A stretch of DNA of 64,000 bases, taken from sequence record ON286972.1. One strand, written 5' to 3'. Below, in pieces: positions 1-64,000 of this stretch. The notes under the pieces were generated by a model, which worked only from the letters and a program-made list of their open reading frames with translations, searched no databases and had not been told where the DNA came from. Made by a program: the position numbers and the translations under genes. Every line of letters begins with the position of its first letter. Position 1 is the first letter of the stretch.

Positions 1-48
1 ATTTCCTCCTTTATTCATTATACTATATTTAATCAAAAAAGAAAACCC

Positions 49-77
49 TTGACACCCTTTCAGTACTGATGTACTAT
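49..77 (+). promoter_or_regulatory. sigma70-type promoter for the family A array
   Basis: TTGACA-17-TACTAT, upstream of AGGAG SD and ATG 103. Confidence 0.7.
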
Positions 78-102
78 ATAAGAAATATAAGGAGAATCGT
101 AC

Positions 103-330
103 ATGCCATATGCTCTAAAGTACTACATCAATGAACTAAATGAACTAGAGTACGCAAAGGTTCTCTCTGACCAATCGTGGCTAATTGAACTAAAAAATAA
201 GAAGAGCACTGGGTGTAACCTTATGCTTGGTAGTGCACTGAACACCCTTACTGTGAGCATTGTACACAATACACTATTAGGGGATACCCGTAAACAATTT
301 TTAAACATCTTAGTACTAGTGGCTATATGA
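103..330 (+). CDS. small paralog family A protein
   Basis: SD AGGAG; KYY N-terminal and F..IL.L C-terminal motif. Confidence 0.75.
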   Translation: MPYALKYYINELNELEYAKVLSDQSWLIELKNKKSTGCNLMLGSALNTLTVSIVHNTLLGDTRKQFLNILVLVAI

Positions 331-527
331 ACATTAACCCGTACTACATCAATGCATTGCACCCTGGGCTACAAGATGCAATGAAGAACCAAAAAACAGT
401 ACTGAAAAATGCTAAACGCACTCCAGGACTCCTGAACTCAAACAGGAATAACCTCATCTGGAATGCAATAGAAGGTAACGAAAGTATGCAGTACTATTTC
501 ATCTTAACACTACTATTGGAGTACTAA
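327..527 (+). CDS. small paralog family A protein
   Basis: Overlapping start/stop; YY..L and QYY.IL.L motifs. Confidence 0.75.
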   Translation: MNINPYYINALHPGLQDAMKNQKTVLKNAKRTPGLLNSNRNNLIWNAIEGNESMQYYFILTLLLEY

Positions 528-528
528 T

Positions 529-738
529 ATGAAAACTGAACATAAAGAATTCTACACCAAATATCTCAGCAACGAAGAACAAATGTTTCTAAGGAGTGTA
601 CCACCTGTAAGTATAGACACACCCAACACAAGGAATTGCTTTAATAATTGTATACGTAGTACTCTAGAAGCTATTGAATACAATAACAAAAATATGCAGT
701 ACTCAAGTTTAATCGGACTAATATACTTCTATGAATAA
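529..738 (+). CDS. small paralog family A protein
   Basis: HKEFY N-terminus shared with neighbours. Confidence 0.8.
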   Translation: MKTEHKEFYTKYLSNEEQMFLRSVPPVSIDTPNTRNCFNNCIRSTLEAIEYNNKNMQYSSLIGLIYFYE

Positions 739-922
739 TCATAAAGATTTCTACTGTAGTAAACTACACGAACAATACAGGGACTCATTCCCTCAAGAAC
801 CTATGAGAAAGAATAGTCCCTTTTATAATTACGATTTCAGGTTGGAGACACGTTATGCAATAGAACAACCATTTACTTCAACTAAGTACCGCTCTATCCT
901 GAACCTCATCTTTAAGTTCTAA
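731..922 (+). CDS. small paralog family A protein
   Basis: HKDFY...Y..IL.LIF. Confidence 0.8.
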   Translation: MNNHKDFYCSKLHEQYRDSFPQEPMRKNSPFYNYDFRLETRYAIEQPFTSTKYRSILNLIFKF

Positions 923-933
923 AAAGGTACTAT

Positions 934-1143
934 ATGAAAATTACAAACATTCATCAGTACTACATAGATATTCTACCTAAAGATGTACAGTTCATCCTTA
1001 AACAAGAATTCAGTACTTTTAAAAAACTAAAAAGAACCGCACCTAATGTACTCATCCAGCACCAAAAAAATGTAGTTGATAATATTCTACAAGGTGCAAC
1101 AGGGACCGAGTACTTTAATATAGTAAGGCTAATTACATTATAA
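934..1143 (+). CDS. small paralog family A protein
   Basis: HQYY...YF.IV.LI. Confidence 0.75.
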   Translation: MKITNIHQYYIDILPKDVQFILKQEFSTFKKLKRTAPNVLIQHQKNVVDNILQGATGTEYFNIVRLITL

Positions 1144-1328
1144 TGAATCATATAAGCTACTATTACCAACAACTATCCGACAGGGACAAGTACAGCCACA
1201 ACTCCCATGTATGGTACTACAAACGCGGTAGTATAAGGGACAAACAACATTACTTCTGTACTGCTATAAAAGAAGTACTAACAACTAAGTACACGTACAG
1301 AGCAGTACTTAAACTTATTGAAATGTAG
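1143..1328 (+). CDS. small paralog family A protein
   Basis: YY.QL..D.Y...KYTYRAVLKLI. Confidence 0.75.
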   Translation: MNHISYYYQQLSDRDKYSHNSHVWYYKRGSIRDKQHYFCTAIKEVLTTKYTYRAVLKLIEM

Positions 1329-1336
1329 AGAATACA

Positions 1337-1516
1337 ATGCTAGAATACTACCTAAGCGTAATTTACCCAGAAGATAGATACGGCTTCAATTACTTCTCAA
1401 TGAGCTATCATTGTAGTTCGCAAAGAAAACAAAGAAAATTACTCCTGAATTGTACTAAATTGGCACAGGACGAAATGTTCACATATAATGAAGTACTGAA
1501 ACTAATTTCTATCTAA
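1337..1516 (+). CDS. small paralog family A protein (59 aa, below ORF-track cutoff)
   Basis: Translated by hand: MLEYYLSV...TYNEVLKLISI. Confidence 0.7.
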   Translation: MLEYYLSVIYPEDRYGFNYFSMSYHCSSQRKQRKLLLNCTKLAQDEMFTYNEVLKLISI

Positions 1517-1524
1517 GGTACACT

Positions 1525-1704
1525 ATGCAAGAATTCTATATCTATAAACTCCAGAACAAAGATAGATATATCTATAATCAATTCCAAAGGTACTACACAG
1601 TAGGGAACAAAAGAGATAAAAAACGATACCTGCTATCATGTACAGTAGAAGCACAAAACGAAAAGTACACGTACAGAGAAGTACTGAAACTAATCTCTAT
1701 ATAA
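1525..1704 (+). CDS. small paralog family A protein (59 aa)
   Basis: Translated by hand: MQEFYIYKL...TYREVLKLISI. Confidence 0.7.
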   Translation: MQEFYIYKLQNKDRYIYNQFQRYYTVGNKRDKKRYLLSCTVEAQNEKYTYREVLKLISI

Positions 1705-1714
1705 GGAATAAACT

Positions 1715-1894
1715 ATGCTAGAGTACTACACCGATAATCTCAGTACTAAGGATCGTTTCATGTACGACACCTTCGTGAAGTACTACAACCTGGGAACAAA
1801 AAGTACTAAAACTATTAATCTCAATAGCTGTATTCATCACGTCCTGACAAAAAATAACCCATACAGAGAAATAATCTCGCTTGTAACAGTATAA
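1715..1894 (+). CDS. small paralog family A protein (59 aa)
   Basis: Translated by hand: MLEYYTDNL...YREIISLVTV; SD AAGGA. Confidence 0.7.
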   Translation: MLEYYTDNLSTKDRFMYDTFVKYYNLGTKSTKTINLNSCIHHVLTKNNPYREIISLVTV

Positions 1895-1913
1895 GCAATT
1901 TAAGGAGACTAAA

Positions 1914-2585
1914 ATGAAACTCAATCCACAAAGCAAACGATACCTACAGCACTTTAAGTACCTGCAATCAATCCAGGCTGAATCTACCACTAATGCATAT
2001 ACTTATCATCCTAATGTACTAAAGAACCTAAAGAAAAGTAAAAAAACCAGTACAAATGGAGTTAACGTATCAAAGAACCTTGAATTGTACATGAAGAAAA
2101 ATAATATAGCTGTTCATTATATGAATATCTATAATACTGATTTAAAAGTATTGAGTACTAATACGAGCATGAAGGTACTAAAGAACGCATCCTTCATCAT
2201 CCATATGCAGTTGGATAATACCCCGTGCACTTTAATGCTATACTTCGGGAATACATACTTCTTCGGGAATTGTAACACCTCCCACGATGTCAATACAGCA
2301 CAATTCCAAATGGGTGGCATATACAGTATGGGTTCAGAAGAAATACACGATAACATGCATTTCTTCCAACAGCAACGTACAGAAGAAACTAAATCAATTG
2401 TAGAATTCCTCAAAGAACTACAAGGCAAAGAATTATCAGAAGAAGAACTATTCATGTACAGTACTGTAATCAATAATCCTGTACTGTACAAAAACGCGTA
2501 CAATCTAACAAAACATGTACATGAACTTATCAGTACTAATAAGAAAATTCATCACCTCATTACGTATATTACAAACTATGTATAA
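1914..2585 (+). CDS. hypothetical protein with FQxS-like motif
   Basis: SD AAGGAG; ELSEEELFMYSTV. Confidence 0.8.
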   Translation: MKLNPQSKRYLQHFKYLQSIQAESTTNAYTYHPNVLKNLKKSKKTSTNGVNVSKNLELYMKKNNIAVHYMNIYNTDLKVLSTNTSMKVLKNASFIIHMQLDNTPCTLMLYFGNTYFFGNCNTSHDVNTAQFQMGGIYSMGSEEIHDNMHFFQQQRTEETKSIVEFLKELQGKELSEEELFMYSTVINNPVLYKNAYNLTKHVHELISTNKKIHHLITYITNYV

Positions 2586-2760
2586 AGAATACTACATAAG
2601 TTTTCTTAGTATTGATCTACAAAAGCTTATTCCCCAAAAACCTGTAGATTTCAAAGATAAGAGCCAAACTATATTCTACCGATATCAAACAGAATCTGCA
2701 ATAAATGAAGATGATATCTATAACCTGTACAATGTACTAACACTTATATACAGGTACTAA
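2578..2760 (+). CDS. small paralog family A protein
   Basis: MYKEYY start at 2578 rather than 2515. Confidence 0.8.
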   Translation: MYKEYYISFLSIDLQKLIPQKPVDFKDKSQTIFYRYQTESAINEDDIYNLYNVLTLIYRY

Positions 2761-2761
2761 T

Positions 2762-2950
2762 ATGCATAAAGAATACTACACAAAATATTTCCCAATGTAC
2801 CTCAGAACTAATCTATTAGATAAACCTCGCGGTATCAATACACAAAACGATAAAAAGTACTTTACTATGTGCACTAAAGCATGTATACAAGATTATGATA
2901 GCTATCATCGAGTACTGTACCACACCCTGTACCTCGCATTCGTGTACTAA
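2762..2950 (+). CDS. small paralog family A protein
   Basis: MHKEYY...LYHTLYLAF. Confidence 0.8.
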   Translation: MHKEYYTKYFPMYLRTNLLDKPRGINTQNDKKYFTMCTKACIQDYDSYHRVLYHTLYLAFVY

Positions 2951-2959
2951 GGAAATCAT

Positions 2960-3160
2960 ATGCATAAAGAATACTACATAAAAGAACTACCAAAGTTTCT
3001 ACAAGGCAATCTATTAGATGATGAACCTCGCGACATTAACTGTATATACGAAGCTGATTACTTCCGTACATGTACTGAACAAGTACTTAATGAAGAAGTT
3101 AATGAAAACAATTCTCAAGTACAACTGTACCACACTCTGTATCTCGCGTTCCAGTACTAA
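2960..3160 (+). CDS. small paralog family A protein
   Basis: MHKEYY...LYHTLYLAF, close paralog of 2762. Confidence 0.8.
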   Translation: MHKEYYIKELPKFLQGNLLDDEPRDINCIYEADYFRTCTEQVLNEEVNENNSQVQLYHTLYLAFQY

Positions 3161-3168
3161 GGACTAAT

Positions 3169-3351
3169 ATGTATAAAGAATTTTATAAAGATCATCTCCC
3201 AATGCATCTCCAACACCTTGTACCAACAGAACCAATAGGAATAAAAGATCACGCAAAGATAATGTTCCAACAATGTACTAAGTACACCCTAATATATGAT
3301 GACAATCCATATATGCTGTACTACATGGTAATGCTAACATTCAGGTACTAA
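3169..3351 (+). CDS. small paralog family A protein
   Basis: MYKEFY...LTFRY. Confidence 0.8.
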   Translation: MYKEFYKDHLPMHLQHLVPTEPIGIKDHAKIMFQQCTKYTLIYDDNPYMLYYMVMLTFRY

Positions 3352-3352
3352 T

Positions 3353-3553
3353 ATGTATAAAGAATACTATATGAGTAAACTATCAACCACCGAAAGAATC
3401 TGGTGCGGAGCCGCCGCCCCCGTTAATCCAAAAAGTGCATACGCAAAAATGTGCTTTAGGAAAGCTACAACGAACTCAATTGAAGCTCTAGAACAAGATA
3501 ACACTAAAGCACTATACTCTAACCTAATGTTGCTAGTATATATCTATGGATAA
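3353..3553 (+). CDS. small paralog family A protein
   Basis: MYKEYY motif. Confidence 0.8.
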   Translation: MYKEYYMSKLSTTERIWCGAAAPVNPKSAYAKMCFRKATTNSIEALEQDNTKALYSNLMLLVYIYG

Positions 3554-3734
3554 TTATAAAGAATTCTACTTAAGTACTCTCCCTACAGTACTATCACTTA
3601 GTGCTCAATATAAAGTTCCCCTGGATAATGCATACTCCAAGTATAACTACTCCCTAACTGTTAAACGCTGTATAGAGAATCTTAGCAGTACTAATCAGTA
3701 CTATAACATCGTACTACTTATATTCAGGTACTAA
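3546..3734 (+). CDS. small paralog family A protein
   Basis: YKEFY...LLIFRY. Confidence 0.8.
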   Translation: MDNYKEFYLSTLPTVLSLSAQYKVPLDNAYSKYNYSLTVKRCIENLSSTNQYYNIVLLIFRY

Positions 3735-3735
3735 T

Positions 3736-3921
3736 ATGTATAAAGAATACTATAAACAATTTGTTAAAGAGAACTACAAACATGCCGTCCCCGTAATCCC
3801 TTTAAATTCCCATGACCCAAGTTCTATATTCTTGTTTAAGGACGCAATACGTACAGTACTCAATACTAAAGATGAACAGGTGCAGTACGTATTCTTACTA
3901 TTACTTATATACAGACACTAA
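3736..3921 (+). CDS. small paralog family A protein
   Basis: MYKEYY...LLIYR. Confidence 0.8.
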   Translation: MYKEYYKQFVKENYKHAVPVIPLNSHDPSSIFLFKDAIRTVLNTKDEQVQYVFLLLLIYRH

Positions 3922-3938
3922 AGCACTAAGGCACTAAT

Positions 3939-4139
3939 ATGAATAAAGAACATAAAGACTTCTATATAAGAGAACTCAAAGAGAATGAACAAGTATGGAT
4001 TAAATCTCTCATAGAACTACCCTTTAATAGATATGAATTGTATAGATGTACTAATATAGCAATAGACCCTCCTCCTTTTGAAGAGAATGTAGAGTACAAA
4101 CAGTACTACTATATCTTAATGCTTATATATAGGAAGTAA
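3939..4139 (+). CDS. small paralog family A protein
   Basis: HKDFY...QYYYILMLIYR. Confidence 0.8.
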   Translation: MNKEHKDFYIRELKENEQVWIKSLIELPFNRYELYRCTNIAIDPPPFEENVEYKQYYYILMLIYRK

Positions 4140-4800
4140 TATAGCTAGGGGAAGCTCCATAGTGCAAGCATTATACAGGCTTTAACATATGTTGCATATG
4201 TTAAAATTCAGCCTGGACAAATGCGATCACTAGGATTCTCCCCAGGCTAAACCCCGTAATCATAGGTAGTCATAAGTAATCATATATAAACATTTAAGTA
4301 ATCATTTATAATCATGGTAGTGATTAGTATTGAGTACTAGAGTGTAATAGAGTACAGGAAAGTATTCAGTACTGAAGGATTACCCCTATATGATTCAGTA
4401 CTGATATCCCACTAAGTAGGCAAATGAAGTCGCCCAAAATTTACATAATTTTACAGTACTGAACAATTGCAAAACAAATCATTTCCAATCAAAAGTAATC
4501 ACGGAATGACCAGTACTGAAAACTCCCAATCACCTATTCAAAAAAGTTCAATTTACCCTTCGTCAAAAATCCCGAATACCCATTGGGGAAAATTCCGAAT
4601 ACCCCTTGAGGCTCCAGCAAAAAGTTGGTTAGTACTCCATCGTAAATCTGGATCGTAAAAATTTTGGAGTACCTATGAAATAAAAGTTGGATCTTCGAAA
4701 GTTGAAATTTACATTGGGACATATAGGATTAGTGGGATATAATGAGTTTTGAAGAGATACAGAGTATACGATTTCAGTACTGAATGGTGAAAGAAAGTTA

Positions 4801-4828
4801 TTGACTTTATGATTCAGTACTGTATAAT
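4801..4828 (+). promoter_or_regulatory. sigma70-type promoter with no ORF downstream
   Basis: TTGACT-16-TATAAT followed by the ACAT start motif of the early promoters. Confidence 0.75.
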
Positions 4829-4833
4829 GTTCT

Positions 4834-4949
4834 ACATAGAGTGATGGATTGCCGCAAACAATTCAGAGCCTTAACCCTCCTGTCGTGAGACAGTACAGAA
4901 GAGATTGAATCCTCCTATGCAGTGGTTCATCTTTGACAACCTCTTTTTT
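4834..4949 (+). ncRNA. candidate ~115-nt structured small RNA
   Basis: Strong promoter, no ORF, self-complementary ends, CUGUC-GUGA-GACAG GNRA hairpin, U-run at 3' end. Confidence 0.5.
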
Positions 4950-5202
4950 CGTAATATAAACAGTACTGTTATTAACAGAATGGTAGCAGTACTGATATTA
5001 ATCTAATATAATGTTACCATGCAATGTGGTGAATTCCCCTTAACAGTATTCAGTACTACATGATAGTCTTCATCCTCCTAGGGTAACATAGTGAGGGCTA
5101 TGATGGCAGTACTGAATACTCCCTTCTTAAAGATAGATCTATGGTATAGTACTGACGGATTTTGGGCGTAGTAACCCTGGGTGGATTTTGGACGTAGAGA
5201 TG

Positions 5203-5352
5203 TCTAGACCTCCAGATGGCTGGAAGTAAAGATGGCTATCCCTCTAGACGGCTAGACGGCTGGATGGCTAGATTTCTAGATGGCTGTACTGCTAGACGTT
5301 TGGACGGCTAAACGGCTAGATGGTTACACGTCTGGATGTATAGACGGCTAAA
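5203..5352. repeat. degenerate 8-bp tandem repeat (CTAGAYGG)n
   Basis: ctagacgg ctagacgg ctggatgg ctagat...ctagatgg...ctaaacgg ctagatgg. Confidence 0.8.
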
Positions 5353-5530
5353 TCAAAATTTTATACTGTTTTTTTCCATTAGTTCCCCTACCGCGTGGGG
5401 ATGGTTTCCCCGCAGTATCTGGAGTTAGATTTTTCTGAATCTGGAATCATTATCTAATAAACTGGGGGCAATGTCAACCGCCTGGATGAATATTTTTAAA
5501 AAATAATCTAGTACTGAATTTTGGGCGTAA

Positions 5531-5603
5531 CTATGCACCCGGTGGGCTAGAGTCTTTCTCGACTTGATGAAATAATTATAGCAGTACTGGAAAAATAAAG
5601 CAA
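5531..5603 (-). ncRNA. promoter + two-hairpin RCCC-ANN-GGGUGC unit, antisense
   Basis: TTGCTT-17-TATAAT on minus strand, then AGUC/GACU hairpin and CUAGCCCACCGGGUGC. Confidence 0.55.
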
Positions 5604-5636
5604 TACCCTGGATGCAAAAAGTTTTAATTAATTTGC

Positions 5637-5716
5637 TTGCCATCCTGGGGCGTACTATGGTACTATGATTCAGTACTGAGAAAGTGCTTTGACCTGCTAG
5701 GGTGCGGGAGTGTATC
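5637..5716 (+). ncRNA. promoter + two-hairpin GGGUGC unit (variant)
   Basis: TTGCCA-18-TACTAT; AGUACU/AGUGCU hairpin; GACCUGCUAGGGUGCGGGAGUGUAUC. Confidence 0.45.
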
Positions 5717-5741
5717 CTTTTTAAATTTTATGAATTTTGGA

Positions 5742-5818
5742 CGGATCTTCCCACCCCCTGGGGTATCCGCTTTCTCGCGTCTATGTAGTAATTATACGCT
5801 TTTTTAGTACTGAGTCAA
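5742..5818 (-). ncRNA. promoter + two-hairpin unit (variant), antisense
   Basis: TTGACT-16-TATAAT on minus strand; CGC-GAGAAA-GCG; ACCCCAGGGGGU. Confidence 0.45.
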
Positions 5819-6137
5819 TAGCTAAAAACAAAATAATTGAAAATAATTTAACGCGTTTAAACGGCCCGTAAAGCCCTGGATTGGTGGGAGTGGTGCAAAT
5901 GTATAGCTTAGGTGTATTAATGCGTTAGAACGCGATTGAGGCCGTTTTAATGGTATAGTACTGAATAATTGTACTCACTGGATTGATTCAGTACTGAATG
6001 ATAGTACTCCTATATAGAAAGAAAACTATTTTAAAAGTATTTGTAGAAAGTACTTGCATACTATGTTTAACGGCGTATAATGTTTTACATCGAGACGGGG
6101 GAAACGCTCCTAACTCACTTTAATAGGAATTAAAACG

Positions 6138-6500
6138 ATGGCGACTCAAATCACTAAAATCATTGCTAACCTGGTTAACTTTCGCGAAGAGATGAAAGAT
6201 CTTCCGGCTGAGACTGTAAAGATTCATATTTCAGCTTATCGGGAATTGATTGCAATGTTGCCGCTTAAGCGTGAACAATACGCCGCTACTGTGATGCTTG
6301 ATGCGATGATCCACAAGATGATTGCCAGTGATTTAACGATGGCTTATCAGTACATGGGCGAACTATTTGCGGTGTATAGTAAACCAGTGCCTGGGATGGA
6401 AAGTACCGAAGTATTGCACGGCTTAAACTTAAAACAAGATGCATGGGATAATATGCCTCGTTTCCTGGTATGGGCTGACAGTGGCAAGATTTACGAATAA
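6138..6500 (+). CDS. early hypothetical protein
   Basis: Own promoter and SD. Confidence 0.85.
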   Translation: MATQITKIIANLVNFREEMKDLPAETVKIHISAYRELIAMLPLKREQYAATVMLDAMIHKMIASDLTMAYQYMGELFAVYSKPVPGMESTEVLHGLNLKQDAWDNMPRFLVWADSGKIYE

Positions 6501-6594
6501 GTTTTAAAAAGTACTTGCATACTAAGTTTAAAAGCGTATAATACTTTCTATCAGGTGGGGAATAGTTCCCCACTATAATTAAGAGATTAATTTT

Positions 6595-6828
6595 ATGAGT
6601 ACTATCTTAACTGTTTCTCAATCCGTTGCACTGGCTGAATTGATGGAAGCTCTGAGCCGTTGCACTGAGGTTGGCTTGTTTGATGTGGTTGACGTTGCAC
6701 CGGACGTTATTAATCATTTTTGTGATGCAATGGAAGAGTGCAAGGAAGATGATAGCCGTATGATGGCGGCCACCTTTGAGGAAGTACAGCCAGGTGAGAT
6801 CAAAGGTTTACCAGTACTGAAAAAATAG
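6595..6828 (+). CDS. early hypothetical protein (acidic)
   Basis: Own promoter/hairpin cassette. Confidence 0.8.
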   Translation: MSTILTVSQSVALAELMEALSRCTEVGLFDVVDVAPDVINHFCDAMEECKEDDSRMMAATFEEVQPGEIKGLPVLKK

Positions 6829-6914
6829 TACTTGCAAACTAAGTTTAAAAGCGTATAATACTTTACATCGAGGCGGGGGAATGGTTCCCCGCTCAATCAA
6901 ACGAGGATTTAAAA

Positions 6915-7154
6915 ATGGCTAAATCAAAAATGTTCTTAGGTCACAAAAACAAAACTCAATGGAATGTAAGCCTTTGGATTAATAACGATGAATCATTATA
7001 CCGGTTGGCCCAGGACTTTATTGCCGCTAACACTAATCGCAATGATGCGGCCCGTCATATGATGCTATTTTTAGAACAGACTGGACAAGATAAAACGCCG
7101 GACGGATTCAAGTACAGTACTACGGCGATCCGTGCGGCGATGGTTGGAATGTAA
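6915..7154 (+). CDS. early conserved phage protein (WNVSLWINND...TPDG motif)
   Basis: Motif recognised from a widespread phage hypothetical family; SD GAGG. Confidence 0.85.
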   Translation: MAKSKMFLGHKNKTQWNVSLWINNDESLYRLAQDFIAANTNRNDAARHMMLFLEQTGQDKTPDGFKYSTTAIRAAMVGM

Positions 7155-7236
7155 TAGAATAGATTTAAAGTACTATTGCACGGTGATAGTACTTTATAAT
7201 AGGATTTTATTCATACATCAACGATGGGGTAACAGC

Positions 7237-7500
7237 ATGAATATTATATACTTTGCAACGCGTGAACAAGCTCGGATCGCCGCTCGCCAGGACGGGGCAA
7301 CGTTTAAAGATATGGGCGTGCAATCGGAACGTGGTAAACGTTGGGCGGTAGTAAAGCAAAGTACAGCCAGATCCTTACAGTACTGGTTAGCGGCGTTAAA
7401 AAGTCCTGCTAGTGTATCGCGTCGAGTGGTAGAAATAAAGCACGACCGCAAGGGCAACCGTGTTACTGTGTACAGTACTAAAAAGATAGCAGTACTATAA
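7237..7500 (+). CDS. early hypothetical protein, paralog of 19204
   Basis: FATRE.AR...KDMG...RWAV and HDRKGNRVTVYS shared. Confidence 0.8.
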   Translation: MNIIYFATREQARIAARQDGATFKDMGVQSERGKRWAVVKQSTARSLQYWLAALKSPASVSRRVVEIKHDRKGNRVTVYSTKKIAVL

Positions 7501-7589
7501 AAAAAGTACTTGCAAAGTAATTAGATTAATGTATAATACTTTCTATCAGGTGGGGAATACTTCCCCACTACAATGAAGAGGATTTTAAA

Positions 7590-7820
7590 ATGGCTATTAT
7601 GTATATGACCGAAGTTAAAACCGTAAAAGATACTACCACTAATAAAACTACTTACTTACAGCGGGTATGCGGTGTATGGCAACGTATTAGTAAAGCAAAG
7701 TACTATAAATTAACTTCATATGCTAATCGTTCGGATTCATTCAGTACTGAAATAAAAGGTAATAAATTACACCAATACGGCACTTATTATTATTATAGCC
7801 TGGACGCGATTGCAGTCTAA
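7590..7820 (+). CDS. early hypothetical protein
   Basis: Own cassette, SD GAGG. Confidence 0.8.
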   Translation: MAIMYMTEVKTVKDTTTNKTTYLQRVCGVWQRISKAKYYKLTSYANRSDSFSTEIKGNKLHQYGTYYYYSLDAIAV

Positions 7821-7850
7821 GCAGTTTACAAATCTTTACAATTGCCAGTA

Positions 7851-7927
7851 TTGACTTATTTTGTCAGTACTGGCATAATGTATCTATTGAAACGAACAAT
7901 TTGGCCCACGGGGTGCGGGAGTGTATC
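7851..7927 (+). ncRNA. promoter + two-hairpin GGGUGC unit
   Basis: TTGACT-17-CATAAT; AUUG/CAAU hairpin; GGCCCACGGGGUGCGGGAGUGUAUC. Confidence 0.55.
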
Positions 7928-7961
7928 TATAGAAAAAGTAGTTTAGTACAGTTACAATTGT

Positions 7962-8023
7962 GCACCCTATGGGTTAGCTGTTGTCATGGGGTATATTATA
8001 CCAGTACTGGATAGTGCTGTCAA
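7962..8023 (-). ncRNA. promoter + GGGUGC unit, antisense and convergent with 7851
   Basis: TTGACA-17-TATAAT on minus strand; CUAACCCAUAGGGUGC. Confidence 0.55.
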
Positions 8024-8103
8024 TACCTTTTTTTTACTATTCAGTACTGAAAACTATTTTTAAAAAGTACTTGCAAACTATGTTTAAAGGCGTATAATGT
8101 TTT

Positions 8104-8180
8104 ACATCAGGACGGGGAACGAAATAAGTAACTCCCCATTAAGTAGCCCAGGAGTAAGGCACACGAAAAACTCCCCTGAT
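8104..8180 (+). ncRNA. pseudoknotted small RNA, copy 1
   Basis: Between two tandem promoters; GCC/GGC stem, loop GGAG pairs with CUCC; AUCAGG/CCUGAU closing stem. Confidence 0.65.
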
Positions 8181-8248
8181 AAAATAGTTTGAAAATTGTT
8201 TTTAAAAGCGTATAATACTTACATCAACTACTGAATGAGGGTTACAAA

Positions 8249-8860
8249 ATGAAAACTATCACTACTACTACTTTCGTTATGGATTTTTCTGAATTGAACG
8301 CAGAACAAAAAACGTCAGCTATCGAACTGGTTCGGGAACGTGAAAAAAACTCAAACGACAATTATTTTTCTGAAAGTGAAATTGAATACTATAAAGAAAC
8401 AGTACTACCGGAATATGGCATTAATGACGCTGAAATACAATTCAGTGGTTTTTGGTCCCAGGGTGACGGTGCATCAATCAGTACTGACCACGTTGACGCA
8501 GTGAAGTTTTTACGCAAGGTAAGAGCATTAACTAAGTATCGCTCAATCCGTCACCTGCTGAATGAAGATGATTTGGCGATGAGTGTAAAGCGTTCGCACT
8601 CCCACTACTCGCATGAGAATACTGTAAGCGGGTACATTGAATCGGCTTACACTGATTTAACCGCAAAACAAGAAACGTTAGTTAATGAGCTTGAGGAACT
8701 ACTCACTGAAACTATTCGTGAATTATCCCGCAAGTTGTACCGTGATTTAGAGAATGCATATGAGGATCAATTCACTACTGAAAACATTACGGCACTGATT
8801 GAGGGTAACGAATATCAATTCAATGTTATTGATGGCGTAGTAGAATCAATCGAATATTAA
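8249..8860 (+). CDS. early conserved phage protein (FSGFWSQGDG motif), acidic
   Basis: Motif of a widespread phage family; function not assigned. Confidence 0.9.
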   Translation: MKTITTTTFVMDFSELNAEQKTSAIELVREREKNSNDNYFSESEIEYYKETVLPEYGINDAEIQFSGFWSQGDGASISTDHVDAVKFLRKVRALTKYRSIRHLLNEDDLAMSVKRSHSHYSHENTVSGYIESAYTDLTAKQETLVNELEELLTETIRELSRKLYRDLENAYEDQFTTENITALIEGNEYQFNVIDGVVESIEY

Positions 8861-8950
8861 TTTAAAAAGTACTTGCATTGTAGTTAGATTAACGTATAAT
8901 ACTTTACATCGAGGCGGGGAATGGTTCCCGCCTTTACTGAGGGTTATCTA

Positions 8951-9232
8951 ATGAGCAAAGTAATTAACTATACAGTGTTAAGCAAGTCATTGTCTATTAG
9001 CCAATGTACTGATGGTTATTGGCTTTATGATGAAACGCGTGGCATGAATTTAGCTATGCAGGAGAAAACTACTGATGCGGCATATCTTAAAGCACTGGAA
9101 TACTACCAGAAGCGTTTAAAGGAAGTAGAAAACGATTATAATAACCTGAAAGCGAAAGTAGATAATTTCGTTGGTCAATTCGTTGACGATGACGAGGGGC
9201 ACTACTGCGACCGTTGCGGATCTTACAGTTAA
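8951..9232 (+). CDS. early conserved phage protein (DGYWLYDETRGMNL)
   Basis: SD GAGGG; start adjusted from 8921. Confidence 0.85.
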   Translation: MSKVINYTVLSKSLSISQCTDGYWLYDETRGMNLAMQEKTTDAAYLKALEYYQKRLKEVENDYNNLKAKVDNFVGQFVDDDEGHYCDRCGSYS

Positions 9233-9249
9233 GTACTGAGGATTATCTA

Positions 9250-9453
9250 ATGAGTGATTTAATTGAACGTATCAAAGAGCTTGAAGAAAAAGAATTGCAG
9301 TTAATCGGCTTACAGAATAAAATCTATCATGATTTGGGGAGTTTTATCAATGCTTGGGATAGTGGCGATCCTGATGCGTTACCTGCTAACCGCCAGGCGA
9401 TGATCAATGATGTGCGTAGTGTCTTTGAGTATGTTTTAAAGCAATTAAATTAA
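9250..9453 (+). CDS. early hypothetical protein
   Basis: SD GAGG; start adjusted. Confidence 0.8.
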   Translation: MSDLIERIKELEEKELQLIGLQNKIYHDLGSFINAWDSGDPDALPANRQAMINDVRSVFEYVLKQLN

Positions 9454-9541
9454 AAAAAGTACTTGCAATTAGTTTTTAGTACTGTATAATGGTTTACATA
9501 GAGGGGGGGAAATGGTTCTCCCTGGTAATGAGGAAAATACA

Positions 9542-9763
9542 ATGGCTAATATCACTACTCTTTCCCAACTGGAAGCACTGGTTAAATCTATGCGGGAACA
9601 TGCCGACAATATCGGCGTAAAAGATCCAGCCGTTTGCTTCTGCGACGAATTGAATGATGATACCCTGGTAATAGCAGAAGTCCAGGACGTTTCTAACTAT
9701 TCCTCGCGTTACACTGGCGGTGTAGCAAATAAAGGTGACTTCTGTTTATACCTTACAAAATAA
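9542..9763 (+). CDS. early hypothetical protein
   Basis: SD GAGG after leader hairpin. Confidence 0.8.
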   Translation: MANITTLSQLEALVKSMREHADNIGVKDPAVCFCDELNDDTLVIAEVQDVSNYSSRYTGGVANKGDFCLYLTK

Positions 9764-9765
9764 CA

Positions 9766-9798
9766 ACGCGGGGAGATAATAACTCCCCGTTACTTTTT
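9766..9798 (+). terminator. intrinsic terminator
   Basis: GGGGAG/CTCCCC hairpin then T-run. Confidence 0.65.
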
Positions 9799-9817
9799 CA
9801 GTACTGAATCATTTAAT

Positions 9818-9898
9818 AGACGGATCTCGGCACCCGGTGGGTTAGTGACTGTTTCGTCTTGATGTAGTAATTATGCCAGTACTGGATGCACTTGTCAA
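9818..9898 (-). ncRNA. promoter + two-hairpin GGGUGC unit, antisense
   Basis: TTGACA-17-CATAAT on minus strand; GAC-GAAACA-GUC; CUAACCCACCGGGUGC. Confidence 0.55.
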
Positions 9899-10006
9899 CA
9901 ATTATTTTTCAAATACTTTTTATTAAAATACTTGCAATTAGTTTTTAAACGCGTATAATGTTTTGCATAGGGGGAGCGGTTCCCCTGGTAACTAAGGAAT
10001 AAGAAA

Positions 10007-10243
10007 ATGGTCGAACAAATCAAATCAACGTCTTCGAATGTAACGGGAACGGTAGCACACTTTACTAGTGATGAATCGCGGGGCGTTCCCTATTGTGCTG
10101 TACATGTAAACACTGAGGGTAACTACTGGTTTACGGTTTACGGATCATATTCATTTGGACGGCCAGGGCATCAAAAAATTCTGGATAAAGTACAGCCAAC
10201 GGGTAAAAATATCACTGCTGAAATGTTTTATAAAAAATCATAA
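10007..10243 (+). CDS. early hypothetical protein
   Basis: Own cassette, SD AAGGA. Confidence 0.8.
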   Translation: MVEQIKSTSSNVTGTVAHFTSDESRGVPYCAVHVNTEGNYWFTVYGSYSFGRPGHQKILDKVQPTGKNITAEMFYKKS

Positions 10244-10328
10244 AGTACTTGATAATAGTTTTTAGTACTGTATAATATTTTACATCGCAAGGGGGGAGCG
10301 GTTCCCCCTGGTAACTAAGGATAATCAA

Positions 10329-10628
10329 ATGAAAATTGCAATCATCGCCCTGGCTTTATCTGTTTCCTCTTTCGCTGTTAATGCGTCGTTAGATGTAAGT
10401 AGTGAAAAATTCATTCAGTGCACCGTAGCAATGACAGATGAAAGTACTGGCGAGATTGTTTTAAAGGATTTAGAGATCCAGCCAGAAGCATTTAAAAACG
10501 GGCCGTTCCATGAAGAAGACGAAAAAGGTAGCACGACAATTTATTACGATGCAAGTACTAAACGCGGTTCGGTCACTGTTATGGATACTGAGAAAGTAAC
10601 TCATACTGGCGTTATTAATTGCCGTTGA
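10329..10628 (+). CDS. early exported/periplasmic protein
   Basis: Sec signal peptide MKIAIIALALSVSSFAVNA; two Cys. Confidence 0.8.
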   Translation: MKIAIIALALSVSSFAVNASLDVSSEKFIQCTVAMTDESTGEIVLKDLEIQPEAFKNGPFHEEDEKGSTTIYYDASTKRGSVTVMDTEKVTHTGVINCR

Positions 10629-10649
10629 TAGATACTACGGGGTAACATC

Positions 10650-10880
10650 ATGACTAAGCGAATTGTTTTACTTAACGAAAGCAGTACTACACAACTACTT
10701 AACGCCGTGCATTATGATATTGAAACGAGCGTTAATCTTATCAGTACTGTAGTACTGTTGGACACTGGAAAGGTCGCCAATGATAAAGCGATTGCAGGTA
10801 TACTAACGGATCTTGAGCCTGGTAGCAGTGCACCAATAACGTTAAATGGTAAAGTGTTTAACATTTTACTTACTGATTAA
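10650..10880 (+). CDS. early hypothetical protein
   Basis: SD GGGG; followed by terminator. Confidence 0.75.
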   Translation: MTKRIVLLNESSTTQLLNAVHYDIETSVNLISTVVLLDTGKVANDKAIAGILTDLEPGSSAPITLNGKVFNILLTD

Positions 10881-10886
10881 GTACAT

Positions 10887-10909
10887 AGCCCACCTGGTGG
10901 GCTTTTTTG
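10887..10909 (+). terminator. intrinsic terminator
   Basis: AGCCCAC-ctg-GTGGGCT + TTTTT. Confidence 0.8.
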
Positions 10910-10995
10910 TTTTTGTAGTATCGTAGTACTGAGATACTTTGAAAATAGTTTTAAAAAAGTAGTTGACATTACCGCAGAAAAGCGTAGAATGTATT

Positions 10996-11069
10996 ACATC
11001 AAGACGGGGAGCACTAAGTAGACCGCCAGTAAGTCGAACGAAAAACTGGACACGTCGAGAAAACTTTGA
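10996..11069 (+). ncRNA. pseudoknotted RNA, copy 3 (leader of the H-NS-like gene)
   Basis: GAC/GUC stem, loop CCAG pairs with CUGG (compensatory versus copies 1 and 2). Confidence 0.6.
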
Positions 11070-11113
11070 TACACTAATAAACGTAAACTAAACTTTAATT
11101 GAGGATTTATAAA

Positions 11114-11596
11114 ATGGCTAATGTAAAATCATTCATCAAAGCACTGGTAGCAAATGAAACTAACGTAGCGGCAGAGATCCTGGCTGAACTGGATAACGAT
11201 ACCATGAAAGCGGTACGCAATAATTTTAACATCGCTTACAGTACTGCGAAAGAACTACAAGCAAATAAAGCGGCGGCACTTGAAGCTGAGAAGGCAGCAC
11301 GCGAAGCAGAATTGCAGAAAACGATTGAAGATATTAACGCCGCCGTCGCTGGGCTTGATCTGGAAGTAGTTACCGAAATGGCACGTAAAGCCCTGGCAGC
11401 GAAATACGGGGAAGACAAGCCAGAAGTAAAAGCTAAAAAATGGATTCAAGAACGTGTGACGGTTGTACTGGATAATGGCGAGGAATACACTGTACCAGTA
11501 CGCGGTAACTGCATTGCCGTAGTACTGGATGCTATCAAAGAAAGCGGTTTGACCCGTGAGGAATGGATCGAAGCTCATCGCAAAGTTGAAGCATAA
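11114..11596 (+). CDS. H-NS-like nucleoid protein
   Basis: Coiled-coil AAALEAEKAAREAELQ...AGLDLE and C-terminal DNGEEYT...GNCIAVVLDAIKESGLTREEWI align by eye to H-NS [33 protein letters not shown]. Confidence 0.6.
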   Translation: MANVKSFIKALVANETNVAAEILAELDNDTMKAVRNNFNIAYSTAKELQANKAAALEAEKAAREAELQKTIEDINAAVAGLDLEVVTEMARKALAAKYGEDKPEVKAKKWIQERVTVVLDNGEEYTVPVRGNCIAVVLDAIKESGLTREEWIEAHRKVEA

Positions 11597-11617
11597 CAAT
11601 TAAAGTACTGAATCACT

Positions 11618-11645
11618 AGCCCACCTTAAACAGTGGGCTTTTTTG
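11618..11645 (+). terminator. intrinsic terminator
   Basis: AGCCCAC...GTGGGCT + T-run. Confidence 0.8.
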
Positions 11646-11871
11646 TGTCTATAGTATTCCAGTCCACTAGCACCGCCTAGAATCGATTCTAACGCATTAA
11701 ACTGATTATCTGATGTATCGCCCTAGCTGGTGGCGTTAAGGTCGTTAGAACGCGATTGAGGGCGATTAAAGTATTTTATAAAAACTAATAAAAAGTACTT
11801 GCACGATTAAGAGATTAGCGTATAATTAATTACATCAAGGCGAGACACCTTAACTAACTGAGGATATAAAG

Positions 11872-12024
11872 ATGAATACTTATGAACTGGATTGTTTCAC
11901 TTTACAAGTAATGTCAGTATGCAGCAAGAAAGATTGGTCATCAAAGGAATTTAAAGCAGTTATCGCGTGTGCAAAACACGGCAAGACTATCAATGAAACG
12001 GCATCAATCATTGATAAACTTTAA
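11872..12024 (+). CDS. early small protein (50 aa)
   Basis: Own promoter, SD GAGG; translated by hand. Confidence 0.7.
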   Translation: MNTYELDCFTLQVMSVCSKKDWSSKEFKAVIACAKHGKTINETASIIDKL

Positions 12025-12094
12025 AAAATAGTTTGACAATAGTTTTAAGTACTGACATAATACATACATCAACTACTGAATAGGAATCAAAACA

Positions 12095-12322
12095 ATGGCT
12101 ATCGTAATCACTCGCGTAACTGGTACTACTGGCACTGCTTCAACTGTTGCTGTAATTACTAATAAGAAAGGTGCGGAATTACATTTTGCAATGAATACCT
12201 GGGCGGTGAATGAGTTCGGTCAGTGGGCAAGTGTAGAATACATTGAAACCTATCAAGTGCCATCGATTAGCTTAACTGATTTAGGTGTAGAACGTATCCT
12301 TTGCCTGGATGAATTAAATTAA
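12095..12322 (+). CDS. early hypothetical protein
   Basis: Own promoter, SD AGGA. Confidence 0.8.
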   Translation: MAIVITRVTGTTGTASTVAVITNKKGAELHFAMNTWAVNEFGQWASVEYIETYQVPSISLTDLGVERILCLDELN

Positions 12323-12408
12323 AAAAGTACTTGCAAAGTAAATCGGATAAAGTATAATACATTACATCAAGGGGAGAAATGATTCTCCCCACTAAGAGGA
12401 AACTAAAA

Positions 12409-12552
12409 ATGAAAACTTGTCAATGTGGTAAAAAATCTATTACTGGTTTAAAGCGGGGCGTTGCTCTTTGCCAGTATCATTATAATGCTCAAGTATGGGG
12501 TAAAGAGTGGGCCGACCAGGTTGAAGCATCAAAGAAAGCAAAAAGTAAGTAA
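12409..12552 (+). CDS. early small Zn-finger-like protein (47 aa)
   Basis: MKTCQCGKK...LCQYH; SD GAGG. Confidence 0.7.
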   Translation: MKTCQCGKKSITGLKRGVALCQYHYNAQVWGKEWADQVEASKKAKSK

Positions 12553-12633
12553 AAATATTATCACAGTACTATTGACATAGTTTGATAGTACTGGCATAAT
12601 AGATTTTATCAAGACAACTAAGAGGAAACAAAA

Positions 12634-12846
12634 ATGGCTATCATTACTAAAATCAAAGTAAACAAAACACTGGTTAAGCTGGAACAAGTGAAAGCAGGTT
12701 ATAAAGTATCTTGGTGCGGTATGTATCGGACGTTCGCAGAGGTTGACGATGCAATCAAGTACTACACTGATACGGTTGCTAACTTTGTTCGTGCTGATGT
12801 AGTAATGGCAGTGGCAACACATAAAGCAGCGAAAGAAAGTAAGTAA
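12634..12846 (+). CDS. early hypothetical protein, paralog of 16221
   Basis: Own promoter, SD GAGG. Confidence 0.8.
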   Translation: MAIITKIKVNKTLVKLEQVKAGYKVSWCGMYRTFAEVDDAIKYYTDTVANFVRADVVMAVATHKAAKESK

Positions 12847-12937
12847 AATTATTATCACAGTACTATTGACATAGATTGATAGTACTGGCATAATAGATTT
12901 TATCAAAACAACACATATTAATTTAAGGAATACTAAA

Positions 12938-13282
12938 ATGGCTAACATCAACACTATCGCATCACAAAATATCAACCTGTCTTCTGTTGAAGTTGTACAT
13001 ATTGCCGCTCGGCGTTGGTTCCAGGCTTCATATGGTAACACTTATTTCTCTTTAAGTGTAGACGTTGAAATTGATGGTAATTTTATTGAAGTAGTAAACG
13101 TGCCGTTCCAATATGGATACGGGGATCACTTTGACACTGTAGCAATGGAAGAATTTAGCAAGGTTATTAATATGGAAGGTAAAGAGTTTTTACGCGGTTC
13201 TTATCTTTCCCGTTTTTGCCGTGACAATAATATCACTGTTTACAGTTCGGTAACTGATGTTAAACGCAAAAAAGATCTTTAA
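12938..13282 (+). CDS. early conserved phage protein (RW...GNTY...YGYG), paralog of 18785
   Basis: Shared motifs and DVKRKKD C-terminus. Confidence 0.85.
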   Translation: MANINTIASQNINLSSVEVVHIAARRWFQASYGNTYFSLSVDVEIDGNFIEVVNVPFQYGYGDHFDTVAMEEFSKVINMEGKEFLRGSYLSRFCRDNNITVYSSVTDVKRKKDL

Positions 13283-13362
13283 TTAGCTTTACTTTATGCA
13301 GATACTTTGATATAGTGTCTGCATAGGGGAAAGAAATTAAATTAACTTAAGAGGATAGTATA

Positions 13363-13632
13363 ATGAAAAATATCAGTACTTTAATCGATGCAGGTACGCA
13401 TGTTCGTCGGTCTATGGTTGCAACCAGCACTACAAAACAAGTAGCAAGCGGTTATCTTGTATTTGTACACGATGGAAAACTCCTGGAACGTTCAATCAAT
13501 TTTGATGTTAAGAACAATTGTCGTTTTATTATCTTTAAGCGTGAGCAATATAAAATTGATTTACCAGCGAAGCCCATTAGCGGGGCGTACAACGTGCAAT
13601 CATTGTTTGAGCGTCAACCATACACCTATTAA
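13363..13632 (+). CDS. early hypothetical protein
   Basis: SD GAGG. Confidence 0.75.
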   Translation: MKNISTLIDAGTHVRRSMVATSTTKQVASGYLVFVHDGKLLERSINFDVKNNCRFIIFKREQYKIDLPAKPISGAYNVQSLFERQPYTY

Positions 13633-13683
13633 TCAAAACAACGTTAGCGGTTGATTTGGGCCGCTAATTTTGAGGATAATACT

Positions 13684-13854
13684 ATGAATGTTAATCAAGT
13701 ACTAAATGAAGTTGAAAGCATCATTAAACCAATGAAACGTATTGATGCTATTCCTACGCCGGAAGAATGCAGACTATACGAACAATACAGCGTAGAACAA
13801 GCCCAGGCGATGGCCCGTATCCGTCCGGTTGCTAGTACTGATAAGGCGGCGTAA
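13684..13854 (+). CDS. early hypothetical protein
   Basis: SD GAGG; start adjusted. Confidence 0.7.
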   Translation: MNVNQVLNEVESIIKPMKRIDAIPTPEECRLYEQYSVEQAQAMARIRPVASTDKAA

Positions 13855-13897
13855 TATTCTTACTGTACAGGATAAGATCGACATCTTAAAGGTTAAT

Positions 13898-14065
13898 ATG
13901 TATGTGATTGATGCCGTACCTGGTAAAGTATTTGCATACGATGATTCTAATCGCAGTCCTTTCTATTGTAGTCATGTAGTTGGATACGTGCCGTTAGCGT
14001 ATGTTATTGAAAGAGTGGTTGATGCAGCATACAATCATTTTTTAGAAAATAATACTTGCAATTAG
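13898..14065 (+). CDS. early hypothetical protein
   Basis: SD AAGG; start adjusted from 13829. Confidence 0.6.
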   Translation: MYVIDAVPGKVFAYDDSNRSPFYCSHVVGYVPLAYVIERVVDAAYNHFLENNTCN

Positions 14066-14137
14066 TTTTTAGTACTGTATAATGTTTTACATCGAGGGGG
14101 GGGGAAATGGTTCTCCCCACTAATTAAGGAATATGAA

Positions 14138-14284
14138 ATGAAAGCATCAAAAAAGAGTAATACTAAGAAAGCATGTTCACCTTTCGCTGGGGTATTCCCT
14201 TTACGTTTCGTTGATGAAGTGGTTTCCTACCCGCCGGGCCTTACTCCTGAGATGGTAGAAAGTTTGCGTAAATCTAAAAAATAG
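14138..14284 (+). CDS. early small protein (48 aa)
   Basis: Own cassette, SD AAGGA; translated by hand. Confidence 0.65.
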   Translation: MKASKKSNTKKACSPFAGVFPLRFVDEVVSYPPGLTPEMVESLRKSKK

Positions 14285-14369
14285 TACTTGCAATTAGTTT
14301 TTAGTACTGTATAATGTTTTACATCGAGTGCGGGAACTATTCCCGCCTAACTCAAAGAGAGAAAATATA

Positions 14370-14612
14370 ATGGAAACCATTTTAATCAAAGACACTGCTA
14401 CTACTGTAACTTATGATAATGATTGTATTATCCCTGGCACTGATTACGGCGAACGTGTACCCGTTCAAGTCGAGATTGATACTACATACATTGACCAGGC
14501 TGAAAAGTGTATCACTATTGTTATTGGTGAATATCGTTTTCTACCAGAAGAGATCCAAAAATGGCAGTATATGATTGACCGTGCGAAATTAGTCGCACAA
14601 AGTTTAAAATAA
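14370..14612 (+). CDS. early hypothetical protein
   Basis: Own cassette; start adjusted. Confidence 0.8.
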   Translation: METILIKDTATTVTYDNDCIIPGTDYGERVPVQVEIDTTYIDQAEKCITIVIGEYRFLPEEIQKWQYMIDRAKLVAQSLK

Positions 14613-14693
14613 TACTTGCAATTAGTTTTCAGTACTGTATAATGTTTTACATAGAGGGGGGAAATGGTTCTCCCCGATACTAGGAGAATCAAA

Positions 14694-14846
14694 ATGAAAC
14701 AATATAATGCTCGGTTTGATGTTACTATCGGCAACGGCAAAGGTCAATTTTCTTTCAGTACTCGCCGCAGTTATACAGAAAACTTCCTGCGTAATTGTGC
14801 ATTGACCGCCGCACAAATTAAACATTACTTCCAGGCTAAAAAATGA
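14694..14846 (+). CDS. early small protein
   Basis: SD AGGAG; start adjusted. Confidence 0.7.
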   Translation: MKQYNARFDVTIGNGKGQFSFSTRRSYTENFLRNCALTAAQIKHYFQAKK

Positions 14847-14932
14847 AATCATTGGCTTATTACAGTTCGGCGGTGATCGGTGCATTGATCGCGGCATTGT
14901 TAGTAACCTATCTATTCTTTATGGTGATTTAA

Positions 14933-15070
14933 ATGAATCCTAACGGTTTAATTTACAGTACTCCTAAAACGAAAGCAGATAAAGCGAAAGCACGTAAAGC
15001 GAAAGTAAAGGAGTACATCAAGCAAGGCATGACGCGAAAAGCAGCAGTACTAAAAGCTAAAAATAAATGA
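14933..15070 (+). CDS. early small basic protein (45 aa)
   Basis: SD GGTG; Lys/Ala-rich; translated by hand. Confidence 0.65.
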   Translation: MNPNGLIYSTPKTKADKAKARKAKVKEYIKQGMTRKAAVLKAKNK

Positions 15071-15075
15071 AAAAA

Positions 15076-15155
15076 GTGGTTGACTTCGGTCAGCCATTTT
15101 GCTATTATATATTCATTGAGAGATAGCTCACTAGCCCACAGGGTGCGGAAGTGTA
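15076..15155 (+). ncRNA. hairpin-embedded promoter + two-hairpin GGGUGC unit
   Basis: GTGGTTGAC-TTCG-GTCAGCCAT; TATTAT; GAG/CUC hairpin; CUAGCCCACAGGGUGC. Confidence 0.55.
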
Positions 15156-15189
15156 AATAAAATATATCAATCTAATAAGGAGTACTACA

Positions 15190-15372
15190 ATGTTTAAACC
15201 AATCGAACTAGCGGCATCACATATCATCGGTAAACCTGCCGTTATCATACGCCAGGAAGACGTAAACCTATGGATCATCTATCTAGACATGAAAGAGATT
15301 GAGCGTCACGATGATTTCAAATCAGCGTCAATTGCGTATGATATGGCGTTATGTGAGTATCAAAGAGATTAA
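15190..15372 (+). CDS. early hypothetical protein
   Basis: SD AAGGAG. Confidence 0.8.
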   Translation: MFKPIELAASHIIGKPAVIIRQEDVNLWIIYLDMKEIERHDDFKSASIAYDMALCEYQRD

Positions 15373-15472
15373 AAGTATTTTGCAAAAAGTACTTGCATTG
15401 TACTTAGAATCAAGTATAATGTTTTACATAGCAAGGGGAAACGGTTTCCCCTGGTAACTAAGGAAACATATC

Positions 15473-15814
15473 ATGACTATTGCAATTGCTCAATCTAACT
15501 TTGAAAACGAATTCATCGCTCAGGCACTGCGTTTAAATGATGGTCGGGCCGAAATCAATTACGGTTTCAATTCAGGCGGTTGTGAAAACTATCAGTACTT
15601 TATAACTGCTGATGGCGGTGTCCTGGGTATCAATACAGTTATTGTAAACATTCAGAAAATTAATTTCAATGATCCAGACGATAGCCAGTTTTACATTGTA
15701 GGCGTTGACGTGAACTATGAGGATGACTCACTAACTGATGATTGCACTGGAGAGAAGTTAGAAAGTGCATACGGTGAAGATGATTATCAGTCCGGTCCAG
15801 AAGATTTCGAATAA
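15473..15814 (+). CDS. early conserved acidic phage protein (YFITADGG...ESAYGE)
   Basis: Own cassette; motif of a widespread phage family. Confidence 0.85.
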   Translation: MTIAIAQSNFENEFIAQALRLNDGRAEINYGFNSGGCENYQYFITADGGVLGINTVIVNIQKINFNDPDDSQFYIVGVDVNYEDDSLTDDCTGEKLESAYGEDDYQSGPEDFE

Positions 15815-15916
15815 TATTAAAAAATAGTTTGACAATAGATTATAGTACTGTATAATAGTTTACATCAAGGCACGGGAAGTACCAGTACTTCCCTACTAAC
15901 AAAGAGAGAAAACAAA

Positions 15917-16129
15917 ATGGCTAATATCCGCACTGTACTGAAAAATGCAAAACAAGTTTTATTTTCTGATCATGAAAATTTCAACAAGGATATCACAGGC
16001 GTTCGGAATATCAAAGATGTAAAAAATGTTATGGGTATCTATTGCAATATGAAACGTGTTGGTACTTTCGGCGACAAGGTACTATACCAGGCAGGGGATT
16101 ACAATTTTACACTGACTATCATTAACTAA
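15917..16129 (+). CDS. early hypothetical protein
   Basis: Own cassette. Confidence 0.8.
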   Translation: MANIRTVLKNAKQVLFSDHENFNKDITGVRNIKDVKNVMGIYCNMKRVGTFGDKVLYQAGDYNFTLTIIN

Positions 16130-16220
16130 AAATATTATCACAGTACTATTGACAAAGATTGATAGTACTGACATAATAACTTTTATCAAGACAACGCATA
16201 TTAACTTAAGGAATACTAAA

Positions 16221-16400
16221 ATGGCTATTATCGCAAAAACTGAAATCATCGGTCTGGATTCTATCATCATGACGTTTGAAGAACAAAAAGGTATGTATGT
16301 AGTTTCCTATGGTGATTATGTTCGGGAGTATGAAACGGTAGACGAAGCCTTTGAAAGTTACATTCGCCAGGTGAATAAAGCATACGACGACTACCGCTAA
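16221..16400 (+). CDS. early hypothetical protein, paralog of 12634
   Basis: SD AAGGA; start adjusted. Confidence 0.8.
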   Translation: MAIIAKTEIIGLDSIIMTFEEQKGMYVVSYGDYVREYETVDEAFESYIRQVNKAYDDYR

Positions 16401-16499
16401 AATATATTACCAGTACTATTAAAGATATTGACAACGTTTGATAGTACTGTATAATAAGTTTTATAAACAGTAGTTAACTTAACCTAAGAGAGAAACAAA

Positions 16500-16643
16500 A
16501 TGATCGCACTGGATTCATTCATCGACGCAGTACTGGCAAAAACTGGCGAAGATCTGACCGCAGAACAATACGCAATGATCGAACAATGCCAGCAAGACGG
16601 TAAATCGGTGAAAGATACTGTTAAGATTATCCGCAAGATGTAA
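16500..16643 (+). CDS. early small protein (47 aa)
   Basis: Own promoter; followed by terminator. Confidence 0.7.
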   Translation: MIALDSFIDAVLAKTGEDLTAEQYAMIEQCQQDGKSVKDTVKIIRKM

Positions 16644-16649
16644 GATTAT

Positions 16650-16679
16650 AGCCCACTGGTTAACGCTGGTGGGCTTTTT
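16650..16679 (+). terminator. intrinsic terminator
   Basis: AGCCCAC...GTGGGCT + TTTT. Confidence 0.75.
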
Positions 16680-16840
16680 AGTATATACCTATCCGATAGT
16701 ACTACAAAATAGATTAGCTCGTTAGAATGCGATTGAGAGCGTTTAAATAAGTACTAAAAAGTATTGACAGTACTGAAAGATAGTGTATAATGTTTTATAT
16801 CAAGGGGAGGATAACCCTTCCCAGTACTGAGGAAAACAAA

Positions 16841-17029
16841 ATGGAACAATTATCAAGTATTTTAGTACAAGATGAATACGGCAATCCAGGAAGTGCTATC
16901 ATTGTTCGGGGTAATAAGGCAACATTTGTTATTGCTGGTGGACCTGTACAGCGTAGCATTAAAAACAATGCCGTTACTATTAATAATGTACGCTATCGTT
17001 TAGATAAAGAATTAATTCATAAACTTTAA
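16841..17029 (+). CDS. early hypothetical protein
   Basis: SD GAGG; start adjusted. Confidence 0.8.
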   Translation: MEQLSSILVQDEYGNPGSAIIVRGNKATFVIAGGPVQRSIKNNAVTINNVRYRLDKELIHKL

Positions 17030-17115
17030 AAAAGTACTGGACAATAGATTATAGTACTGTATAATAGTTTACATGAAGGGGAGAAATGATTCTCCCCAGT
17101 ACTGAGGAAAGAAAA

Positions 17116-17328
17116 ATGCAAGGTCAACTAATCGTTCGTAAATGGTCTGATACTAACGAAAAACCGTGGGATGTACAATACATCGCCCCCAATGGTGAAT
17201 CCAGATATCAACCTGGCGTAACGCATAGTACTGAGCAATTCGCCGCTGCTCACCGTGAACGCCTGTTACAATCCATGCAGCAAGGCTTCGGTGAAAAATT
17301 CATCCAAGATCATTGGCTGAAAGATTAA
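17116..17328 (+). CDS. early hypothetical protein
   Basis: SD GAGG; start adjusted. Confidence 0.8.
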   Translation: MQGQLIVRKWSDTNEKPWDVQYIAPNGESRYQPGVTHSTEQFAAAHRERLLQSMQQGFGEKFIQDHWLKD

Positions 17329-17415
17329 AAAAGTATTTGACAAAGTATCACAGTACTGTATAATTAATTACATCAAGGGGAGAAGTTTTCTCCCCACCAT
17401 ATAAGGGTAACAGTT

Positions 17416-17505
17416 ATGCACATGAATCCGTTCATAGTAGTAATTGCAATCATTATGGCAGTACAGGCCGTATTAGTTTACTTAAGCAAAGCAGGAGTTA
17501 TCTAA
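17416..17505 (+). CDS. early single-TM peptide (29 aa)
   Basis: MHMNPFIVVIAIIMAVQAVLVYLSKAGVI after own cassette. Confidence 0.55.
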   Translation: MHMNPFIVVIAIIMAVQAVLVYLSKAGVI

Positions 17506-17506
17506 A

Positions 17507-17680
17507 ATGATCCATGTAGAATTGTCAGTACTGAAAGATCTGTTTTATCGGATGGGTACTACTGGCGAATATCCGAAGGGTGATACCGCAAAACTTTTTG
17601 TATCACTCGACTTATGGCAACGCGAACAATTAGTAACGTCCTGGCGTAAAGGTAAAGCCGACAAGGGGGTCGTAGCATGA
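17507..17680 (+). CDS. early small protein (57 aa)
   Basis: SD AGGAG; translated by hand. Confidence 0.65.
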   Translation: MIHVELSVLKDLFYRMGTTGEYPKGDTAKLFVSLDLWQREQLVTSWRKGKADKGVVA

Positions 17681-17826
17681 AAGAATACATTTTCGAAGTT
17701 ACGTTTTTGGGTAAAGGTATGCATCAACTGATACGGTCCAGCGGATACAGTGTTAACCAGGCGTGGAATAACTTAAAACAAATGTACCCGAACGCTATCA
17801 CATATCGCAACCCTCGCGAGGCATAA
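17677..17826 (+). CDS. early small protein (49 aa)
   Basis: ATGA overlap with upstream stop. Confidence 0.65.
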   Translation: MKEYIFEVTFLGKGMHQLIRSSGYSVNQAWNNLKQMYPNAITYRNPREA

Positions 17827-17840
17827 AATAAATTGAAAAA

Positions 17841-17918
17841 AGGGATTGACTCCGGTCAGTCCCTTTGCTATTATATACGCATAGACAAAAACTAGCCCAC
17901 CGGGTGCATAAATGTATC
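17841..17918 (+). ncRNA. hairpin-embedded promoter + GGGUGC unit
   Basis: GGGATTGAC-TCCG-GTCAGTCCC; CUAGCCCACCGGGUGC; no ORF before next promoter. Confidence 0.55.
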
Positions 17919-18007
17919 TATTGTTTGCTGGTGGCCTGTATTGTCTAGTACTGAAAACTATTTTAAAAAAGTACTTGCATTGTACTTAGAATCAAGTATA
18001 ATGTTTT

Positions 18008-18082
18008 ACATCAGGACGGGGAATGAAACAAGTAACCCCGTTAAGTAGTCCAGGAGTAAGACATACGAAAACCTCCCCTGAT
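18008..18082 (+). ncRNA. pseudoknotted small RNA, copy 2
   Basis: Between tandem promoters; ACGGGG/CCCCGU, GUC/GAC, GGAG/CUCC, AUCAGG/CCUGAU. Confidence 0.65.
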
Positions 18083-18150
18083 AAAATAGTTTGACAATAG
18101 AAAGTAAACGAGTATAATACTTACATCAACCACTGATAAGGAAACATAAA

Positions 18151-18426
18151 ATGCGGATTCTACTGACAGCTAACGAAATCGAACAAGTACTGACTACTAA
18201 CCTGCAAGACTGGAAACGTGAAGCAGATATCCAGGCGGTTCAATGGCTTAACGATAAGTTAACGCCGGATGACTTAAGCAAGATTGTAGATCCTCAATTC
18301 TACGAAGATATTCACGACACCGCGTTAAGCGTCGAGGATGTACTTGATAAGCACTACATTGATACTGATTTACAGGTTTACGGTCGTAAAAACTTTATCA
18401 CTATTCACGACATTTACAATACTTAA
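18151..18426 (+). CDS. early hypothetical protein (acidic)
   Basis: SD AAGGA. Confidence 0.85.
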   Translation: MRILLTANEIEQVLTTNLQDWKREADIQAVQWLNDKLTPDDLSKIVDPQFYEDIHDTALSVEDVLDKHYIDTDLQVYGRKNFITIHDIYNT

Positions 18427-18513
18427 GTATTGACAAAGTATCTTAGTACTGTATAATAGTTTACATCAAGGCGGGGAAATGGTTCCCCTCCTAACTAAAA
18501 GAGAGAAATTAAA

Positions 18514-18696
18514 ATGGCTAAGTGCACTATCTGTAAGAAAGAAATCGTATTAGTTCCAAGTGCCCGTGAACGTGCCGCTCGGTTCGGTGGCAAAGCGTCA
18601 GACTATACAAAAATGTTTACTGCCCATGCAGATTGCCAGGTAGCAAAACGTTCACAAGAAAGCGTAGAATTAATGCGTAAACTTTCCAAAAAATAA
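18514..18696 (+). CDS. early Zn-finger-like protein
   Basis: CTIC...H..C; own cassette. Confidence 0.8.
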   Translation: MAKCTICKKEIVLVPSARERAARFGGKASDYTKMFTAHADCQVAKRSQESVELMRKLSKK

Positions 18697-18784
18697 GTAT
18701 TGACAAAGTATCTTAGTACTGTATAATAGTTTACATCGAGTGAGGGGAAACGGTTCCCCTCCTAACAAAGAGAGAGAAATAAAA

Positions 18785-19108
18785 ATGGCTATGATCCTTA
18801 CCCAGAAAGTAGAACTGAAAATTGTAACCTCCTTTGACATTAAAGTTAATCGGTGGACTGATTCACACGGCAATACTTACCACTCTTGCTACGTGTCTGC
18901 TTTGATTGGTGATCGCTGGGAGGATTTAGGACATGAAACCTTTACTTACGGTTACGGCACACAAGGCGAATACACGGGCTTGGAGATCATTAAAGAAACG
19001 GTTATAGGTTTCAACCCGAAAGAAAAAGTTATTCATCAAATAGAAAAAGAGATCAACAAAGAAATAACAGTTCGCTACAACGATGTAAAACGTAAGAAAG
19101 ATATGTAA
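18785..19108 (+). CDS. early conserved phage protein, paralog of 12938
   Basis: RWTDSHGNTY...TYGYG...DVKRKKD. Confidence 0.85.
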   Translation: MAMILTQKVELKIVTSFDIKVNRWTDSHGNTYHSCYVSALIGDRWEDLGHETFTYGYGTQGEYTGLEIIKETVIGFNPKEKVIHQIEKEINKEITVRYNDVKRKKDM

Positions 19109-19203
19109 TAGAATCCATTTAAAGTACTATTTGACATTGCCCAGATAGTACTTTATAATAGACTCTCGCTTGTAGTACTAACTTAACTAATAGGATGTAT
19201 ACC

Positions 19204-19599
19204 ATGATTACTAAATTCTACGCTACCCGTGAAGCTGCCCGTATTGTTGCACGCGAGGAAGGAGCAGCATTTAAAGACATGGGCACGACCGCACCGAAAG
19301 GTCAACGCTGGGCCGTACAGTTCAAAGAAATCTCTGATATTGTGAATTCACCTGAGCCAGTACTGACAGCAGCAGAACAGAAGAAAGCTGATGAACTGTC
19401 AGCAGTACTTAACGCTCAAGATGAATTTATCGCTGGTTCTGATATTAAAGTACAGGTAAATTCGAATGCATGGACTCACGCGGATCACCTGGCTAACCTG
19501 AAGCGTCCAAGTGAACTGATTCGCAACAAACGAGAGATCCGTCATGACCGCAAGGGAAACCGTGTTACCGTATACAGTAAACGCCGCCAGGTTATCTAA
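19204..19599 (+). CDS. early hypothetical protein, paralog of 7237
   Basis: Shared N- and C-terminal motifs with an internal insertion. Confidence 0.85.
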   Translation: MITKFYATREAARIVAREEGAAFKDMGTTAPKGQRWAVQFKEISDIVNSPEPVLTAAEQKKADELSAVLNAQDEFIAGSDIKVQVNSNAWTHADHLANLKRPSELIRNKREIRHDRKGNRVTVYSKRRQVI

Positions 19600-19621
19600 T
19601 AACTTGCAGTACTAACAACAC

Positions 19622-19646
19622 GGCGGGATCAGTTCCCGCCTTTTTT
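19622..19646 (+). terminator. intrinsic terminator
   Basis: GGCGGGA-tcagt-TCCCGCC + TTTTT. Confidence 0.75.
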
Positions 19647-19661
19647 ATAGGATAAACTAAA

Positions 19662-19916
19662 ATGATTAAGGTACAACTATCTAAAGATAATATCTTGCGG
19701 GTACACTATAAAGCCCCACAGAGAATCATCACAAAGGCCGTACAGCTTGCTAATGAGTTTATTAATGGTAATCTATTACCGAGGAAGTTAAGCAACGGAA
19801 AACTGCGTGTAATCGACGTGGACACCAACAACAGAATAGTAATCGAGAATACCGGAAAGATAAACCTATATGAACACCAACAATATAATAAGAAAATAAA
19901 ACTAATATCACGTTGA
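19662..19916 (+). CDS. ParE/RelE-like small toxin-fold protein (tentative)
   Basis: P..I..KAV.....F.....P.KL..G....V....R.....G.......H..YN pattern as recalled for enterobacterial ParE-like proteins. Confidence 0.5.
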   Translation: MIKVQLSKDNILRVHYKAPQRIITKAVQLANEFINGNLLPRKLSNGKLRVIDVDTNNRIVIENTGKINLYEHQQYNKKIKLISR

Positions 19917-19970
19917 CAGTACTCAAATGTTTTAGTACTATGTATCTATACCAACACGGGGAGTAACAAA

Positions 19971-20189
19971 ATGAATTTATCTAAAGTCGAAAAGAAAACT
20001 ATTGATGTAGCTATCCAACATGGTTACACCTTTCGTAATGATTCACATTTTACCAATTTTCAACAAGGCCAACGAACTATTAAAAAACTAATTGACAAAG
20101 GTTTATTAGTTAAAGTAGATAACGGTAACGGCGTGGAGTATCAGCCAACACAAGACGCATTATCTTTAAAGAAATATGCAATTATCTAA
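19971..20189 (+). CDS. early hypothetical protein (possible winged helix)
   Basis: Own promoter; TIKKLIDKGLL. Confidence 0.75.
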   Translation: MNLSKVEKKTIDVAIQHGYTFRNDSHFTNFQQGQRTIKKLIDKGLLVKVDNGNGVEYQPTQDALSLKKYAII

Positions 20190-20254
20190 TTGACAGTACT
20201 CAAATGTTTTAGTACTATATGTACATACCAACACGGAATAACTGGAGAAACAAA

Positions 20255-20482
20255 ATGATTAATATCTTAGAACGCATCAAAGAAACTACTACGCTGGTGG
20301 ATCTACTCAATGTACTGACTTTTAAAGTAACTCGGTTTAGTACTCCTGAATTTATCAACCTCATTGATAGTAAAGGTGAATACCGCATCACTATTGAAAA
20401 TGGTCGTGCTAATGTATTCAGTACTAAATCAGGTAAAACCGCAATTCATTCAGTAATTGCAAATAAAACTGTTGCAATCTAA
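20255..20482 (+). CDS. early hypothetical protein
   Basis: SD GGAG; start adjusted. Confidence 0.8.
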   Translation: MINILERIKETTTLVDLLNVLTFKVTRFSTPEFINLIDSKGEYRITIENGRANVFSTKSGKTAIHSVIANKTVAI

Positions 20483-20551
20483 TTAGTACTAACATATAAT
20501 AGTCACATCAAGGCAGGGAATACCTCCCTGCTATCTTAAAGAGTAAATGCA

Positions 20552-21136
20552 ATGCGTAATTATACTAAATTCATCCGTACACTGGGAGAAATGGAAACTA
20601 ACAAAGAGATCCTTACAGCTTGTCGGTTGGCTGGTCTGGAGATCATCGGGGCCGGATCATCCCGTATCGTATTCGCTTTAAATGATCGGTTAGTGATTAA
20701 GGTCGCTAATTGTGACGCTGGCGTAGAACAAAATGAAACAGAATGTAAGGTATGGAATTTTTTAGATTATGACCGCCCTCACCTTAAACAGTACTTTGCA
20801 AAGGTGCATATGCATTTATGCGATCCTGATAATATGTTTATCGTTATGGATCGGTTGAGTACTGCAAGTAAAGGCAGTGTAAAGCACGTAAACGCGTGCA
20901 ATGAATTAAAGTACAATATTAAACGTAATGCCATTGAACGCCAGCACCGCTTTGCTGATGCACTACAACACGTTGATGATACATTATCAACACTAACGAT
21001 AAGAGATATCAGAAAACAGAATATCGGCCAGGATCGTAATGGCCTTATTAAAGTACTTGATTACGGTTTAACCCGCAATATCTGGAATCAGTACTATAAA
21101 AAGCGTGATGTAGAAGCAAGTAAGGTAACACGATAA
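20552..21136 (+). CDS. minimal Ser/Thr-type protein kinase
   Basis: GAGSSRIVF P-loop, VIKV catalytic Lys, EQNETE helix C, RDIRKQN (DxxxxN), DYG. Confidence 0.85.
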   Translation: MRNYTKFIRTLGEMETNKEILTACRLAGLEIIGAGSSRIVFALNDRLVIKVANCDAGVEQNETECKVWNFLDYDRPHLKQYFAKVHMHLCDPDNMFIVMDRLSTASKGSVKHVNACNELKYNIKRNAIERQHRFADALQHVDDTLSTLTIRDIRKQNIGQDRNGLIKVLDYGLTRNIWNQYYKKRDVEASKVTR

Positions 21137-21149
21137 AAAAGATTAAAAA

Positions 21150-21233
21150 AGGGATTGACTCCGGTCAGTCCCTTTGCTATTATATATTCATTGAGAGATA
21201 ACTCACTGACCCATAGGGTGCGGAAGTGTATCT
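21150..21233 (+). ncRNA. hairpin-embedded promoter + two-hairpin GGGUGC unit
   Basis: Same hairpin promoter as 17841; GACCCAUAGGGUGCGGAAGUGUAUC. Confidence 0.55.
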
Positions 21234-21359
21234 ATTATATAAGTATTCAGTACTGAAAACTATTTGATAAAAAGTACTTGCATTGTACTTAGAATCAAGT
21301 ATAATGTTTTATATCGAGAGGGGGAAATGGTTCTCCCTGGTACATTAAGGAATAAAATC

Positions 21360-21581
21360 ATGACTACAATGACTTGCATTCACGCTTCAAACCTGCTTAA
21401 TGATGCGGCCTTTAATGTTGATTCAGAATATCAATGTTATCGGGATGAAAATAAAAAAGTTTTTGTAGTTGATAATAATGGTTTCCATATTGAATTACAA
21501 TCCGGTTTCACTGGTGTTGATGGTAAATCAGTGTGGGGCGTACAGGATGATAAAGGCACATATCATTTTAAACGTAATTAA
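21360..21581 (+). CDS. early hypothetical protein
   Basis: SD AAGGA; start adjusted. Confidence 0.8.
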   Translation: MTTMTCIHASNLLNDAAFNVDSEYQCYRDENKKVFVVDNNGFHIELQSGFTGVDGKSVWGVQDDKGTYHFKRN

Positions 21582-21667
21582 GTATTGACAAAGTATATCA
21601 TCAGTACTGTATAATAGTTTACATCAAGGGGAGAATAGTTCTCCCCAATACAATAAGGAATAAAATC

Positions 21668-22075
21668 ATGTCTACTACTACTAATCTCGCTCGGAACATC
21701 ACTAACGATAAAAATCATGCTGCAATGGTTGTAGCTTACATTGAAGCTATGCAATTCAGTACTGTACATAATGATAACGGCGATTACCTGGAAGATTATG
21801 AGTTATCTGATGAAGCACGTCAAGCGGCGGTGATTGCATGTTCTCGCTTCATTGAGAAACACGGTAATGATCTGGAAGTAGTTCGCGGTATGTTTATTGA
21901 TTACGGTTATGAGCAAGCTGGTCATGATCTGTTCCTTACCCGCGAAGGTCACGGAACTGGTTTTTGGGATCGTGGTTTAGGTCACTATGGCGATGTATTC
22001 ACGAAGTACTGCGAAGAAATCAACGTTTGCGATCCCTATGTAGGCGATGATAACTTAATCTATATGGGCGAATAA
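21668..22075 (+). CDS. early conserved phage protein (AGHDLFLTREGHGTGFWDR)
   Basis: Motif of a widespread phage family. Confidence 0.9.
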   Translation: MSTTTNLARNITNDKNHAAMVVAYIEAMQFSTVHNDNGDYLEDYELSDEARQAAVIACSRFIEKHGNDLEVVRGMFIDYGYEQAGHDLFLTREGHGTGFWDRGLGHYGDVFTKYCEEINVCDPYVGDDNLIYMGE

Positions 22076-22164
22076 AAGTATTTGACAAAGTATATCAGTA
22101 CTGTATAATAGTTTACATCAAGGGGAGAATAGTTCTCCCCACACCAATAAAAGGAAACAAAATT

Positions 22165-22437
22165 ATGTCCAGCTACTCCGCTACTATGATCATTAAAGAT
22201 ATGAACGGTAATCCTACTTCTGCTGGTGGATCATTTGGAAACATTAATTTAGATGGTCGGTTATCCATGCAATCAGCCATCGATGCAGCGAAAGAAGTTT
22301 TTAAGAATGAATGTACTGTTAGTAAGCTGGATTATATGGGATTCGCTATCGAGAAAACTAATCGTTTTGTGAACTACAAAAATCCACTGATGATTGATAC
22401 TAACCTGAAAGCTAACGAAGTGGGGTACTTATTATGA
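22165..22437 (+). CDS. early hypothetical protein (LDGRLS motif)
   Basis: Own cassette. Confidence 0.85.
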   Translation: MSSYSATMIIKDMNGNPTSAGGSFGNINLDGRLSMQSAIDAAKEVFKNECTVSKLDYMGFAIEKTNRFVNYKNPLMIDTNLKANEVGYLL

Positions 22438-22625
22438 CAGTAGAAGAAGTTAAAAAAGTACTGGCAGTACTACGCTATCATAATCATTGCAAGGTGAAGA
22501 ATGATCCTGATTATGTTGATTCATCCCTGGAGGAAGACACATTAAACGCAATAAGCCATATGCAAACATTAGCAAAGCGTATGACCGAAAAGAATAGACC
22601 GGACTATATCGGAAATAAAATTTAA
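22434..22625 (+). CDS. early hypothetical protein
   Basis: ATGA overlap. Confidence 0.75.
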   Translation: MTVEEVKKVLAVLRYHNHCKVKNDPDYVDSSLEEDTLNAISHMQTLAKRMTEKNRPDYIGNKI

Positions 22626-22711
22626 AAAGTACTTGCATTGTAGTTAGATTAACGTATAATGTTTTACATAGAGCGGGGGAATAGTTCTCCCGCCAGTCCA
22701 GGAGATACACC

Positions 22712-22975
22712 ATGAACACTATCGAAATCACTATCAATGCACACGTATACGACAACGTAGCACTGCAAACTACTATGACCGCTAATGATACCAGTACTTT
22801 GCGGAATACTGTTATTAGTGCCGTATGTGCTGCAATCGGTGATGTCGCCCTGGAAAATGCAAAACACGTAAACGATGGTTTCACTATGTGCAAACGTGAT
22901 AACGCAAAACATATCATCGTGGAAGGTTACGGCGGTGTAGAATTTAATGTTTATATGAAAAAAGTACTTGCATAA
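22712..22975 (+). CDS. early hypothetical protein
   Basis: SD AGGAG. Confidence 0.8.
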   Translation: MNTIEITINAHVYDNVALQTTMTANDTSTLRNTVISAVCAAIGDVALENAKHVNDGFTMCKRDNAKHIIVEGYGGVEFNVYMKKVLA

Positions 22976-23042
22976 TAACTAAAACAAAGTATAATGTTTT
23001 GCATAGGGGGAGATATCCTCCCCCACTAAAAGGAGTAATAAA

Positions 23043-23267
23043 ATGGCTAACTTTGATGAACTGATGCGGGAAGTAGCTAACCTGGCAGAAGAGAAGAAAT
23101 CATTCGATTCTATCTATAACACCGCTCACCGTGATTCAGTACTGGCATGTAACCAGGATCAAAAAGATGAACTAATCGCCACCTATCATGAAGCATGGAA
23201 GTACTACCGACAATGGGAGAAAGAAGAAAGAGAGTCTACCATTGACGGCCTCAATAATCTAATCTAA
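23043..23267 (+). CDS. early hypothetical protein
   Basis: SD AGGAG. Confidence 0.8.
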   Translation: MANFDELMREVANLAEEKKSFDSIYNTAHRDSVLACNQDQKDELIATYHEAWKYYRQWEKEERESTIDGLNNLI

Positions 23268-23343
23268 AAGTTTTATTTCAGTACTATTGACATAGCTTGA
23301 TAGTACTGATGTAATAACTTTACTAACTACAAGGGGAAACATA

Positions 23344-23601
23344 ATGGATCAATTCACACAATATCGGGTAAATCCTCAAGCTATGGCCTACGTAGAAGAC
23401 CATAAAACGTTACCAGTACTGCAACCAGTTAAAGGCCATATCTATCGTGCAATGTCGTGGAGTGCGGCCCAGGATGGCTATAAAACCGTAGCCGTGGGTA
23501 TGTATTGCGGTAATGGTGAATGGTTTGATCCAAATAATCCGGTAGCCATTGACAGTACTGAAAAAATGAAATGGGCCGACTACATCGAAGATATTTCATA
23601 A
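23344..23601 (+). CDS. early hypothetical protein
   Basis: SD AGGGG. Confidence 0.8.
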   Translation: MDQFTQYRVNPQAMAYVEDHKTLPVLQPVKGHIYRAMSWSAAQDGYKTVAVGMYCGNGEWFDPNNPVAIDSTEKMKWADYIEDIS

Positions 23602-23691
23602 AAACTATTTGACAGTACTACAAGATAATGTATAATGTTTTACATAGAGCGGGGGAATAGTTCTCCCGCCAATAGTTTGGAGTTAAACATT

Positions 23692-23892
23692 ATGTCTATC
23701 GCTATCGCCCTGGTTGAAGTACTGAAAGAAGCTAAAGCCAACCTTATCGATGTACAGATTAAGGAATTGCAAAACGGCTTAATCGGCTGTACTTGTACCG
23801 CTGGTGGAGCGGCAGACTATCGAGAACACGAATCACTCGAATCACTGGTTCGGTATCTTACCATGATCGTTGATGATTGGAGAATCATCTAA
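23692..23892 (+). CDS. early hypothetical protein
   Basis: SD GGAG; start adjusted. Confidence 0.8.
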   Translation: MSIAIALVEVLKEAKANLIDVQIKELQNGLIGCTCTAGGAADYREHESLESLVRYLTMIVDDWRII

Positions 23893-23908
23893 CAAAAAAG
23901 AATAAAAA

Positions 23909-23986
23909 AGGGATTGACTCCGGTCAGTCCCTTTGCTATTATATACGCATAGACAAAAACTAGCCCACAGGGTGCATAGGTGTATC
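23909..23986 (+). ncRNA. hairpin-embedded promoter + GGGUGC unit
   Basis: Near-identical to 17841; CUAGCCCACAGGGUGCAUAGGUGUAUC. Confidence 0.55.
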
Positions 23987-24137
23987 CAAAATATATAGTT
24001 AATAACGGTGAGTAACTATCTGCTGGTGGGGTGAAAACTATTAATAAAAAAAGTATTGACAAAGTATATCAGTACTGCAATAATGTATCTCGTAGGGCGG
24101 CAATGGTGCGACGGCCCACAAAGTTAGGAGATTCAAA

Positions 24138-24470
24138 ATGACTACTTCAATCGCTATCGTTAAAGCTTTCATCCGTACTAATGTTTCCTCTGTATTCATC
24201 GACGGCCTCGACCGTAACGTAGAATACTCAATCATTATCGCACAAACGGCAAACGGTTCTCGGTACATCCTGAATGATAGTGAAGCAAATCACTACTACT
24301 TCACTAAAGCCACTGGCTTTAAACGCATCGATGCTGATGTAGTATACGCTAAGATGAATAAGCTGGTAGATAAGATTAACGCTAAAGGTACTATAGATTT
24401 ACAGTACTGGACCGAAACCGATCCAGAATATGGATCTCACCGCTACCTGAATCCAGGTGTTAAAATGTAA
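24138..24470 (+). CDS. early conserved phage protein (IDL..W...P.YGS)
   Basis: SD AGGAG. Confidence 0.85.
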   Translation: MTTSIAIVKAFIRTNVSSVFIDGLDRNVEYSIIIAQTANGSRYILNDSEANHYYFTKATGFKRIDADVVYAKMNKLVDKINAKGTIDLQYWTETDPEYGSHRYLNPGVKM

Positions 24471-24559
24471 AAAGTACTTGCATAGTACTTAGATTCAAGT
24501 ATAATGTTTTTCATAGAGAGGGGGAAATGGTTCTCCCTCCTAAATTAAGGAGTTTTATC

Positions 24560-24961
24560 ATGACCTTCTCAATCACTTCCTTCGCTGACGTTTTAGTACT
24601 GGCTCGGACTTTTGGTAAAGATGCACTGGAGTACGCTGTAAGTAATGGCACTATCCAACCGGAACAGTGCCGCATCATTGGAAACTGCAAACGTTGGGCG
24701 GTATCCAATACTATTGCACTGGAAAACTTCAACGATGGTAACAATGAGTATTCAGTTGATGCAGTATTCGAAGCCGTTGATCTTGGCGGTATCTATAACA
24801 CTAACCTAAATGATGTGCGTATCGTTCGCACGGGGTTCGGTGCTTATGATGTATCTATCCGTGAAGCTATGAACACCGGATACATTAGTAAGGACTTACT
24901 TGCTCACATCATGCAGCTATGGACGGAACGTAACGAAGCACGCACTATCTTAGGGCTGTAA
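24560..24961 (+). CDS. early hypothetical protein
   Basis: SD AAGGAG; start adjusted. Confidence 0.85.
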   Translation: MTFSITSFADVLVLARTFGKDALEYAVSNGTIQPEQCRIIGNCKRWAVSNTIALENFNDGNNEYSVDAVFEAVDLGGIYNTNLNDVRIVRTGFGAYDVSIREAMNTGYISKDLLAHIMQLWTERNEARTILGL

Positions 24962-25029
24962 GCAATACACATCACCAAACATCATAGGCCGCTCTCTAGC
25001 GGCCTTAACTATATCAGGAGTACACACAC

Positions 25030-25239
25030 ATGATCTATACAGTATACAGCGTTCTAGGTACTATTGCAGGCGTACACGATAACGTCGATGATGCTATGCG
25101 TACAGTACTGCAACAGGTTCCACTAAAGCCTAAGACTATTAAGCAGATGACAGCACGACTAACCAGGGCAAAGGCTGGCGGTGAAGTCTGGCAGGACTAC
25201 GCGGATACGCAGATTATCATTGCAGTAAGTAATGATTAA
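25030..25239 (+). CDS. early hypothetical protein
   Basis: SD AGGAG. Confidence 0.8.
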   Translation: MIYTVYSVLGTIAGVHDNVDDAMRTVLQQVPLKPKTIKQMTARLTRAKAGGEVWQDYADTQIIIAVSND

Positions 25240-25279
25240 TGAATTAAATGATTCAGTACTAAAACTATTAGTCAGAAAA

Positions 25280-25310
25280 TAATTGAGTCAAAAAATAATT
25301 GACTCAATTA
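25280..25310. repeat. perfect 12-bp inverted repeat
   Basis: TAATTGAGTCAA-7nt-TTGACTCAATTA. Confidence 0.85.
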
Positions 25311-25479
25311 AAAAATGAACCAATACCTTATAACCCCAGTGATAATAACGACCTGTTATTATAACTTAGGGCAACTAGGGGCGGGTAATTGCTTAGCTCG
25401 TGTGAAGGGGTTCGTGGGTGGGACAAAAATGTTTCGTATGCTATAATCATATCGAATATGAACATAGCTAGGAGACACT

Positions 25480-26298
25480 ATGCAGATTACCCGTTGTGGA
25501 AGAACCTTCCACTACATGGAGCCTAAAGATGTACAGATGATATACACTGTTCATAATAAGAAAACTCCAAACTTTTATATAAATGAAATTAAGAATAAAC
25601 ATAAAGATTTAAAAATATACGGTTATAACATAACATCATCTAATGAGTTCAACGGTAACAAAACACTTGTTCTTTATGAATTAAAAGGTGTATTACTTAC
25701 AGCTTCAGCAAATCAATTGATGAAGTCAAAGGATATATCAAGAATTCGTTACCGAGATGATGATATCGTTTACGTCACTAATTGTATATTGTTAAACGAA
25801 GGAAAAAATATTAGGTGTACTGGTTTTACACCAGGAAAACAAACTAAAAATACAACATATGGAAATCATGAATGTCATTTGGTGTGTGATGATTGTAATA
25901 GGGAATGGTCAAAACTTATTACAAATATTGTATCAGATGACAGAGAAACCTTTTGTTATTGTGCACAAAGAATATCTTTTAAGGGTAAATGTGCAGCTTA
26001 CTTTTATGTTAATAAATTCACTTATAATGGTGAAACTGTTTACAAATATGGAATAGCTCACAACACAATCAAAAGACGCACACTGTTCAAAAACAATAAT
26101 GGATTAGACTCTGAAGAAATCATAGCTGTACTGTTTGAAAACTCATTGGAAGCTGCTGATCTTGAAGACATGTTGAAGTATACTAATTTAATTAATCATA
26201 TGCGTCATGTTAAAATAAAAGATGGCTGTACTGAACTCACCGATGAAGCTGGACTAAAATTTATTATGGAAGAACTTACTTACATGGGTAAGCTTTAA
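25480..26298 (+). CDS. putative homing endonuclease (GIY-YIG/T5orf172-like C-terminal domain, Zn-ribbon)
   Basis: YFYV...VYKYGIA...RR...E..LE..L...DG.TE pattern; CxxC...CxC upstream. Confidence 0.65.
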   Translation: MQITRCGRTFHYMEPKDVQMIYTVHNKKTPNFYINEIKNKHKDLKIYGYNITSSNEFNGNKTLVLYELKGVLLTASANQLMKSKDISRIRYRDDDIVYVTNCILLNEGKNIRCTGFTPGKQTKNTTYGNHECHLVCDDCNREWSKLITNIVSDDRETFCYCAQRISFKGKCAAYFYVNKFTYNGETVYKYGIAHNTIKRRTLFKNNNGLDSEEIIAVLFENSLEAADLEDMLKYTNLINHMRHVKIKDGCTELTDEAGLKFIMEELTYMGKL

Positions 26299-26301
26299 CA
26301 C

Positions 26302-26330
26302 TTGACATCATGCCTCGTATGGGGTATGAT
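26302..26330 (+). promoter_or_regulatory. sigma70-type promoter
   Basis: TTGACA-17-TATGAT. Confidence 0.75.
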
Positions 26331-26364
26331 GTTTTTTCATATATGAACCTATGGAATTTGCCCT

Positions 26365-26562
26365 ATGCGTATTTTAACACAAGAAGAGCATCACGAAAGA
26401 CTTATCAATAACATGGCTATGATAATGTATAAGTCTCATAAACGTGGTAATGCCTATAAACGTGAATTAGTTATGGAACTATTCTTAGGAACTAACTTAC
26501 AAAATGAATATGTTAAACTATATGTAAAAGAGTTATGTTTAGAGATAAATGGTAAACTATGA
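26365..26562 (+). CDS. LGTNYQ family B protein
   Basis: FLGTNLQNEYV. Confidence 0.8.
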   Translation: MRILTQEEHHERLINNMAMIMYKSHKRGNAYKRELVMELFLGTNLQNEYVKLYVKELCLEINGKL

Positions 26563-26759
26563 AAATGCGTACATTAACCCAAGATGAATATCATCATATA
26601 CTACGTAAAAACACGGCAAGGATTTACCAAAGCAATGTGCATTTAGAAAGAGTTGAGTTGTACCTGTTGATTACGATGGGAACCAACTATCAGGAAGTGT
26701 GGGTAACTCACTATTTGGAATCTTTGAAAGCTGACATACGAGCGAGGTGCAAACATTGA
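26559..26759 (+). CDS. LGTNYQ family B protein
   Basis: MGTNYQE. Confidence 0.8.
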   Translation: MKMRTLTQDEYHHILRKNTARIYQSNVHLERVELYLLITMGTNYQEVWVTHYLESLKADIRARCKH

Positions 26760-26965
26760 AAATCATAACACAGACACAAGCATTTGGTCGTATATTGAAA
26801 TACCTTGATGACATGATAGATATACATAGTGACCTCCCTAAAACTGTAATCTACGCCAAAAGAGCAGAATATCGCATGATGGCTGTACTGAACACAAACT
26901 TTCAGGAAGAGTATGTAAATGATTGGATTGGATTTTTAATTGAAGATATAAAGAGTAAACTATGA
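26747..26965 (+). CDS. LGTNYQ family B protein
   Basis: LNTNFQEEYV; start uncertain. Confidence 0.75.
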   Translation: MQTLKIITQTQAFGRILKYLDDMIDIHSDLPKTVIYAKRAEYRMMAVLNTNFQEEYVNDWIGFLIEDIKSKL

Positions 26966-27174
26966 TTATATTAACACCAGAGCAATATAGGAAACGTTAC
27001 AATTCTAAGCAGATTGAAATCTTGCTGATATATGCAGACAGGGATGATGTATACTTATCAAAAGTTATGGAAAAAGAATTACTTATGGGTGTCTTCTTAG
27101 GAACTGACCACCAGAAATCTTATGTCCAAGAGTATCTAATAGCTCTTGAGAAATACATCAGGAGTAAACTATGA
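26962..27174 (+). CDS. LGTNYQ family B protein
   Basis: LGTDHQ. Confidence 0.8.
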   Translation: MIILTPEQYRKRYNSKQIEILLIYADRDDVYLSKVMEKELLMGVFLGTDHQKSYVQEYLIALEKYIRSKL

Positions 27175-27395
27175 ACTGCATTAATAACTTTGAATACGAG
27201 GCTCGCTCAAGGTGTGCATCTCAAAAAGAGAACCACATTTACTTCACTATGATGTACTTATCTTGGAATGAAATTGAAGAAATGGTTGCTGAAGTATGGC
27301 TGTTTGAATTCATGGGGACGCAGTATCAGAATAGGTTTGTGGGTGAGTATCTTAATGTTCTTATGAAACATATAGAAAGAAAGGGAATGAACTAA
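27171..27395 (+). CDS. LGTNYQ family B protein
   Basis: MGTQYQ. Confidence 0.8.
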   Translation: MNCINNFEYEARSRCASQKENHIYFTMMYLSWNEIEEMVAEVWLFEFMGTQYQNRFVGEYLNVLMKHIERKGMN

Positions 27396-27646
27396 TGAAA
27401 GTATTATCAAGCACTGAGTATCAATCTGCCCTATTCTCTTTACTAAACACCCTTCGCAAGAACAATGAACTTTATCCTTCCCCTGAGAATGATGTAGTTA
27501 ATGGTGACGTGTTTCTTCTTAAATTCATTGGAACTAATAAACAAGATACCTTTACTGATCGTTATATCAATGCACTAAGAAACCTTGTAGCGTATAAAAC
27601 CCGCCAGGCCAAAAGAGAATGGAAGAGACAATGCGATCCAGAATAA
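27395..27646 (+). CDS. LGTNYQ family B protein
   Basis: IGTNKQ. Confidence 0.8.
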   Translation: MKVLSSTEYQSALFSLLNTLRKNNELYPSPENDVVNGDVFLLKFIGTNKQDTFTDRYINALRNLVAYKTRQAKREWKRQCDPE

Positions 27647-27879
27647 ATCACATTATGTACGTTAAACTATTTCAGAAACTAATCCACAAACACTATGATA
27701 CAGTATCTGATAAACTCACTAATGATATCAGCAGACTTATACACTGTGAAGCAGAGATGCTTGTACTGATGACGGGAGACGATACACAAACAATCTCTAA
27801 GGCAATAGAGAACTATCTGGAAGCATATCAACAACATATAAGAACGGAAGTCTGGAGACGAGAGAATGAAAATCCTTAG
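27619..27879 (+). CDS. divergent family B protein
   Basis: MLVLMTGDDTQ at the motif position. Confidence 0.7.
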   Translation: MEETMRSRINHIMYVKLFQKLIHKHYDTVSDKLTNDISRLIHCEAEMLVLMTGDDTQTISKAIENYLEAYQQHIRTEVWRRENENP

Positions 27880-28081
27880 TGGGTATGAATATTACAGTCT
27901 GTTGCGAACTATACAAGCAAAAGTTTCTAGTATTTCTTTAGACAAATCTATTGCACAAGTGGACAAATGTGTTATAATAACTGAAATGAAGCTATCTATC
28001 TTCATTGGGACAAACTATCAAAGCATCTACACTGACGCATGGTTAGCAAGTCTACGTAACAAGGTGATATCCAGAGAATGA
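27866..28081 (+). CDS. LGTNYQ family B protein
   Basis: IGTNYQ. Confidence 0.8.
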   Translation: MKILSGYEYYSLLRTIQAKVSSISLDKSIAQVDKCVIITEMKLSIFIGTNYQSIYTDAWLASLRNKVISRE

Positions 28082-28296
28082 AAAAATTACAAGGTTTTGA
28101 ATATATTAAGCTTCTTCAAACCTGTGAAATCCAAAGAAGAAAGATTCAAAAGGCTAAAAGAATTACCGCAGAACGAAAGTTTACACTGATAACTGAAGTC
28201 TATGTATTAAAACTCTTAGGCACAAACCATCAACACAAGTATGTAGACCTATGGATTGATGCACTCCAGAAAGAGGTTAAAAGTAAATGCAAATGA
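28078..28296 (+). CDS. LGTNYQ family B protein
   Basis: LGTNHQ. Confidence 0.8.
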   Translation: MKKLQGFEYIKLLQTCEIQRRKIQKAKRITAERKFTLITEVYVLKLLGTNHQHKYVDLWIDALQKEVKSKCK

Positions 28297-28511
28297 TTAA
28301 TTTAAGTAAAGATGAATATTATGTACGTCTTGCAAAAACTTATTCATTACGCAAGGCCATTTATGAAAGTCACATTATTGAACAATCAAATAAGTGGATT
28401 GTAGTAAATGAGATCAAGATGCTTTCAGTCTTAGGAACAAACTATCAAGCGAGTGCTGTACTGAAGGTCATTAATGCACTTCAAAATGAGGTCCAAAGTA
28501 AATGCAAATGA
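28287..28511 (+). CDS. LGTNYQ family B protein
   Basis: LGTNYQ. Confidence 0.8.
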   Translation: MQMINLSKDEYYVRLAKTYSLRKAIYESHIIEQSNKWIVVNEIKMLSVLGTNYQASAVLKVINALQNEVQSKCK

Positions 28512-28765
28512 TTAATTTAAGTAAAGATGAATATAACGAGCGACTAGCAAAAATCTCACCTAAACGTAATGCAATCTATCACAGCCAAGAAATTCAACAC
28601 AGTAAGAAGATGATTATGTTTCGTGAGTTAAAGATGGGTGTCTTCTTAGGAACAAACTATCAAGAGACAGAAGTAAATCGCGTCATAACCGAGTTACTCA
28701 TGGAAATCAGAGGTAAGCTGTACTTTCATCAAATGACCCAACCACTGAGGTGTAATGAGAAATGA
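28502..28765 (+). CDS. LGTNYQ family B protein
   Basis: LGTNYQ; first 11 aa identical to 28287. Confidence 0.8.
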   Translation: MQMINLSKDEYNERLAKISPKRNAIYHSQEIQHSKKMIMFRELKMGVFLGTNYQETEVNRVITELLMEIRGKLYFHQMTQPLRCNEK

Positions 28766-28998
28766 ATAAAATTAATAACATCAACTTAGCAGAAAGATTT
28801 GATAGAATTGGGGAAGCTCTGAGAAGATACGATAAAGCATATGGTCATTTAAGCTTTACCATAGAAACGAGATATGCCCTTGAAGAAGAGTTTAAAATGC
28901 ATAGTCTCTTAGGCACACAGTATCAAAAACAATATGTTCAAAAATGGATTGAATGTTTAATCCAAACAATTCATGTGAGGAACATAAAATGCAAATGA
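28762..28998 (+). CDS. LGTNYQ family B protein
   Basis: LGTQYQ. Confidence 0.8.
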   Translation: MNKINNINLAERFDRIGEALRRYDKAYGHLSFTIETRYALEEEFKMHSLLGTQYQKQYVQKWIECLIQTIHVRNIKCK

Positions 28999-29243
28999 TA
29001 TACTTAACAGACGATGAAATAAAAGAAAGAATAATTAAATCCAGAAAACATACAAATCAACTTCCAAAAGACCCAAACCAAACCCCTGCTGCAAGGAGTG
29101 CAGAAGTATTATATCAACAACTCCTGTACTTTCTTGGAACTGATAGACAGGATTATTATGTTCGATCGATTCTTAGATATCTTAAAATGACTATTCAGGA
29201 AAAGATACATGACCAAATATATAAAAATCTTAACAGTCAATGA
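28989..29243 (+). CDS. LGTNYQ family B protein
   Basis: LGTDRQ; start adjusted. Confidence 0.75.
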   Translation: MQMIYLTDDEIKERIIKSRKHTNQLPKDPNQTPAARSAEVLYQQLLYFLGTDRQDYYVRSILRYLKMTIQEKIHDQIYKNLNSQ

Positions 29244-29460
29244 ATATCATAAGATTATCATGAAGACTAATAGTGCAATTTCTAAAAAATCAAACCCCAA
29301 GTACATTCTGGAACACACATTTGAAGAACGACAATTAGCTTTAGTTGAAGCAAAACTTCTTGCACTATTAGGGACTAACTATCAAGACGAGTACGTAAGA
29401 AAACTAATATACCTTTTAACTAAACACATCAGGAAAAGAAATGCTGCACTTGACAAATGA
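29209..29460 (+). CDS. LGTNYQ family B protein
   Basis: LGTNYQ. Confidence 0.8.
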   Translation: MTKYIKILTVNEYHKIIMKTNSAISKKSNPKYILEHTFEERQLALVEAKLLALLGTNYQDEYVRKLIYLLTKHIRKRNAALDK

Positions 29461-29671
29461 CGAATACGGTGTTATCATCCTTGATGTTATCAATAAAGAA
29501 TACCATAGGAAACAACGATACGCTTGTTATGAAGATAAACAGCTTTCTATAGCTGAACAACAATTAGTTCATTTATTAGGAACAAACTATCAAGAACAAT
29601 GCACTGAACGTTACCTGTACCTACTGTCGAGGAAAGCAAAAAGAGATTATGAAAATTTTAAACGAAGGTGA
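29441..29671 (+). CDS. LGTNYQ family B protein
   Basis: LGTNYQ. Confidence 0.8.
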   Translation: MLHLTNDEYGVIILDVINKEYHRKQRYACYEDKQLSIAEQQLVHLLGTNYQEQCTERYLYLLSRKAKRDYENFKRR

Positions 29672-29864
29672 TGAAGTAATATTACTTATAGAGAATTCAA
29701 GTAAATTCTTAAACATATCACTGTCTGATATAGATGAAGATGACAAAGAAGTACTGAGAGCAGATTTAAGAGTACTGTTACATCTCGGAACAAACCTACA
29801 AGAACAATTTGTTGAGGACTACATCGATGAACTTAAAGAATCAGTACTGAGAAGATGTAAATGA
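29649..29864 (+). CDS. LGTNYQ family B protein
   Basis: LGTNLQ. Confidence 0.8.
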   Translation: MKILNEGDEVILLIENSSKFLNISLSDIDEDDKEVLRADLRVLLHLGTNLQEQFVEDYIDELKESVLRRCK

Positions 29865-30103
29865 AAATGAAAATCCTTTCAAGCACAGAATACAACCAAC
29901 TATTAAGTAGTTTAATTCCAAAGTTGCATCGTAGCTGGTCAGCAGAATTATCACAGGATGAAAAAAATATTCTAATAAGTGAAATCTATGTTCTAGCTAC
30001 TATAGGAACTAACTATCAAGAACACATCATAGTGGATTATATTAATACACTCAAAAGGGTAATACAATTAAAATGCACAGACAGCACATACACAAACCCC
30101 TAG
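29861..30103 (+). CDS. LGTNYQ family B protein
   Basis: IGTNYQ. Confidence 0.8.
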   Translation: MKMKILSSTEYNQLLSSLIPKLHRSWSAELSQDEKNILISEIYVLATIGTNYQEHIIVDYINTLKRVIQLKCTDSTYTNP

Positions 30104-30303
30104 GAACAGCAGAATACATTGAACTAATGGCAGCAAACTTCTCATCCTTTCAGAAACTGAGGCAAGAATCAAATAATGATTTAGAATATCATATCAAAAG
30201 TTCAGATTTAAGATTGTTACTCACTCTAGGAACAGACAGTCAGTACAAATTCGTACAGGAGCATATTAGAGCACTTTTAAATGGCATCAGGAATAAACTA
30301 TGA
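30073..30303 (+). CDS. LGTNYQ family B protein
   Basis: LGTDSQ. Confidence 0.75.
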   Translation: MHRQHIHKPLGTAEYIELMAANFSSFQKLRQESNNDLEYHIKSSDLRLLLTLGTDSQYKFVQEHIRALLNGIRNKL

Positions 30304-30515
30304 AGGAAATATCAAACCAAGAGTACTTAGAACTATTCAGAAAAAATAAGAACGAATATATGGCACTTGATACAAGAACTGATATAGGGGAACTTGAAAA
30401 AAATCTTTTGCGTTCAGAGATGATAGTACTGACACTCTTAGGAACACAGCACCAAGAGAGAACTGTTAATTCACACATAGAAATACTTAAGAAGCTTATA
30501 CAGGAAAAGATATGA
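30300..30515 (+). CDS. LGTNYQ family B protein
   Basis: LGTQHQ. Confidence 0.8.
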   Translation: MKEISNQEYLELFRKNKNEYMALDTRTDIGELEKNLLRSEMIVLTLLGTQHQERTVNSHIEILKKLIQEKI

Positions 30516-30733
30516 GAATCATAACACAACAAGATATTCTTAAGTTCACAAGGGTTCATGCATCTGAATTTGATGCTATATTATCAAAAAGTTACAACAA
30601 CCCTTATACAGAAGATGTACACTACAGTGAATTATGGGTGTATATACTTTTAGGTACAGATCATCAAGAGCAAGCAGTACAGAAGTATTTGTTAGCTTTA
30701 CGTGATGCTACTGCTAATGGAGTAGGTGTTTAA
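30512..30733 (+). CDS. LGTNYQ family B protein
   Basis: LGTDHQ. Confidence 0.8.
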   Translation: MRIITQQDILKFTRVHASEFDAILSKSYNNPYTEDVHYSELWVYILLGTDHQEQAVQKYLLALRDATANGVGV

Positions 30734-30735
30734 AA

Positions 30736-31077
30736 ATGAAAACTAATATTCAACTCAAGGTATACATATCGTATGAAAATATATACATCAAAAGTAGTCT
30801 ATGTAAAGATGTAATGGACTACAAAGGTAAGCCATTCACAGTTACTTACAGTTCTACAGGAGGTTTATATATATCTTTTGCTAATTACGAAAATAATATG
30901 TACGAACACATTGACATTGAAGATTTAAGTACTTTATCAGAAGAGGAATACTTTCAGGAATCATTAGTCTGGGATTTAGAGTTTCCTATGCCATTAGTAC
31001 ATAAAATGATAGTACTAATAAAAGAAACTAAACAGGAGCCTCGTGATAATTATGAAGAACACATTATTGAGTATTAA
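30736..31077 (+). CDS. FQxS family C protein
   Basis: LSEEEYFQESLVWD. Confidence 0.8.
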   Translation: MKTNIQLKVYISYENIYIKSSLCKDVMDYKGKPFTVTYSSTGGLYISFANYENNMYEHIDIEDLSTLSEEEYFQESLVWDLEFPMPLVHKMIVLIKETKQEPRDNYEEHIIEY

Positions 31078-31089
31078 GAGTACTGAACC

Positions 31090-31320
31090 ATGAAAAGATT
31101 ATCATTCGAAGAGTACTGCAAGCTTATTAATACTTTACAACCACAAATACAACAAATAAATTCTCTTCCTATACCCCAAGAAGAACGTGCAGTACTGAAA
31201 GATGAGTTAATTTTAAAATGCACAGTAGGTACTAACTATCAAGCTGATAGTGTTCGTTATCTAATTTGGGGTTTAATGTGCATAATAGAGAACAAAGCAG
31301 TTGACAGTACTCTAATGTAG
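31090..31320 (+). CDS. LGTNYQ family B protein
   Basis: VGTNYQ. Confidence 0.8.
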   Translation: MKRLSFEEYCKLINTLQPQIQQINSLPIPQEERAVLKDELILKCTVGTNYQADSVRYLIWGLMCIIENKAVDSTLM

Positions 31321-31329
31321 TGCTATAGT
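31301..31329 (+). promoter_or_regulatory. sigma70-type promoter at the start of the ACT-free block
   Basis: TTGACA-17-TATAGT with TGn extension. Confidence 0.75.
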
Positions 31330-31359
31330 ACTTCTACGTTCTAATATAGGGTACAGATT

Positions 31360-31605
31360 ATGTTAAAATTTTTAAATTTCCTTATCGTCTTGTGTATTGT
31401 TCTTGGGATTGCACCGTTTGTATTAGCGTATCTGGATTCAGATGAAATGCACAAGATGAATTGCACAAAGACAGGACAGAGTAGAAAAGAGACGGTTATG
31501 ATGCCCGTAACGGTTATTGTGAATAATATGCCGATTACGAACATGATTCCTACCCTAACGACAACGTATCAGTACTCTTGCGATGACGGAGAGAGGTGGA
31601 GATGA
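31360..31605 (+). CDS. membrane-anchored protein with two Cys
   Basis: N-terminal TM; C.KTG...YSCDDG. Confidence 0.8.
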   Translation: MLKFLNFLIVLCIVLGIAPFVLAYLDSDEMHKMNCTKTGQSRKETVMMPVTVIVNNMPITNMIPTLTTTYQYSCDDGERWR

Positions 31606-31931
31606 CACGTAAATTCAATTGTATTGTCAGAGATAAAATCTGTTTCATTGCGTTGTCCAATTTCCAGAGCAATTCTGGGGTTAAGGTATTTGAGTACAAT
31701 AAAGTTGATAATTGTTTCTATTGGGTAGACGGTGTAAAATCCACAGGAAACAAGATTGCAGTACCGAATCTAGTTGATATCTCTGAAGAAGAAGAGTTTC
31801 AGTACAGTTTAGTACATGATGATTCTTTTGGATTTACGTTCAATGAAATGAAGGAAGTACAAAGGCAGATGATATCGTATAGTAATCTTCCAAAGCATTT
31901 CATACAAGATGTGCATAGAATTGTAATATAG
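31596..31931 (+). CDS. FQxS family C protein
   Basis: SEEEEFQYSLVHD. Confidence 0.8.
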   Translation: MEMTRKFNCIVRDKICFIALSNFQSNSGVKVFEYNKVDNCFYWVDGVKSTGNKIAVPNLVDISEEEEFQYSLVHDDSFGFTFNEMKEVQRQMISYSNLPKHFIQDVHRIVI

Positions 31932-31938
31932 GGGATAT

Positions 31939-32274
31939 ATGAAATTCAACATTCACCGAATTAATTCCGGTTGTATATTTGCTTATACGCATGAGAATTA
32001 CAAGAAGTACATGAATCATGAAGTACATTATGTTTTCGAGGACGGTAAAGAATATTTTGCTTATTTGAGTCCCAGGAGTTTAGGTAAGTACGAGTTGCTT
32101 CAGGATCTTTCTCTTATGCAGGAAGATGAATTATTTCAGTACAGTCTAATTCATGACCCTTATATGTTTGATATAGATATTATGTGCAGTTTACAGAAGA
32201 GGATGAAAGAAGTTTGGGATTCGATTAAAAGAGGTGATTGTATAGAATATGATAGTATACAAGAAGATGCCTAA
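31939..32274 (+). CDS. FQxS family C protein
   Basis: EDELFQYSLIHD. Confidence 0.8.
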   Translation: MKFNIHRINSGCIFAYTHENYKKYMNHEVHYVFEDGKEYFAYLSPRSLGKYELLQDLSLMQEDELFQYSLIHDPYMFDIDIMCSLQKRMKEVWDSIKRGDCIEYDSIQEDA

Positions 32275-32467
32275 CGGATATGAATTGAAGTACAGACATT
32301 TTATTCGAAATGTAGAATCAGATCCTTTTAATGTTAAAATGGCAGAGTTCGATTTATTATTTTATCTAGGAACGAGAGCACAGCCACAATTCGTTGATGC
32401 ATACATAAGGGCTTTACGAACAGAGATAGTATGCACACCAAAGGAGTCTAAATGTACAAAAATGTAA
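32267..32467 (+). CDS. LGTNYQ family B protein
   Basis: LGTRAQ; start adjusted. Confidence 0.75.
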   Translation: MPNGYELKYRHFIRNVESDPFNVKMAEFDLLFYLGTRAQPQFVDAYIRALRTEIVCTPKESKCTKM

Positions 32468-32709
32468 ACCATCATTTGTACGCATCAAAGTACAGGGATT
32501 TTTGTTTACAAGGGGGCGATGAAGATTTTGCTTTGCGATTATCGGAATTTAATATGTTATTTTATCTTGGTACATCAGTACAAGAAGAAATGGTACAGAA
32601 ATTTATCAAGCACCTTGAACGAAAAATTCATACGCAAATTTTGGTTGTTAAGTTACAGAATGAGATAAATGAATACAATGCAGAATCTAACAGTAGTACA
32701 GGATCTTAG
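32452..32709 (+). CDS. LGTNYQ family B protein
   Basis: LGTSVQ; SD AAGGAG. Confidence 0.8.
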   Translation: MYKNVNHHLYASKYRDFCLQGGDEDFALRLSEFNMLFYLGTSVQEEMVQKFIKHLERKIHTQILVVKLQNEINEYNAESNSSTGS

Positions 32710-33070
32710 ACCAGTAATAATGATGTTAAATGCAAGACGAGATTTATGGCACGAAATGCATAACAACAAGGATTCATTTGCACAAATCAATTTAGTCTTT
32801 CAGGAGTTAATCCAGAGTGCATTGGATGTTATAGTACCAAAATACAAAGATGGTATATTCTGTGTAAAGAATGCAGTTCGTCCTCATGCAATTCCAAGGA
32901 AAATTAAGTTAGCCAGATTAACATTTGACGAGAGGGATTTCTTCAGTTATAATCCCAGTACAGCTTTATATTTTATTCCTGATTCAGACAAATATCATCC
33001 TATCCATTACGGATGGATTATGTCGTATGTAGTGAATGAAACGGAATACCCTATTAAATGGGAAAGATGA
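32669..33070 (+). CDS. hypothetical protein
   Basis: Tiled ORF in operon. Confidence 0.75.
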   Translation: MNTMQNLTVVQDLRPVIMMLNARRDLWHEMHNNKDSFAQINLVFQELIQSALDVIVPKYKDGIFCVKNAVRPHAIPRKIKLARLTFDERDFFSYNPSTALYFIPDSDKYHPIHYGWIMSYVVNETEYPIKWER

Positions 33071-33255
33071 TGATAGATGCAAAGACATTAAATGCATTAA
33101 ATGCATTACAGGATTCATTATTAGATAGTATTAAGCTGTATTACAATATGCATTTGAGGGGTGGTATCAATGATTACAATTATTATTTGAGTGTAATTAT
33201 ATTTGAGCATCTTTCAGTACAGGATAGAATTTTACACAAGTACAAACATTATTGA
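33058..33255 (+). CDS. hypothetical protein
   Basis: Tiled ORF in operon. Confidence 0.65.
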   Translation: MGKMMIDAKTLNALNALQDSLLDSIKLYYNMHLRGGINDYNYYLSVIIFEHLSVQDRILHKYKHY

Positions 33256-33266
33256 GGAAACAAAAT

Positions 33267-33617
33267 ATGTTCAATAAAATCATGTTCATTTTAACATTTG
33301 TGTTTTTATCATTTATAAACACCGCACATACAGCACAGGCATCATCGGATGTACCGTTATATGAAACATACAAATTTGATTGCAGATTACAGAATAATGA
33401 AATAATCAATATCTTTTTACACAATACAGAAGTACCTTATTTGCAGATTGAAGCAACGAAGTACATGTATTATGGTACGAATTCAGTACAGGAATTTTTA
33501 TTCAAACACACCAATCAGGATGTAATTATATCATTGCAGTACGTTGATAGTTCATTGTCTTTAATGCATTTCAAGAATGCAGAGGGATTAGTTACAGTGC
33601 TCAAATGCTATAGGTAA
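33267..33617 (+). CDS. exported protein
   Basis: Signal peptide MFNKIMFILTFVFLSFINTAHTAQA; SD GAGG. Confidence 0.75.
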   Translation: MFNKIMFILTFVFLSFINTAHTAQASSDVPLYETYKFDCRLQNNEIINIFLHNTEVPYLQIEATKYMYYGTNSVQEFLFKHTNQDVIISLQYVDSSLSLMHFKNAEGLVTVLKCYR

Positions 33618-33623
33618 TAATAT

Positions 33624-34139
33624 ATGAATGAAATTGAATTATTAACGCACAAGATTAGTACAATAATGCTTATGCTCAAAAATAATCATCCTATACATAA
33701 GTACATTGATATAGATGAATTACGCATAGAAGATAGGCATGGTAAATTATCGTTTATGTTTCACAATGCAAATAATGCAGGGAATGTTAACGTTTGTATT
33801 GCAGCATTTACCCAAGCCAATCCAGTACAAACATCTCCTGTTGTATACGAAAATAAAGAAGGGTATTTGTGGGTAAACACAAACGATTATTTCTTTTATG
33901 ATTTGAAACAAGATGATGAAGTAGAAGAACGAATTGATTTAATTGATATTAGTACAGATTGTAGTGCTGAATTATTTCAGAAATCGTTATTATATAGTCC
34001 TCGTCAAATGCATTATCTAAAGTTATTCAGTTCATTGTACGCGAATCCTTTAATTAAGGGTTTTAAATTTTATATAAAAGTTCCTGACATTCAAGCAGTT
34101 TATGATATTTTGATGCAAGGATATAGTTATGAAGTATAA
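33624..34139 (+). CDS. FQxS family C protein
   Basis: SAELFQKSLLY. Confidence 0.8.
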   Translation: MNEIELLTHKISTIMLMLKNNHPIHKYIDIDELRIEDRHGKLSFMFHNANNAGNVNVCIAAFTQANPVQTSPVVYENKEGYLWVNTNDYFFYDLKQDDEVEERIDLIDISTDCSAELFQKSLLYSPRQMHYLKLFSSLYANPLIKGFKFYIKVPDIQAVYDILMQGYSYEV

Positions 34140-34437
34140 AATGCTTTATACAAAAGATATGATTTATGTTGAATTAGAAGGCGATGAAGACGGTTGGAAT
34201 TTGATTTATTCAAGTAGTTCAGGTTGGTACATGGCACATTTAAATGATAACGAAGTTACAGATTATTTTGTAGATTTCAATACATTATCAGACGAAGAAT
34301 TGTTTCAACAGCAATTAGTGATTGACACGGGTGGTTATGATGTGTTATTATTAAAAAAGATACAGAAAGCTGTTATGAATTTTAATGCCCAAGTATCCGA
34401 ATGGGAAAGGAAATATTATGACCTCGAAGTACAATAA
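34129..34437 (+). CDS. FQxS family C protein
   Basis: SDEELFQQQLV. Confidence 0.8.
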   Translation: MKYKMLYTKDMIYVELEGDEDGWNLIYSSSSGWYMAHLNDNEVTDYFVDFNTLSDEELFQQQLVIDTGGYDVLLLKKIQKAVMNFNAQVSEWERKYYDLEVQ

Positions 34438-34786
34438 TACATTTGATATTAATAAGTTAACAGAATGGTTTTATAATATTGAAATTGAAGCTATTCCGTA
34501 TCACAAGTACGAACAACGTGATTTGCGTAGTATAGATATTCGTGAGTTGTACGAGTATTATCAGAGTGCATTAGAGATGCATAAGATATTTTTGAGTACA
34601 GAATACATGACACGTTGTAATGATGCGTTTGATGAATTCAAGAAGAATGATAATTTAGTACAGAAATATGTAATAGCAAAGTACATGTACCTTCAGGGAA
34701 TTACAAGTATAGTGGAATTCAATACAGTTCTTGCTTTAGTTGAGATTATTTTATTATGCAAAAATGTAAAGTGGAATTTAGTTTAG
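34418..34786 (+). CDS. hypothetical protein
   Basis: Start adjusted to ATG 34418. Confidence 0.7.
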   Translation: MTSKYNNTFDINKLTEWFYNIEIEAIPYHKYEQRDLRSIDIRELYEYYQSALEMHKIFLSTEYMTRCNDAFDEFKKNDNLVQKYVIAKYMYLQGITSIVEFNTVLALVEIILLCKNVKWNLV

Positions 34787-35253
34787 AGAGTGCTGTACAG
34801 TACGTTAAGTACATTGAAGGTGTATACAATATAATGAAAGCATATGAAGGAAAAGGATATGCTTCAATAAATCACAAATATGATTACATCAACAATCAGT
34901 TAGAAGAATCAAATTCAGGTAAAGTGCTTTTTAGTTTTTTATATTTTGCTCCTGACAATGTATATCCTGATGAAGATGATCTTCGTCTGGATAGAGATGA
35001 CCTGTGGTATATGTATCCAGGACGTGATAAGCCAATGGATGATGCTTTGTTGGAAATCAAATACAGTACAGAACCATTGACACCGGAGTTGTGGTTCCAG
35101 TACAGTACAATACATGAAGAAATTGATATCTTTTTCTACGCAATATACAAGATGCTTTATGAGAATGGTGTGCTTAAGAATCATGTATATTTTTATTTCC
35201 AGCAAATGAAAAATGTATATGAGTCCTTTTACCCAACCGAGCCTGTATCGTAA
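34756..35253 (+). CDS. FQxS family C protein
   Basis: PELWFQYSTIHE. Confidence 0.8.
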   Translation: MQKCKVEFSLESAVQYVKYIEGVYNIMKAYEGKGYASINHKYDYINNQLEESNSGKVLFSFLYFAPDNVYPDEDDLRLDRDDLWYMYPGRDKPMDDALLEIKYSTEPLTPELWFQYSTIHEEIDIFFYAIYKMLYENGVLKNHVYFYFQQMKNVYESFYPTEPVS

Positions 35254-35307
35254 GATATGGGCTTTTTTCGTTTTGGTATTGACATAGAAGACCAAAGCTG
35301 TTATCAT
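35240..35307 (+). promoter_or_regulatory. terminator hairpin followed by sigma70 promoter
   Basis: GCCTGTATC-GTAA-GATATGGGC-TTTTTT; TTGACA-17-TATCAT. Confidence 0.7.
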
Positions 35308-35333
35308 GTGTATTCATTTTAAAGGAGACATTT

Positions 35334-35858
35334 ATGGCGAGTTTCATGATCCCAAGTACATACGAAGATGCATCAAGTGCAGTGTATAAGGTTCATTATA
35401 TTTTTAATTTAATTATTAGTGCATCAAAAAATAAAATGTATGCACCTCTTGTGAAATATGATAAAAATGAGGAAATTTTTGTTAGCACAGAACAAACGAT
35501 TTTTCCATATTTCAAAGAAGATAGATTGTGGTTCATGCATTCAGTCGTATTACAAAGATATAATATAACAAGGTCCAATGAGCATGATTATTTGGATATA
35601 CAATTAGATCAACCCGATATTGGAGAGGATGAATATTTTCAGTACAGCACAGTACACCACCATGAAGATATCTTTGCTGCTATGCTTATTGCTAAATTGA
35701 ACACCGTTGATTTGGAGCAGCACAAATACAATAATAAATCATGTAAGATCATAATCCCTGCATTCATTGCTCTTTATGATTACATTGTGCATAACAAAAA
35801 AGATGATACCTATGCTTTCAATGAAGAGTATTTGGATTTTTTTAAGGAGAACATATGA
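35334..35858 (+). CDS. FQxS family C protein
   Basis: EDEYFQYSTVHH; SD AAGGAG. Confidence 0.85.
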   Translation: MASFMIPSTYEDASSAVYKVHYIFNLIISASKNKMYAPLVKYDKNEEIFVSTEQTIFPYFKEDRLWFMHSVVLQRYNITRSNEHDYLDIQLDQPDIGEDEYFQYSTVHHHEDIFAAMLIAKLNTVDLEQHKYNNKSCKIIIPAFIALYDYIVHNKKDDTYAFNEEYLDFFKENI

Positions 35859-36379
35859 GCAGTTCAACAATACAGAAAGCAATGACATTCAATGAAATTG
35901 GTGCATTTAAAGATAAGATTATTGATTGTATTGAATACGCGATTTGTAGTAATATCAAAAGTATAGAGGTATTTAACAAGTCAAATCGCTCTTACCATAT
36001 GATGTACATTGCAAACAATAATGGTATCATTCCATTTGTTTCGGATAGTACAATATGGTTCGCTTGCGATGTGAAAAAATACACAATAGGTTCATATGTC
36101 TTCGGTAAACATGGTGATCTAATTATTCCTGAGCATTGTATGCAAGAAGAAGAATATTTTCAAAAGCAATGTGTACATGAACCATTAGAGATGGTTGCTT
36201 TATATATGATACCTTATATCTCTAAATGTGTTCATGAGAATAAAGCTCCGTGGAATCATGAATTTGTATCGTTGAAGTTATTGTATAATGTTTTAGTACA
36301 ATATTATGATTACAGGCACAATGGTACAATCAGTGATGTATGGGATTTCGAAAATTTAAGGGTAAGTACATATGCATAA
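35855..36379 (+). CDS. FQxS family C protein
   Basis: EEEYFQKQCVHE. Confidence 0.8.
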   Translation: MSSSTIQKAMTFNEIGAFKDKIIDCIEYAICSNIKSIEVFNKSNRSYHMMYIANNNGIIPFVSDSTIWFACDVKKYTIGSYVFGKHGDLIIPEHCMQEEEYFQKQCVHEPLEMVALYMIPYISKCVHENKAPWNHEFVSLKLLYNVLVQYYDYRHNGTISDVWDFENLRVSTYA

Positions 36380-37010
36380 TTTTCCCAGAAATGCTTCACC
36401 GTATGAGGTGATGAAGTTCATGGAGCCTCATGTTCCTTATATGTTTGAAATGCTAAAGAAGTTCAATGCTATTTTCCCTGAGAATTCAAAATTGGAGATT
36501 CCATTTGATTCCGCATCCAGATACAGTGCATCCTGTGGTAAATTAGTTTTAGTTATCGGTAGTGACAGAATTGGTTTCAGGGAAGTATTTGACACGTCAT
36601 TAGCATTTGGTATATTCGATAACAACAATAACATCACATACATTGACAAGTACATTTGCGACATAGCAGGTTCCTCTAAGCCTGATTCCTTTGTGGATTC
36701 AGTTGCAGATTATGGTGTTTCAAAAGATGGTAATGTAATAAGTACAAAGACGTTCATATCATTATCGTTAGAAGATGACATATGTTACATTGCAGGTCAA
36801 GAGTACGAGGGTGTAGAGGAAGTGCTTTTTCAAATGTCCTTAGTACAGAAGGATATGGTGGACCCTACCGAAATCCTGAAGTTGTGCAAATATGCGAATG
36901 AGTACAAGAAATTGATTGAACCTGGGTTTAGTTTCAGTGCACAGAGTCCACATTTTCAGATAAAAGTATATGAAGATTTCATTTTGAAGTTAAAAGAGAT
37001 TGTGTTATAA
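36372..37010 (+). CDS. FQxS family C protein
   Basis: EEVLFQMSLV. Confidence 0.8.
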   Translation: MHNFPRNASPYEVMKFMEPHVPYMFEMLKKFNAIFPENSKLEIPFDSASRYSASCGKLVLVIGSDRIGFREVFDTSLAFGIFDNNNNITYIDKYICDIAGSSKPDSFVDSVADYGVSKDGNVISTKTFISLSLEDDICYIAGQEYEGVEEVLFQMSLVQKDMVDPTEILKLCKYANEYKKLIEPGFSFSAQSPHFQIKVYEDFILKLKEIVL

Positions 37011-37053
37011 TACGCTATAACATGCAATAACACACAATACAACAAAGACGGGA

Positions 37054-37599
37054 GTGATTGATATGATCCAGCACAAACATTTTGAGTACGAGTTCGCTGA
37101 CAATTTAGTAAAAATCGTACAGGCGTTTGAGGCTGGGGATTTTGACCACATCTATCCTAAGCACAAGGAAGGATGGCTTGAGCCTAAGAGCGATATTGAA
37201 CAGTATCCCTCTATTGTGTATTACAGGAGAGATACGGTAATGCACGCTGTAGGTGAGAAGATGCAGTTAGAGTATTGTCTTTTGTTCAATGCTATTACAT
37301 CGGCTACATCAGCATCTGAAGAGTTCGCTCCAGTGAATTGGATTCGTTATTTGGATATGAGCAAGAGAGAGGAAGAAACCTTTTTTGGTTTAACAAAGCA
37401 CGTTGATATTGCAACCTTAAATCCTAACATCCTGAGTCCTGAAGAATATTTTCAGGAGTCCTTAGTACAAGATCCTTATGTTTTACAGGTGCAGCAAGTA
37501 TATAATGTATTACGTGCTAATGTGAAAACGAATTTCTTTTTAGCTTTAACGTGGTACGATAGGTTAGTAAAAGATCTCAAAGAGATTAAGGGGGAGTAA
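37054..37599 (+). CDS. FQxS family C protein
   Basis: PEEYFQESLVQD; start may be 37063. Confidence 0.8.
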   Translation: MIDMIQHKHFEYEFADNLVKIVQAFEAGDFDHIYPKHKEGWLEPKSDIEQYPSIVYYRRDTVMHAVGEKMQLEYCLLFNAITSATSASEEFAPVNWIRYLDMSKREEETFFGLTKHVDIATLNPNILSPEEYFQESLVQDPYVLQVQQVYNVLRANVKTNFFLALTWYDRLVKDLKEIKGE

Positions 37600-38165
37600 T
37601 GCTGGACCTTCAGGACATAGAAAGTACATGCAAAGTGATAGAAGATGATTTAGAATACATCAAGGGGTTGTATTTAATTGTAGATAGGATTTACAAAAAT
37701 CCGAATGCGTTTCAGGAAACGTACCAGCATGATAAATTTCGTCACGATGCAATCATTACGCTTATGTCGGATTTATCGATTTACGAAAGAAAATCCAACA
37801 AATCACATAGTGTATTATTTGTGAGTACAGATAGATTTTACAGTACAACATCAATTTGTTCAGATGTATCATGTGCATGGTTCAGTTCAAATGAATATAT
37901 AACAGTTAAAAATAATGGCGAAAATGAGAAATTAAAAGTAAGTGAGCTTATTGATTTGATGCCATATAGTCCTGATGTAGTGTTTCAGTACAGTACATTG
38001 CACGATTATAATTCAATACGATATCGTTATTTTGTTAAGCATTATTATGATACCTTCGGGGAGTTAACGGAGAAGTTAACGTTGAGATTTGACAGAGATA
38101 TCGATCTCGTTGCATTGAATCAGTACCTTCAGGAAGTGTTTGATATAAACGCGGAAAAGGGGTAA
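37599..38165 (+). CDS. FQxS family C protein
   Basis: PDVVFQYSTLHD. Confidence 0.8.
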   Translation: MLDLQDIESTCKVIEDDLEYIKGLYLIVDRIYKNPNAFQETYQHDKFRHDAIITLMSDLSIYERKSNKSHSVLFVSTDRFYSTTSICSDVSCAWFSSNEYITVKNNGENEKLKVSELIDLMPYSPDVVFQYSTLHDYNSIRYRYFVKHYYDTFGELTEKLTLRFDRDIDLVALNQYLQEVFDINAEKG

Positions 38166-38240
38166 TTTTAAAATGATAAATATAGGCTTGTTTTTGGGGG
38201 CGTTTTGGGGGGTCAAAAAAATTTTCGCTGAAAAACATGT

Positions 38241-38262
38241 NNNNNNNNNNNNNNNNNNNNNN
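38241..38262. other. assembly gap (22 N) with low-complexity flanks
   Basis: N-run; homopolymer-rich flanks at 38165-38340 look like low-quality sequence. Confidence 0.95.
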
Positions 38263-38379
38263 ATTTTATATTGTGTTTTTCAGAGTACAGTTCATGTTTC
38301 CTTAAACAAAAAATACCCCCCGCCGCCGAACGTGCTCCTTATATTGGAGTTTACCTTATTAATTATAGTAGAGGTTATT

Positions 38380-38736
38380 ATGAGCAATGATTTTGCTATT
38401 CACAGTTTTTTCTACAAAAAGGTTGAGTTCTATTGTAATCTCGTTAAGGGTGATACCAATCATTCGTTGGACCAATATATTAAGTACACCTCAAATGGAT
38501 TTTCTTTTGTTGATTACGGTCGAGTTGGTGGTGGTGTTAATGAACCTATGCTGGACTATACAGAAATGGATGAGGCTACTCTATTTCAGGAATCATTAGT
38601 GTTCGATAAGAAATATATTTGTACACTAGATGAAGTTATTGGTATTCAGAATATCATGAAAGAATACTCTGCGAAGTGCATGATGGAATTAACTCAAGAT
38701 AAGCACAAGACTGTTCAGTGCTATTTCAATCTTTAG
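38380..38736 (+). CDS. FQxS family C protein
   Basis: SD GAGG at ATG 38380; DEATLFQESLVFD. Confidence 0.8.
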   Translation: MSNDFAIHSFFYKKVEFYCNLVKGDTNHSLDQYIKYTSNGFSFVDYGRVGGGVNEPMLDYTEMDEATLFQESLVFDKKYICTLDEVIGIQNIMKEYSAKCMMELTQDKHKTVQCYFNL

Positions 38737-38747
38737 GGGTCTTAACT

Positions 38748-39092
38748 ATGACATACAATGAATACCGTGAAATAGATCTTCTCCAGAATACATTATATGA
38801 AATTGAAGATTTAATGCACGGATGGACAAGTCTTTCTTTCTTTAATGAAATGTTCGAAGAAATAAAAGTAGTACTACAGAAAAAACATAATGGTACTAAA
38901 ATTAAAATAAAGACTTTCACTGGAGAAGTCTGGTGCGGAGAAATTGTGAAATACATTATAACTCGCAATAACGCATCATTCTGTTTGAATACTGGTCATT
39001 ACAGAAATCATTTCAACAATAGCAGTACTCAAGTTATTTCCGAGGAAGAATACAATGAGCACTGTAATAAACTTCTTAAGAGTAGATTCTAA
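38748..39092 (+). CDS. hypothetical protein
   Basis: SD AGGGG; start adjusted. Confidence 0.75.
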   Translation: MTYNEYREIDLLQNTLYEIEDLMHGWTSLSFFNEMFEEIKVVLQKKHNGTKIKIKTFTGEVWCGEIVKYIITRNNASFCLNTGHYRNHFNNSSTQVISEEEYNEHCNKLLKSRF

Positions 39093-39418
39093 TGAATACT
39101 AAAATATATGTTTCTTCAAGTACAATGGGAAGTGGTTTTACTTATACGTGCTTTTTTACTACATTGAATAAAACACCTATATTGATTATTCGTGATTTCA
39201 ATGAATGTAATATTGAGTACGTATCCAAAACAGATAAGCTTCCTAATTACATCGAATGTGAATACATGGAGAACTATGAAAGTTTTATATTTCAGGAATC
39301 ATTAGTATGGGATAAAGAAATCGATTTCTTTATGTACCTTGCATTACAAAAGTACTACAGAGATAACAAGGACAAAATAGTTCGTTCTTGCATTTATTCT
39401 ATTAATCTGGAGTACTGA
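39092..39418 (+). CDS. FQxS family C protein
   Basis: ESFIFQESLVWD. Confidence 0.8.
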   Translation: MNTKIYVSSSTMGSGFTYTCFFTTLNKTPILIIRDFNECNIEYVSKTDKLPNYIECEYMENYESFIFQESLVWDKEIDFFMYLALQKYYRDNKDKIVRSCIYSINLEY

Positions 39419-39588
39419 TGCTTAAAAAAGAACAAATGGAATCATTAATGAATGCAGTTATTCGTCGTTTTGTTAAAGACATTAGTCATAAAAACTGTAT
39501 TACAAATGACAGGTACGGTATAGAATTGTATATAGCTAATATTCACATGGCGTACAGAGAATATATTAAGACACGTCACAGGGGTTGA
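39418..39588 (+). CDS. small hypothetical protein (56 aa)
   Basis: TGATG overlap; translated by hand. Confidence 0.65.
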   Translation: MLKKEQMESLMNAVIRRFVKDISHKNCITNDRYGIELYIANIHMAYREYIKTRHRG

Positions 39589-39589
39589 A

Positions 39590-40072
39590 ATGAGTTTAGA
39601 AAGTGCATTGAAAGAAGCAAAGAAGATTCATGAGTACATGAATATGGCAAAAGAAGGTTCAGTTTACGGTATTTTCAAAGACACAAGTACTCAATATTAT
39701 GTCTCTGATAACCTCATTGATAATGACTTCCCAGATACAGAAACGTGCGTACTAGATACCGACCCTAATGATTATGAATGTTTCATTGATATGCATAATG
39801 AGTACATGGTCTATGTTAATGATGGAGATATTACCATCTACAGTACTGTCCACGATACCGATGACATTATAATTCCGTGTGCAGTACTGGATGGTCCTTG
39901 GGATAGTGAAGAGTATTACTTCCAACAAAGTACTGTATACAATGAAGAAGAACTTGATTGTATTGTAATTATGTGGTACTTTAAAAGTATTGGTTCTGAG
40001 AACTTCTATTTCGATTACAGATACGTAAAGAAAACTGTAGATAACGGTATTAATAAACTTCACAGGGGTTGA
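39590..40072 (+). CDS. FQxS family C, MSLESA subfamily
   Basis: VLDGPWDSEEYYFQQSTVY. Confidence 0.85.
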   Translation: MSLESALKEAKKIHEYMNMAKEGSVYGIFKDTSTQYYVSDNLIDNDFPDTETCVLDTDPNDYECFIDMHNEYMVYVNDGDITIYSTVHDTDDIIIPCAVLDGPWDSEEYYFQQSTVYNEEELDCIVIMWYFKSIGSENFYFDYRYVKKTVDNGINKLHRG

Positions 40073-40073
40073 A

Positions 40074-40544
40074 ATGAGTTTAGAAAGAGCATTAGAGATT
40101 GCGAAGTTAATTGATTTATGCAGCAAAGAAATTGTATCAAATTGTCTCAATGGATATCTATTCAAGGAAGGTAAATCATATTGTCGAATGATATACGATG
40201 ACAGTAGTGAATATATTCATATGTATGAAGAAAATTTAGATTCTTCTGAAACAACACTCATTGGATGTGATGTTAATTTGGAAGATAATTACATGTACTT
40301 CTGTCGTGATGCTGATATTTTAATCCAAGATTCATTTATTCAAACAGGTGCACCAGAGGTATATATTCCGTATTCAGTACTGGATAATGACTGGGGAAGT
40401 GAAGAGTTCTACTTCCAGCAGAATACTATCTACGAGGAAGATGTGCTTGACAAGCTTGTCATTCTGTGGTACTTTAACAACACTGATTGTCCTAGCTTCT
40501 ATATGGACTTGGATCTATTACGAGTTATAAAAGAGGATATATGA
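40074..40544 (+). CDS. FQxS family C, MSLESA subfamily
   Basis: VLDNDWGSEEFYFQQNTIY. Confidence 0.85.
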   Translation: MSLERALEIAKLIDLCSKEIVSNCLNGYLFKEGKSYCRMIYDDSSEYIHMYEENLDSSETTLIGCDVNLEDNYMYFCRDADILIQDSFIQTGAPEVYIPYSVLDNDWGSEEFYFQQNTIYEEDVLDKLVILWYFNNTDCPSFYMDLDLLRVIKEDI

Positions 40545-40984
40545 GTTTAGTAAGTGCACTTGAACTGGCACACAAAATACATCACTTCCACGATAACATA
40601 AAAAGTGGGTTCTATGGTGATAAAGTAAGTGCTTTTGGTAATGAGTATTATCTATCAGGTATAAAGACATACTCTGCTGATATTTTACTTATGGGTCATG
40701 ATAAAGACAATACTATACAGTACTCTTCATGTAGTCAATATACTAGTTTTATGGTATATATTCCAGGTACTAAGATTACTTTTGACACATCAAATTCACC
40801 TGTTGACTTCGGGGTACTTGATGGCCCGTGGGGTACTGAAGAGTATTACTTCCAACAGAGTCTCATTTTTAACCAAGAAATGCTTGATTCCTTGGTTGTG
40901 TTGTGGTACTTTAAGGAATTGAATTTTGAACCATTCTTTCTTGACTGGGGAGCATGTGAATATTTAAGTACAGGGGATTTGTAA
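40541..40984 (+). CDS. FQxS family C, MSLESA subfamily
   Basis: VLDGPWGTEEYYFQQSLIF. Confidence 0.85.
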   Translation: MSLVSALELAHKIHHFHDNIKSGFYGDKVSAFGNEYYLSGIKTYSADILLMGHDKDNTIQYSSCSQYTSFMVYIPGTKITFDTSNSPVDFGVLDGPWGTEEYYFQQSLIFNQEMLDSLVVLWYFKELNFEPFFLDWGACEYLSTGDL

Positions 40985-41439
40985 TGTCGTTACAAAGTGC
41001 ATTGAAAGAAGCAAAGAAGATTCATGAGTACATGATTAAGGTCAAAGGTGGAGAAATTCCAGGTATCTTCAAAATGTCAGAGACTGAATATTGCACGAAG
41101 AATATTGAGGATTTTGATGGTTCTGATACATTAGTACTGCAATGTGATGATTATGATCATGATAATTGTGGTTATAACCCTTTGTACTACTTTATCAATT
41201 ACTACCCAGGGTCAGATATAACCGTATACAACCCTGATTATTATGCTAAAGATTTGACAATTCCGTTTTCAGTACTGGATGGTCCGTGGGATAGTGAAGA
41301 GTATTACTTTCAGCAAAGTACTGTATATACTGAACATGAACTCGATACTCTGGTCATTATGTGGTACTTTAAAAGTATAGATTCAACATGTTTCTATATG
41401 GATTATGAATACATAGAGACACAGAAATATAAGAGGTAA
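40984..41439 (+). CDS. FQxS family C, MSLESA subfamily
   Basis: VLDGPWDSEEYYFQQSTVY. Confidence 0.85.
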   Translation: MSLQSALKEAKKIHEYMIKVKGGEIPGIFKMSETEYCTKNIEDFDGSDTLVLQCDDYDHDNCGYNPLYYFINYYPGSDITVYNPDYYAKDLTIPFSVLDGPWDSEEYYFQQSTVYTEHELDTLVIMWYFKSIDSTCFYMDYEYIETQKYKR

Positions 41440-41444
41440 TTGTA

Positions 41445-41891
41445 ATGTTTTTTTATTATTATGAAGTAAATGATAAGTTGGTTCAGGATATTGTACAAAT
41501 AATCAAGTACTTCAATGATAATCCTAACGTATTGGGTAGTGAGCTTGAATACGAGAAAGGTGGGTGTGTATATTTTACTTTCTGTGGTGGGTGCTCGGAA
41601 GAGCAATCATTTTTCAATTCTTATTCAAATTACATCTCCTATAATGCACTTGCAGACGAGTTGATTGTGGTACGTGACAGTAGTGATGACCGTACAGTGT
41701 ATACCAGAGAGACAATACAAAGTGTAGGTAATGAAGAAGGATACTTTCAATTGAGTACAGTACTGAATCATGAAGAACTACATGTATTACGTTTGTTTTA
41801 TCTTATTAGTACTATGAACTTGAAGCACGATCAGGTATACATTGATTTAGATTACTTTGAGTACTTACGTAAGATTAGTTCTAAAAAATAA
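41445..41891 (+). CDS. FQxS family C protein
   Basis: EEGYFQLSTV. Confidence 0.8.
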   Translation: MFFYYYEVNDKLVQDIVQIIKYFNDNPNVLGSELEYEKGGCVYFTFCGGCSEEQSFFNSYSNYISYNALADELIVVRDSSDDRTVYTRETIQSVGNEEGYFQLSTVLNHEELHVLRLFYLISTMNLKHDQVYIDLDYFEYLRKISSKK

Positions 41892-41901
41892 GTTCATGCT
41901 A

Positions 41902-41929
41902 TTGACAAGAGCCTGTACTGTGTTACAAT
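41902..41929 (+). promoter_or_regulatory. sigma70-type promoter
   Basis: TTGACA-16-TACAAT with TGn. Confidence 0.65.
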
Positions 41930-41963
41930 GCACAGTAATATTAATTAAAAAGGTGCACATGAA

Positions 41964-42497
41964 ATGATTATTAATGCTTACAATGCTGAGGAAATGCAGG
42001 AATTATCTCGTAAAATCAACATTATAGTTCCTTTGCTTAAGGATTGCAGTACTGGTTTGATTCCATCACGAGACATTATTAAAGAAGGATACTACCTACA
42101 GGCAGTCTATAAGGGTGGTACATTTCATCGTTGTCGTGTATTACGTGATGGCCTTCCTGCACTTACACTCATTGGTATTGGTATTGCCGTATGCGGTACG
42201 AACCGTTTGTACTTGAATGAAAAAAATCAAATCATGAATTTGTTTTATACAGGAAAAAGTACTGAATTATATTTTGGTATTCAGAACTGGTGGGATACCG
42301 TAAAGAGTAGTACTATTGAAATCCCGAAATACAATTACAACTCATTTGAAGAGCAGATGTTTCAATTGTCATGTACTGATGACATGTACATGATTCTACG
42401 TCTCTATATGGAGATGCAAATGAACTTCAGAAGTAATTTATACATTGATACTTCAACATTTGAATTCGAAGATGTATTCGTTGATGGTATATTATGA
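41964..42497 (+). CDS. FQxS family C protein
   Basis: EEQMFQLS. Confidence 0.8.
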   Translation: MIINAYNAEEMQELSRKINIIVPLLKDCSTGLIPSRDIIKEGYYLQAVYKGGTFHRCRVLRDGLPALTLIGIGIAVCGTNRLYLNEKNQIMNLFYTGKSTELYFGIQNWWDTVKSSTIEIPKYNYNSFEEQMFQLSCTDDMYMILRLYMEMQMNFRSNLYIDTSTFEFEDVFVDGIL

Positions 42498-42721
42498 AGT
42501 ATATTCCAAAACACCAGTACTACAGGATGTGTTCTGACATTTACACAAAATGGAATACATTTCATCCCCTTTTGAAGAAGAGGCGTCCATATCATGATTA
42601 TAAGTTGAATCATTTTCTTGGAACTAATTATCAAGAGGTTGTAATGAAAGATTACATTTTTAACCTTCAGAAATTAATTCAGAATAAAGTTCAAGGAAAG
42701 GGGGAGTCCACGTGGGTATAA
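42494..42721 (+). CDS. LGTNYQ family B protein
   Basis: FLGTNYQE. Confidence 0.8.
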   Translation: MKYIPKHQYYRMCSDIYTKWNTFHPLLKKRRPYHDYKLNHFLGTNYQEVVMKDYIFNLQKLIQNKVQGKGESTWV

Positions 42722-42918
42722 GACACAGAGACATGCAAGATATTCTTAACCAATACAGTGCTCAAATGTTCACTGCAATCAGGTCTTCCAATCAAAATGA
42801 CGTGTCGGAATTACAGTTACTGATGTACATAGGGACACAATACCAGGAGGCTTCAGTTGAGACGTATATTAAGTACCTATTGGGTATTATAAGGATGAAA
42901 AATGGACAATACTTTTGA
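42712..42918 (+). CDS. LGTNYQ family B protein
   Basis: IGTQYQE; GTG start. Confidence 0.75.
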   Translation: MGIRHRDMQDILNQYSAQMFTAIRSSNQNDVSELQLLMYIGTQYQEASVETYIKYLLGIIRMKNGQYF

Positions 42919-43138
42919 ACAAGCACCAGCATCGGATTTTAGTTATGGGTTTATTATAGATATATTTTCTGGTACTGAAGCATCTGATATACCTCTTTAT
43001 ATCTTTGCTAATATGCGTTATATTTTTCGTATTGCAGAGGACAGTGATAAATCTGATATGTCTTTTATGATTAAAAAAATCATATACTTATCGTGCTATG
43101 AATATATGAATGAAATGAGCGAACACTATGACCTATGA
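42902..43138 (+). CDS. hypothetical protein
   Basis: Tiled ORF. Confidence 0.7.
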   Translation: MDNTFEQAPASDFSYGFIIDIFSGTEASDIPLYIFANMRYIFRIAEDSDKSDMSFMIKKIIYLSCYEYMNEMSEHYDL

Positions 43139-43676
43139 TGAGATAATTTCTTTTGCAAATAAGTTAAGTACACTAACCAAATTGACGGAAGTAGTACTGC
43201 AAGATGAGCGTATACTTTCTAGGAGTGAGCTAATTGTTTCACAAAACGATTCCATGACGTATATGTCTTTCAGATCGTCAGGCCGAACAATTATTAAGTT
43301 CGGTTCTGTTCCTGAAACAAATGGAAAATTATCTATGTGCACACATAATAATGGGGAATTGTATGGATTAGTGTACAGAAAAGATTCGACAGTACTGAAT
43401 ACTTTCAATGCAGGTGCGAGTGCAGTTGATGTTACATCATTGAGTGATGTTGACAAATACATAGATTTACCACACCTTGAAATTAATGAAGAAAGTGTTT
43501 TTCAGTTAAGTACAGTGCACAATGATATTGAAGTGTTTGGTATTTCTTTATGGAATATCCTTCGTTTAAGGGATGATGCTCCTGTATTTGTATATGCAAA
43601 TTATGAAGACATTGATACTTGTATTGATGAAATGGAGAAATACATTGATCAATTTAAACAAAACTTCCACATTTGA
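43128..43676 (+). CDS. FQxS family C protein
   Basis: EESVFQLSTVH. Confidence 0.8.
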   Translation: MTYDEIISFANKLSTLTKLTEVVLQDERILSRSELIVSQNDSMTYMSFRSSGRTIIKFGSVPETNGKLSMCTHNNGELYGLVYRKDSTVLNTFNAGASAVDVTSLSDVDKYIDLPHLEINEESVFQLSTVHNDIEVFGISLWNILRLRDDAPVFVYANYEDIDTCIDEMEKYIDQFKQNFHI

Positions 43677-44223
43677 TATTCACGAGAAAGCTAAGCTACT
43701 TATCAGTACTGCTGAATATTATTACGATACAGTACTGAGTCAATCACCTTCTACATTTCGTGATTTAGTTAAATCATTTAATAAAACACAAAAAGATTGT
43801 GAGCTTTCATATAATGGTGTGAACTTTATGTATATTAAACCATATATGTCAAAGCGTGATTTGATTAAATGCAATGATGATTTCAAGATTGATCGTGATT
43901 TAAATCGTTTCTTCTACGATGTAAGAAGCAATCTGTATCAACTTACATTAAATTCCAGTACTTCTTTCATTATTGGATTGGGTAAGAATTTAGGTACTGG
44001 TACTTCATTTTATAATAAAGGTGAAGTACAAGATGTGGATCTCAATCCAAGTACTGATGTTGCATTCCAACAGGATTTGATTATGGATGTGGATTCAGCA
44101 GCTACATACAGTTCTAATGTTCTGTGCAAGGAATTTCAGAATTCCAAAATTCTTGAGTTATTGTACATTGCGGATTGCAATATACTGTACAAATTTTGTA
44201 CTCATCTGAAGGAGATTTTATGA
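43627..44223 (+). CDS. divergent FQxS family C protein
   Basis: TDVAFQQDLI; start uncertain. Confidence 0.7.
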   Translation: MKWRNTLINLNKTSTFDIHEKAKLLISTAEYYYDTVLSQSPSTFRDLVKSFNKTQKDCELSYNGVNFMYIKPYMSKRDLIKCNDDFKIDRDLNRFFYDVRSNLYQLTLNSSTSFIIGLGKNLGTGTSFYNKGEVQDVDLNPSTDVAFQQDLIMDVDSAATYSSNVLCKEFQNSKILELLYIADCNILYKFCTHLKEIL

Positions 44224-44588
44224 AAAAAGAAATTAGAATCCAATTCGGTATGAGGAAAAAAGAGGTCATTTGCACACTGAATCATGCGGTCGTGGAAAGG
44301 TTTGATGCATTACAAAAATTCTCCCATTTTGTTCTTGTACTATATGAAAATGGGTCTTTTAAAATCTTCACTTATGATGATTCAAAAAATTATCGTAATG
44401 ATTTTGTAAATCTTACAGTACTGTCAGAAGAGGAATTCTTTCAGGAAAGTACAGTCTGGGATTTACCAGGAGCACCAATTGAATACGTCCGTGCTACACA
44501 GGCAGAAATGATCAAAGCAATGCAGAACTATCCAGAAGATCATATGACTAAGTTTCCTGAATCTATTCATGTAGAGGTTGAGTACTGA
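44220..44588 (+). CDS. FQxS family C protein
   Basis: SD AAGGAG; SEEEFFQESTVWD. Confidence 0.8.
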   Translation: MKKEIRIQFGMRKKEVICTLNHAVVERFDALQKFSHFVLVLYENGSFKIFTYDDSKNYRNDFVNLTVLSEEEFFQESTVWDLPGAPIEYVRATQAEMIKAMQNYPEDHMTKFPESIHVEVEY

Positions 44589-44926
44589 TGGATTTAGTAA
44601 AAGTTACTATAGCCAAACATCAGTACTATGTAATGATTGAGTTAGGTTATAACCACAAGAAAGAACATTTTTATTATCTTACATATGAAAAGAATATGTT
44701 CAAGATAATCACTAATAATTTAGCACGAGATGTATTTCATATTTTTGATTACAGTGATTATAGTGAGGAAGAGTTATTTCAGGAATCATTAGTATGGGAG
44801 TACAATAGAATTGTAGATATTGAAAAGTTAATTAAGTATCAACAACTAATGAAAGATATAATGAATAACTATCCATGTGAACTACAAAGAGAACTGGAAT
44901 TTATTGTCCAATACAAAGAGGTTTAA
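44588..44926 (+). CDS. FQxS family C protein
   Basis: SEEELFQESLVWE. Confidence 0.8.
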   Translation: MDLVKVTIAKHQYYVMIELGYNHKKEHFYYLTYEKNMFKIITNNLARDVFHIFDYSDYSEEELFQESLVWEYNRIVDIEKLIKYQQLMKDIMNNYPCELQRELEFIVQYKEV

Positions 44927-44928
44927 TT

Positions 44929-45465
44929 ATGTTAGATTATGACAGAATAGAGAAAGATGATTGGGACGGTACTCACCATTTAAAGGTTGACACTTTTGAA
45001 CACGCTCGCAGTACTGCTCAAGATCTTATGCAAATCCATGAGTTCATTTGTAATAACAGAGAGACTTCTATTTGGGTAAAATCTGACAGATTTATTGATT
45101 CAAGTTATGATTACTTCAGTATTCGTTCAAGAGGTCTGGATGATGACGGGTACAGTGTTGATATGTTCAATATCAACAAATTTAATGACCCTGAATATGA
45201 TCCAAAATACAGCGGTGGCTTTTTAAGTTATTCACCTGACTATGACAGAATAAAGTTCTTTTATGAAGAGGCAGACATTGTTATACCATTTATAGAAGAA
45301 GAACTTACCGAAGAACTGTTCTTTCAGATGAGTACTGTTGACGACCCGTACATAGTTGGTGTACAATTCATGTTCTCTTGGCTTAAACAGAATAACTTCC
45401 CTCCTTTTTATGTTGACCTTACTTTTTACGATCTAATTTGGAATTTTGTTCGTAATCCATCTTGA
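44929..45465 (+). CDS. FQxS family C protein
   Basis: TEELFFQMSTV. Confidence 0.8.
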   Translation: MLDYDRIEKDDWDGTHHLKVDTFEHARSTAQDLMQIHEFICNNRETSIWVKSDRFIDSSYDYFSIRSRGLDDDGYSVDMFNINKFNDPEYDPKYSGGFLSYSPDYDRIKFFYEEADIVIPFIEEELTEELFFQMSTVDDPYIVGVQFMFSWLKQNNFPPFYVDLTFYDLIWNFVRNPS

Positions 45466-45490
45466 CACCTCCTTCTGTGCATGATATAAT
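45462..45490 (+). promoter_or_regulatory. sigma70-type promoter
   Basis: TTGACA-17-TATAAT with TGn. Confidence 0.8.
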
Positions 45491-45521
45491 CTTTTTCATC
45501 TAATACGAAAAGGATCATATC

Positions 45522-46019
45522 ATGCAATTCAATCCTGAACTCTCATACAGTAATGCTATAACTTTTGCAGACAATTTAATTCGCATTCATAACTTTTTAA
45601 GAGATGTTGAAACTAATTTTGACGTTACATATGTGGACCCCAAAAGTGGAGAGATGTTTACCGATACAGTACAGGTATCCAGTATTCTGTCATTTCGTAT
45701 GCATATGCTATACAGCAAAGTTGAAGCACATAATAATGTAAGAATTCTTGGTTCGTCATTCTTTGGATTCAATGCGAAAGCGAAAGGTACACTTCGTTTT
45801 TATAAAGAATTTTTGGAGTGCGAAGAGATAGATCTCATTGATATCAATGATGAGTGTGAATACTTTCAGTACTGCACAATCTATTCAGAAGATGTGGTTT
45901 TTGCATTAACTGCAATATCTGAATTGCATAAAAAATTACCACCAGATGCCCAATTTTACTTTGACCTTAGTGATTATGATATCATGTTGGATCATATTAA
46001 TCGTGTAGGAGAATTGTAA
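45522..46019 (+). CDS. FQxS family C protein
   Basis: ECEYFQYCTIY. Confidence 0.8.
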   Translation: MQFNPELSYSNAITFADNLIRIHNFLRDVETNFDVTYVDPKSGEMFTDTVQVSSILSFRMHMLYSKVEAHNNVRILGSSFFGFNAKAKGTLRFYKEFLECEEIDLIDINDECEYFQYCTIYSEDVVFALTAISELHKKLPPDAQFYFDLSDYDIMLDHINRVGEL

Positions 46020-46522
46020 TGCCTGATATTAGCAAACTTAATTACGATGAGATTGAACAGTACGCAAAAGATATCTACGAAATCTATGATGAATTCAAGA
46101 ACAATACTACAGCATTTGGTTCAATGTATTCTCGAAAAAAGAGTCTTAACAGGGATAGGAAAAGTTGTTTAACATATACACAGAAATCAGGCGAAATGAT
46201 GGAAATCTTCTGTGAATCATTTGATGATAGTGAATATAGTGTAGGCATGAATTACCTATCTTACTCAAAAGAAGGTGAAGTTGTAGTAGATTTACGTGAT
46301 GAAAAGGGTCGTAATAAAAAGAGTAGTATCAAGGAAGAAGATGTAAAACTAATTTCTGAAGAAGATTACTTTCAGTTAAGTACTACTATGAATATGTTGG
46401 TATTGAATGTCATAACACTCTACGGTTTCCTCCGATATAAGCATGAAATTGAAACTGACTTCTATTTTGATTTGAATGATTTTGAAGTATGCAAGGGATA
46501 TCTAAATGGGAAAAGTAGTTGA
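46019..46522 (+). CDS. FQxS family C protein
   Basis: SEEDYFQLSTT. Confidence 0.8.
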   Translation: MPDISKLNYDEIEQYAKDIYEIYDEFKNNTTAFGSMYSRKKSLNRDRKSCLTYTQKSGEMMEIFCESFDDSEYSVGMNYLSYSKEGEVVVDLRDEKGRNKKSSIKEEDVKLISEEDYFQLSTTMNMLVLNVITLYGFLRYKHEIETDFYFDLNDFEVCKGYLNGKSS

Positions 46523-46844
46523 TATTGAGTACATGCACGATGGTGATGAAATTTTTATTGTCCAAAAAGAATGCAAGGCTGGACATTGGGTTATCTTCTC
46601 TGTAGAAGAGGATGAATCCATTGTATCTTTTATTTCTACTAAACATAAAGATACGAATTTGGAACTTCTTTACAATTTAAGTGAAGAAGAACTATTTCAA
46701 ATGAGCACTACATTTGAATATGATGTATACGAATTATTAGATGTACAGAATATTTTGTTGGAGTCTCTTCAGAAACTAAAACACAAAGATTTATTTCTGG
46801 TTAAATCATTTATGATGCACAAATTTACACTTGAGGTGGATTAA
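46506..46844 (+). CDS. FQxS family C protein
   Basis: SEEELFQMSTT. Confidence 0.8.
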   Translation: MGKVVDIEYMHDGDEIFIVQKECKAGHWVIFSVEEDESIVSFISTKHKDTNLELLYNLSEEELFQMSTTFEYDVYELLDVQNILLESLQKLKHKDLFLVKSFMMHKFTLEVD

Positions 46845-47275
46845 TGTATTTTGAAATTATAAAAGTTAAATCAAAGGCTTTACTTAATACAAGATTTCAA
46901 ACGTATGGTTGCACTCATAGTGTAATGCTGGATGATAATAACGAATTGTATTATTCTAAAGTAACACAACCAGTACCGGAGAATAAATTCTATATCTATT
47001 CTCACAAAGATAACTCACAATATGACATTGAGAATCTCGCTGTAATGCCACCTGACGAGCTATTTCAGTACAGCTTAGTATGTCCTTACCGTGGTGATAT
47101 TGACCTTCTCAAGAAGATTCAGGAGGGTTTAATGGACTTTGTGCCTAAGTCTAACCCTGAATATTTTTCAACTAATGTAGAGTTTTTAAAGATCGAAAGA
47201 GAAATTCCTGATTATATGCTTAGTGATGATGAGTTCTACGATAAGCATTTCCCAGGAAAAAAATGGAGAGATTAA
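46844..47275 (+). CDS. FQxS family C protein
   Basis: PDELFQYSLV. Confidence 0.8.
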   Translation: MYFEIIKVKSKALLNTRFQTYGCTHSVMLDDNNELYYSKVTQPVPENKFYIYSHKDNSQYDIENLAVMPPDELFQYSLVCPYRGDIDLLKKIQEGLMDFVPKSNPEYFSTNVEFLKIEREIPDYMLSDDEFYDKHFPGKKWRD

Positions 47276-47745
47276 TGACATTCCAGGAAGATATTGATTT
47301 TGCAAAAAAGATTTACAAAATTCATCTTATAATGGAAAGTACTGAGTTCCAAAAGCGTTCATATGTCGATAAGATTAAAAGCTGTGATAAAAGTTCATTT
47401 GTCATAAAACTACCCACATTCAAATCCAAAAGAGAGGCCATCTACGCTACGATTTATGATGATTCAGAATACAATCTAATGGATTTGTACATGACCTTTA
47501 CCCCTGGGAATACACTTGTATGTTACTTCCAATGGGAGGAAGAGACAATTGTACTTGATAATATAGGTTCTTATAAGCCTACTGAAGAGACGCACTTTCA
47601 GTTATCTTTGATCTATACAGAAGAAACAGTTCGTGCTATAATGTTGTATTCATATCTCAATAGTGTAAATGCCAGTGCTTTCTATCTGGATTTAGTACAT
47701 CTTGAACTTATTGAGGAATTACTTGCAGAGGAACTTTCTCTATGA
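47263..47745 (+). CDS. FQxS family C protein
   Basis: EETHFQLSLIY. Confidence 0.8.
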   Translation: MERLMTFQEDIDFAKKIYKIHLIMESTEFQKRSYVDKIKSCDKSSFVIKLPTFKSKREAIYATIYDDSEYNLMDLYMTFTPGNTLVCYFQWEEETIVLDNIGSYKPTEETHFQLSLIYTEETVRAIMLYSYLNSVNASAFYLDLVHLELIEELLAEELSL

Positions 47746-48212
47746 TAGAATCCGAAGAGTTAGTACTGGATGGTCACGTTATCCGATACGATTCATATGC
47801 GGCGTGTATTGATTTTGCAAAGATTTTGATGAAGATTTATCATGCTGGTAATAATGGTAAATTTGACAAAGTGTTTGGAAAATCATTTACTCATAATGCA
47901 TGGTATTACGCTGGTACTGAAGTTTTAAACATAGGGGAATCAGTGTGTGATGATGAATCATTCATGAGCTTTGATTACTATTATATTCAGTACCATTCAT
48001 ACCTTGATAAAATTTGTGTTCATGACAGTGATTTTAAAGTATTACCTTCATATATTGAAATATGTAATGAAGAGATGTACTTTCAAAACTCATTATTATA
48101 TACAAGTAATATACTTTTACTATCTGTGATTGTGACATACTTAAGAAGCGAAGGACTTAATTCCTTTTATATTGATTTGGATTTCTTTAATACATTTTTG
48201 GAACATTTATAA
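47742..48212 (+). CDS. FQxS family C protein
   Basis: EEMYFQNSLLY. Confidence 0.8.
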   Translation: MIESEELVLDGHVIRYDSYAACIDFAKILMKIYHAGNNGKFDKVFGKSFTHNAWYYAGTEVLNIGESVCDDESFMSFDYYYIQYHSYLDKICVHDSDFKVLPSYIEICNEEMYFQNSLLYTSNILLLSVIVTYLRSEGLNSFYIDLDFFNTFLEHL

Positions 48213-48221
48213 AGGTGCTAT

Positions 48222-48728
48222 ATGTCGAGGAAACTATCAGAACTAATAAAGTTCGCAAAGGATTGTCTTGATACAATAACTTATTTGTACGTTAATGAAG
48301 TTAATTTGCATAGATATTTCGCTATCCATCACAGTACTGAATCGTCTTTCAATATTCGTCACGGTGCTCATAGTATATATTTTCATACTAAAGCTGAAGA
48401 TCGTCTGGCTCATTCTATGTTTGAGAAAGGTAAAACAGACTATATTCTATTTCGTTCAGATGGTTCTGATATAAAATATATTTCACACCAAAGAGGAAAA
48501 GCACAATTTATTAATCATATACTTCCGTACATTACGGATTTAACGGATGAAAATTATTTCCAAAATTCATTAATTTACAATGACTCTGAACTTAAAGCTA
48601 TGTTTATTCTATCGTACTTTAAAAAATATAGTGAGTTTCAGAGAATTAGTTTTGAATTTGCTTCAATGAAGCACTTTATTAAACAGGTAAGGATTTTAAA
48701 AAATGCTGACAAACGAAACAATAGATAA
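48222..48728 (+). CDS. FQxS family C protein
   Basis: DENYFQNSLIY. Confidence 0.8.
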   Translation: MSRKLSELIKFAKDCLDTITYLYVNEVNLHRYFAIHHSTESSFNIRHGAHSIYFHTKAEDRLAHSMFEKGKTDYILFRSDGSDIKYISHQRGKAQFINHILPYITDLTDENYFQNSLIYNDSELKAMFILSYFKKYSEFQRISFEFASMKHFIKQVRILKNADKRNNR

Positions 48729-49317
48729 AATTAGTCAGATAAGTTTAGAACTAATTCGTATTCATGAATTTGCATGGCGTCTAACAAATCGTGTTATTTC
48801 ATTTCATACCAGTACTGAACAAAATTCTACATACAAATTTGACCGTGGTGACAAATGGTTTGATTTAATGGATGAAAATGATAAATGTATCATCTGCGTA
48901 AGAACTGAATTGACCGACCGCAACAGTGCAAGAGATTTAGATATATATATGCCCGGTTCTTATATTTGTATCTCAAGAAGCGATGGTATTTTTATTAGTT
49001 CATCTGGACTTAATTATCTTAATAAAGTCTACATTGATATGGATGAAGAAGAAGAATACTATGTTACAACACATGAACCTGAATTTCTGGATATTCCAGA
49101 TGATGATGTACTCGACGAAACATTGTTTCAGTACTCATTAATTCACAATGCCTGTGTTATTGATGCTATTAAATTTTGTAAAAATCTATCCCCTAAATTA
49201 CCATTAACAAAGTATATCAAATTAGAACCTGAAATATTCAAAGAACAGGACTGGGATGGGTTATTACTTAAATTAAAAAGTATTACTGAAGAAAACATAT
49301 GTACAATTGAGGATTAA
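48703..49317 (+). CDS. FQxS family C protein
   Basis: DETLFQYSLIH. Confidence 0.8.
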   Translation: MLTNETIDKISQISLELIRIHEFAWRLTNRVISFHTSTEQNSTYKFDRGDKWFDLMDENDKCIICVRTELTDRNSARDLDIYMPGSYICISRSDGIFISSSGLNYLNKVYIDMDEEEEYYVTTHEPEFLDIPDDDVLDETLFQYSLIHNACVIDAIKFCKNLSPKLPLTKYIKLEPEIFKEQDWDGLLLKLKSITEENICTIED

Positions 49318-49321
49318 TTGA

Positions 49322-49954
49322 ATGAGTTCAAAAAGAAAACCAATTTCAAAGTACGTTTTTCATCGCCTAGAATATAAGCACTGCATTGCGTATGCACGAG
49401 CCTTAACGGACATATTACCACGTCTGAAAGATGATAAGTTCCTTGAATGTTATGACATGCGTTTTCATAACAATGTTCTTGAGTACATAGAATCAGATGA
49501 TAGTGAGTTGAATGAAGTATGGCTTGATTTCAGTCCTAGTGGTTTAGATAAAAATAGAGTTGGTAATTTGGGACCATTTTTTACGCACTGCTTGAACTTC
49601 GATTTGTCAGATAAAACATTAGTACTGGACAGTAATGAGGTACTTAGATTAAACCTCAATGATATGGATTATTCAGAAGAATCATTCTTTCAATATAGTT
49701 TATTATATGAACCGAATGATTTATTATATACTATTGTTTTCCCATATCTACATGAGCACCTTAAAGGTACTAAAGTTCAAAGAGCAGACATTGCCTTTAG
49801 TTTAGTAAATTTATTCAAGTACAGTGATGTGTTCAAAGAAATATGTATTGAAGGTGGTTACTTCGATGACCTTGCTGATTTGAATAACATGGCGTTTGAA
49901 AATGATAATTATTTTAACGATACCTATATAGGCGGTTCGAGGATAATGAAATGA
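49322..49954 (+). CDS. FQxS family C protein
   Basis: EESFFQYSLLY. Confidence 0.8.
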   Translation: MSSKRKPISKYVFHRLEYKHCIAYARALTDILPRLKDDKFLECYDMRFHNNVLEYIESDDSELNEVWLDFSPSGLDKNRVGNLGPFFTHCLNFDLSDKTLVLDSNEVLRLNLNDMDYSEESFFQYSLLYEPNDLLYTIVFPYLHEHLKGTKVQRADIAFSLVNLFKYSDVFKEICIEGGYFDDLADLNNMAFENDNYFNDTYIGGSRIMK

Positions 49955-50502
49955 GTCTCCCATTAACAATAAACCCAGTACTAAAAGATCTATCTAAAGT
50001 TATTATGAACTTTTTTCCTATTGTACTACAAGATATAAAACCTATATCAAATCTTGGTTCATGTTATATTCGACACAGTAATAATAAAAACGGTTCTATA
50101 GGTACTTTGTACATTAGTGATAGTTCATTGTTTCTTTTGCACCCTGAGTTATCAGATGAAGAAATACAAGATGGATGCTCGGAGGCACAGAATCGTGTAC
50201 TCACACGTTATCCATATGTGTACATAAGCAGCATTAAACATAAAAATCTTGCTAATAACTTTTGCCAATGCAATCACGGTGATAACTTAATAGATTTAAA
50301 TGTTGACGATGGGGTGCTTTTCCAGTACAGTACTCTATATGATCAGTTAACAATGGATATCATTGAGTTGGATAAGTTAGTGCGTGATTACATCCCTGAT
50401 GGTTTCTATCTTACAATGGATCTTAATGTACTGAATTCCGTAATGGAACAAGGCACTCTACCAAACATTCTGAGAGACTTACGAGCATTTAAAAGACCCT
50501 GA
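49951..50502 (+). CDS. FQxS family C protein
   Basis: DGVLFQYSTLY. Confidence 0.8.
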   Translation: MSLPLTINPVLKDLSKVIMNFFPIVLQDIKPISNLGSCYIRHSNNKNGSIGTLYISDSSLFLLHPELSDEEIQDGCSEAQNRVLTRYPYVYISSIKHKNLANNFCQCNHGDNLIDLNVDDGVLFQYSTLYDQLTMDIIELDKLVRDYIPDGFYLTMDLNVLNSVMEQGTLPNILRDLRAFKRP

Positions 50503-50515
50503 TGGGTCTTTTTTC
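50493..50515 (+). terminator. intrinsic terminator
   Basis: AAGACCC-tgat-GGGTCTT + TTTT. Confidence 0.8.
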
Positions 50516-50524
50516 GTTTATAGG

Positions 50525-50553
50525 TTGACATTAGTAATGTAGAATGTTAGAAT
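50525..50553 (+). promoter_or_regulatory. sigma70-type promoter for the MCP operon
   Basis: TTGACA-17-TAGAAT with TGn. Confidence 0.8.
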
Positions 50554-50584
50554 ATTGTAACCTATTTAAAAGAGAGCGTATTTT

Positions 50585-51133
50585 ATGGACAGCATTGTAA
50601 ATATTATTGAATGCATGATTTATATTTTTAAAAACAGTCCTGATAATGAGACTGTTAATTTTGAGTTAGGTGAATTAAATATCAACCCAAAAGAATCTCC
50701 ATCAGTATATTCTAATATTACATTGTTCATTAGTGGTTTAGGTTATGTCGTAAAGATCATTAATGCAACACAACGTAGACAAGAATACAAGATGGAAATT
50801 CTACGCGGAGATAGTGAAATTCGTCTATATAATGTATCACGCTACACTAAGATACTGGTAAAACATTCTTATGAAGATGACGAGAAGTTAGCTGTAGCTA
50901 AAATTGATTCAAACACTTTCAAAGAACAAATGTTCATGGCTGCTATGTCATATGATCAATTAACTTATAATAAGCTAGAAATGGGTTATAAATTACTTAG
51001 GTTATTAGAAGATCATTATGAAATTACAATTATGGACAAATTGCTTACCAAAAGCCAAGAGGAACTAGAGAAAATGCATTTGTTATTAAAAAAATATATT
51101 GATGATAATTTAAATTATGGAGAAGTACGTTGA
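50585..51133 (+). CDS. hypothetical protein (divergent family C)
   Basis: KEQMFMAAM at the motif position. Confidence 0.8.
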
Positions 51134-52542
51134 AAAGTAATTTAGAAAATATACGCAAAAAAGCCGATAATTTAGTACTATGTTGTATAGGGGCTTTATT
51201 TGCTGTTACTTTAGTTTCCGGTGTTGTTCATGGTAGTTTTATTATTGCACTTATCGGTGCAGTTTTATTATTAGTAATGCTAACTCCTTTACTATTTGTT
51301 GAAAGTAATGCATTCACTCGAACGTTATTAAGTATAAATGTGATGTGCTGGAGTGCGTTACTAATACATCTTGGCTTAGGGATGGTGGAATGGCACTTTA
51401 CAGTTTTTGTCTTTTTAAGTTTATTGATTGTATGGCGTGACTGGCGTTGTGTATTAGCAGGTTCAGTACTGATAGCAATACATCATTTATTATTTGGATT
51501 GTTGCAGGGTGCTGGAATTCCAATATTATTCGTGTTTTCTTTTCACCATATTTCGTTATGGCACATTATAGAGCACGCAATATATGTAGTAGTACAGGCA
51601 ATAGTTCTGATGTACGTTGCGTACATTATGGAGAAAGATGCAAATGAAGCAGATGAAATTCAACGAATTGCAAGATCAGTGAATTCTGAAGACGGCAATA
51701 TTACTTTAGAAATACAAAATAATCATTTCAACTCCGAATTTGCACAGACTTTTAGTAAAACAATATCAGCTATGCGTGAGGCAATTGAACAAGTACAAAT
51801 TACAGTTCAGTCAATGAAAAGCAACTCCTATCATCTCGAAAGTAAAAGTAATGATTTAGCTTTCAGAACTGAAACACAAGGACAGGCACTCACTCAAATC
51901 GCTGCTGCTATGGAAGAATTAAGTGCTACATCTGCAAATACATCTGATAACTCCAATACTGCAAAAAGTATGGTTAAAACTACAAAAGAATCCAGTACTA
52001 ATGCAATTGAAAGTATTAATAATTGCAAAGAGCAGATGAATAGAATTAAGGAAGATTCTAATGCTATAGTTGCTATACTCAAAAATATAGAAACTATTGC
52101 TTTCCAGACTAATATTCTTTCTTTAAATGCAAGCATTGAGGCTGCTAAAGCGGGTGAACATGGACGTGGATTCTCTGTTGTTGCACAGGAAGTTCGTAAC
52201 TTAGCAATGAAATGTGATACATGTAGTAAAGAAATTAAAGAAATCGTTGATAACTCCGTAAAAAACAACAACCAAGGAATTGAACAAATCAACGAGACAG
52301 CAAGTGATATTGATTCTATTGTAAAAAATGTTGATTCTCTCTTGCAGTTCATTGATGATTTAGCTATAATGGCTGAACAACAAAGTATTGCAATCCTTCA
52401 GGTCACTGAGAGTGTTAATATGATGGACCGTTCAGTACAGCAAAATGCGGAGCATGTCAAGGACACAATGCTGATGGTAGACAATCAACAGTCTGAAGTA
52501 CATGCTTTACAAAAAGCCACTTCGATTTTTAACGTGAAATAA
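51130..52542 (+). CDS. methyl-accepting chemotaxis protein
   Basis: Multi-TM His-rich sensor (EWHF, RDWR, IHH), HAMP-like linker, canonical [37 protein letters not shown] signalling tip; TTG start. Confidence 0.95.
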
Positions 52543-52547
52543 TTTTA

Positions 52548-52587
52548 AAGCCAGGGTATTGACTCTGGCTTTTTTCTTTGCTATTAT
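52548..52587 (+). terminator. intrinsic terminator containing the -35 of the next promoter
   Basis: AGCCAGGG-tatt-GACTCTGGCT-TTTTT; TTGACT-17-TATTAT. Confidence 0.75.
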
Positions 52588-52615
52588 TTTAATATTATTT
52601 AACCGAGGATATCAT

Positions 52616-53170
52616 ATGGACAATTACCTATTAATCTTACAAATTTACAACGAACTGGGAAAACTTCTTGAAACGTGTAATTCACCGGGACGTAAATTAA
52701 GAATCGGTTTCGATTATGAAATTGAATACACAGGAGAGGGTATTGCAACGCAGCAGATGTTCACAGAAGAAAATAAAACTATTCTGTGCATTTACCCACA
52801 TGAAGGTGATGAGGAAGACTGTGTTGTTGATTTTTCATATGACAGTTCTTGGGCTTTTATTTCACGTAATCCTCGAATGAAAGAGGCAGTGGATTACAAA
52901 GAACCATCATATGATCCTATTGCGTTGTTCAGTACTGAGAATTTAGAAGAACAAAATTTCCAGAGTTCTGTAACTCACGATAAATTAATCACTGATGCAC
53001 TTACGATTGAAGCTTTAGCACGTAACTATAAATTTGATTTCAATCTCAATAATTATTATATGTCATATAGTGCAACAGCATCATTACTCACTGATGATCA
53101 ATTAGTAGTATTACTCAAGGACTTGAAAAACTACGCACAAACGAGAAAAGAACATGAAAACACTAATTGA
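52616..53170 (+). CDS. FQxS family C protein
   Basis: SD GAGG; EEQNFQSSV. Confidence 0.8.
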   Translation: MDNYLLILQIYNELGKLLETCNSPGRKLRIGFDYEIEYTGEGIATQQMFTEENKTILCIYPHEGDEEDCVVDFSYDSSWAFISRNPRMKEAVDYKEPSYDPIALFSTENLEEQNFQSSVTHDKLITDALTIEALARNYKFDFNLNNYYMSYSATASLLTDDQLVVLLKDLKNYAQTRKEHENTN

Positions 53171-53726
53171 TATTTTTAAAGTACTAGAAGAACTTACTCA
53201 TAAGTTAGATGAACAAAAAAGAACTGAGAATATTTTTCATTACTTCAACAATCCAATGTACCGATTAGTTTTTGATTGCAGTACTTTGTATCGTTATGCT
53301 AATATCCAAATACAACACTGCATTCAACATAAAACCAAAAATATATGGTCAGTTGATGCTTCTTATGTGGCATCAGGCAGAGAGAGTAAATTTCTGGGTT
53401 CAGTTTCTGATTGTAGTCTTACGGTTAATAAACTTAAAGAAACTAACGAATTAATCGTCAGAAATTTGTACGATGATTATTATGATGATGAAGAATATCT
53501 TCATATTGCACCTGAGCTACAAAATCCAGAAGAGCGAGAAGCATATCTTTTCCAGTTGTCGTTGCTTCCTGGTTATGATATGATAGCTAAAGCTGATTTT
53601 GTATATCAACTATCAATGCAACTTGGTAGTGGGGAGTGTTCTGCTTTCAATAATCTATACAATGAAAGTACTGAAACACAAGAAGAATTATTGGAGGAAT
53701 TAAATGCATTTCTCAAATCTTTATAA
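53154..53726 (+). CDS. FQxS family C protein
   Basis: EAYLFQLSLL. Confidence 0.8.
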   Translation: MKTLIDIFKVLEELTHKLDEQKRTENIFHYFNNPMYRLVFDCSTLYRYANIQIQHCIQHKTKNIWSVDASYVASGRESKFLGSVSDCSLTVNKLKETNELIVRNLYDDYYDDEEYLHIAPELQNPEEREAYLFQLSLLPGYDMIAKADFVYQLSMQLGSGECSAFNNLYNESTETQEELLEELNAFLKSL

Positions 53727-54282
53727 TTACATGTCCGAAGAGTATCAATATTACACTAAGATGGTTTTGAAAGTGAATGCTATTCTTAATAGTGATTTAT
53801 GTAAAACTAAAAAGACATTTAATCTCCCATATATGCGTTTGGCGATTACTAAAGACCAGGAAGGTATGTATGATCATGCAGTAGTTTTGATGAATGATCT
53901 ACGTGTCTTTCTGATAATTAAGTACAATAAAGAAGATTTAACCAATAACGATGGGTACATTAACTACGATTATATTATTGGAGGAAATGCTGAAGTTCCA
54001 GGGACAAGTGAATTTGCAGGGATTGTTATTTCAGGTAAAAAAATTCCAAAGATTAATCTTAACAGTAGTACTATAGAAGAAGAACTATTCCAGTTAAGTA
54101 CTATGTACAGTACTAACGAATTGGATTTATTACTTTTCAGTACAATCGTCAATCATGAACTGGATAAGAAAGACAAATACTGTCCATTACAACAAATTGT
54201 TCATCGTTTTAAACGTAGTGAATTTAAAAGAATTCATGAAGGTCTGGACAGTCTTATCAACAATACTGGGGAGTTCTCATGA
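53704..54282 (+). CDS. FQxS family C protein
   Basis: EEELFQLSTMY. Confidence 0.8.
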   Translation: MHFSNLYNYMSEEYQYYTKMVLKVNAILNSDLCKTKKTFNLPYMRLAITKDQEGMYDHAVVLMNDLRVFLIIKYNKEDLTNNDGYINYDYIIGGNAEVPGTSEFAGIVISGKKIPKINLNSSTIEEELFQLSTMYSTNELDLLLFSTIVNHELDKKDKYCPLQQIVHRFKRSEFKRIHEGLDSLINNTGEFS

Positions 54283-54839
54283 AATATAGTCTTTACAGTA
54301 GAGGAAAGTTTCTTGAGAAGTTCATTGAAGATTGTGTAGCTGCACTGAGTTTAATTCGTGAAGGTGAATACATTAAAGTCAATCACACTGTACTAAGAGA
54401 TCTTAATTTTTTTCTGAGTGGTGATTTGAATAATGATATGCACTTCACAATAACGTACAACCACAAAGATATCATTGAAATCAATACACAACAACGACAC
54501 ATAAAAGAATACACCCGATTACGCAATACCAAGACAAAGCGTGTAGTAATCAAAAAAGGTGATGTAGAGTTGATGTGTAAAGATAGTACTGCAATAGATA
54601 TCAGTACTTACTTCGATAATGAAGAAGATATGGATTGTGATTGCTTCCAGAAGAGTTTAATTATTGATGATCCGTATGTACTGTACGGTGCAGTACTGGC
54701 TCCGTTCTGTCAGAAGAACTTACCAGATGGATGTACGGTTGAATTGAACTTGACAGAACTCATGAATGATGATATATTTGAGTACATGAGTACTAACTCC
54801 AAGGCAATGATTGAACATATTAAGGCAATCCAATGTTAA
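54279..54839 (+). CDS. FQxS family C protein
   Basis: DCDCFQKSLII. Confidence 0.8.
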   Translation: MKYSLYSRGKFLEKFIEDCVAALSLIREGEYIKVNHTVLRDLNFFLSGDLNNDMHFTITYNHKDIIEINTQQRHIKEYTRLRNTKTKRVVIKKGDVELMCKDSTAIDISTYFDNEEDMDCDCFQKSLIIDDPYVLYGAVLAPFCQKNLPDGCTVELNLTELMNDDIFEYMSTNSKAMIEHIKAIQC

Positions 54840-55318
54840 ATCCAGCAGACGTTATTAAATTTTGTAAAATTCTTGAGAAGTATTCTCATAAATTTGTGCA
54901 CGAAGTACAGATAATGATTGATGGCATTCCCTTTAACTTCGTGAAAAACAACGACATTATATCTGTGTTCTGTGGCTCATGGACATTTTGTGAACTCAAC
55001 TGTCAAGAATCTCAAAATGTTATTGTGAAACGAAACATGATCCTATCAAGGGAAAGTTCAGTATTCATTGAACCAAGTGGTGAAATCATATACGAGAAAA
55101 AGAACGGCGACAGAACTTTAGATGATTTTATGGCTGAATTGAGCCTTGATAATGAGTTTCATAGAAATGCAGTTCTGATACATAGTGCTATGGTGCATGA
55201 AACTAATTTAAATTCTATATCAATTAATTTCGGTGTTTATTCTTATTACAAATTTACATTTGATATGATATTTCAAACACTTAACAAACATCCTATATTC
55301 TGGAAATGCAATGAATAA
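54833..55318 (+). CDS. hypothetical protein
   Basis: Tiled ORF. Confidence 0.75.
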   Translation: MLNPADVIKFCKILEKYSHKFVHEVQIMIDGIPFNFVKNNDIISVFCGSWTFCELNCQESQNVIVKRNMILSRESSVFIEPSGEIIYEKKNGDRTLDDFMAELSLDNEFHRNAVLIHSAMVHETNLNSISINFGVYSYYKFTFDMIFQTLNKHPIFWKCNE

Positions 55319-55769
55319 AGACGATTACGAATTACTGAAAAAGTTAATCCAGTACTGCCTCAATGAACTGGATAATGGTAAAGCTCGAAAATCAGGTTCA
55401 TGGTTTGATGTAAGCTATCCATCAGACGGCGATGATATGATGACATTATGGTCAAATGAAAGATACATTGATTATAGTGTAATGGATAATACTACTATAG
55501 ATTATGTCAATGACAATGTATGGTATTTCAATACACAGTTAATCATTGATATTAAAAGTATAGATTTAAGTACTGAGATTGATGAAGCAACCATATTTCA
55601 ATTAAGTACTTTGTATTCTGATGAAGTGATATATCCGTTATTACTTCTCCTACAGTTGAGAGCCATTGCAGCGGAACGTGGTTTCACATCCATATCATTT
55701 GCTCATGACATTGATGTACGAAGAGCAGAAATTACAAAATTAGTTGAGGGATATGATGGAACACTTTAG
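55311..55769 (+). CDS. FQxS family C protein
   Basis: EATIFQLSTLY. Confidence 0.8.
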   Translation: MNKDDYELLKKLIQYCLNELDNGKARKSGSWFDVSYPSDGDDMMTLWSNERYIDYSVMDNTTIDYVNDNVWYFNTQLIIDIKSIDLSTEIDEATIFQLSTLYSDEVIYPLLLLLQLRAIAAERGFTSISFAHDIDVRRAEITKLVEGYDGTL

Positions 55770-56247
55770 TACTAAAGACTTTGTGGAATTGCATAAAATT
55801 CTTGAAGAAAAATATATCAATGAACAATATGGTCGATTCGAACTGGCTCCAGATATTATTCTTAAAATACAAAAAGATGGTATGATCAGAGTTGTATTTG
55901 AGCAGAAAAGAGGTTTAGACCATGACATTTTCATGCTCTTTGATAGCAATAGTCCTATCTATGATGCACCAAGTTTCGATACAAGCACCATTGGTTCACA
56001 ATCCGCAGTCTTTCATCCAGGAACTACTGTTGTAAAAATCGATGGTGTAGATTGCAACATGCGACCTGTATCATTGGGTGAAATTGATGAAGTTGAATTT
56101 CAGAACAGTACTGTGAATAATTATAGTGCAATGTTCACCTACATGTGCTATCTTAACAGTACTTGTTGCAAATTTCTTATGTACACATCGTATGTAAATG
56201 AAGATGAAGTACTACACTATGTATTGAAAAAACTAAGAGAATTATGA
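55753..56247 (+). CDS. FQxS family C protein
   Basis: DEVEFQNSTV; start adjusted. Confidence 0.8.
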   Translation: MMEHFSTKDFVELHKILEEKYINEQYGRFELAPDIILKIQKDGMIRVVFEQKRGLDHDIFMLFDSNSPIYDAPSFDTSTIGSQSAVFHPGTTVVKIDGVDCNMRPVSLGEIDEVEFQNSTVNNYSAMFTYMCYLNSTCCKFLMYTSYVNEDEVLHYVLKKLREL

Positions 56248-56248
56248 T

Positions 56249-56851
56249 ATGATCATTGACATGCCTATTCTTAATAAAATGCTTAACCCTGTCATTACGT
56301 TAGCTAAAAGTATTTCTAATAATGAAAAGTTGCATCTCCCATACTCTATGTTAACGTATGCAACTGATTTTTACAGGATTGAAATCTCGGCATGTGAACA
56401 ACGAATTACACTAGCATTCAAACGCCTTGGTGCTGGACTTGCAAATGATTTTGATATTTCACTGATACTTCATGGTGAATTAGAAGATAGTAAAATTCTG
56501 TCCTATGAAAGAATTCTTCGCAGTACAAATGAAATAAAATTATTCAAAACATTTTCACATTATAATGGTTCTGATGTTTCATATTATTTTGATAAGGATT
56601 CATTTAAGAATATCAAAAGTGTTGAAGTGAAAGATTTCAGCGAAGAATGGTATTTTCAAAATACATTAATTCATTCTTTACCTTCATATGAAGAAATGAA
56701 GATGAACATTGATCTTTATGAAAAATTAAAATCAGAACTGAAATGTAATTTTCTATTATCAATGAACTACAAAAAGATCAGTACTGATGTGGTATTAGAA
56801 GATGAACTAATGAAACGAATTTGGTCTGCTATACCAGTTATTAAGGAATAA
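56249..56851 (+). CDS. FQxS family C protein
   Basis: EEWYFQNTLIH. Confidence 0.8.
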   Translation: MIIDMPILNKMLNPVITLAKSISNNEKLHLPYSMLTYATDFYRIEISACEQRITLAFKRLGAGLANDFDISLILHGELEDSKILSYERILRSTNEIKLFKTFSHYNGSDVSYYFDKDSFKNIKSVEVKDFSEEWYFQNTLIHSLPSYEEMKMNIDLYEKLKSELKCNFLLSMNYKKISTDVVLEDELMKRIWSAIPVIKE

Positions 56852-56853
56852 TA

Positions 56854-57393
56854 ATGCACATTGCAACATTATCAAATACTAAAGAATTTGAGCTATGGCC
56901 TGAGAAAGTTAACAGCTTACGTCAGCGTTATGTTAATTTCTGCCGTGGCATCAGGAAAGCCAGTAGAATGTCACATTCACTAAGCATGTCAATTGATGGT
57001 TGTGTTATGAATGCAGATAAGAACCGTTTGTACGTTGAATCATACAGTTCGCAAGCTCTGTACATTATGCTTCATGCTGGTACACAAATCCCACAGAATT
57101 CGATTGGTTGTTATTCAATTACATGGTCTGGACGAAAGTCTACTAAATTATATCCGTGCAAAAGAAACGACCAATCGTTCAGTGTTGATATTAATTACTG
57201 TGAGTACACTGAAGAAGAACACTTTCAGCACAGTACTCTTCATGATATCATTGAGTACAATGAATGCATCAATGTACTGGATAAATGTTATGATTTAGAA
57301 CATAATACTGGTATCGTTGTAGTTAATAATTGCTTTTTTGATAGTGATGTACTTGATACATTAGATTATTTTTTAGAGGGTTACAATGACTAA
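56854..57393 (+). CDS. FQxS family C protein
   Basis: EEEHFQHSTLH. Confidence 0.8.
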   Translation: MHIATLSNTKEFELWPEKVNSLRQRYVNFCRGIRKASRMSHSLSMSIDGCVMNADKNRLYVESYSSQALYIMLHAGTQIPQNSIGCYSITWSGRKSTKLYPCKRNDQSFSVDINYCEYTEEEHFQHSTLHDIIEYNECINVLDKCYDLEHNTGIVVVNNCFFDSDVLDTLDYFLEGYND

Positions 57394-58003
57394 CATTAGA
57401 ACAGAGTATGTTAAGTACGAGAAAGCACTACGTGATTTACTAAACATTGCACCGGATTTAATTAGAGCTAAACAAACACTATTTGACAAGTACGGTCCGA
57501 AAAGTGAACTCAAGCTATCAAAAAAGGGAAAACCCACACAATATACAACGCTGTATAATAGATATAGCGTTGGGATTTGTAATATCTATACAGATGAATT
57601 AGTACTGGAATTAACCCAAGACGATGATGAAGAAGCACATGATTTATTTCCTGAATTTGAAGAGTGCATGTTTAGTCCAGGTAATCCAGTGTTTTTAACC
57701 TTAAATGATGGAAGAAAAACGCTAAAAGAATCGTTCATCACATATGATGCCAAAACTAAAACACTAATGGATATTGAATCTGGGTATAAGACTGATCTGA
57801 AATCACTTGAAGATTGTAAGGGTGCATTGTTTCAGATGGGTGTAATCACAGAGGTTACCACTACACCAGAAGAATTATGGCTTATGGTTTCAGTACTGAA
57901 TGATTGGTACAAAGTGAAGAGTCTACGAAATATGTTCATTTATATCAAGCCTGATTGCATCAAGAAAGAAACACTAATTAACAATATGGTAATACCTGAA
58001 TGA
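57386..58003 (+). CDS. FQxS family C protein
   Basis: GALFQMGVI. Confidence 0.8.
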   Translation: MTNIRTEYVKYEKALRDLLNIAPDLIRAKQTLFDKYGPKSELKLSKKGKPTQYTTLYNRYSVGICNIYTDELVLELTQDDDEEAHDLFPEFEECMFSPGNPVFLTLNDGRKTLKESFITYDAKTKTLMDIESGYKTDLKSLEDCKGALFQMGVITEVTTTPEELWLMVSVLNDWYKVKSLRNMFIYIKPDCIKKETLINNMVIPE

Positions 58004-58599
58004 AAAAAGATCCCAATGAAGACTTAATCAATTCTTTAAGTACTATCAAAGATTTGTGGTTACGATATCGTGGATTGTATAGTGTTAAAGATACAGAAAA
58101 TAACATACTCCAAAGTCTTAAAATCACGATTCGAATGCAATTCAAAAATGGAATGGCAGTTGATGTTGAGATGAACAAAACTGGAGTTTATGTATATGAT
58201 GGTTCTCGAACTGCAATCTTTATGGCAGAATTCATAGATGAAGACTGTAATCTATATTGTTCATACGACATTGAAAGTGGTGATATCGAAATGTTCGCTA
58301 ATGAACCTATCCTGCTCCGTTTCACTAAATCATGGAATGAAGATTACATTATATATCAAAATGGAGGCTTCTTAAATTCCGATGAGGAACCCATCGATAA
58401 CATAGAAGAAATGGCATTCCAGAGCAGTACTGTTAACGATGATGCATTATCTTATCAAGAAATCCTTGACACAGTGAATGGTTATGATAAAATACAGGCT
58501 GCAATGAAAGAGAACGGTATCTGTTATCTTACAGTACTGGACAAACTCTTCTACGATGAACTGTGTTCGTACCTGAACTGTATTCTCACTGAGGATTGA
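58000..58599 (+). CDS. FQxS family C protein
   Basis: EEMAFQSSTV. Confidence 0.8.
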   Translation: MKKDPNEDLINSLSTIKDLWLRYRGLYSVKDTENNILQSLKITIRMQFKNGMAVDVEMNKTGVYVYDGSRTAIFMAEFIDEDCNLYCSYDIESGDIEMFANEPILLRFTKSWNEDYIIYQNGGFLNSDEEPIDNIEEMAFQSSTVNDDALSYQEILDTVNGYDKIQAAMKENGICYLTVLDKLFYDELCSYLNCILTED

Positions 58600-59015
58600 T
58601 GATGATTCTATACCATGCAAGTACTGTTAAAATTGACAACTTCTACATTCCTTATGGTGGTTTACATATGGGAGGGAAGCATAGTGCTCTTGAGGCTGCG
58701 TTACGCAAGCTGAGAAGCCCACTGAACGTTGTTGATGCTGACATGGTGTACTTGCATACCTTAGAAGTTGACGTTGATAACGTGCTTCTGTGTGAGGATA
58801 TGGGTAGTGATGACGAATGGCGTTCACTTATTGAGTATTGTGATACTGAAGGTTACGATGCAGTTCAGTACAAGAATGAATACGAGCCGGACAATGTTCC
58901 TAGTTATATGATTTGGGATACATCTAAAGTTCGTATTGTTGAAGTTGATACTATGCATATGGATGAAGCTGAAATGATTATCGAAGATTTTCTTGATGAA
59001 TATGAAGGTGTATAA
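58596..59015 (+). CDS. ADP-ribosyltransferase-like protein (tentative, ART-PolyVal-type)
   Basis: LYHAS strand 1, GLHMG, GYDAVQYKNEYE...SYMIWDTSKV. Confidence 0.5.
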   Translation: MMMILYHASTVKIDNFYIPYGGLHMGGKHSALEAALRKLRSPLNVVDADMVYLHTLEVDVDNVLLCEDMGSDDEWRSLIEYCDTEGYDAVQYKNEYEPDNVPSYMIWDTSKVRIVEVDTMHMDEAEMIIEDFLDEYEGV

Positions 59016-59539
59016 TGACTGATCCAATGACAGTACTGGTACGTACTAAGTTACTATTGAAGATTGGTGAGATTTTCACAGATCTTATGCACAATCAAAT
59101 TGATATTACAGAACTAGATATTAAGCAACCGTGGGAAATTACAAGGTTCTCGGCGTTCCACCGATTGTCATATAAAGGTGAAACTGTTCTTGATTTTAAT
59201 CACAAAGCACAATTCCTGGATTATGCCGCGTTGTACCGAAATAATTATTCAGGTTGTATAACCAATAACTTCAAAGAAATAAAAGTACAGATTGAATCAA
59301 TTGAATTTAACGAATTACTATATCCAGAATTTAAGTTAACTGAAGAATCTATGTTTCAGTACTCACTAATTCTAAAAGATCTAGAAACTCTAGAGTACTA
59401 CAGAGAGTTAGTAGATATTTTTATGAATGTTCGTCTTTCAAAAGATATTGTGATATTCTGGTATACAGAGCGTATTACAGAGGAAGTACTTGAAGAATTT
59501 CTCGTAAATATGACAGCTATTAAGGAGAATTTATGTTAG
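59015..59539 (+). CDS. FQxS family C protein
   Basis: EESMFQYSLI. Confidence 0.8.
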   Translation: MTDPMTVLVRTKLLLKIGEIFTDLMHNQIDITELDIKQPWEITRFSAFHRLSYKGETVLDFNHKAQFLDYAALYRNNYSGCITNNFKEIKVQIESIEFNELLYPEFKLTEESMFQYSLILKDLETLEYYRELVDIFMNVRLSKDIVIFWYTERITEEVLEEFLVNMTAIKENLC

Positions 59540-59997
59540 ACATTTTAGGAAACATTGATACGGTAAACTTTTTTATTCAAGACGCTATTATCAATATCAC
59601 ATCAAAGCCAATCCAAGTTAGAAGTAACTTTTATAGTGGTGATGGTTATATGGTTGATATTGTTGAAGTTAAGAAAAATGTTTTCCAAATCAATATTCTC
59701 ACCCAAACGAGAACACAGATTTCTCGTATCATCATTAATAAAGATGAAGCCGTCATTCGTTATAATTCAAAATTTATGATGTTCTTTAAAAAGAAAACTG
59801 GTATGTTCAGTACTAATCTCTTTGATGAATCATTTTATTCAACCGATGTGGAATCTACCTTCTTCACACAAAGTACATTTATCAAATTTGATAGTATTGA
59901 GTTCGATTCAAATATCATGTCAGAAACATTACAATGCCTAAAGGTATTACATAATGAATTTACCAACTTTATCGATAGCCGAAACAAGATTAACTAA
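59533..59997 (+). CDS. hypothetical protein (divergent family C)
   Basis: ESTFFTQST; SD AAGGAG. Confidence 0.75.
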   Translation: MLDILGNIDTVNFFIQDAIINITSKPIQVRSNFYSGDGYMVDIVEVKKNVFQINILTQTRTQISRIIINKDEAVIRYNSKFMMFFKKKTGMFSTNLFDESFYSTDVESTFFTQSTFIKFDSIEFDSNIMSETLQCLKVLHNEFTNFIDSRNKIN

Positions 59998-60412
59998 TAT
60001 AAATGAATTAGTTAATGCTATCTTATCATGCAAATTAAAAATTGATACCAAATGTAAGTACAATGGTATTAATTTATACAAATTAAAATATTCACGAATA
60101 CATAATTCAGTAAAATACATTTACGGTACTAGTCAAATCATCTTTGAAACGGTTACAGTGAACAGTAAATTACTTATTGATGTTTATATCAGTAATAAGA
60201 TTAAAAATTCACAAAAAGTGTTGACAGTTTCTTCTGATAATGTTACTATGTTTGATACCAACAATAAGAAGTTAGATATTGATTTAGATGTTATTCTTGA
60301 TGGTGACTTATTCCAGTACGAGTGTATTGGTCTAAATAATCCATTTGATAAATCAGTACTAGTCAATTTAATCAAACATATTAAGGGTATTTTAGATGAA
60401 ACTAACAACTGA
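59954..60412 (+). CDS. FQxS family C protein
   Basis: GDLFQYE; start uncertain. Confidence 0.7.
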   Translation: MNLPTLSIAETRLTNINELVNAILSCKLKIDTKCKYNGINLYKLKYSRIHNSVKYIYGTSQIIFETVTVNSKLLIDVYISNKIKNSQKVLTVSSDNVTMFDTNNKKLDIDLDVILDGDLFQYECIGLNNPFDKSVLVNLIKHIKGILDETNN

Positions 60413-60896
60413 TATGAAACTTTGCATTTCTTTGATTATGCGTTCATTCGATGACAAAAGGACAAGTAAAGTTACTATCACCAATGACCATTTACAATGC
60501 AGTACACTCAATAGTACTGTAGTTTTCGGATTACATAGCCTCCGTTTGACGATAGTAAATAATATTGACAATACGGCGATGTGTATTACCCCCTGCCACG
60601 TTCAGGATGAACATGGTGTTTATCTTCACCACATGGGGACTTCGTATTTCATTTTCAATGAAGAAAAGGGAGTACAAAAAGACTTTAACACGTTGTGCGT
60701 AGACGGCGGTGAATTGTTCCAGATGGGAACTTTATATCAGTGTGATTTTACTGATACATCTGAAGTACTTCCATTATTTCTTGATCTCATTAAGAATTTA
60801 GGTTCATTTACTGGTCGCTATAACAAATCATTAAAGGCACAGGCAATTCAAAATATCTCGGAAGCAATAGAATATTACGAAAACGCTGTGTCGTAA
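60396..60896 (+). CDS. FQxS family C protein
   Basis: GELFQMGTLY. Confidence 0.8.
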   Translation: MKLTTDMKLCISLIMRSFDDKRTSKVTITNDHLQCSTLNSTVVFGLHSLRLTIVNNIDNTAMCITPCHVQDEHGVYLHHMGTSYFIFNEEKGVQKDFNTLCVDGGELFQMGTLYQCDFTDTSEVLPLFLDLIKNLGSFTGRYNKSLKAQAIQNISEAIEYYENAVS

Positions 60897-60936
60897 CACC
60901 AGCACATGGATGTGCGATGACGATCAAGGATAGATC

Positions 60937-61410
60937 ATGGAGATTAAAACTGTTGAAAACGGAAAGATTGATGACATTTTAGAGTTGGACGCTTTCAAAG
61001 TGCATGATATAATGTTTAACGTAAGAGACATTATCCAATGCCTTTTCTTGTGCAGCAAGTCAATGTATGAACATTTCCATTGCCCACGTACTAATATTTT
61101 TATACTAACTATCAGTACTGAAAACTCATTTATCATGGGTATTCCAATGAATACAAATGAAGAATATATTGATTGTGTTGTTCGTAATGATCCTTCTATC
61201 ACACCACAGAGTGAAGTGCATAAGAAGAAAAATACATATACTATTAAAGACGATAAAATTATGTTGTGCGTGACCAAGGGTTTTCTACTTGACAACTTCA
61301 TAATCAAAGATAGTTATCATGACTTTAAAGTATCTGAGAAGCAAGTCAATGTAGTTCTATATGCAAGTGATATCGAGAGCCTTACAGTGAAAGATCCAGA
61401 CCTGGAGTAA
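60937..61410 (+). CDS. hypothetical protein
   Basis: SD AAGGA. Confidence 0.8.
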   Translation: MEIKTVENGKIDDILELDAFKVHDIMFNVRDIIQCLFLCSKSMYEHFHCPRTNIFILTISTENSFIMGIPMNTNEEYIDCVVRNDPSITPQSEVHKKKNTYTIKDDKIMLCVTKGFLLDNFIIKDSYHDFKVSEKQVNVVLYASDIESLTVKDPDLE

Positions 61411-61412
61411 TT

Positions 61413-61550
61413 ATGGCTAAGAAATCTAAAGTAAACAACTTTGTTGCAAAGCACTGTAATGAGTTTAATAAGGCTCAAGTGCACGTGGACCGCAAGAAAG
61501 CTGCAAAAAATGGAAAAATTAAACACCAGTCGAGATTTTATCTCGACTAA
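61413..61550 (+). CDS. small basic conserved phage protein (45 aa)
   Basis: N.VAKH...FNKA.V..DRKKA.K.G..KH motif common in large myophages; AGTCGAGA/TCTCGACT hairpin at end. Confidence 0.75.
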   Translation: MAKKSKVNNFVAKHCNEFNKAQVHVDRKKAAKNGKIKHQSRFYLD

Positions 61551-61567
61551 TTTTTTTGAGGTAAAAT

Positions 61568-62214
61568 ATGGTATTCAATTTTGGAATAAATGATTCTAAT
61601 GGTGATTCTTCAAGAAAACATAAAGATAACAATATCTATAATTCATGGTATAATATGTTAAAACGATGCTATTCACCATCATTTCACAAAATTGAACCAT
61701 CGTATATTGATATAACCGTTTGTGATGATTGGAAACATTATTCTAATTACAAACAATGGTTCAAGGAAAATTACATACAAGGATATGAAATTGACAAAGA
61801 TATAGCACATGGATATTCAAAAATATATTCACCAAGAACTTGTTTTTTTGTTCCCAAATTAATTAACAATTGTATTTTAGAAGGTACGAAAAAATATCAA
61901 AATATCCCATTGGTGTATCGTATAAAAATAAAAGTTCAAGTATGATTAATGAATACAAAAAACCATATTCTTCACATATTACACGTTATGGTAAACTAAA
62001 AAATAATGGCTATTATCATACACCTGAAGAAGCACATAAAGTTTGGCAAATGTCAAAAAAAGAATATATAGAAGAACTTATAGATATATACAAAAATGAT
62101 GTTTCTATACAAATCATATCAGGTTTACAAAACATAGTTGATATGTTAGATTATGATATACAAAATAATTTAATCACAAAATCGTTAAAATTTAATATAT
62201 GGTGTTCAAAATGA
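61568..62214 (+). pseudogene. frameshifted HNH-type homing endonuclease with AP2-like C-terminal domain
   Basis: W.NML.RCY...C..W...DKD...IYSP.TC.FVP in frame 1; KYPIGV...G.Y.TPEEAH..W in frame 2; one extra A in the A6 run at 61889-61894 restores the frame. Confidence 0.75.
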
Positions 62215-63050
62215 TGTTCTTAAACTTCAAAGAGTATTCAGTACTTGATCATATCAAGATTCTATCTGAGAATCCTGAAACATTTGGTGCAGTAAAAACA
62301 GCAAATGGAGAATCTTATGATGTTTATAACATTACAGGACATACTGTTTCTGTAAAAAACAATATCCGTCCTTCGACACTAGATATTAATATTCGTAATA
62401 ATGAAACTTATGAAACTTCACTATCATACGAATATGATTCAGATCTTAAGTCTGAAATATTCAACACACCATCAGTCCATTATTACAAGTCAGAAGATAC
62501 AATTCGTTACCGAGATACCACGATTAATGATATAGTTTTTAATCGTAGAATTAATGCCAGTGGTATAGTTTCAGTTCGTAGTACTGATAGATTTGCAAAA
62601 TATACTGTCGAAAATAATGTACGATCATTTGAAACAACTTTCCGTCTAACACAAGGTACAGAAGAAAGCAACATCACACTCCAAGAACGTTTGTCATCAG
62701 ACGGGATTATTATGCGTAGTGTTGCTTTTTTCAGATATAACACCGAAGATGGGCGTCCAGTGATGTGTGATTTGGATATCACTCGTACAGGTGATAAAAC
62801 AATCGCCACTATAACCTCTGGATACCGACATTCGTTTACATTAGAACTGGATGTACCTGATGCATCATTACTTGGTATTTTTGATCCGCTGGCAGCATTT
62901 CAAGCAGAGTTAGTGCTGAACCCTAAGCAGTACGAGATTCTTGATATCTTACGTAAAGGCATAGTTAATAAGTTGAAAACTTACCAACAGTTAGGTGGTA
63001 AGATGAGTATAGTTAATACTATTCTCGAAAATATTGAAAGAGTAAGTTAA
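62199..63050 (+). CDS. hypothetical beta-rich protein
   Basis: 283-aa ORF; DPLAAFQAELV resembles the family C motif. Confidence 0.8.
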   Translation: MVFKMMFLNFKEYSVLDHIKILSENPETFGAVKTANGESYDVYNITGHTVSVKNNIRPSTLDINIRNNETYETSLSYEYDSDLKSEIFNTPSVHYYKSEDTIRYRDTTINDIVFNRRINASGIVSVRSTDRFAKYTVENNVRSFETTFRLTQGTEESNITLQERLSSDGIIMRSVAFFRYNTEDGRPVMCDLDITRTGDKTIATITSGYRHSFTLELDVPDASLLGIFDPLAAFQAELVLNPKQYEILDILRKGIVNKLKTYQQLGGKMSIVNTILENIERVS

Positions 63051-63070
63051 TACATGGAGATAGATTTAGT

Positions 63071-63373
63071 ATGGATACTAAATTTGAAATTAAATTCTTG
63101 ACACAACCATATACTCCTAATACTGGGAAACGTTTTATTCCTGAAGGAGCAGTAGAGGTTGTTCACCCTGATGGTACTAAATTGTATTTGAATCCATGTT
63201 CATATGAGCGTGCTGTTGAAATGCTTATCATGAACTGCAAGCACAATACAAAGACAGAGGACAGTAAGTACATCAGTTATCTATATAGCGAGCACATCCT
63301 CGACTTCCAAGACGAGAATATGTTCATTCTTGCAATTCAAGACTTTGAAAATTGGATTGAAAATATTGTCTAA
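63071..63373 (+). CDS. hypothetical protein
   Basis: SD GGAG. Confidence 0.8.
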   Translation: MDTKFEIKFLTQPYTPNTGKRFIPEGAVEVVHPDGTKLYLNPCSYERAVEMLIMNCKHNTKTEDSKYISYLYSEHILDFQDENMFILAIQDFENWIENIV

Positions 63374-63439
63374 AATCATCTGGACATATGACAATTCAAT
63401 GATATAATGTTCGCATCTTTTTGATAAACGGAGATAAAG

Positions 63440-63826
63440 ATGAATACAAGTTCTATTCTAAAAGCAATTGGTGGTGTACTTCTCATCGAAGTACAAGGTG
63501 AACCAAAACTATGTTGTTTAGAAGATATGAAACAAACTAAATTCTTTGGTACTGGTCAGATTTTCAATGCAATTCGCGTTTTGAATGATAAAACAGTAGG
63601 TGACTACGGTCGTGCATGGCCTAACTATCGCAATGACGAAGGTGAAATCAGTACTGACTGGAAAACAATTGAAGCTGTTCGTCAGAATTGTGATTCAGAT
63701 TGGGATTTCATTGTTGAAGTGTGTAATCAACTTCAAGAAGAAGTACCAGAGATTGTTGAACGTAAAGAAGTACTATCACAGCTAGAGAAGTTCCGTCACG
63801 GAACACTACAATACGAAGTACTGTAA
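63440..63826 (+). CDS. hypothetical protein
   Basis: Promoter TGGACA-16-TATAAT at 63381; SD GGAG. Confidence 0.8.
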   Translation: MNTSSILKAIGGVLLIEVQGEPKLCCLEDMKQTKFFGTGQIFNAIRVLNDKTVGDYGRAWPNYRNDEGEISTDWKTIEAVRQNCDSDWDFIVEVCNQLQEEVPEIVERKEVLSQLEKFRHGTLQYEVL

Positions 63827-63880
63827 TATCTCCGATTATTAAAACAAACTAATTAAACATTATATAAAAAGGAATTTAAA

Positions 63881-64000
63881 ATGGAAGACAACGGAATGAA
63901 ATTTGATATGTTTGAAGGTGTACCAGAGTTTGATTTCAACAAGCTTGAAAATGGCGAAGAAGCAGAACTCGTAAGTGTTACCTTAAAATCGGATACTAAG
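63881..64000 (+). CDS. hypothetical protein, truncated by window end
   Basis: SD AAGGA; MEDNGMKFDMF... Confidence 0.7.
   Translation, partial: MEDNGMKFDMFEGVPEFDFNKLENGEEAELVSVTLKSDTK

What the first reader, a model, noticed from the sequence alone, without database searches (positions are those of the whole stretch)
50493..52587. Complete, ameliorated chemoreceptor gene in its own phage operon
Seen: a 470-aa MCP with a His-rich polytopic sensor, HAMP-like linker and intact CheA/CheW-binding tip. The methylation helix is altered ([10 protein letters not shown] where Tar has LEETAASMEQ) and there is no NWETF pentapeptide. It has phage-like AT content with AGTACT sites, and is bounded by a promoter and terminators. 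Established: MCPs join mixed receptor arrays and set CheA activity. Inference: the phage rewires or jams host chemotaxis during infection, and the gene has been resident a long time.
Basis: partly seen in the sequence, partly recalled or inferred. Interest (0 to 1): 0.7.

Follow-up and report, generated by a model that had tools for sequence, protein, structure and literature searches.

The report
Chemoreceptor gene carried by jumbo phage
A giant virus of E. coli (phage A4) carries an intact bacterial chemoreceptor gene of a type its host lacks, kept by selection; it probably changes how infected cells steer, but nobody has tested this.

Summary
The window is the first 64 kb of Escherichia phage A4 (ON286972.1, 355.5 kb). 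ORF 51130-52542 (+) is a complete 470-aa methyl-accepting chemotaxis protein, already named so in GenBank but not discussed in the paper that describes the phage.

- **Architecture:** six transmembrane helices carry an invariant His/Glu cluster. A HAMP-like linker follows, then a kinase-control module that aligns to E. coli Tsr without a gap and has a conserved tip.
- **Origin:** it branches at the base of an Enterobacterales clade on a very long stem. E. coli lacks this receptor type. GC3 is 25% against 67% in Enterobacter.
- **Selection:** four phage copies differ at 40 codons, and 33 of those differences are synonymous.
- **Transcription unit:** it shares the unit with an orphan 182-aa gene. 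The order is terminator, sigma-70 promoter, two genes, terminator, inside a 45-member paralog array. So it is not alone in its operon.
- **New here:** all three glycine-hinge residues, conserved in 70 bacterial relatives, are replaced in the phage.
- **Not phage-specific:** the altered methylation helix is a trait of the whole family.

Expression, array entry and the sensed signal are all untested. Docking to CheW got only weak support. Steering of infected cells is the most likely role.

The parts
50491..50512 (+). Intrinsic terminator hairpin plus T-run. It closes the upstream unit, which ends with A4_377.
   Evidence: 9 pairs, 4 GC, T-tail; sequence.
50525..50553 (+). Sigma-70-type promoter TTGACA-17-TAGAAT with an extended -10 TG. 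This suggests transcription by host RNA polymerase, that is, early.
   Evidence: 11 of 12 matches. One search shows the same terminator-then-promoter module at 35279.
50585..51133 (+). A4_378, an orphan 182-aa ORF co-transcribed with the MCP. Its TGA stop overlaps the MCP's TTG start.
   Evidence: Its only homologues are near-identical phage copies. It is not a member of the surrounding paralog family. Weak match to phrog_36809.
51119..51122 (+). GGAG ribosome-binding site, 7 nt before the TTG start.
   Evidence: Sequence.
51130..52542 (+). The complete MCP coding sequence (470 aa plus stop); GenBank A4_379.
51130..51639 (+). Membrane-embedded sensor, residues 1-170. Six TM helices, N-terminus and C-terminus both cytoplasmic. 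Invariant residues are D13, E87, H89, R103, H118, H119, Q126 and H149.
   Evidence: AF2 model with pLDDT 89 and pTM 0.83. Invariance in 70 relatives. 5,529 representative clusters carry the domain. The same fold is joined to kinase, GAF, HD-GYP and cyclase outputs.
51640..51795 (+). HAMP-like linker, residues 171-222 (helix, connector, helix).
   Evidence: No Pfam HAMP is recorded for this family.
51913..51918 (+). E262-E263, the only canonical Glu-Glx methylation pair (equivalent to Tsr E310-Q311).
52003..52008 (+). A292-I293 in place of the N-helix glycine-hinge pair (Tsr G340, G341).
   Evidence: Gly in 69 and 67 of 70 relatives; the same in four phage copies.
52087..52215 (+). Hairpin tip, residues 320-362: the surface for trimer contacts and for CheA and CheW.
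   Evidence: 31 of 42 identical to Tsr. Trimer-contact positions are kept. Invariant block.
52300..52302 (+). A391 in place of the C-helix glycine-hinge residue (Tsr G439).
   Evidence: (Gly in 69 of 70).
52547..52572 (+). Intrinsic terminator that closes the two-gene unit.
   Evidence: 11 pairs, 5 GC, T-run; sequence.
52559..52587 (+). Promoter of the next unit (TTGACT-17-TATTAT with TG). It overlaps the descending arm of the terminator.

Best explanation
The ORF is a genuine 36H-class methyl-accepting chemotaxis protein carried by the virulent jumbo phage A4. It was captured long ago from an Enterobacterales bacterium. E. coli has no receptor of this type. The gene has taken on the phage's composition and is kept by purifying selection. 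It is transcribed together with an orphan 182-aa gene as a moron-like unit: terminator, sigma-70 promoter, two genes, terminator. This unit interrupts a large array of paralogous phage genes.

Inferred mechanism:
1. Early in infection host RNA polymerase transcribes the unit.
2. The protein inserts into the inner membrane through six helices and dimerises.
3. Its Tsr-like hairpin tip lets it join the host's CheA/CheW receptor arrays.
4. CheA activity, and so the swimming of the infected cell, comes to depend on what the His/Glu cluster in the outer half of helices 4-6 detects. That is most likely a bound metal or haem, or a redox or proton-linked signal.
5. Switching is probably altered, because the glycine hinge is gone.

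Shown: identity, architecture, origin, selection, the regulatory signals and the hinge loss. Inferred: expression timing, array entry, effect on CheA, the ligand and the benefit to the phage.
For: - **Identity:**
- **Length class:** the alignment to Tsr residues 241-517 has no gap, so it is the same length class as E. coli receptors. [quoted passage not shown]
- **Tip:** 31 of 42 residues are identical to Tsr, and the trimer-contact positions are kept.
- **Sensor:** confident six-helix model. Eight polar residues are invariant or nearly so in 70 relatives and all are kept in the phage. The domain is a widespread modular input.
- **Origin:** the phage pair joins the Enterobacterales clade with SH-aLRT 100, on a stem of 2.55 changes per site. 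No match in 5,426 E. coli genomes. No other phage record or IMG/VR contig has it.
- **Amelioration:**
- **Selection:** 14 synonymous against 5 non-synonymous differences from L002 (binomial P 7e-6). 24 against 4 in four public runs. 33 of 40 variable codons among four copies are synonymous, and every copy is intact.
- **Spread:** 20 runs from 15 studies hold the stretch.
- **Regulatory signals:**
- **CheW docking:** weak support. Score 0.56 against a best control of 0.19. The mark was reached by 51 of 78 solved complexes and 2 of 108 mismatched pairs. At 0.60 or under it was reached by only 5 of those 78, and by all 4 of the mismatches that passed (of 180). The runs agree in at least 59% of contacts and the partner's pLDDT is at least 72. 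Similar complexes are solved, so the pass may only reflect likeness.
Against: - There is no evidence of expression. No RNA run holds the stretch.
- The CheW test is weak and may be memory of solved homologues.
- All three glycine-hinge residues are replaced. Substitutions at the hinge impair chemotaxis in Tsr (PMC6606802), and bending there is thought necessary to fit into arrays (PMC6628036). The protein may therefore signal abnormally or fit poorly.
- Only one canonical methylation pair remains and there is no NWETF tether, so adaptation would need help from neighbouring receptors or be absent.
- The ligand is unknown. No solved structure gives a clear fold match.
- Gene neighbourhoods of the bacterial relatives give no functional hint.
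- It is not known whether infected cells keep swimming.
Confidence: 0.55

Rival explanations
1. Array poison. The phage protein enters host arrays as a stiff receptor with fixed output. It jams chemotaxis (locked kinase-on or kinase-off) whatever the stimulus. This might hold infected cells in place or change flagellar rotation bias.
For: - All three hinge glycines are replaced (A292, I293, A391), while 70 relatives keep Gly in 67-69 rows. The replacement is fixed in four phage copies.
- The chance that all three fall among the 5 Gly columns lost out of 12 conserved ones is 0.045.
- Hinge substitutions impair chemotaxis in Tsr (PMC6606802).
- One canonical methylation site and no NWETF.
Against: - A pure poison would not need its sensor. 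Yet every invariant sensor residue is kept, and 16 of the 18 variable sensor codons are synonymous.
- The poor methylation pattern is shared with the bacterial relatives.
- AT pressure lowers Gly content in general (3.4% against 5.4%), so some loss may be drift.
Confidence: 0.22
2. A role outside chemotaxis. The membrane sensor with its coiled coil might serve the phage in another way. It could sequester CheA/CheW for a reason unrelated to steering, act as a polar membrane scaffold, or work together with the orphan A4_378 protein.
For: - It is co-transcribed and translationally coupled with an orphan gene of unknown role.
- The same sensor fold drives many kinds of output in bacteria.
- A4 has an atypical infection without visible lysis in broth (PMC9355613).
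Against: - The part most conserved with Tsr is exactly the CheA/CheW and trimer-contact tip.
- The phage genome holds no other match to the MCP profile phrog_8572.
- One bacterial relative sits beside flagellar genes.
Confidence: 0.12
3. A neutral passenger or an artefact: a hitch-hiking host gene without function in the phage, or host DNA mis-assembled into the phage record.
For: None beyond the general rarity of such genes in phages. Many MCP matches in the 'phages' collection are in fact bacterial contigs.
Against: - The gene lies 51 kb inside a 355-kb phage record, between phage genes.
- It has phage composition.
- It is found in the same context in independent assemblies with no joint that skips it.
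- The ratio of non-synonymous to synonymous change is about 0.05.
Confidence: 0.03

Closest known systems
E. coli Tsr and Tar (36H-class MCPs)
   Same: The kinase-control module has the same length, with an ungapped alignment to Tsr 241-517. The hairpin tip is 31 of 42 identical and the trimer-contact residues are kept. One Glu-Glu methylation pair lies at the Tsr 310/311 position.
   Different: - There is no periplasmic four-helix ligand domain. Six TM helices take its place.
- HAMP is divergent.
- Methylation sites 1, 2 and 4 are not canonical.
- There is no NWETF.
- The glycine hinge is replaced by A, I, A.
Uncharacterised 483-aa MCPs of Enterobacter, Kluyvera, Scandinavium, Pseudocitrobacter, Buttiauxella, Pantoea and Siccibacter, with more distant Burkholderiales kin
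   Same: Same architecture over the full length at 37-40% identity. Same invariant sensor residues and the same sparse methylation pattern.
   Different: The bacterial genes are 57% GC with an intact glycine hinge, and they are chromosomal. The phage copy sits on a very long branch, has an AT-biased amino-acid make-up and lacks the hinge.
E. coli Aer
   Same: A receptor without a periplasmic sensing domain and without NWETF that works inside mixed arrays (established knowledge). It matches the phage protein at E 2.9e-25.
   Different: Aer senses through a cytoplasmic PAS-FAD domain and has a two-helix membrane anchor. The phage protein has no PAS domain and has six TM helices.
HtrVIII of Halobacterium salinarum
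   Same: Six TM segments joined to an MCP signalling domain. It is proposed to bind haem in the membrane and it mediates aerotaxis (PMC13401364, citing Brooun et al. 1998). This is the nearest functional analogy for a membrane-embedded His-bearing sensor.
   Different: Homology was not tested here, because no HtrVIII sequence was in hand. It is an analogy only.
Phage morons and auxiliary host-derived genes
   Same: A host-derived accessory gene with its own promoter and terminator, inserted between phage genes and absent from related phages.
   Different: Classical morons are described in temperate phages and act in lysogens. Here the carrier is a virulent jumbo phage and the cargo is a sensory receptor.
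MCP-like ORFs in other jumbo phages (Vibrio phage Yong XC31 QAX96201.1; phage MaAM05 WMU93215.1)
   Same: Full-length MCP-like proteins in isolated jumbo phages, annotated only as hypothetical.
   Different: They share only the signalling domain with the A4 protein (about 30% coverage). They have other N-terminal parts and look like independent acquisitions.
Six-TM domains of membrane adenylyl cyclases (AC9 6r3q, AC5 8sl3) and P. aeruginosa ImcA (8wcn)
   Same: These are the best structural matches of the sensor: Z 11.2, 10.8 and 10.7 over 182-191 residues, against Z 7.4 or less for the rest. Each is a six-helix bundle that leads into a long signalling helix.
   Different: Rmsd is 5-8 A and identity 10-13%. 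For helical bundles, Z under about 13 may show only a common arrangement. Foldseek finds nothing.

Membership tests
Methyl-accepting chemotaxis proteins (MCPsignal, PF00015) | Conserved signalling hairpin with the CheA/CheW-binding tip | tested here: met
   PF00015 is recorded for the near-identical copy. Tsr match at E 3e-36 with 31 of 42 tip residues identical. Invariant tip block.
Methyl-accepting chemotaxis proteins (MCPsignal, PF00015) | Long antiparallel coiled-coil hairpin | tested here: met
   The AF2 model shows helices 203-340 and 342-465, mean pLDDT 86.
36H length class (the class of E. coli receptors) | No heptad insertions or deletions relative to Tsr across the kinase-control module | tested here: met
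   The HMMER alignment of query 193-469 to Tsr 241-517 has no gap.
Methyl-accepting chemotaxis proteins | Glx-Glx methylation sites for CheR and CheB | tested here: inconclusive
   Only E262-E263 is canonical. The other sites read E-T, T-Q, K-D and Q-Q. The bacterial relatives are similarly sparse.
Methyl-accepting chemotaxis proteins | Glycine hinge (Tsr G340, G341, G439) | tested here: not met
   A292, I293 and A391 in all four phage copies. Gly in 67-69 of 70 bacterial relatives. The hinge is conserved but does not define the superfamily.
Methyl-accepting chemotaxis proteins | HAMP domain between the membrane and the signalling domain | tested here: inconclusive
   No PF00672 is recorded for this clade. 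Helix-connector-helix at 143-184 / 185-202 / 203 onward. HMMER aligns it to Tsr from residue 219 with 3 residues missing.
High-abundance receptors with a CheR/CheB tether | C-terminal NWETF pentapeptide | tested here: not met
   The protein ends ...ATSIFNVK, three residues after the Tsr-aligned end.
Members of host chemosensory arrays | Physical binding to host CheW and CheA | tested here: inconclusive
   Complex prediction gave weak support: score 0.56 against a best control of 0.19.
Phage moron or auxiliary gene | Own promoter and terminator, and absence from related phages | tested here: met
   Promoter and two terminators. No other phage record holds the gene or the surrounding 6.2 kb. None in IMG/VR.
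Phage moron or auxiliary gene | Expression in the infected cell | not testable with these tools
   No RNA run holds the stretch.
MHYT membrane sensor domain (PF03707) | A Pfam MHYT match, or three MHYT motifs in alternate helices | tested here: not met
   The precomputed Pfam for the phage copy and all close relatives lists only PF00015. The conserved His residues lie in helices 4, 5 and 6, not in alternate helices.
HtrVIII-type six-TM haem sensor | Sequence homology to HtrVIII or to the haem sites of cytochrome oxidase subunit I; haem binding | not tested
   Only the six-TM topology is shared. No HtrVIII sequence was available.

The most novel reading that the evidence does not exclude
A virulent jumbo phage gives its host a sense the host does not have. 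A chemoreceptor with a membrane-embedded His/Glu (metal, haem or redox) sensor and a hinge-less signalling stalk plugs into E. coli's own receptor arrays. It steers the still-swimming infected cell towards conditions that favour phage production or new hosts. That would be viral manipulation of bacterial behaviour through the sensory system itself.
Probability: 0.3. Interest if true: 0.8.

Novelty: new variant of a known kind. Interest (0 to 1): 0.6.

Why it matters
Phages are known to reprogram host metabolism. Direct control of host navigation by a virus-encoded receptor has not been shown, and four literature searches found no functional study of a phage chemoreceptor.

This gene is intact, under strong purifying selection and present in phage populations from many samples. 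It is built to the length of E. coli's own receptors. That makes the question testable in the best-understood chemotaxis system available.

It also gives a natural experiment on the glycine hinge, whose role is still debated. And it gives a handle on a very large, unnamed family of six-helix membrane sensors (5,529 representative clusters) whose signal is unknown.

Tried and rejected
- **Empty site in related phages.** The 6.2 kb around the gene and the flanking proteins A4_377, A4_378 and A4_380 match no other phage record. No insertion point can be defined. Relatives share about 90% identity elsewhere in the genome.
- **IMG/VR scan with the sensor profile.** No relative found.
- **Word-based search with the sensor region alone.** It found only 5 proteins, which is a sensitivity limit. 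The exhaustive profile search was the informative one.
- **Foldseek against PDB.** Nothing at E <= 0.001. The VIA matches are suggestive only.
- **A4_378 as a member of the paralog family.** Rejected: HMM score -3.9, hhalign probability 0.2%. It has no relatives beyond phage copies and no likeness to the neighbours of the Enterobacter homologue.
- **Defence-system models.** Only weak coiled-coil noise.
- **Gene neighbourhoods of bacterial relatives.** Not conserved: beside exbBD in Enterobacter, other MCPs in Cupriavidus, an MHYT-GGDEF-EAL gene in Paraburkholderia and flagellar genes in one MAG.
- **Whole-genome search.** 'own' is not available for this window. The phage record holds a single match to the MCP profile.
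- **RNA evidence.** None on record.
- **Hinge state of the Vibrio phage MCP.** Inconclusive. Its length class is unknown, and the MaAM05 tip motif was not found by my pattern.
- **tRNA and Rfam scans of the window.** Empty.
Full report
**What the window is.** A translated search places the ORF at 100% identity on Escherichia phage A4. The record is ON286972.1: 355,528 bp, host E. coli LF82, isolated from farm animal faeces in Ireland. The record coordinates equal the window coordinates, so the window is the first 64 kb of that record. GenBank already names the gene A4_379, 'methyl-accepting chemotaxis protein'. The paper that describes the phage does not mention chemotaxis. It does note that A4 does not lyse its host in broth and probably has an atypical infection strategy (PMC9355613). 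A later comparison lists A4 as a distant relative of Asteriusvirus with no defined genus (PMC13070987).

**The observation.** The ORF 51130-52542 (+) is open for 470 codons. It has a TTG start preceded by GGAG at a 7-nt spacing.
- It matches MCP models at E 5.6e-50 (NCBIfam) and 8.6e-52 (phrog_8572), and solved Tsr structures at E 3e-36.
Nine His lie in the first 150 residues. [10 protein letters not shown] stands where Tsr has LEETAASMEQ. The C-terminus has no NWETF.
- GC is 34.5% against 34.8% for the window. There are three AGTACT sites.
- Two strong terminator hairpins and a near-consensus sigma-70 promoter with an extended -10 bound the unit.
- One correction: the interval also holds A4_378, a 182-aa ORF whose stop overlaps the MCP start. 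The unit has two genes.

**Anatomy.** AlphaFold2 on 22 and then 49 aligned relatives gives confident models (pLDDT 86; for the sensor alone 89, pTM 0.83). They show helices at 4-33, 37-56, 61-81, 86-102, 105-127 and 143-184. After a short connector come two long helices, 203-340 and 342-465.
- Positive charges sit in the N-terminus and in the loops at about residues 60-64 and 103-106. This gives a six-TM topology with both ends in the cytoplasm. This is my reading of the sequence.
- The alignment to Tsr has no gap from residue 193 to 469 (Tsr 241-517). The kinase-control module therefore has exactly the length of E. coli's own receptors. [quoted passage not shown]
- The tip is 31 of 42 identical to Tsr, and the trimer-contact positions are kept, with R388 as K.
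- The Tsr methylation positions read E-T, T-Q, E-E, K-D and Q-Q. Only one pair is canonical.

**The sensor.** A profile of the six-TM part finds 5,529 representative clusters at E <= 0.001, and 2,915 at 1e-10 or better. Most are proteins of about 470-520 residues.
- None of the close relatives has a Pfam family other than MCPsignal.
- In the ESM Atlas the same fold stands in front of histidine-kinase, GAF, HD-GYP and cyclase outputs. It is therefore a modular input domain.
- D13, E87, H89, R103, H118, H119, Q126 and H149 are invariant or nearly so in 70 bacterial relatives, and all are kept in the phage.
- By position in the modelled helices, E87/H89, H118/H119/Q126 and H149 lie in the outer half of helices 4, 5 and 6. 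I read this as one binding site for a metal or haem, or a proton- or redox-linked switch. That is inference, because I could not inspect coordinates.
- Foldseek finds no solved relative. An exhaustive structural alignment puts the six-TM domains of adenylyl cyclases 9 and 5 and of P. aeruginosa ImcA on top, at Z about 11 against 7.4 or less for the rest. For helical bundles this may show only a common arrangement.
- The nearest functional analogy in the literature is HtrVIII of Halobacterium, a six-TM aerotaxis transducer proposed to bind haem (PMC13401364). Homology was not tested.

**Origin and age.** Full-length relatives at 37-40% identity are 483-aa MCPs of several Enterobacterales genera: Enterobacter, Pseudocitrobacter, Pantoea, Siccibacter, Kluyvera, Scandinavium, Buttiauxella and others. 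Burkholderiales proteins follow at about 31%.
- In a maximum-likelihood tree of 72 proteins the two phage sequences join the Enterobacterales clade with SH-aLRT 100. Their place at its base is unresolved and their stem is 2.55 changes per site. The program warns of long-branch and composition effects.
- The sensor DNA of a Citrobacter/Scandinavium-type homologue finds nothing in 5,426 complete E. coli genomes. Neither does the phage cassette. No Escherichia appears among the 80 best of 228 species-level matches. The known host therefore lacks this receptor type.
- The Enterobacter gene is 57% GC with GC3 67%. The phage gene is 34.5% with GC3 25.5%. Its codon use correlates with its neighbours at r = 0.92, and its AGTACT density (2.1 per kb) is like theirs and six times the base-composition expectation.
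- The amino-acid make-up has shifted too: FYMINK residues are 30% against 18%.
- Long residence is well supported.

**Selection and spread.** The gene is intact and in the same context in three independent public contigs.
- Among the four copies 40 codons vary and 33 of these are synonymous. In the sensor the figure is 16 of 18.
- Against one copy the count is 14 synonymous to 5 non-synonymous. The binomial P is 7e-6 for so few non-synonymous changes.
- Contigs from four further runs give 24 to 4, with no insertions or deletions and no joint that skips the gene.
- With 295 synonymous and 1,115 non-synonymous sites, the ratio is about 0.05.
- Twenty runs from 15 studies hold the stretch. They include bovine gut, fertilizer, aquatic and wastewater samples.
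- Contamination and neutral hitch-hiking are excluded.

**Context.** The gene lies in a long run of co-directional small genes.
- An iterated HMM gathers 45 of the window's ORFs into one paralog family with an EE-x-x-FQ-x-S motif. They lie at 1914-2585 and from 30.7 to 60.4 kb.
- The genes directly on either side of the unit (49951-50502 and 52616-53170) are members. A4_378 and the MCP are not.
- A4_378 has no relatives beyond near-identical phage copies.
- The terminator-then-promoter junction upstream of the unit is nearly repeated at 35279. The promoter after the downstream terminator resembles a family of repeated promoters at 15-24 kb. So the unit uses regulatory elements of the phage's own style.
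- No related phage shares this region even at the protein level, although they share about 90% DNA identity at 5-25 kb.
- The record holds no second match to the MCP profile phrog_8572.

**A phage-specific change: the glycine hinge.** The three hinge glycines of Tsr (G340, G341, G439; PMC6606802) correspond to A292, I293 and A391.
- In 70 bacterial relatives these columns are Gly in 69, 67 and 69 rows. All four phage copies have A, I, A.
- The phage keeps 63 of the 79 columns that are at least 95% conserved in bacteria. Most of the 16 departures are conservative.
- Of 12 conserved Gly columns it loses five. The chance that these five include all three hinge sites is 0.045. This is suggestive. 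AT pressure may contribute.
- Hinge substitutions impair or abolish chemotaxis in Tsr, and the hinge is thought to allow the ON-OFF transition and the bends needed to pack into arrays (PMC6606802; PMC6628036).

**How it most likely works.** I commit to the following at a confidence of about 0.55.
1. The two-gene unit is transcribed early by host RNA polymerase.
2. The receptor inserts into the inner membrane and joins host arrays through its Tsr-like tip.
3. CheA output then depends on the signal read by the His/Glu cluster, with switching changed by the missing hinge.

A docking test of the tip dimer with E. coli CheW gave weak support. The score was 0.56 against a best control of 0.19. The mark was reached by 51 of 78 solved complexes and 2 of 108 mismatches, but at 0.60 or under by only 5 of the 78 and by all 4 mismatches that passed (of 180). 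The runs agreed in at least 59% of contacts and the partner's pLDDT was at least 72. Solved homologous complexes exist, so this may show likeness only.

The main rival is a stimulus-blind array poison (0.22). The hinge loss favours it, and the strict conservation of the sensor disfavours it. A role outside chemotaxis (0.12) and a neutral passenger (0.03) follow.

**Comparison and novelty.** The protein passes the tests for the MCP superfamily and the 36H length class. It fails the glycine-hinge and NWETF features. It is inconclusive for HAMP and for methylation.
- As a genetic element it behaves like a moron or auxiliary gene, but in a virulent jumbo phage.
- Other isolated jumbo phages carry full-length MCP-like ORFs annotated only as hypothetical. 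Examples are Vibrio phage Yong XC31 (610 aa) and phage MaAM05 (508 aa). A preprint lists an MCP, CheR and CheY among genes of Nitrosospira phages.
- I found no functional study of any phage chemoreceptor.
- I rate this a new variant of a known kind. The gene was already annotated. The phage-specific hinge loss, the evidence of selection, the origin outside the host species and the unnamed sensor family were not on record.

Noticed in passing
window 1-64000: The palindrome AGTACT occurs 273 times against about 21 expected from base composition. It reaches 10-20 sites per 2 kb in the first 24 kb and is absent from 26-28 kb and 32-38 kb.
   Followed up: partly
window 1914-2585 and 30736-60412 (+): Forty-five ORFs of about 110-210 aa form one paralog family with an EE-x-x-FQ-x-S motif. 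Pairwise identity is only about 15-20%. The members tested have no relatives in other phage records.
   Followed up: partly
window 15080, 17846, 21155, 23914 (+): Near-identical 29-nt promoter-like elements (TTGACTCCGGTCAGTCCCTTTGCTATTAT and a variant) recur every 2.8-3.3 kb, with conserved sequence downstream. The promoter at 52559 resembles them.
   Followed up: no
window 35259-35307 and 50505-50553: The same module, a T-rich terminator tail followed directly by TTGACAT...TG.TA...T, occurs at both places. This suggests a reusable unit boundary of the phage.
   Followed up: no
L087:687-2519 (Vibrio phage Yong XC31) and L088:1296-2822 (phage MaAM05): Two other isolated jumbo phages carry full-length MCP-like ORFs (610 and 508 aa) annotated as hypothetical proteins.
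   Followed up: partly
one search hit list: Many MCP matches in the 'phages' collection are bacterial contigs filed as phage. Examples are Salmonella and E. coli WGS contigs and short unannotated 'phage' records. Counts of phage MCPs taken from such collections would be inflated.
   Followed up: no
window 38241-38262: A run of 22 N (masked or a gap). I left it as it is and did not look it up.
   Followed up: no
L083:4592-9477 (Enterobacter soli): The bacterial homologue sits just after exbB-exbD. Two small ORFs with no family and a DUF7943 gene follow it, before a UPF0114 gene.
   Followed up: no
PMC9355613: Phage A4 reaches high titre but does not lyse E. coli LF82 in broth. The authors suspect an atypical infection strategy. 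A long-lived infected cell would give a behaviour-modifying gene time to act.
   Followed up: no
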